DNA from: Candidatus Borrarchaeum weybense
GTDB taxonomy: Archaea > Asgardarchaeota > Sifarchaeia > Borrarchaeales > Borrarchaeaceae
Direction of reading: 5' to 3'
DNA: 64,000 nucleotides
NCBI GenBank assembly: GCA_019057385.1
Contig: JAHQJS010000008.1
Span: 128,001-192,000, forward strand
Part shown: positions 1-64,000 of the stretch, in pieces
How the letters are laid out: each line of letters starts with the position of its first letter
Numbering within the stretch: position 1 is the stretch's first letter
Position numbers and translations under genes: made by a program
The notes under the pieces: generated by a model
Database searches by the model: none
Told to the model about the DNA's origin: nothing
The model's input: the letters and a program-made list of their open reading frames with translations, nothing else

Positions 1-51982: not shown

Positions 51983-52657
51983 ATGTCTACCAAAGTTCAA
52001 AGTGACAAAGAAAAGCATGACAAAGAGATTGAAGAAGTAGAAAACGACAATCGCACCTTACTTGAAATCTCACCGAAATTTCGACTGTGGTTAGAACTAG
52101 ATGATGAATCACTTAGTGAGGAAGATAAAGCGTTACTTGGAAAAGGTGGCGCTTTACTTTTGCAAAAAATTTCAGAAACAGGTAGCATTAGCGAAGCTAT
52201 CCGTGATGTCCCCTCTAAACATGGTGCACATAAAAAAACAGGTCTATCCTATCGATATGCTTGGGGTCTTCTAAAGAAGATAAGTACTCGTCTTAAGAAA
52301 CCAATTATTCAAAAATTTCGAGGTGGGCGAAAGGGTGGAGGCTCTGAACTGACTTCAACTGGCGAAGAATTATTACGCTACTACATACGCTTAGAAAATC
52401 TCATTCAGGCAACTTTAGCCGATAAGGAATTGTGGGAGGCGATAAGCCTTAAATTAATCGATAAAAATCGCTTAGAAGGTGAAGTTGTTAGTGTTATGAG
52501 AGATCCTATTGCTGCAAAGGTAAAAATCGAATTAAAAGTTCCCACCGTAATACATTCGTTAATTACTACTGAAGCGGTAGATGATTTAAACCTAAAGGAA
52601 GGAGATACAGTCAAAGCGATAATTAAAGCTCCCCATCTTTACCTTAATGTCGCATAG
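51983..52657 (+). CDS. ModE-like regulator (wHTH + TOBE)
   Basis: GSISEA...SYRYAW, RGGRKGGGSELT, C-terminal Mop/TOBE. Confidence 0.88.
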   Translation: MSTKVQSDKEKHDKEIEEVENDNRTLLEISPKFRLWLELDDESLSEEDKALLGKGGALLLQKISETGSISEAIRDVPSKHGAHKKTGLSYRYAWGLLKKISTRLKKPIIQKFRGGRKGGGSELTSTGEELLRYYIRLENLIQATLADKELWEAISLKLIDKNRLEGEVVSVMRDPIAAKVKIELKVPTVIHSLITTEAVDDLNLKEGDTVKAIIKAPHLYLNVA

Positions 52658-52726
52658 TCGAATTTAATTCCTGAAAAGGAGTTATTCAAATAATTAAATA
52701 GAATACAAACCTTGAGAGGTTGTAGT

Positions 52727-52939
52727 TTGAAAATAAGCGCTAGGAATCAAATTGTGGGTAAAGTCATCAGTATTGAGAAAAAGCAAGTAGCTGCTTCGGT
52801 CAAGATTGAAGTGACCGAACCCGTAACTTTGACTACAGTTATTACTGTTGAAGCAGTCGATGAGTTGAATATAAAACCAGGTGATACTATCGAGGTGGTC
52901 GTGAAAGCCACCGAGGTAATGGTAGCCAAGGAATTGTAA
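52727..52939 (+). CDS. Molbindin (Mop/TOBE) protein
   Basis: SARNQIVG...IT.EAVDEL...VKATEV. Confidence 0.92.
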   Translation: MKISARNQIVGKVISIEKKQVAASVKIEVTEPVTLTTVITVEAVDELNIKPGDTIEVVVKATEVMVAKEL

Positions 52940-52957
52940 CTTTAACTTCTCATTAGT

Positions 52958-53788
52958 TTAACTTCTTATTACAGTTCCTACATTTTCCCCGTTAAGAATT
53001 CTGGTGAGAAATCCTTTTTTATGTCCGTTAACAATTTTTATTTCTTTTAAATGCTTAGAGTAAAGAAGTAACTCCACTGCTCTTCTTTCAAGAACCATAT
53101 CCTCCATATCTCTTTCAAGAAGTTCTTCTGCAGTAATTTCACGAATAAGATCAGCATTTGGGTTCACGAATGGGTTTTCAGTATATAGTCCATCCACGTT
53201 TTTCACCATGATACAATTCTTTGCTCCAAGCACCTCAGCAATGAGAACGGCGCCCGTATCAGTTCTATTTGGAGGAATAGATCCTACTTTTGGCGGTTGT
53301 TCATATAGTCCATAGGTCGGAGTGCCATGAATCACTGGCAAGAGTCCAATGGCGAGTAAACTGGATATCTGCAGTAGATCGGCAGTATGTATCCTCACGC
53401 CATCGTATTTCGAGAGGAGAATAGACATCATGATGGCGTTTTGTTCACTAATCTTACCAGCCAATTCTGCTAGTACTCCAGTAGGCATGCCCAACTCGAT
53501 TCCAATATCCATAATATGCCTTACCCTTACGCCACCGCCCGTTACCACCAAAAGTTTGTTCCTCTCGGAAAGTTTTCCAATCTCCTCAACTAAAGGCAGG
53601 ACCACTTCTCTGCCATAATCAATGATTCCATGACCTCCTATCTTTATAATATTCAAGTCTGGGACAATTTTGACTTGAGGGACAACATCAATTTTCTCGA
53701 ACAATCCCTTCCGAACTAGTGATTCTCCCTTTAAACCCGATTCAAGTTCACGGCGCTTTGTCATTTTGATCAACTCAAGATGAGACAT
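52958..53788 (-). CDS. Molybdenum storage protein-like (amino-acid-kinase fold)
   Basis: S.LKGESLV, IKIGG, GGGVRVRH, GMPTGVLA, SEQNA, IPPNRTDTG. Confidence 0.82.
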   Translation of the reverse strand: MSHLELIKMTKRRELESGLKGESLVRKGLFEKIDVVPQVKIVPDLNIIKIGGHGIIDYGREVVLPLVEEIGKLSERNKLLVVTGGGVRVRHIMDIGIELGMPTGVLAELAGKISEQNAIMMSILLSKYDGVRIHTADLLQISSLLAIGLLPVIHGTPTYGLYEQPPKVGSIPPNRTDTGAVLIAEVLGAKNCIMVKNVDGLYTENPFVNPNADLIREITAEELLERDMEDMVLERRAVELLLYSKHLKEIKIVNGHKKGFLTRILNGENVGTVIRS

Positions 53789-53821
53789 TATTTTATAACT
53801 TATACGGTTAAGTCTTCGCTT

Positions 53822-53948
53822 TTTATATCAGGCAATATAACACTTGATATAATTGTTGTTATATCGATCTAAAAATGACTTGATGCTAACGATAACTTTA
53901 TATGTTTGGCACTCAGATTATATCATGTGATATATCAATTGATATAAC
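53822..53948. promoter_or_regulatory. Repeated GATATA-N8-TATA(T/A)C palindromes
   Basis: Copies at ~53822, 53846, 53917 and 53929 in the divergent promoter region. Confidence 0.5.
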
Positions 53949-53968
53949 AATTGAATGAGGTGAATCAT

Positions 53969-54193
53969 ATGAAAATCTACGTTCGTGAAAGAATGAAAGT
54001 AAAGACTGGAGTAAAAGCACCAAGATTTCGAGTTCTTGCTGTCACAAATGGCTCAGGAACAGACGCCCAACTGAGTTTTCCCACAAGAATGCACCTTAGG
54101 AAAGTAGAACTTGAACAAATTGCTAAGGATGTCGGTGCTGAAATTGTATATCTCCAGCCGATAGCTGAGGCAGAACGAGGAAAAATGAAGTGA
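53969..54193 (+). CDS. Small hypothetical protein in the Mo/W island
   Basis: 74 aa, GAGGTGA RBS. Confidence 0.7.
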   Translation: MKIYVRERMKVKTGVKAPRFRVLAVTNGSGTDAQLSFPTRMHLRKVELEQIAKDVGAEIVYLQPIAEAERGKMK

Positions 54194-54203
54194 AGGAAAA
54201 CAC

Positions 54204-54596
54204 ATGACGGCACTCACTGACGATGAGATCTTTGATGCGGCAATACAGATTATGCTTTTCATTGATCGTTCTATTACCATCCACTTTAGTAAAAATACTA
54301 TTCAAGTAAGGTTTCCCACAACGCGAAAGTTGGCGGAGCATTTACAAATCCCACATTACTATGTACTTCCTTATTTCGCCACGATGGAGAAGGACAACCT
54401 GATTATAAGAGTGGAGCGGGTAGGCATCTCTACAACTCAAGCAGGCAGTAAAAAACTGATCGAGTTAATGGCCACCAAATATAAAGAAAAGACTGAATCC
54501 GTTATCGGAACTGCGCTTTTTGAAGAGATTCAAAACCGTGTAATGATTGAAGATCGAACACGAGACCTAACTCTTCCTGAATCAAATAGCGAATAA
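54204..54596 (+). CDS. GntR-like winged-helix protein
   Basis: FPTTRKLAEHL...MEKDNLIIRVERVGI. Confidence 0.7.
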   Translation: MTALTDDEIFDAAIQIMLFIDRSITIHFSKNTIQVRFPTTRKLAEHLQIPHYYVLPYFATMEKDNLIIRVERVGISTTQAGSKKLIELMATKYKEKTESVIGTALFEEIQNRVMIEDRTRDLTLPESNSE

Positions 54597-54671
54597 GGCT
54601 CAGAAGATGAGTATAAACACAAAGCAAAATCCCTTTGGCTCAAGAGCGAGCGTTAGTAAATCAAAAAAATG

Positions 54672-54815
54672 TTATTGAGACTTTAAGCGTTTAATAATTG
54701 GTGGCCTTCCTTTATACAGAATTCGCTGACCACAGTGTGGGCATTTTACGCCAGGCAATGCTTCTGTAAGGTTAATATCAACCTCTTGCTTGCACTTGTA
54801 GCAAGTGTACACCAT
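54672..54815 (-). CDS. rpoP: DNA-directed RNA polymerase subunit P (Rpo12); missing from the ORF track
   Basis: MVYTCYKCKQEVDINLTEALPGVKCPHCGQRILYKGRPPIIKRLKSQ (47 aa), GGTGA RBS. Confidence 0.9.
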   Translation of the reverse strand: MVYTCYKCKQEVDINLTEALPGVKCPHCGQRILYKGRPPIIKRLKSQ

Positions 54816-55000
54816 GTAAGTTCACCATCACTTTTTCTTTCCTAACTCGTTATAAAGATTTCCTTAGATTCAAGTTTACCAAAATACTGTTTATCCCTTT
54901 AGATATGCAATCGAATTTCTTACTTGTATCCGATACGTTATTTAAGAAGTTATCAATTTTATATCATGAGATTCCTTAAACGCAATCTAGAGGCAATTAT

Positions 55001-55600
55001 ATGACCATACACGGATTTTTTGTAGTTGAAAGGGTGAGAGAAGCGTGTATCTATTATTATCGAGAGCCAGACAGCAACCTGAAACTTGATCACTCAACTA
55101 TTGGGCCATTTGCTAGTATTATTGCAAATATTAGTGAAACATTCAGAGCAGACGGTAAAGAAAAACTGCAATTTTTTATCACATCAAATTATAAACTGTC
55201 ATTCGATGTGGATCAAAACTTAATCTGTATTATTGTTGCTTCAGCAGATTACGATGATCTAGAGTTGATCTATTTAATAACACAAATGAGCAATGATATA
55301 AGAGCGTTTTGTTCTCAATATAACGATTTGTCGCAATTTCCAATTAAAAATTATATCTGGCAAGGGCATGTAAGGCATAGCAGTCCTGATAGGGCTTCAA
55401 AAACCATTTTAATGCGACTAGGTGATATTTTACAGGAACTTGATTTCTTGGTCAAAGATGTAGATCTATTGAAGACTTCCTCGAATTATGATAGTTCGAA
55501 TTTGCCAGTAATTTCAGCGATGGAAACATCACTTGAACAGAAGATCTCGCAAGTTCGAGAAAAATTAAAAGAATTGCCCTACGTAGGCGGCGAGTTCTAA
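55001..55600 (+). CDS. Longin-like domain protein with helical C-terminus
   Basis: IHGFFVV...CIYY, IGPFASII, YKLSF...LICIIVA pattern typical of longin/AP-sigma folds. Confidence 0.55.
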   Translation: MTIHGFFVVERVREACIYYYREPDSNLKLDHSTIGPFASIIANISETFRADGKEKLQFFITSNYKLSFDVDQNLICIIVASADYDDLELIYLITQMSNDIRAFCSQYNDLSQFPIKNYIWQGHVRHSSPDRASKTILMRLGDILQELDFLVKDVDLLKTSSNYDSSNLPVISAMETSLEQKISQVREKLKELPYVGGEF

Positions 55601-55648
55601 ATTGATAACCTGCCTCCAGGTAGGGTTATGAGTATTGCTTTACTTATC

Positions 55649-56194
55649 TTATACGGTGTTTTCTACATCTACTTCTAGGACAAACTTAGTTTCAGTATGG
55701 CTGATAGCTTGTTCCTCTGTCAATGCGAGTGCGGTCAGTCTTCCAATTTCAGTAAATCTTACTGGAATACCTTTGTTGTCTCTATTTCCTGCACTAATCA
55801 ATCCAGCATTCCTTAGAGCTACGAGATTCCAACGAATTGTCGATGGCGCTACGTTCAACTTTTCGGAGAGTATGCCGATCATTGCTGTCAAAGTAAGAGA
55901 TGCACCATTCATGTTGGCAATTTCTCTAAGAATAGTCTTCTGCTTAGGCGTCAGATTGTCAAAAACAGTTGCGACTATTTTTTCTTGGTATTTTGAAAGT
56001 TTTTCCTCTAATATTTTGTTTTTATGTCTTAAGAAGTAGTGGATAGTCAAAATATCCGAAAGAATAGTTTCAATATCTCCAACAAGTTCAGTATCTGACA
56101 CGATATCCAAGAAAAGTGTTTTTAGCGTTTTTATACGATGCCTAAATTCTATTTGTTCAGAAAAAACTAATTTTTCAATGGAGAACCAATTCAC
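55649..56194 (-). CDS. Winged-helix transcriptional regulator
   Basis: LTPKQKTIL...APSTIRWNLVALRNAGLI...FTEIG. Confidence 0.75.
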   Translation of the reverse strand: MNWFSIEKLVFSEQIEFRHRIKTLKTLFLDIVSDTELVGDIETILSDILTIHYFLRHKNKILEEKLSKYQEKIVATVFDNLTPKQKTILREIANMNGASLTLTAMIGILSEKLNVAPSTIRWNLVALRNAGLISAGNRDNKGIPVRFTEIGRLTALALTEEQAISHTETKFVLEVDVENTV

Positions 56195-56659
56195 CCACTT
56201 AAGGCACCCCCAATTAGACCTCTTTTGAGTCTAACGGATTCTTAGTTAAGGGATTTTGAAAACATATGATACGGGGGGTTTTTTAAAGTTTTTGTAAATG
56301 ATTTTTTGTATGCTATATACCTATATGATACTCTATGTTTAAGTCGCAAAAACATTTTGTATAGTTTGCGGAGGATTTCACTACAAAATTAAAAAGCACC
56401 ATTTTTCAAAATAGTAATTAATTTTATCGAAATAGCGAAGGGGAACGCAAAGATGGATCTTCAACTAAGAATGTTACAAATCTTCTTTGCGAAAACCGGG
56501 AAACTCACGTAAAAAATTGCGATATTTGAGAAATATTTAAATATGATCTATGAGAATATTGTAATGTATCTTCAATACCCTACTATATATTCGCGATTTA
56601 GACTCTCATTGAATAAGAAATTCAAATGAGAATTTCGATAAAAACGAGGCTGTGTTCTC

Positions 56660-57619
56660 ATGGTGGAGAGTACTGAATTAACTGAAACTAAATTTACACC
56701 GGGTGTAGCTATTTCTTCTCAAGAATGTATGGAATGCGGTTCAACTGAAATTGTAATGGACTCTATTCGAGGGGAGAGAATTTGTAGTATATGTGGATTA
56801 GTAATTACAGAACATGTGATAGATACTGGTCCTGAATGGAGAGCGTTTACTTCAGATGAACGCAATAAAAGAAGCAGAGTAGGCAGTCCAGTCTCATGCG
56901 TTGTTCCTTCTATGGGACTATCAACTATGATTGGGTGGGAAAATAGAGATATTTATGGCAACAAATTGTCACCAAAAAAACGTGCCCAAATCTATAGATT
57001 GAGAAAATGGCAAATACGAACAAGATCACAAGGTTCTTATGAGCGTAATCTCTCCCACGCTATACGCGAACTAGAAAGACTTTCTAGTCAACTTGGAATT
57101 CACAATGGAGTAAAAGAATCAGCGGCTGTCATCTATCGGCGGGCTATAGAAAAAAAGTTAGTTCGTGGACGTTCAATAGAAGCTATGGTTGCTGCATCTG
57201 TGTATGCAGGTTCACGACTTAGGAAAGTTCCTCGTACCCTGGATGAGATTGCCCAGTGTACACGTGTTAATAAAAAAGAATTAGGTCGTTGCTATCGTTT
57301 AATTCTTCGAGAACTTCATATTTCAATCCCCATAGCCAGTCCAGTTGACTTCATTTCTCGTTTTAGTGAAGAATTAAAAATCTCTGGAAAAACTCAACAA
57401 CGTGCAATAGAAATTCTAAATCAAGCAAAAGAATTTGGAATTACTGCTGGTAAAGATCCAACTGGTCTTGCTGCTGCAGCATTGTATATCTCAAGCATTA
57501 CTGAAGGTGAGAGAAGAACCCAAAGGGAAATTGCAGAAATAGCAAGGATAACTGAAGTTACTGTTCGTAACCGCTACAAGGAAATTGTTAGAGTACTTGG
57601 AATAAAAATAGCTGTCTAG
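56660..57619 (+). CDS. tfb: Transcription initiation factor IIB
   Basis: CMEC...CSIC ribbon, GPEWRAF, RLRKW, GRSIE, GKDP, TEVTVRNRYKE. Confidence 0.97.
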   Translation: MVESTELTETKFTPGVAISSQECMECGSTEIVMDSIRGERICSICGLVITEHVIDTGPEWRAFTSDERNKRSRVGSPVSCVVPSMGLSTMIGWENRDIYGNKLSPKKRAQIYRLRKWQIRTRSQGSYERNLSHAIRELERLSSQLGIHNGVKESAAVIYRRAIEKKLVRGRSIEAMVAASVYAGSRLRKVPRTLDEIAQCTRVNKKELGRCYRLILRELHISIPIASPVDFISRFSEELKISGKTQQRAIEILNQAKEFGITAGKDPTGLAAAALYISSITEGERRTQREIAEIARITEVTVRNRYKEIVRVLGIKIAV

Positions 57620-57656
57620 ATATTATATTAAATGGCATTATCCTTCTTTTTTTTAA

Positions 57657-57957
57657 TTTTATTGGCGGGAAGTCCCCTTGCGCCAGCTGGGGGATGAAAG
57701 CCGCAAGGTTTTTATAGTGTTTTGCACAGAAGAGTTCTGATGAATATCGAGAGGAAAGCAGGGATACAAGACTCTTGATAGGAAGGCAGTATGGTGTGAT
57801 TTTGAAACCTGAGGGTTGCTATCACAGAATGCCAAGTGGACAGGCTATTCTCTTTAGAGGGTAATCTGCGACACACAGCCGAACGTAAAACGAAAGTTTC
57901 CCGCAAGGGTTGGGAGGACTCGCAGGAAGCCCCATCTGAAAGGGTGGGGTAGTTCAC
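57657..57957 (+). mobile_element. 301-bp non-autonomous relative of the 41359-42742 tnpB element with intact omega-RNA
   Basis: TTTAA|ttttattggcgggaagtcccc LE; 57819-57957 aligns to the tnpB 3' end/RE (41359-41504). Confidence 0.9.
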
Positions 57958-59343
57958 TGAACATGTTGATACCATCGTTTATATTCCACTAATGCCCCTA
58001 ATGTTCTAATAGCTCTTTCTGGTAGTGTATGAACTGGAATTTTGTTCCACTCTAAAAATCTTTTATATTTTTCAAATTGCTTAAATGTGCTTCCCAAGCA
58101 GGATATAATAGGTTTTTTACTGCTTTTCATAACTGCAACAAGTGTTTTGATTGTCTGAAACTCGATATTTGGACCACTTGGGATTGTTACGACAAGCACA
58201 GAATCAACTTGTGGGTCGCTTAGAATGAGTTTTGTTACCCATTCATATCTCTCCGTGTCAGCATCCGCTGCTAAATCAACTGGATTTGAAGGGGTACAAT
58301 GTTGAGGTAAACTATGCAATTGTTCAAGCGTTTTACTGCTAAACTCTGCAAGACGTAAATCATTATTTTCAAGAGCATCTGCTGCTAAGACACCATGTCC
58401 ACCACTATTTGTTATTATACCCACATTATTTCCTTTAGGTAATGGTTGAGTTGCAAAGCAATAGCAAATATCAAGGAGTTCTTCTAGATCCTTTGCAGTG
58501 ATTACACCTGTTTGTTTGAACATTGCTTTAAATGATTCTACAGAACCTGCGAGAGACCCAGTATGTGATTTTGAAGCTTTTGCTCCTGCTTCTGTTTTTC
58601 CAACTTTGCAAATAATAACGGGTTTTGCTTTAGTAACCTCTCTTAGTGTCTTGTAAAATCGTCTTCCTTCTTTTACACCCTCAACATACATTCCGATAAC
58701 TTTAGTGGTTGTATCTTGTTTTAAATATCCTAGAAGATCGCTTTCATTTACATCTATGGCATTTCCATAAGAACATGTTTTACTAATTCCTATCCCCCGA
58801 TATGCACACCATTCAAGTAGTGTTACAAGGATTGCTCCAGATTGGGATAACAACGCAATATTTCCTTTTGTTGGATATCCTATTGTCCTTTCACGTGGTA
58901 CAAGAAAACTATTGATTCCAGAATAAGGATCAAATATACCAATACAATTTGGACCAATGATTTGCATTCCATACTTATGAGCAATTTTTGTGATTTCATT
59001 TTCTCTTTCAGTTCCTACTTCATTTCCTGTTTCTCCAAAGCCTCCAGTGACAATTATAATTACTTTAACTCCCTTTTCTCCGCATTCTTGAACAATCTTA
59101 GGAACTTGTTGTGCTGTTAAAGCTATTATTGCAAGATCCACAGATTCAGGAATATCCTTTATTTTGGAATAAACAGGAGTGTTCAAGATTTCATCTGCAT
59201 AAGGATTAATTGGATAAATTGTACCTTTGTATTTTTGGAGAATCATGTTCTCTAGAATTATGTACCCGATTTTTCCTTTATTCCTACTTGCTCCGATTAT
59301 AGCAACATTAAGGGGAGAAAAAAAAACTTCTAATGATATTCAT
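57954..59343 (-). CDS. acdA: ADP-forming acyl-CoA synthetase alpha subunit (frameshift in the first codons)
   Basis: VAIIGAS, YPINP, IGPNCIG, SQSGA, SHTGSLAG, TNSGG, NPVDL; ATG 59343 is one base out of frame. Confidence 0.85.
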
Positions 59344-59429
59344 ATCACCTTAAGTAGTAGATTATTATTTGTTTTAATTGCATGATTCGTTCTGTAATCT
59401 TTTAGATGTTTCAGCCTTAATTTTTTTAT

Positions 59430-59757
59430 CTAATTTCGCAAGAAGACTCCTCAACTTGTGGGGGGGATGAATTGCGGTAGAGTGTCTTACTTTCACGCAG
59501 GTCACCCTAAACTTAAATAGTAGTTACCTATCATCTAAATGTATAGTATGCTGAGGTGTCTGGCTTGGCGTTAAGGGCGTAAACAAGACACAGTACCGAT
59601 GAGGGTACTGTCGGACCTCAAGTGTCCCTTGAGGGACGGGGGCTGCCGTGGACCAGCCCGAAATGTCGATGACTAGGTTTAATGTGACCAACCGTGTTGG
59701 CTAAGCAGAACAGCCTAGGAGGGCAGAAGCTACCTAACTTGTTTGGTGGTAGTTCAC
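59430..59757 (+). mobile_element. Non-autonomous IS200/IS605 mini-element with omega-RNA, TTTAT class
   Basis: TTTAT|ctaatttcgcaagaagac...gggatgaattgcgg; cttaaatag; ends gagggcagaagc...ggtagttcac. Confidence 0.83.
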
Positions 59758-59781
59758 AGGATAATCTGATATCTAATTCCT

Positions 59782-61857
59782 ATGTTCAGATTAACAAAAT
59801 ACAAGAAAATAGCGTTTCTTTTTTTCTTGGTTATGTTGTTTGTAATTCCAATATTTCTAACTTCATATCCAGATAATAACGCCCAAATTATCAAACTAGA
59901 TATAATTAAACCTAAAAAAGTTCATGCAGGCAATCGGTTGAAGATTGAAGGAAGTGTAAAATATCTTGGACCTTTTAGTAGTTCTTTAGATGTCGTTCTT
60001 TTGGTGAATGGAACTCGAGAGCAGACTCGAAGGATTTTTATATCGAGTTATCAAACTATTAATATCTCATTTTTTTGGACGCCCGCAAGAAAAGGAGCGT
60101 ATTTAGTTTCTTTGAGAATATATAATTCGCCCACCTCATTCAAGGAGAGCCCAGTCCTCACTATACAAGTTGATTCCATAGCAGGTCATCAAAAATATAC
60201 CATGGCCTTATATCATTTTAATGTTCAATATGTTCCAGGATCAACTGCTATTGAAAATCGAGTTATAGAAGAATCGTTTTACCCACTCCTCAAAATGTAT
60301 CAGCGTCATAGCACATGGAGATGTAATATTGAACTTAGTGGCTATATGCTCGAACTCTTGCATCAGAGATATCCCCATATATTAGATTTTCTCAAGTTTC
60401 TTGTGAGTGAAGGGAAAATTGAACTTATTGTAAGTCATTATTCAGAGCAGTTTTTAGTGGCATATCCTCGAACTGATATGGCAAAATCAATAGAGATCTC
60501 AGATTCATTGCTTGATTCCTTAGATCTCGTTCGCTCTGGATTATTTTTTGCACAAGAGAGCCAGTGGACACCTGGATATGCTGAACTGCTTAACGCGTAC
60601 GACTATGATACAGTTGTCGTATCAAGTGATCCATTCTATAATTACTTGCATCAAAGAATGAAAATAACATCTCCACTTTACTTCTTAGAAGATAATTCAA
60701 CTCAATCTCTTAGTGCTGATGAAAGGCAAGTAAATGTGCTTCTTTTTACAAAACCTAAACTTATCAATGATATAGAATTTCGTTGGTCTTGGGCTTATGA
60801 TGGAGAATTTGCCAATACTTATGCTTACAATAATGACTTTCGCTATGATTCATCAAGAGCACAAGCACATGAAAACAAATTGGAAAAATATGAGGCAGAA
60901 GGATACTATTTCGCTTTCATAAGCGAGATCGTATCATTGCTAAATGAGATGACTGACCCTGAAAGAATTCCAAAAATTCCAGAAGCAACTTGGGACATGA
61001 AGAAATGTAAAGGTGTTTGGCGATGGATGGGTGACAATATAGCTGATTATGAAGATGATGCCTTTGTAAGAGCATATACTTATCAGGCACGACAAGAGGC
61101 ACTAGTTGCTGAAGTATTGCTTGAAAAAACCCGTGAAAAGGGAATAGATGTTTCAGATGAAGAACAAACGCTTCTCAACATTTGGAAGCAAATCTTACTT
61201 GCAGAGGTATCAGATTCAACTGGATGGTTTCCTTGGGAGATTGAAGTTAAAGAATCAATTAAACTTACAGATTCTGCTCTCATATTATTGGATAATGTAA
61301 TTGCGGAATTGAAAATGAAATTAGGATATCAAGATAGTCTGTTAAAGGTAGATCCTTCTAAGAACACCATTTCAAAGGTTTCATCAATTAGTTCCCCGGA
61401 ACCTACATCTACTCCTAATCTAAACATGAAAATTAAAGGCGGTCCTTATCAAATAAATTATACTAAGGGAGAATTTGGTGTAACAATCAATATCAAGATG
61501 TTTCTTGAAGAGAAAAGTACGGTTGAAATCAGATTTCCTGCCGAGAATAGTATCATGTATTCTCCCAGTCTGGCAGAGAACACATTAATCACTTTAAACC
61601 CGTCAGATATCCATGAAAATCCATATTTGCCACTTTCTAACGGTTTAGTGATAATTAATGGCAGTAAAGCCATTATAAAACATTGTGCCGAACGTCATAT
61701 GGCAATGCAATGGAATCGCGACAAGTATATCGTCTTTAAAGAAAATTCAGTCAGTGGGAATCTTACTTATTCATTCACGTTCGTAGAAGACATATTCTAC
61801 TTCAATTTCATTTATATTGCAAATTCAATCAATGTCTATCCACATTTGATTGTTTAA
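59782..61857 (+). CDS. Membrane-anchored Ig-like + GH57-like glycoside hydrolase
   Basis: N-terminal TM, CARDB-like domain, HFNVQY, GKIELIV, FAQESQW, LAEVSDSTGW. Confidence 0.7.
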   Translation: MFRLTKYKKIAFLFFLVMLFVIPIFLTSYPDNNAQIIKLDIIKPKKVHAGNRLKIEGSVKYLGPFSSSLDVVLLVNGTREQTRRIFISSYQTINISFFWTPARKGAYLVSLRIYNSPTSFKESPVLTIQVDSIAGHQKYTMALYHFNVQYVPGSTAIENRVIEESFYPLLKMYQRHSTWRCNIELSGYMLELLHQRYPHILDFLKFLVSEGKIELIVSHYSEQFLVAYPRTDMAKSIEISDSLLDSLDLVRSGLFFAQESQWTPGYAELLNAYDYDTVVVSSDPFYNYLHQRMKITSPLYFLEDNSTQSLSADERQVNVLLFTKPKLINDIEFRWSWAYDGEFANTYAYNNDFRYDSSRAQAHENKLEKYEAEGYYFAFISEIVSLLNEMTDPERIPKIPEATWDMKKCKGVWRWMGDNIADYEDDAFVRAYTYQARQEALVAEVLLEKTREKGIDVSDEEQTLLNIWKQILLAEVSDSTGWFPWEIEVKESIKLTDSALILLDNVIAELKMKLGYQDSLLKVDPSKNTISKVSSISSPEPTSTPNLNMKIKGGPYQINYTKGEFGVTINIKMFLEEKSTVEIRFPAENSIMYSPSLAENTLITLNPSDIHENPYLPLSNGLVIINGSKAIIKHCAERHMAMQWNRDKYIVFKENSVSGNLTYSFTFVEDIFYFNFIYIANSINVYPHLIV

Positions 61858-62360
61858 TGCATGGTTTCAAAAAATTATGAACAAGGCCTTCTTGTATATT
61901 TTATTTATGCGAAGTATGGGTGGTCAACTGTTGATAGTTTTATGGACAAATCTTGCCAAATGTAGTCAAATATCTCGTTTGAGACAAGTATTTCGTGGTG
62001 AAAGCTGATGAGCTGGGTTCACCTGTTACCCGCTAATAGAAACGCTGTCTTTTTATAGTGGGTTACCCTAGAGTATATCTGCCAGTAACTGACTGGACTC
62101 ACACATCACCACCATCCTCACTTGGGAATGATCGCAGTCATGACCTCTCTAACGCAAAGTTATCCACTCAAACTCCCACAAGATACTACCTTACGCCACC
62201 AACTGGATATATTACGGGATCTGGTTCTACACGCCGCTCAACTGTCCTAGCGGGGACACCATTCACGTCCTTCTTCAGACTGTGAGTGGATAGACCTTGT
62301 TACTACTTGTCTATAGTTGTAAAGAAATGTCTATGATGAAAGGAACGGTGTCTATGGTAC

Positions 62361-64000: not shown

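What the first reader, a model, noticed from the sequence alone, without database searches (positions are those of the whole stretch)
57657..57957. Mini-element omega-RNA matches the resident TnpB element with structure-preserving substitutions
57819-57957 aligns with 41504-41359. Linkers are near identical while hairpins are rewritten but still pair: TATCGGG-tattt-CTCGATA vs TATTCTC-ttta-GAGGGTA; CTCCC-atcgta-GGGAG vs CCC-gcaa-GGG; RE loop GTAA vs GAAA. Both follow TTTAA and share the LE. This gives a ready-made testable pair (TnpB 41403-42638, TAM TTTAA, trans guide TGAACATGTTGATACC...). Caveat: the covariation could have arisen in a related parent tnpB element elsewhere in the genome.
Basis: partly seen in the sequence, partly recalled or inferred. 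Interest (0 to 1): 0.75.

Follow-up and report, generated by a model that had tools for sequence, protein, structure and literature searches.

The report
Guide-RNA-only mini transposon in Asgard archaeon
A 301-bp gene-less derivative of a TnpB transposon that keeps only the transposon ends and the guide-RNA scaffold sits behind a TFB gene in an Asgard (Borr/Sifarchaeia) genome; it is a well-supported example of an already described kind of element, not a new kind.

Summary
Window 57657-57957 is a 301-bp non-autonomous IS200/IS605 mini-element (M1). Its last ~140 nt align to the right end/omega-RNA region of the tnpB element at 41359-42742 (82.6% identity, E 2e-35). The hairpins are rewritten but still pair, and the linkers are nearly identical. 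Metagenome contigs from another study join 57656/7 directly to 57958, giving the empty site TTTAA|TGAACATG. This confirms the boundaries, the TAM and a polymorphic insertion.

The substitutions did not arise between M1 and the resident element. M1 belongs to a genus-wide lineage of ~390-bp minis with its own scaffold type. I saw it in all five congeneric genomes and on 18 metagenome contigs, never attached to a tnpB gene. M1 is a copy with an extra 90-nt deletion.

The genome holds seven full-length tnpB elements with two other scaffold types, and one tnpA. Covariation across 42 copies supports one fold (96% of cells paired; 14 pairs changed on both sides).

The resident TnpB has a unique C343Y change at a zinc-finger cysteine, so paralogues may be better test partners.

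Trans use of the RNA by TnpB is inferred, not shown. Omega-RNA-bearing minis of this type are already described.

The parts
57652..57656 (+). TTTAA transposon-adjacent motif (TAM) 5' of the mini-element. On the minus strand it holds the original TAA stop codon of the downstream convergent CoA-ligase-like gene.
   Evidence: Sequence. TTTAA lies 5' of all 11 family copies in the genome and of most copies in relatives. Empty-site contigs confirm it.
57657..57957 (+). Mini-element M1: 301-bp non-autonomous IS200/IS605 derivative (PATE/MITE-like), no ORF of note.
   Evidence: A contig in run X5 skips exactly this stretch (57657->57958, 1-nt ambiguity), while another contig in the same run holds the occupied form. 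Left and right ends are homologous to the tnpB elements.
57665..57704 (+). Left-end imperfect hairpin (GGCG..TCCCC..GGGGA..CGCC), the presumed TnpA recognition structure.
   Evidence: Consensus fold of 17 minis with a CG<->GC swap at one pair. Conserved in full-length copies.
57709..57717 (+). TATA-box-like TTTTTATAG inside the left end. Inferred archaeal promoter that would drive tnpB in full-length copies and the omega-RNA precursor in minis.
   Evidence: Nearly invariant TTTATATAG in 17 minis and in the left ends of full-length copies. Promoter function is an inference; no transcription start data.
57746..57779 (+). Hairpin H0 (ATCGAGAG ... CTCTTGAT) in the leader of the mini lineage; origin unknown.
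   Evidence: 98.5% of cells paired in 17 minis, with a GC<->AU double change at one pair.
57789..57790 (+). Junction of the ~90-nt internal deletion that distinguishes M1 from all other (~390-bp) members of the mini lineage. It removes one large 5' hairpin.
   Evidence: Alignments of minis. A metatranscriptome contig of a sister copy has 95 extra letters here. The removed hairpin is seen.
57790..57957 (+). Predicted omega-RNA scaffold. Helices: Hx (57795-57800 / 57821-57826), P0 (57836-57841 / 57952-57957), H1 (57846-57863), P1 (57866-57871 / 57920-57925), H2 (57900-57909), terminal H3 (57929-57950), which is also the right-end hairpin.
   Evidence: Covariance model R1 scores 168.8 bits, E 3e-44. 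Structure counts: 96.3% of cells paired versus 34-47% for slid controls, and 14 pairs changed on both sides. MFE fold.
57958..57973 (+). Predicted guide/target (TGAACATGTTGATACC): flanking DNA that follows TTTAA in the empty allele.
   Evidence: Empty-site contigs. No other match with 1 mismatch or fewer in the genome. The 16-nt length is assumed by analogy.
41359..42742 (-). Resident tnpB-only element F1 (1384 bp), scaffold type A. TTTAA lies at 42743-42747.
41403..42638 (-). tnpB ORF (411 aa from the ATG). Pfam HTH_OrfB_IS605 + OrfB_IS605 + Cas12f1-like_TNB. Gly at the canonical RuvC-II Glu position with an invariant downstream 'DE'. Unique C343Y in the zinc finger.
41359..41515 (-). F1 omega-RNA scaffold core (type A). 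It overlaps the last ~37 codons of tnpB and ends at the right end.
   Evidence: R1 scores 158.7 bits. Alignments.

Best explanation
M1 (57657-57957) is a non-autonomous IS200/IS605-family mini-element of a Borr/Sifarchaeial Asgard archaeon. It keeps only three things: the left end (TnpA hairpin plus a TATA-like box), a short structured leader, and the complete omega-RNA scaffold that ends in the right-end hairpin.

It belongs to an old, genus-wide lineage of ~390-bp minis with its own scaffold variant (type M). M1 is a copy with a further 90-nt deletion.

Proposed mechanism:
1. The single Y1 transposase of the genome (tnpA in element F7, contig C7) moves it as single-stranded DNA and inserts it 3' of TTTAA.
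2. The element is transcribed from the left-end promoter through the scaffold into the flank.
3. A TnpB made by one of the full-length paralogues loads this RNA in trans.
4. The complex cuts the empty donor joint TTTAA+TGAACATGTTGATACC.
5. Recombination then restores the element (homing/retention).

Shown: the boundaries, the TAM, the insertion polymorphism, family membership, the conserved fold with covariation, and constraint on stems and linkers in non-coding minis.

Inferred: the promoter, transcription of M1, TnpB loading, cleavage and homing.

The confidence given is for the whole chain. That it is an omega-RNA-bearing mini IS element I hold at about 0.9. That the RNA is really used in trans by a TnpB I hold at about 0.5.
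For: Boundaries and mobility. Contigs of an independent sediment metagenome (X5) skip 57657-57957 precisely. One of them is 98.6% identical on the right flank, and the same run also holds the occupied allele.

Family.
- The genome holds 7 full-length tnpB elements and 4 M-type minis, all after TTTAA and all ending in GTAGTTCAC.
- There is one tnpA in the genome, inside F7.
- M-type right ends occur in all 4 congeners. Every one with fetched flanks lies about 385-395 bp from a left end with no TnpB ORF between. The same holds for 18 metagenome contigs.
- One mini (M2) sits at the same site in a congener, so the lineage is old.

RNA fold.
- Across 42 copies, 96.3% of cells pair versus 34-47% for slid controls. 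14 pairs change on both sides, and 0 of 500 shuffles reach the observed value.
- Within the 17 non-coding minis, 97.9% of cells pair, and 6 pairs have double changes versus 2.1 expected.
- Mean pairwise identity in minis is 0.92 for stems, 0.90 for linkers and 0.74 for loops.
- M1 folds into the consensus on its own.

Guide. It has no other target in the genome, as expected for a homing guide.

Precedent.
Against: - No direct evidence that M1 is transcribed. The metatranscriptome contigs that match come from other copies of the lineage, include left-end sequence, and could be DNA carry-over.
- M1 lacks a 90-nt 5' hairpin that every other member keeps, and its H1 has two G-U pairs, so it could be a weakened copy.
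- Conservation along the mini is fairly even (0.78-0.92 per segment), which is also what young copies of one master would show.
- The M scaffold differs from all TnpB-linked scaffolds seen, so compatibility with any resident TnpB is untested.
- The terminal hairpin and some G-T tolerant changes could equally reflect single-stranded DNA recognition by TnpA.
Confidence: 0.6

Rival explanations
1. M1 is an inert relic: a decaying internal-deletion copy. Its intact-looking hairpins simply reflect descent from functional ancestors. It is neither transcribed into a working guide nor used by TnpB.
For: M1 is the only copy seen with the extra 90-nt deletion. Its H1 has two wobble pairs. Conservation is fairly even along the minis. 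There is no direct RNA evidence.
Against: The insertion is polymorphic between near-identical strains in nature, which points to recent insertion or excision. The scaffold core is complete and scores higher on the family model than the resident tnpB-linked copy (168.8 versus 158.7 bits). Across minis, loops diverge about three times faster than stems and linkers.
Confidence: 0.25
2. The conserved structure in the minis serves transposition only. The hairpins act as single-stranded DNA signals for TnpA, and the RNA has no role.
For: IS200/IS605 transposases recognise subterminal DNA hairpins on the same (top) strand. The left-end and terminal right-end hairpins covary. G-T pairs are tolerated in DNA hairpins too.
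Against: By established knowledge of IS608 and ISDra2, only the subterminal hairpins and short guide tetra/pentanucleotides are needed by TnpA. Here about 170 nt, including single-stranded linkers, are conserved (linkers 0.90 versus loops 0.74). They are the same linkers as in the tnpB-linked omega-RNA regions. H1, P1, H2 and Hx lie well inside the element.
Confidence: 0.1
3. One reading: M1's scaffold has co-varied specifically with the resident TnpB element F1, and the two form a matched natural pair.
For: They lie 16 kb apart in the same window. F1's type A is the full-length type most similar to M1's right end by BLAST (82.6% versus 75-77% for type B).
Against: M1's substitutions are shared with minis in four other species and in metagenomes. 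Its nearest relatives are 393-bp minis at 92% identity. F1 carries C343Y in its zinc finger. F2 and F3 have the same type-A scaffold.
Confidence: 0.05

Closest known systems
PATE-like / standalone omega-RNA elements of IS200/IS605 (Geobacillus stearothermophilus PATE-like elements, Meers et al. 2023; standalone omega-RNAs of OMEGA systems, Altae-Tran et al. 2021/2023)
   Same: Gene-less. Same left and right ends as tnpB-bearing relatives. Carries the omega-RNA scaffold ending at the right end. Needs TnpA and TnpB in trans. Many copies per genome.
   Different: The host is an Asgard archaeon. The mini lineage has its own scaffold variant not seen attached to any tnpB gene. It persists across species of a genus. 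The associated TnpBs have Gly at the canonical RuvC-II glutamate.
ISDra2 / IS608 TnpB-omega-RNA systems (solved: 8EXA, 8H1J)
   Same: TnpB is homologous (phmmer E 1.7e-16 to ISDra2 TnpB). The omega-RNA overlaps the 3' end of tnpB and the right end. The guide is the flanking DNA. A 5-nt TAM lies 5' of the left end.
   Different: The TAM is TTTAA rather than TTGAT or TTAC. The scaffold sequence is unrelated to any Rfam family. The RuvC-II motif is rearranged. In type-B copies the ORF runs to a TAG inside the right end.
RIIr-5-type TnpBs (RuvC-II Glu replaced by Gly, alternative Glu; PMC10691335)
   Same: Invariant Gly in 'IVG' at the canonical position and an invariant 'DE' in the next strand, in 25 of 25 relatives. 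Full DRD-like RuvC-III and a C4 zinc finger.
   Different: Clade membership was not tested by phylogeny. The assignment rests on the published description only.
Archaeal MITEs/PATEs of IS1341-type elements (e.g. Haloquadratum walsbyi, PMC3119063)
   Same: Short non-coding derivatives of tnpB-only elements in archaea.
   Different: Those were described before omega-RNA was known. Not compared at sequence level here.

Membership tests
IS200/IS605 transposon family | Y1 (HUH) TnpA transposase in autonomous members | tested here: met
   One Y1_Tnp gene in the genome (131 bits), inside element F7, which has the same ends.
IS200/IS605 transposon family | Asymmetric ends with subterminal imperfect hairpins, no terminal inverted repeats | tested here: met
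   Left-end and right-end hairpins are conserved and covary.
IS200/IS605 transposon family | Insertion 3' of a specific short motif, without target duplication; seamless empty site | tested here: met
   TTTAA precedes 11 of 11 copies. The empty site reads TTTAA|TGAACATG in metagenome contigs. A second empty site is C6:290742-290747 versus L035.
PATE / MITE-like non-autonomous derivative | No transposase or tnpB gene, ends shared with autonomous relatives, short, multicopy | tested here: met
   301 bp, and no TnpB match between the ends. Four copies in the genome and more than 25 in congeners.
TnpB omega-RNA | Scaffold overlaps the 3' end of tnpB and ends exactly at the transposon right end; the guide is the flank | tested here: met
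   This holds for F1-F7. In M1 the homologous scaffold ends at 57957, the boundary set by the empty site.
TnpB omega-RNA | Conserved secondary structure supported by covariation | tested here: met
TnpB omega-RNA | Expressed as RNA and processed | tested here: inconclusive
   Only contigs of sister copies were found in metatranscriptome libraries. They are not specific to M1 and may be DNA.
TnpB omega-RNA | Bound by TnpB and directs TAM-dependent DNA cleavage | not testable with these tools
   Needs biochemistry.
TnpB (OrfB_IS605) nuclease | HTH + RuvC (OrfB_IS605) + zinc-finger/TNB domains | tested here: met
   Pfam hits are above their cut-offs. Homology to ISDra2 TnpB structures.
TnpB (OrfB_IS605) nuclease | Intact catalytic and zinc-binding residues in the resident copy F1 | tested here: inconclusive
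   RuvC-I D, the 'DE' and RDKN are present. The second Cys of the first CxxC is Tyr in F1 only. The effect is unknown.
Rfam RNA families | Match to a curated family | tested here: not met
   No hit at gathering score in the window. Nothing relevant at E<=1 on four minis.

The most novel reading that the evidence does not exclude
The M-type minis are a self-sustaining lineage of 'guide-only' hyperparasites. They have evolved their own omega-RNA scaffold free of coding constraint (1-nt shorter H1, GNRA-capped 3-bp H2, extra leader hairpin H0). They compete for the TnpB and TnpA of full-length elements across a whole Asgard genus.

A separate point concerns four copies in this genome (F7, F4, F3, M4). 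The first 5-10 nt of the left end have been replaced, in register, by the first nucleotides of the 3' flank. This could be a natural scar of TnpB-triggered recombinational homing, in which the untrimmed 3' tail of the cut empty site is copied into the element.
Probability: 0.25. Interest if true: 0.6.

Novelty: new member of a known kind. Interest (0 to 1): 0.35.

Why it matters
It gives a clean natural data set for the guide RNA of an archaeal TnpB family with a rearranged RuvC-II motif. There are at least three scaffold types plus a coding-free mini type, with compensatory changes that define the fold. The TAM (TTTAA) and target are fixed by a real empty site. This is useful for choosing minimal scaffolds and for testing how far TnpB tolerates scaffold variation in trans. 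It also documents omega-RNA-only elements persisting across species in Asgard archaea. It does not reveal a new mechanism.

Tried and rejected
1. Resident TnpB as nuclease-dead. I first read it this way because it has Gln where paralogues have Glu/Asp after 'IVG'. A wider alignment shows that position is variable (E/D/Q/A/K/N), while the Gly before it and a downstream 'DE' are invariant. This matches the published Glu->Gly rearranged clade. The claim is withdrawn. Only C343Y remains as a unique change.

2. Full-length parent with the M-type scaffold. I searched the own genome, 40 other genomes of the phylum including 4 congeners, and JGI metagenomes by an M-specific pattern. None was found. 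This is not proof of absence.

3. Rfam. No family matches.

4. RNA evidence. Metatranscriptome runs X15 and X16 gave only contigs of sister copies or of the neighbouring TFB gene, with no M1-specific transcript.

5. Alignment A4 used wrong minus-strand coordinates and was discarded. A5 replaces it.

6. Left-end/flank identity. I searched for more cases in congeners and metagenome loci and found none beyond the four in this genome.

7. The sigma-70 promoter scan was not used because the host is an archaeon.

Full report
**What is in the sequence**

Window 57657-57957 (+) lies between two convergent genes. Upstream is a TFIIB/TFB gene (56660-57619, +). Downstream is a CoA-binding/succinyl-CoA-ligase-like gene (57954-59246, -). 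The last ~140 nt of this stretch align to the 3' end of the tnpB element at 41359-42742 (-), at 82.55% over 149 columns, E 1.8e-35. The first ~70 nt align to that element's left end at 75.7%.

The resident ORF (41403-42638) is a TnpB. Pfam finds HTH_OrfB_IS605, OrfB_IS605 and Cas12f1-like_TNB, and phmmer matches ISDra2 TnpB structures at E 1.7e-16.

**Boundaries, TAM and mobility**

I laid contigs of four public runs on 57300-58300. In run X5, a sediment metagenome from a study other than the likely source, one contig joins 57657 to 57958 with a 1-nt ambiguity. A second contig, 98.6% identical on the right flank, joins 57654+TAAA to 57958. A third holds the occupied form with one difference.

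- The empty site is therefore TTTAA|TGAACATG.
- The element is exactly 57657-57957.
- The insertion is polymorphic in nature.

The insertion also replaced the last codon and the stop codon of the downstream gene (...HVH-TAA became ...HVQ-TGA).

**The family in this genome**

The assembly holds the following:

- Seven full-length tnpB elements: F1 in the window; F2-F4 on contig C4; F5-F7 on contig C7.
- Four minis of the same type: M1; M2 on C4; M3 and M4 on C6.

All follow TTTAA and end in GTAGTTCAC. The only Y1 transposase gene in the genome lies inside F7. M1 differs from M2-M4 by a ~90-nt internal deletion.

Relatives named by a protein-based scan place the genus among the Asgard lineages Candidatus Borrarchaeum / Sifarchaeum.

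**Where the "rewritten" hairpins come from**

Aligning the right ends shows discrete scaffold types:

| Type | Copies | H1 | H2 |
|---|---|---|---|
| A | F1-F3 and congeners | TATCGGG/CTCGATA | 5 bp |
| B | F4-F7 | TATCAAG/CTTGATA | long, with internal loop |
| C | congeners | not detailed | not detailed; the terminal hairpin is completely different (CCACGAAT/TTCGTGG) |
| M | all minis | CATCCTC/GAGGATG, 1 nt shorter | 3 bp with a GNRA-like loop |

M-type right ends occur in all four congeners, with more than 25 copies. Every one with fetched flanks lies 385-395 bp from a left end with no TnpB ORF between. The same holds for 18 JGI metagenome contigs found with an M-specific pattern. M2 sits at the same site in a congener.

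M1's closest relatives are 393-bp minis at 92% identity. Modules are partly mosaic:

- A full-length copy in G003 combines a type-B H1 with a short H2.
- A G003 mini combines an M1-like H1 with type-C parts.

So the substitutions are lineage differences, not co-variation between M1 and F1. They are not explained by any full-length parent I could find.

The M scaffold is also out of frame with the TnpB C-terminus: H1 is 1 nt shorter and the type-A stop codon is gone. This fits evolution after coding constraint was lost.

**Is it a structured RNA under constraint?**

A consensus fold has these helices:

- a long-range helix P0 (GTGGAC/GTTCAC)
- H1
- an inner helix P1 (CTGCGA/TCGCAG)
- H2
- the terminal hairpin H3

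On 42 copies, 96.3% of cells pair, against 34-47% when partners are slid by 1-3 columns. Fourteen pairs change on both sides, and no shuffle of 500 reaches the observed values.

Within 17 non-coding minis:

- 97.9% of cells pair.
- Six pairs show double changes, against 2.1 in shuffles.
- Two further helices appear: H0 in the leader, and Hx (TGTGAT/ATCACA).
- Hx has a counterpart in full-length copies (GTGATAG/CTATCAC).

In the scaffold of minis, mean pairwise identity is 0.92 for stems, 0.90 for linkers and 0.74 for loops. The family model scores M1 at 168.8 bits and F1 at 158.7 bits. M1 folds into the consensus on its own. No Rfam family matches.

M1's private deletion removes one large 5' hairpin but leaves Hx-H3 intact.

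**The TnpB partner**

All seven paralogues have open frames. Type-B ORFs run to the TAG inside GGGGTAGTTCAC.

I first thought F1 was catalytically dead because of a Gln after 'IVG'. This was wrong. In 25 relatives that position varies, the preceding Gly is invariant, and a downstream 'DE' is invariant. This fits the published clade in which the RuvC-II Glu is replaced by Gly and another Glu takes over (PMC10691335).

F1's only unique change at an otherwise invariant column is C343Y, a zinc-ligand cysteine. Its effect is unknown. It still makes F2-F7 at least as good a choice for a test.

**Mechanism**

By analogy with ISDra2 and the Geobacillus elements, the proposed route is:

1. The F7 TnpA mobilises M1.
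2. The TATA-like box in the left end (57709-57717; nearly invariant in minis and full-length copies) drives a transcript through the scaffold into the flank.
3. A TnpB from a full-length copy loads that RNA in trans.
4. The complex cuts the vacated site TTTAA+TGAACATGTTGATACC.
5. Recombination restores the element.

The guide has no other near-match in the genome.

The promoter, transcription, TnpB loading and cleavage are all inferred. The only RNA-library contigs come from sister copies and may be DNA.

**Comparison with what is known**

- Altae-Tran et al. state that standalone omega-RNAs function in trans.

This is therefore a new, well-documented member of a known kind. Its particular features are the Asgard host, a mini-specific scaffold lineage, and a rearranged-RuvC TnpB family.

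**Verdict**

- Interest is moderate to low (0.35).

Noticed in passing
G000 C7:194100-195885 (L006), C4:898888-900286 (L003), C4:1153050-1154437 (L002), C6:435741-436139 (L009): In four copies (F7, F4, F3, M4) the first 10, 9, 7 and 5 nt of the left end, directly after TTTAA, are identical to the first nucleotides after the right end. They replace the consensus linker CTTWATCGGC in register. Chance is about 4^-5 or less per copy. One possibility is a recombination scar between empty and occupied alleles. No further case was seen in congeners or metagenome loci.
   Followed up: partly
window 41610-41612 (codon 343 of tnpB, minus strand): The resident TnpB has Tyr in place of the second Cys of the first CxxC of the C4 zinc finger (CWMYG versus CWVCG). 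This is the only F1-unique change at a column invariant in the 24 other relatives.
   Followed up: yes
window 4888-5329: A second gene-less mini-element family (~442 bp). It has the same left-end type after TTTAA (4883-4887), but a different internal sequence and a right end ending GGATGTCAC. There are at least 5 more copies in the genome (C3, C4 x2, C5, C7). The family omega-RNA model hits it only weakly (13.5 bits).
   Followed up: partly
window ~5811-6222: A third ~412-bp repeat family. It ends in a right-end-like hairpin (GCCCCTTCCGTCAGGGAGGGGTAGTTGAC) and has a different left end. There are at least 5 more copies in the genome. The model hit is weak (18.8 bits). Its left boundary was not determined.
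   Followed up: partly
G000 C7:548290-548700 (L005): Element F6 is inserted 13-14 nt downstream of the right end (GAGTAGTTCAC) of a degraded M-type mini, that is, inside that mini's predicted guide region.
   Followed up: partly
G000 C4:783992-784385 (L007) versus G004 (L032) and metagenome L099: Mini M2 has the same flanks in another species of the genus and on a metagenome contig. The insertion is orthologous and predates the species split.
   Followed up: partly
G000 C6:290742-290747 versus G002 locus L035: A type-A tnpB element of a congener sits at a site that is empty in this genome (GATTTAA|GAAAATAC). In the occupied allele the TAM has lost one base (TTTA-T).
   Followed up: partly
F4-F7 (L003-L006): In type-B elements the tnpB reading frame runs through the whole scaffold and stops at the TAG inside the right-end sequence GGGGTAGTTCAC, 5 nt before the transposon boundary.
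   Followed up: yes
whole genome G000: About 16 further TnpB paralogues of a distant family (~30% identity to F2) are present, but only one Y1 tnpA was found.
   Followed up: no
window 57954-57956: The stop codon (TGA) and last codon of the CoA-ligase-like gene are supplied by the right end of M1. The empty allele would end ...HVH-TAA instead of ...HVQ-TGA.
   Followed up: yes

What the first reader, a model, noticed from the sequence alone, without database searches (positions are those of the whole stretch)
57657..57957. Mini-element omega-RNA matches the resident TnpB element with structure-preserving substitutions
57819-57957 aligns with 41504-41359. Linkers are near identical while hairpins are rewritten but still pair: TATCGGG-tattt-CTCGATA vs TATTCTC-ttta-GAGGGTA; CTCCC-atcgta-GGGAG vs CCC-gcaa-GGG; RE loop GTAA vs GAAA. 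Both follow TTTAA and share the LE. This gives a ready-made testable pair (TnpB 41403-42638, TAM TTTAA, trans guide TGAACATGTTGATACC...). Caveat: the covariation could have arisen in a related parent tnpB element elsewhere in the genome.
Basis: partly seen in the sequence, partly recalled or inferred. Interest (0 to 1): 0.75.

Follow-up and report, generated by a model that had tools for sequence, protein, structure and literature searches.

The report
Gene-less guide-RNA mini-transposon in Asgard archaea
This is a shortened copy of a small jumping-DNA family that carries no genes, only a guide RNA that probably borrows the TnpB cutting enzyme and the transposase of larger relatives; the idea is known, but the family's extra RNA parts match no catalogued RNA family.

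Summary
Window 57657-57957 is an ORF-less IS200/IS605 mini-element; empty sites in two congeners fix its ends, after TTTAA with no duplication. It belongs to a genus-wide family (probably Ca. Borrarchaeum/Sifarchaeum) of about 391-bp elements: 33 distinct copies found, four in this genome. Its scaffold is 86-88% identical to sister minis in the genome and 80% to the resident tnpB element; 34 of 37 mini scaffolds form one clade, sister to the resident's subgroup. Covariation is real across 35 scaffolds (97.8% paired). The window copy lacks about 93 bp that an orthologous insertion still has: half of a 5' pseudoknot module and a hairpin otherwise conserved inside tnpB coding sequence. The core scaffold is intact. 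The resident TnpB has a zinc-finger Cys343Tyr change, unique among 13 homologues, so sister TnpBs are better test partners. Most likely the minis are moved by the genome's single TnpA and maintained by TnpB acting in trans on empty sites. Standalone omega-RNAs are known. The 5' module, shared by gene-less elements of three TnpB families, matches nothing in Rfam. Expression, binding and cleavage are not shown.

The parts
57657..57957 (+). ORF-less IS200/IS605 mini-element, 301 bp; deletion derivative of a family of about 391 bp
   Evidence: Empty sites in G002 and G004; family alignment; undeleted orthologue L143
57652..57656 (+). TAM / left cleavage motif TTTAA, at the end of the oligo-T run after the TFIIB gene
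   Evidence: Kept in the G002 empty site; 59 of 70 left-end contexts
57657..57704 (+). Left end with subterminal hairpin (57672-57677 pairs with 57690-57695)
   Evidence: Shared with full elements; 93.9% paired in 22 minis
57709..57716 (+). Archaeal TATA-like box; predicted start of the RNA near 57737-57740 (inferred)
   Evidence: TATA-like motif 29-32 nt before the conserved GATG in 31 of 33 minis; expression not shown
57739..57789 (+). Remnant of the 5' module: 9-bp stem (57745-57753 with 57772-57780); the loop strand 57758-57763 has lost its pseudoknot partner
   Evidence: Pair counts; covariance model searches; fold
57786..57790 (+). Junction of a deletion of about 93 bp that removes the 3' pseudoknot strand and the middle hairpin
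   Evidence: Alignment with the 392-bp element at the same site in L143
57796..57825 (+). Helix H0 with a short capping hairpin; in full elements it closes the RuvC-III coding loop (41552-41546 with 41504-41498)
57820..57957 (+). Core omega-RNA scaffold: 3' pseudoknot (57836-57841 with 57952-57957), hairpin 1 (57846-57863), stem (57866-57871 with 57920-57925), hairpin 2 (57900-57909), right-end hairpin (57929-57950), terminal TCAC
57958..57977 (+). Predicted guide = host flank, antisense to the 3' end of the acetate-CoA ligase gene; its only good target is the empty site
   Evidence: Empty sites; elsewhere at most 8 nt of seed and at least 3 mismatches in 16 nt next to NTTAA
41359..42742 (-). 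Resident tnpB-only (IS1341-like) element, 1384 bp, after TTTAA at 42747-42743
   Evidence: Precise empty sites in G004 and G002
41403..42638 (-). tnpB, 411 aa: D189, G279 in place of the usual RuvC-II Glu, alternative E333, D367; zinc-finger Cys343Tyr at 41612-41610
41640..41702 (-). Middle RNA hairpin inside the tnpB coding sequence; kept by intact minis, lost in the window copy
   Evidence: 99% paired in 29 tnpB genes, 30 cells with both sides changed; for minis
56660..57619 (+). TFIIB gene (upstream neighbour)
   Evidence: Pfam
57954..59246 (-). Acetate-CoA ligase-like gene; its stop codon is supplied by the element's right end

Best explanation
The element is a member of a long-lived family of gene-less IS605-type mini-transposons whose cargo is a structured omega-RNA. 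Shown: exact ends, TAM, no duplication, many copies at different sites, conserved RNA structure, seven cognate tnpB genes and one cognate tnpA in the genome. Inferred mechanism: (1) The genome's only Y1 TnpA (C7:194221, itself in an element of this family) excises and inserts the mini through the shared end hairpins. (2) The left-end TATA box drives an RNA of about 330 nt: 5' pseudoknot module, middle hairpin, core scaffold, then host flank as guide. (3) TnpB made from any full-length copy of the family, most fittingly the subgroup holding the resident and the two C4 copies, loads this RNA in trans. It cuts chromosome copies with the empty TTTAA-guide junction, so repair restores the mini. The window copy has lost the 5' and middle domains but keeps the core, so it may or may not still guide.
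For: Family and copy number. Empty sites. Twelve helices, 97.2% paired with 16 covarying pairs in 22 minis. Scaffold covariation across minis and full elements, with near-invariant linkers and 3' pseudoknot. Intact minis keep two further RNA helices of the tnpB 3' coding region and drop the coding loops between them. The structure persists although 42-47-bp end-only forms exist (14 in the genome). Single TnpA with family ends. Catalytic triad conserved in the rearranged form shown active for TvTnpB (PMC10530073). Precedent for PATEs with omega-RNAs and for the retention mechanism (10.1101/2023.03.14.532601; PMC10691335). A TTTAA TAM with TTCAC end works for SisTnpB7 (PMC11043419).
Against: No expression, binding or cleavage data. 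Metatranscriptome contigs matched only sister elements and do not prove transcription. Sequences are related, so shuffle controls overstate. Rate evidence for selection is mixed: one orthologous pair has the element at 96.2% against 93-94% flanks, but window versus L143 is 90.3%, with four-fold sites at 22% in one neighbour and 4.9% in the other. Mosaic scaffolds (L117, L140, L041) show that recombination also homogenises copies. The window copy is deleted and the resident protein has Cys343Tyr.
Confidence: 0.7

Rival explanations
1. Dedicated pair: the mini derives from, and is tuned to, the resident TnpB at 41403-42638.
For: 80% scaffold identity, the highest among full elements (tied with C4:627391); the resident's subgroup is sister to the mini clade, support 98/85.
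Against: Sister minis are closer, 86-93%. The insertion is also present in another genome (L143), whereas the resident site is empty in the two congeners checked. The resident has Cys343Tyr. Six other copies could serve.
Confidence: 0.05
2. Passive relic: minis move or moved as DNA only, and the RNA structure is inherited and homogenised by recombination without guiding anything.
For: Mosaic scaffolds; deleted, truncated and collapsed copies occur; no expression shown.
Against: Compensatory changes that arose within the mini lineage in helices far from the DNA ends; narrow length, 389-395 bp in 29 of 33 copies; conserved TATA spacing. TnpA is known to need only the end hairpins (established knowledge).
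Confidence: 0.12
3. Decoy or regulator: the RNA binds TnpB but titrates or inhibits it, with the middle hairpin or the 5' module acting as a brake.
For: An mRNA segment next to RuvC-II inhibits AmaTnpB (PMC10278001), and the retained middle hairpin lies at the alternative RuvC-II codon region.
Against: The guide-proximal pseudoknot and right end are intact, and each copy's guide matches its own empty site, as expected for self-maintenance.
Confidence: 0.1

Closest known systems
PATE-like ORF-less IS200/IS605 elements with omega-RNA, Geobacillus ISGst (10.1101/2023.03.14.532601)
   Same: No ORF, shared end hairpins, TAM-adjacent insertion, omega-RNA at the right end, proposed action of TnpA and TnpB in trans
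   Different: Here a genus-wide clade of constant length with a left-end TATA box, an added 5' pseudoknot module and a retained coding-region hairpin; archaeal (Asgard) host
Standalone trans-acting omega-RNAs of OMEGA systems (summarised in PMC10691335)
   Same: Mobilised guide RNA without effector in a genome that holds compatible effectors
   Different: Those were shown to work in trans and their role is called unknown; here function is untested, but empty sites show the guide's natural target
RuvC-II-rearranged TnpB (RIIr-5 / TnpB2, e.g. TvTnpB; PMC10691335, PMC10530073)
   Same: Gly at the canonical RuvC-II site, invariant alternative Glu before the zinc finger, Y1 TnpA association
   Different: Clade placement by tree not tested; predicted TAM TTTAA rather than NTGAC; resident copy has Cys343Tyr
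SisTnpB7 of Sulfolobus islandicus IS605 (PMC11043419)
   Same: Archaeal, TTTAA TAM, guide begins after TTCAC
   Different: Protein and scaffold homology not tested
Exoribonuclease-resistant stem-loop pseudoknots (own knowledge; a lead only)
   Same: 5'-terminal stem-loop whose loop pairs with a downstream strand
   Different: No Rfam match, no RNase J over cut-off in the genome, nothing tested

Membership tests
Non-autonomous IS200/IS605 element (PATE-like) | Subterminal hairpins at both ends shared with a tnpA/tnpB element | tested here: met
Non-autonomous IS200/IS605 element (PATE-like) | Insertion 3' of a fixed motif without target duplication | tested here: met
   Empty sites; TTTAA in 59 of 70 contexts
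Non-autonomous IS200/IS605 element (PATE-like) | No protein gene inside; cognate Y1 TnpA elsewhere | tested here: met
   Only an 87-aa antisense frame, with no support as a gene; single TnpA at C7:194221 with family ends
Non-autonomous IS200/IS605 element (PATE-like) | Excision or insertion by TnpA in trans | not testable with these tools
   Many sites with different flanks imply past mobility
Standalone TnpB omega-RNA | Scaffold homologous to the tnpB 3' RNA with 3' pseudoknot and right-end hairpin, guide in the flank | tested here: met
Standalone TnpB omega-RNA | Expressed as RNA | tested here: inconclusive
   Conserved TATA spacing; metatranscriptome contigs of sister elements only, not proof
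Standalone TnpB omega-RNA | Binds TnpB and guides cleavage in trans | not testable with these tools
   Needs biochemistry
RuvC-II-rearranged TnpB (resident protein) | Asp, Gly plus alternative Glu, Asp motif | tested here: met
   D189, G279, E333 and D367 invariant in 13 homologues
RuvC-II-rearranged TnpB (resident protein) | Alternative Glu faces the active site in 3D | tested here: inconclusive
   AlphaFold model of the C4:1153158 sister copy unusable, pLDDT 49
RuvC-II-rearranged TnpB (resident protein) | Intact C4 zinc finger | tested here: not met
   Cys343Tyr in the resident only; effect unknown, since zinc fingers are lost in some branches (PMC10691335)
IStron | Group I intron inside the element | tested here: not met
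   No Rfam hit at gathering or E-value thresholds
HEARO / IscB omega-RNA | Match to RF02033 | tested here: not met
   The only HEARO hit lies outside the mini, in L002 1-188
C/D box sRNA | Conserved box C and box D | tested here: not met
   Box C-like start is only partly conserved and the box D-like word varies; no Rfam hit

The most novel reading that the evidence does not exclude
The 5' pseudoknot module is a portable part made for standalone guide RNAs. It sits about 25 nt behind a TATA box in gene-less elements bearing omega-RNA ends of at least three different TnpB families, was not found in the full-length elements searched, and stabilises the transcript or aids loading so that these elements can live on TnpA and TnpB supplied in trans.
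Probability: 0.3. Interest if true: 0.7.

Novelty: new variant of a known kind. Interest (0 to 1): 0.45.

Why it matters
The role of standalone omega-RNAs is stated as unknown (PMC10691335). This family offers many natural copies with known empty sites, one TnpA and seven TnpBs in one genome, so the idea of a transposon living on another's nuclease can be tested directly. Intact minis also act as a natural deletion map: they keep two RNA helices buried in the tnpB coding sequence, one conserved out to about 50% protein identity, which suggests the RNA of this TnpB group reaches about 345 nt upstream of the right end. The window copy, which lacks one of these helices and half of the 5' module, is a natural control for whether they matter. 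A stabilising 5' module could be useful in guide design. The pair as first proposed is ordinary.

Tried and rejected
Identical full-length parent: none in the genome or four congeners. Rfam at gathering and E-value thresholds: no hit for the minis or the other module-bearing elements. Origin of the 5' module in tnpB or tnpA elements: covariance model with filters off found nothing in 13 loci holding full-length or tnpB-end elements; not found in 116 other genomes of the phylum sample nor by exact pattern in viral contigs. Hammerhead, HDV-like, pistol, K-turn and C/D box readings: judged by eye against remembered consensus and rejected because required motifs or spacings are not conserved. A 13-codon leaderless ORF in the module: start and stop are mostly kept, but changes are largely non-synonymous, with two early stops at codon 10 and a frameshift, so no peptide function is supported. 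Guide targets elsewhere in the genome: none. Structure prediction: unusable, so no fold search was run. Sigma-70 promoter scan: not relevant to an archaeon. The fixed-register counts and the codon-position figures were off by one and were replaced. The 2021 standalone omega-RNA paper was not held and is cited through PMC10691335.

Full report
Observation. The alignment, hairpins, shared left end and TTTAA are all in the sequence at the stated coordinates. The window is G000:C8:128001-192000. Contig lengths tie its congeners to records of Ca. Borrarchaeum and Ca. Sifarchaeum, Asgard archaea; the host genus is inferred from this. The mini lies between convergent TFIIB and acetate-CoA ligase genes. 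Orthologous loci in G002 and G004 lack exactly 57657-57957; G002 keeps TTTAA joined directly to the flank, with no duplication. The resident element is 41359-42742 and its site is likewise empty in both congeners.

What the element is. The genome holds seven full-length tnpB genes of this family at 72-87% protein identity to the resident, one of them beside the only Y1 tnpA of the genome, and three further minis of about 391 bp. All four congeners carry more, and a metagenome scan added others: 33 distinct complete copies, 29 of them 389-395 bp. The window scaffold is 86-88% identical to the genome's other minis, up to 93% to minis elsewhere, and 80% to the resident. In a tree of 58 scaffolds, 34 of 37 minis form one clade (100/98), sister to nine full elements that include the resident (98/85). 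Three minis group with other full subgroups, so a single mini clade is rejected (p-AU 0.014; 145 columns, midpoint root). No identical full-length parent was found. Hairpin 1 is 19 nt in every full element, where it is coding, and shorter in nearly all minis, so most of its rewriting happened after loss of the gene.

RNA anatomy. Intact minis show 12 helices, 97.2% paired, with 16 of 73 pairs changed on both sides; slid controls give 37-47%. After the left-end hairpin comes a TATA-like box 29-32 nt before a conserved GATG (31 of 33 copies). Then follow a 5' module (9-bp stem whose loop pairs with a strand about 20 nt downstream), a middle hairpin, helix H0, and the core scaffold with its 3' pseudoknot and right-end hairpin. 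The pseudoknot of the module is 99% paired but rests on one both-sides change, so it is less well supported than the stem. The middle hairpin and H0 come from tnpB coding sequence. The middle hairpin is 99% paired in 29 tnpB genes down to about 50% protein identity, including changes that alter an amino acid while keeping the pair. The 5' module was not found in full-length elements and was found only in this genus among 121 genomes. It also heads gene-less elements with other ends (window 28511-28583 and 34345-34426, C7:548560, C6:389766, L114, L136), and two of those end types match other TnpB-like families in the genome. Rfam has no match.

The window copy is damaged. A metagenome contig (L143) has a 392-bp element at the same TFIIB/ligase junction. 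The window copy aligns at 90.3% with a gap of 93 bp at 57786-57790, which removes the pseudoknot's 3' strand and the middle hairpin. In an independent marsh sample a 235-nt contig is identical over 57683-57789 and stops matching there, which fits an undeleted allele but does not prove one. The core still folds: pair probabilities are 0.87-0.97 for H0, hairpin 1, the long stem, the right-end hairpin and the 3' pairing; hairpin 2 is weak at 0.06.

The protein. D189, G279, E333 and D367 are invariant in 13 homologues, the rearranged RuvC-II pattern described in PMC10691335 and shown active for TvTnpB (PMC10530073). The resident alone has Tyr for zinc-finger Cys343. The structure prediction, run on the C4:1153158 sister copy, was unusable.

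Mechanism. By analogy with 10.1101/2023.03.14.532601, TnpA excises the element without a scar, and TnpB with the element's own guide cuts the empty junction so that recombination restores it. For a gene-less element both proteins must come in trans. The guide has no other good target next to NTTAA in the genome. Ends, TAM, copy number and structure are shown; transcription, loading, cleavage and retention are inferred. I put the family acting as trans guides at about 0.7, the window copy still working at about 0.5 and the resident protein being active at about 0.4; these are judgements, not computed values.

Comparison and verdict. Gene-less IS605 elements with omega-RNAs, and trans-acting standalone omega-RNAs, are known. 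The element meets the sequence tests for that kind; the functional tests are open. What the papers I searched do not describe is the constant-length archaeal family with a shared 5' module and a retained coding-region hairpin. Verdict: new variant of a known kind, interest 0.45.

Noticed in passing
window 57954-57959: The insertion fell at the ligase gene's stop codon, and the right end supplies a new TGA in the same frame (the last codon would read His at the reconstructed empty site and reads Gln now). Three independent sites of 41 do this against 1.0% of all TTTAA sites; bias towards gene ends was not controlled.
   Followed up: partly
window 28362-28650 (-): Another gene-less element with the same 5' module but different ends; its left end is interrupted by a second gene-less element.
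   Followed up: partly
window 34345-34426 (-) and about 34190-34325 (+): Module-bearing element with a 9-nt duplication, interrupted by an element of a family with about 24 copies and no adjacent tnpB found; the G004 counterpart (L113) is uninterrupted.
   Followed up: partly
window about 4876-5330 (+); L083: A family of about 440 bp (5-7 copies in the genome) with the same left end and TAM but a different, well conserved interior and a GATGTCAC right end; no adjacent tnpB and no Rfam match.
   Followed up: partly
G000 C4-C7, e.g. C5:236440, C6:732381: Fourteen elements of 42-47 bp in which left and right ends share one hairpin, all after (T/C)TTAA; either minimal mobile forms or collapse products.
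   Followed up: partly
G000 whole genome: 42 TnpB-like frames or fragments in several families but a single Y1 TnpA; many gene-less omega-RNA-like elements.
   Followed up: partly
L117, L140, L041, L044, L048: Mosaic scaffolds: minis with full-element-type hairpins and one full element with the short hairpin 2, pointing to recombination through the shared scaffold.
   Followed up: partly
G000 C7:546894-548900: A module-bearing mini of another family sits just upstream of a full tnpB element (about 15 bp apart), so its guide runs into that element's left end.
   Followed up: no
G000 C6:389400-389850; L002 1-188: HEARO-like (IscB-type) RNA: by eye, inserted into a module-bearing element at C6; a HEARO match (E 1.7e-5) lies near a mini in G001.
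   Followed up: no
G000 C6:426338-426240 and C6:458630-458415: Truncated copies with a left end only: a mini cut at the start of the module, and a full element cut after 32 codons.
   Followed up: no
L150: A TnpB at 55% identity with the same scaffold on a contig labelled Pedobacter MAG; transfer or mis-binning.
   Followed up: no
window 40906-41307 (+): EMC6-domain gene next to the resident element's right end, a eukaryote-like protein in keeping with an Asgard host.
   Followed up: no

What the first reader, a model, noticed from the sequence alone, without database searches (positions are those of the whole stretch)
57657..57957. Mini-element omega-RNA matches the resident TnpB element with structure-preserving substitutions
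57819-57957 aligns with 41504-41359. Linkers are near identical while hairpins are rewritten but still pair: TATCGGG-tattt-CTCGATA vs TATTCTC-ttta-GAGGGTA; CTCCC-atcgta-GGGAG vs CCC-gcaa-GGG; RE loop GTAA vs GAAA. Both follow TTTAA and share the LE. This gives a ready-made testable pair (TnpB 41403-42638, TAM TTTAA, trans guide TGAACATGTTGATACC...). Caveat: the covariation could have arisen in a related parent tnpB element elsewhere in the genome.
Basis: partly seen in the sequence, partly recalled or inferred. Interest (0 to 1): 0.75.

Follow-up and report, generated by a model that had tools for sequence, protein, structure and literature searches.

The report
Guide-RNA mini transposon in Asgard archaeon
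A 301-bp protein-less offshoot of a tnpB (IS200/IS605) transposon in an Asgard archaeal genome still carries the folded guide-RNA scaffold of its tnpB-bearing relatives; this is a known kind of element (a PATE) that must borrow transposase and nuclease from other copies, so it is a well-documented example and not a new mechanism.

Summary
Window 57657-57957 is a precisely bounded, protein-less IS200/IS605 derivative (a PATE). It lies 3' of TTTAA, ends in GTTCAC, and related genomes hold empty sites at this locus. Its right 163 nt are homologous to the omega-RNA region of the resident tnpB element (42742..41359, minus strand). The linkers are conserved, and three hairpins differ but still pair.

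The differences did not arise in this copy, and the resident element is not its source. The same scaffold type occurs in 34 distinct minis, from five genomes of the genus and from metagenomes. On the scaffold tree the minis form one clade with no tnpB-bearing member. No full-length parent was found.

This genome has 7 tnpB copies of the family, 4 minis and one tnpA. The family TnpB has a rearranged RuvC-II site (G279 plus alternative E333). The resident copy alone carries C343Y in its zinc knuckle, so it is a doubtful first choice of partner. The window's mini is also atypical: it lacks an 89-nt stem-loop domain that the other 26 complete minis keep.

Use of the RNA in trans by TnpB is inferred, not shown. 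Meers et al. 2023 already proposed it for PATEs. Verdict: new member of a known kind, with modest interest.

The parts
57652..57656 (+). TTTAA target/transposon-adjacent motif (TAM) directly 5' of the mini element
   Evidence: TTTAA stands 10 nt before GGGAAGTCCCC in 11 of 11 left ends found in this genome. It is also present at 25 of 27 distinct complete minis; the other 2 have CTTAA. The empty sites end in TTTAA or TTTAC.
57657..57957 (+). Mini element M1, 301 bp: a protein-less IS200/IS605 derivative (PATE)
   Evidence: Precise presence/absence against G003:C243 and G004:C101, with no target duplication. There are no Pfam hits for the two antisense ORFs inside it. The other 26 distinct complete minis are about 390 bp; M1 lacks 89 nt of the interior.
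57672..57695 (+). LE subterminal hairpin (GTCCCC ... GGGGAT), presumed TnpA binding site
   Evidence: Read. It pairs in the consensus fold of 26 minis, with CG/UA and CG/GC exchanges. That TnpA binds it is inferred from IS608/ISDra2 knowledge.
57709..57717 (+). TATA-like box (TTTTTATAG; family consensus TTTATATAG) inherited from the tnpB promoter region of the LE
   Evidence: Conserved at 0.9 or more across the minis. It lies at the same LE position in the full-length copies, about 45 nt before the tnpB ATG. Promoter function is inferred, not tested.
57795..57957 (+). omega-RNA scaffold homologue: P0 stem 57795-57800/57821-57826; closing stem GTGGAC 57836-57841 / GTTCAC 57952-57957; hairpin 1 57846-57863; long-range stem CTGCGA 57866-57871 / TCGCAG 57920-57925; hairpin 2 57900-57909; hairpin 3 (also the RE hairpin) 57929-57950
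   Evidence: MFE fold, consensus fold and pair counts on all 32 scaffolds and on 34 minis only. The covariance model scores it at 190.8 bits, E 7.9e-42.
57958..57973 (+). Flank that would be the guide (TGAACATGTTGATACC) if the scaffold is transcribed outward
   Evidence: Position relative to the RE. No other TAM-flanked copy in the genome at 2 or fewer mismatches. It is antisense to the last codons of the gene 57954..59246.
41359..42742 (-). Resident full-length tnpB-only element F1 (1,384 bp); TAM TTTAA at 42747..42743
41403..42638 (-). tnpB of F1 (411 aa, P0001): D189 / G279 / alternative E333 / D367; private C343Y
   Evidence: Pfam OrfB_IS605, Cas12f1-like TNB and HTH_OrfB_IS605. Matches ISDra2 TnpB structures at E 1.7e-16.
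41359..41567 (-). omega-RNA scaffold of F1, overlapping the tnpB 3' end (P0 stem UGUGA 41567..41563 with UCACA; hairpins 1-3)
   Evidence: Covariance model 166.2 bits.
4888..5329 (+). Second, unrelated-interior mini element family ('N', 442 bp). It has the same TAM and the same LE and RE hairpin type, but its RE ends ...GATGTCAC
   Evidence: At least 6 copies in the genome at 87-92% identity.

Best explanation
**What it is.** M1 (57657-57957) is a non-autonomous, protein-less internal-deletion derivative of a tnpB-bearing IS200/IS605-family transposon, i.e. a PATE. The host is an Asgard archaeon of the Sifarchaeum/Borrarchaeum group. M1 belongs to a mini-element lineage of about 390 bp that kept four things:
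- the left end, with its TnpA hairpin and the tnpB promoter's TATA-like box;
- a long stem-loop that in full-length copies lies inside the tnpB ORF;
- the base of the P0 stem;
- the whole 3' omega-RNA scaffold up to the right end.

The stretches that only encode protein were lost. M1 has additionally lost the long stem-loop.

**Shown:**
- exact boundaries and a precise insertion 3' of TTTAA without duplication;
- homology of the scaffold;
- pairing kept through compensatory and wobble changes, both between lineages and within the minis;
- stronger conservation of the scaffold than of the rest of the element;
- one tnpA and seven tnpB copies of the family in the genome.

**Inferred mechanism:**
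1. The single TnpA (in copy F7, G000:C7:194221-194586) excises and inserts the minis as single-stranded circles, using the shared LE and RE hairpins, the TTTAA target and the TTCAC end.
2. Transcription from the LE promoter runs through the scaffold into the flank.
3. A TnpB made by a full-length copy binds that RNA.
4. With TTTAA as TAM and the flank (TGAACATGTTGATACC) as guide, TnpB cuts the vacated donor joint, so that recombination restores the mini. This is the homing model of Meers et al. 2023.
For: **Boundaries and empty sites:**. A DNA contig of a related strain in run X4 also joins 57657 to 57958.

**No coding capacity:**

**Family inventory:** BLAST and the covariance model both find 11 scaffolds in the genome, 7 full-length and 4 mini. 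There is one PF01797 tnpA, directly upstream of the F7 tnpB and with HUH and Tyr motifs.

**TAM:**

**Structure across all scaffolds:** 98% of cells pair, 11 pairs have double changes, 0 of 500 shuffles reach the score.

**Structure within minis only:**
- 95.7% of cells pair.
- 7 pairs show double changes against 3.4 expected, reached by 2 of 500 shuffles.
- One hairpin-1 pair runs UG:15, UA:13, CG:5.

**Strand:** G-U pairs place the structure on the tnpB-sense strand.

**Conservation:** the scaffold is 91-95% pairwise identical among minis, against 80-88% for the rest.

**What the deletions spared:** stems are kept. The F-type P0 (UGUGA ... GGUAACGU [about 40 nt coding] ACGUUACC ... UCACA) becomes UGUGAU-GGAAC-loop-GUUCC-AUCACA in the minis. 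The long hairpin GGUUCGU...GACGAACC is shared by tnpB mRNAs and the 390-bp minis.

**Nuclease:** the family TnpB looks competent. D189 and D367 are invariant. E333 is present in 42 of 42 homologues that have G at the canonical Glu position, and in 0 of 62 that keep the canonical Glu. This matches the rearranged RuvC-II class of PMC10691335.

**Precedent:** the concept is stated for PATEs in PMC10055086.
Against: - There is no direct evidence of transcription, processing, TnpB binding or cleavage.
- Copies within this genome differ by 13-16%, so there was no recent burst here.
- M1 lacks a domain kept by every other complete mini, and only one copy of the 301-bp form is known. Its deletion may therefore post-date insertion and may impair function.
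- Hairpin 3 doubles as the presumed TnpA DNA hairpin, so its covariation does not bear on the RNA.
- The two long-range stems never vary and so say nothing either way.
- The minis are related sequences, so the shuffle controls overstate significance.
Confidence: 0.75

Rival explanations
1. Inert relic. The minis are decaying deletion remnants that TnpA still moves. Their scaffold is conserved only by shared ancestry and by DNA-level needs of transposition; no functional omega-RNA is made or used.
For: There is no expression evidence. Contigs from RNA libraries cannot show transcription. There are no near-identical copies in this genome. M1 has lost a conserved domain. Hairpin 3 and the terminal GTTCAC are expected TnpA requirements.
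Against: - Hairpins 1 and 2 and the linkers lie 50-160 nt inside the RE, beyond what IS608-type TnpA is known to need. Yet they are the most conserved part of the minis, at 91-95% against 80-88%.
- Pairing in hairpin 1 is kept within the minis through U-G, U-A and C-G series.
- The deletions that made the minis removed coding loops and spared stems.
Confidence: 0.17
2. The resident element F1 is the direct parent, and the hairpin rewrites arose in M1 after the deletion.
For: They lie 16 kb apart in the same window and share the LE, the RE and the TAM.
Against: - M1's scaffold is 84-90% identical to other minis but 77% identical to F1.
- The M-type hairpins are shared by 34 distinct minis in five genomes and in metagenomes.
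- The minis form one clade that excludes F1 (support 0.88-0.95).
- M1's locus is empty in genomes that already hold M-type minis elsewhere.
Confidence: 0.02
3. Host-domesticated regulatory RNA. The mini's read-out transcript acts as an antisense or TnpB-guided regulator of the convergent CoA-ligase gene, whose 3' end it abuts.
For: The guide region is antisense to the last codons of 57954..59246, and the element supplies that gene's stop codon.
Against: - The insertion is polymorphic and absent from close relatives.
- Other minis sit at unrelated sites with unrelated flanks.
- The family TnpBs keep their catalytic residues, unlike nuclease-dead TldR-type regulators.
- TTTAA overlapping a TAA stop is enough to explain the position.
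Confidence: 0.04

Closest known systems
PATEs (palindrome-associated transposable elements) of haloarchaea, e.g. HqIRS71 of Haloquadratum walsbyi (PMC3119063)
   Same: Protein-less, with no terminal inverted repeats and with subterminal palindromes like those of IS605-type elements. They cause no target duplication and arise from IS605/IS1341-type elements by internal deletion. Some keep part of the tnpB C-terminal coding region. They are polymorphic between strains.
   Different: The host phylum differs (Asgard). Here the retained part is shown to be the omega-RNA scaffold, with covariation. The 2011 paper predates knowledge of omega-RNA.
PATE-like minimal elements of Geobacillus stearothermophilus IS605 families (Meers et al. 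2023, PMC10055086)
   Same: One TnpA serves many tnpA-less copies with similar ends. [quoted passage not shown]
   Different: Those are bacterial, with canonical RuvC TnpB/IscB and a different TAM. Here the mini lineage has its own scaffold variant, and no tnpB-bearing member has been found in it.
ISDra2 TnpB with its omega (reRNA) guide RNA (PDB 8EXA/8BF8/8H1J)
   Same: The RNA overlaps the tnpB 3' end and the RE, and its guide is the flank. The TAM equals the TnpA target motif. The protein aligns over residues 7-377, E 1.7e-16.
   Different: About 25-30% protein identity only. The canonical RuvC-II Glu is Gly here, with an alternative Glu at 333. The TAM is TTTAA, not TTGAT. The scaffold sequence is unrelated, and there is no Rfam match.
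TnpBs with a rearranged RuvC-II catalytic site (Altae-Tran et al. 2023, PMC10691335; also Fanzor1)
   Same: The canonical RuvC-II Glu is replaced by Gly, and a compensating Glu elsewhere is strictly conserved.
   Different: Assignment to a named branch of that paper (e.g. RIIr-5) was not tested. The spatial position of E333 was not modelled.
[quoted passage not shown]
   Same: Short, non-autonomous and multi-copy, and mobilised in trans.
   Different: MITEs have terminal inverted repeats and usually cause target-site duplications. This element has neither, so it is not a MITE in the strict sense.

Membership tests
IS200/IS605-derived PATE | Too short to encode, and not encoding, a transposase or TnpB | tested here: met
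   The element is 301 bp. It holds only two antisense ORFs of 58 and 87 aa, with no Pfam hit, and gives no tblastn match to TnpB beyond remnants.
IS200/IS605-derived PATE | No terminal inverted repeats; subterminal hairpins at both ends, related to those of IS605-type elements in the genome | tested here: met
   The LE hairpin is GTCCCC...GGGGAT and the RE hairpin is GCCCCATC...GGTGGGGT. Both are shared with the 7 tnpB copies.
IS200/IS605-derived PATE | Insertion 3' of a short conserved target motif without target-site duplication, and precise presence/absence | tested here: met
   Empty sites read TTTAA|TGAA (G003) and TTTAC|TGAA (G004) against the occupied window. TTTAA stands at 11 of 11 LEs found in this genome and at 25 of 27 distinct complete minis.
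IS200/IS605-derived PATE | A Y1 (HUH) TnpA with matching ends available in the same genome | tested here: met
   There is a single PF01797 hit, 131 bits, at G000:C7:194221-194586. It lies inside copy F7, which has the same LE, TAM and RE.
IS200/IS605-derived PATE | Actual mobilisation by that TnpA | not testable with these tools
   Only the outcome is seen: polymorphic insertions and dispersed copies.
TnpB omega-RNA (guide RNA) | Lies at the 3' end of the element, homologous to the region overlapping the tnpB 3' end and the RE, on the tnpB-sense strand, with the flank as guide | tested here: met
   G-U pairs fix the strand.
TnpB omega-RNA (guide RNA) | Conserved secondary structure supported by covariation | tested here: met
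   all scaffolds; minis only. The model also finds the family in 22 of 151 sampled Asgard genomes.
TnpB omega-RNA (guide RNA) | Transcribed and processed into a stable RNA | tested here: inconclusive
   Contigs from metatranscriptome libraries cover other M-family copies, but contigs cannot show transcription and DNA carry-over is possible.
TnpB omega-RNA (guide RNA) | Bound by TnpB and directs TAM-dependent DNA cleavage | not testable with these tools
   Needs biochemistry or a heterologous interference assay.
TnpB nuclease (resident copy 41403-42638) | HTH + OrfB_IS605 (RuvC) + TNB zinc-finger domain set | tested here: met
   Pfam PF12323, PF01385 and PF07282 all score above their cut-offs.
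TnpB nuclease (resident copy 41403-42638) | RuvC catalytic triad | tested here: met
   D189 and D367 are present. The canonical Glu is G279 in the whole family. The alternative E333 is invariant in all G279-type homologues, as in the rearranged RuvC-II class. This rests on alignment only, with no structure check.
TnpB nuclease (resident copy 41403-42638) | Intact C4 zinc finger (CxxC ... CxC) | tested here: not met
   The resident copy reads C340-W-M-Y343. Cys stands at this position in the 6 paralogues, in 11 of 11 other family members and in 95 of 99 representatives. The functional effect is unknown.
MITE | Terminal inverted repeats and target-site duplication | tested here: not met
   The ends are asymmetric (TTTTATTGG... 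and ...GTAGTTCAC) and there is no duplication at the empty site.

The most novel reading that the evidence does not exclude
The mini-element lineage is a self-sustaining 'guide-RNA-only' hyperparasite of TnpB in Asgard archaea. After losing tnpB it kept evolving its omega-RNA under structural selection. Its hairpin-1 and P0 variants occur in no tnpB-bearing member of the clade, and its coding-only segments were excised. It may thereby have acquired a preference for, or competition with, particular TnpB paralogues. If so, it would be a natural coding-free map of what this rearranged-RuvC TnpB needs in its RNA.
Probability: 0.2. Interest if true: 0.55.

Novelty: new member of a known kind. Interest (0 to 1): 0.35.

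Why it matters
The finding gives a clean natural data set: exact boundaries, empty sites, TAM, and 32-34 diverged scaffolds with covariation. It covers the omega-RNA of an Asgard-archaeal TnpB family with a rearranged RuvC-II site, a protein class that is of interest for Fanzor/TnpB evolution and for compact genome editors.

The minis are free of coding constraint and carry natural deletions. They show which RNA parts are kept when the protein is gone: the base of P0, hairpins 1-3, the linkers and a distal stem-loop. This can guide omega-RNA minimisation and in-trans experiments. It does not reveal a new mechanism, because omega-RNA-bearing PATEs that depend on TnpB in trans were already proposed in bacteria.

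Tried and rejected
- **Rfam.** No family matched. The whole window was searched at gathering thresholds, and 57600-58000 and 4800-5400 at E up to 1. The only hit was a chance lncRNA match.
- **Search for a full-length parent with the M-type scaffold.**
  - Own genome: 7 full copies, none M-type.
  - Genus, family, order and class: only 6 genomes in all.
  - GTDB species representatives, hairpin-2 pattern: 21 hits. The few that have tnpB carry an F-like hairpin 1.
  - JGI metagenomes, a pattern joining the tnpB 3' coding sequence to M-type hairpin 1: 0 hits.
  - JGI metagenomes, general M-type hairpin-1 pattern: 19 hits. None has a tnpB; where enough flank is held, an LE lies about 250 bp upstream of the RE.
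  - Phylum-wide covariance-model search of 151 genomes: one distant full-length element (L132, TnpB 58% identical) has the same ATCCTC/GAGGAT stem but an otherwise different scaffold. It is not a parent.
- **Viral contigs.** No match to the conserved linker pattern.
- **Sister group of the mini clade.** Not resolved. With the 5' part of the alignment included it is L046 (support 1.0). With the core only it moves elsewhere.
- **Q280 beside G279.** I first suspected it inactivates the resident TnpB. Rejected: that position varies (D/K/N/E) in homologues, and Q also occurs in L043.
- **Secondary genomic targets of the 11 guides.** None is TAM-flanked at 2 or fewer mismatches.
- **RNA evidence.** Two metatranscriptome runs hold only small shares. 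Their contigs cover other M-family copies, one running 185 nt into its own flank. They are contigs from RNA libraries, so transcription, ends and strand cannot be shown. The runs gave no cover that could be assigned to M1 itself.
- **Not attempted.** Structure or complex prediction was not run. The tools give no residue distances and cannot model the RNA.

Full report
**Observation.** The stretch 57657-57957 (+) and the resident element on the minus strand were read directly and aligned.
- The right 139 nt of the mini align with 41504-41359 at 82.6% identity (E 8e-36).
- The left ends align at about 76% over 66-70 nt.
- Both elements are preceded by TTTAA and end in GTAGTTCAC, after which similarity stops.
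- The resident ORF 41403-42638 is a TnpB. It has Pfam OrfB_IS605, Cas12f1-like TNB and HTH_OrfB_IS605, and it aligns with ISDra2 TnpB structures at E 1.7e-16.

The resident LE starts at 42742 (TAM 42747..42743). The RNA scaffold of the mini probably begins near 57795, not at 57819.

**Boundaries and mobility.** Related genomes of the same genus hold the same locus without the element. G003:C243 reads ...TTTAA|TGAAATTG... and G004:C101 reads ...TTTAC|TGAAAATG..., with flanks 91-98% identical to the window. The element is therefore exactly 57657-57957. It is inserted 3' of the pentanucleotide without target duplication, which is the signature of IS200/IS605 'peel and paste' transposition. In an independent sediment metagenome (run X4), one contig crosses the left junction of the occupied site. 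Another contig, from a diverged relative, joins 57657 to 57958.

**Inventory in the genome.** The window is G000:C8:128001-192000, part of a 4.18-Mb assembly in 8 contigs. BLAST and a covariance model built from the scaffolds both find 11 scaffolds.
- Seven lie in full-length elements F1-F7. Their tnpB ORFs are open and 72-87% identical to the resident one.
- Four lie in minis: M1 in the window, plus C4:783992-784381, C6:513678-514068 and C6:435748-436139.
- The genome has a single Y1 transposase gene (PF01797, 131 bits). It sits immediately upstream of the F7 tnpB and has HUH and Tyr motifs.
- All 11 left ends found in the genome carry TTTAA exactly 10 nt before GGGAAGTCCCC.
- Of 27 distinct complete minis from all sources, 25 have TTTAA and 2 have CTTAA.

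**Host.** Record titles of the relatives name Ca. Sifarchaeum marinoarchaea, Ca. Borrarchaeum yapensis / Borrarchaeota and 'Promethearchaeota' MAGs. The host is therefore an Asgard archaeon. Its class holds only 6 genomes in the searchable set.

**The scaffold differences are a lineage trait.** Aligning all copies shows three scaffold types.

| Type | Hairpin 1 | Hairpin 2 |
|---|---|---|
| F1-3 | ATCGGG/CTCGAT | TCTCCC/GGGAG |
| F4-7 | ATCAAG/CTTGAT | long, CCCAGTCC/GGATATGG |
| M | CCATCCTC/GAGGATG | short, CCC/GGG |

The M type also has the linker states CCGAACGT and TTGGGAGG. It is shared by all four minis here, by about 20 in the four other genomes of the genus, and by 19 metagenome contigs: 34 distinct sequences in all. 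On a tree of the scaffolds all minis form one clade (local support 0.88-0.95) with no tnpB-bearing member. Its sister group is not resolved. M1 is 84-90% identical to other minis and 77% identical to F1. So F1 is neither parent nor closest relative, and the 'rewritten hairpins' were not rewritten in M1.

**Parent search.** Searches for a full-length parent with the M scaffold failed in the own genome, the class, the GTDB species representatives, JGI metagenomes and viral contigs. What did turn up:
- Full-length elements in other Asgard MAGs (L084, L096) share the M-like hairpin 2 and linkers, but not hairpin 1.
- A distant element (L132, TnpB 58% identical) shares the hairpin-1 stem, but little else.

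**RNA structure.** On 32 distinct scaffolds the consensus fold has these parts:
- a closing stem GUGGAC/GUUCAC;
- hairpin 1;
- a long-range stem CUGCGA/UCGCAG;
- hairpin 2;
- hairpin 3.

98.0% of cells pair against 92.6% in shuffles, and 11 pairs carry changes on both sides. None of 500 shuffles reaches the covariation score, and slid registers pair at 31-46%. The two long-range stems never vary, so they are uninformative. Frequent G-U pairs put the structure on the tnpB-sense strand.

Within the minis alone, 95.7% of cells pair. Seven pairs have double changes against 3.4 expected (reached by 2 of 500 shuffles). One hairpin-1 pair runs U-G 15, U-A 13, C-G 5. These sequences are related, so the shuffle figures overstate significance. 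Hairpin 3 is also the presumed TnpA hairpin.

The scaffold is the best-conserved part of the minis, at 91-95% pairwise identity against 80-88% elsewhere.

**What the deletions kept.**
- In full-length copies the region upstream of CUAUCACAG folds as UGUGA ... GGUAACGU, then about 40 nt that encode the RuvC-III motif, then ACGUUACC ... UCACA.
- In the minis the same outer stem (UGUGAU/AUCACA) encloses only a 4-5-bp hairpin.
- Further upstream, a long hairpin (GGUUCGU...UUUCUAACC...GGUAAAAG...GACGAACC) lies inside the tnpB ORF of all seven full copies. The 390-bp minis retain it, with compensatory changes.
- The zinc-finger-coding stretch between these two structures is gone.

So the minis look like the RNA-structured parts of the 3' third of the element with the coding-only parts removed. 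M1 is the exception. An 89-nt deletion removed exactly the long hairpin, and it is the only copy of that form among 27 distinct complete minis.

**The nuclease.**
- In the whole family the canonical RuvC-II Glu is Gly (G279). D189 and D367 are invariant.
- Among 106 aligned proteins (99 representative homologues and the 7 paralogues), E333 is present in 42 of 42 that have G279 and in 0 of 62 that keep the canonical Glu.
- This matches the rearranged RuvC-II class of Altae-Tran et al. 2023, in which Gly replaces the Glu and an alternative Glu compensates. The family is therefore probably an active nuclease. This is an inference from alignment.
- The resident copy F1 alone has Tyr for the second Cys of the CxxC zinc knuckle (C343Y). 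Cys stands there in the six paralogues, in all 11 other family members seen, and in 95 of 99 representatives.
- The effect of C343Y is unknown, but F1 is not the obvious first choice for an assay.

**Mechanism.**
- Shown: a precisely bounded, protein-less, polymorphic element with IS605-type ends, the family's TAM and a structurally conserved omega-RNA homologue, in a genome with one matching TnpA and seven TnpBs.
- Inferred: mobilisation by the F7 TnpA; transcription from the LE's TATA-like box (57709-57717) through the scaffold into the flank; loading onto a TnpB made elsewhere; and cleavage of the vacated joint TTTAA + TGAACATGTTGATACC so that recombination restores the mini.
- None of the 11 guides has another TAM-flanked match in the genome. 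That fits homing and argues against regulation.
- RNA-library contigs cover other M-family copies but cannot show transcription.

**Comparison with what is known.**
- The element meets every testable defining feature of a PATE as defined in Haloquadratum. It is not a MITE, since it has neither inverted repeats nor a target duplication.
- Meers et al. 2023 state explicitly that PATEs often encode omega-RNAs that must be used in trans by TnpBs of other IS copies.
- The covariance model finds the RNA family in 22 of 151 sampled Asgard genomes (11 of 52 genera). Several hits have no tnpB within 1.5 kb. Such minis therefore appear common in the phylum.
- There is no Rfam family for this RNA.

**Verdict.** This is a new member of a known kind. 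Its value is a well-resolved natural covariation and deletion series for the omega-RNA of an Asgard TnpB with a rearranged active site.

Points for anyone designing the experiment:
- Use a 390-bp mini as well as M1.
- Use TnpB copies other than, or in addition to, the resident one.
- Use TTTAA as the TAM.

Noticed in passing
window 4888-5329 (+); also G000 C4:545985-546428, C4:440737-441144, C5:230873-231315, C7:316388-316834, C3:132576-133019: A second protein-less mini family ('N', 442 bp, at least 6 copies, 87-92% identical). It has the same TTTAA and the same LE and RE-hairpin type, but its RE ends ...GATGTCAC and its roughly 330-nt interior is unrelated. No full-length relative was seen in this genome and there is no Rfam match. 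It may carry a guide RNA for a TnpB or IscB type that is absent here, or something else.
   Followed up: partly
window 57954-57959 and the gene 57954..59246 (-): M1 sits exactly on the stop codon of a convergent CoA-ligase / ADP-forming acyl-CoA synthetase-like gene (Pfam Succ_CoA_lig, CoA_binding). At the empty sites the gene ends CAT-TAA or CAG-TAA, with the stop inside the TAM. In the window the last codon is CA|G and the stop TGA is made of the element's own last bases. The ORF survives, and the would-be guide is antisense to its 3' end.
   Followed up: yes
window 41403-41405; G000:C7:143743-143811: The genome encodes a tRNA-Pyl (CUA). The tnpB ORFs of F1-F3 stop at TAG. Reading on in frame gives ...EDSQEAPSVRVG, the same tail that F4-F7 encode with a sense codon (TCG or TTG) at that place. 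In F4-F7 the ORF thus runs through hairpins 2 and 3 to the TAG inside GGGGTAGTTCAC. Read-through in F1-F3 is possible but untested.
   Followed up: partly
window about 41637-41704 (-), and the equivalent region in F2-F7 and in the 390-bp minis: A long conserved hairpin (GGUUCGU...GACGAACC with an inner AACCUAC/GUAGGU stem) lies inside the tnpB coding region 278-358 nt from the RE. The minis keep it, with compensatory changes, and M1 has lost it. It may be a distal omega-RNA domain or an mRNA processing site.
   Followed up: partly
G000 C6:426240-426335 (-), C6:458409-458630 (-); loci L015, L019: Truncated copies. One is an M-type LE followed by unrelated sequence. The other is an F-type LE with only the first 34 codons of tnpB. 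Both are remnants of further insertions.
   Followed up: no
loci L130, L147 (G091), L131 (G085), L137 (G023), L138 (G116), L141 (G093): Other Asgard genera hold diverged scaffolds of the same RNA family with no tnpB within 1.5 kb. G091 has 8 matches and G023 has 16, many of them at contig ends. This suggests independent omega-RNA-bearing mini families across the phylum.
   Followed up: partly
G000, e.g. C6:302595-303683 and C7:428241-429332 (13 open copies and 3 copies with one in-frame stop): A second, abundant TnpB family that is only 28-34% identical to the resident one. Its ends and RNA were not examined.
   Followed up: no
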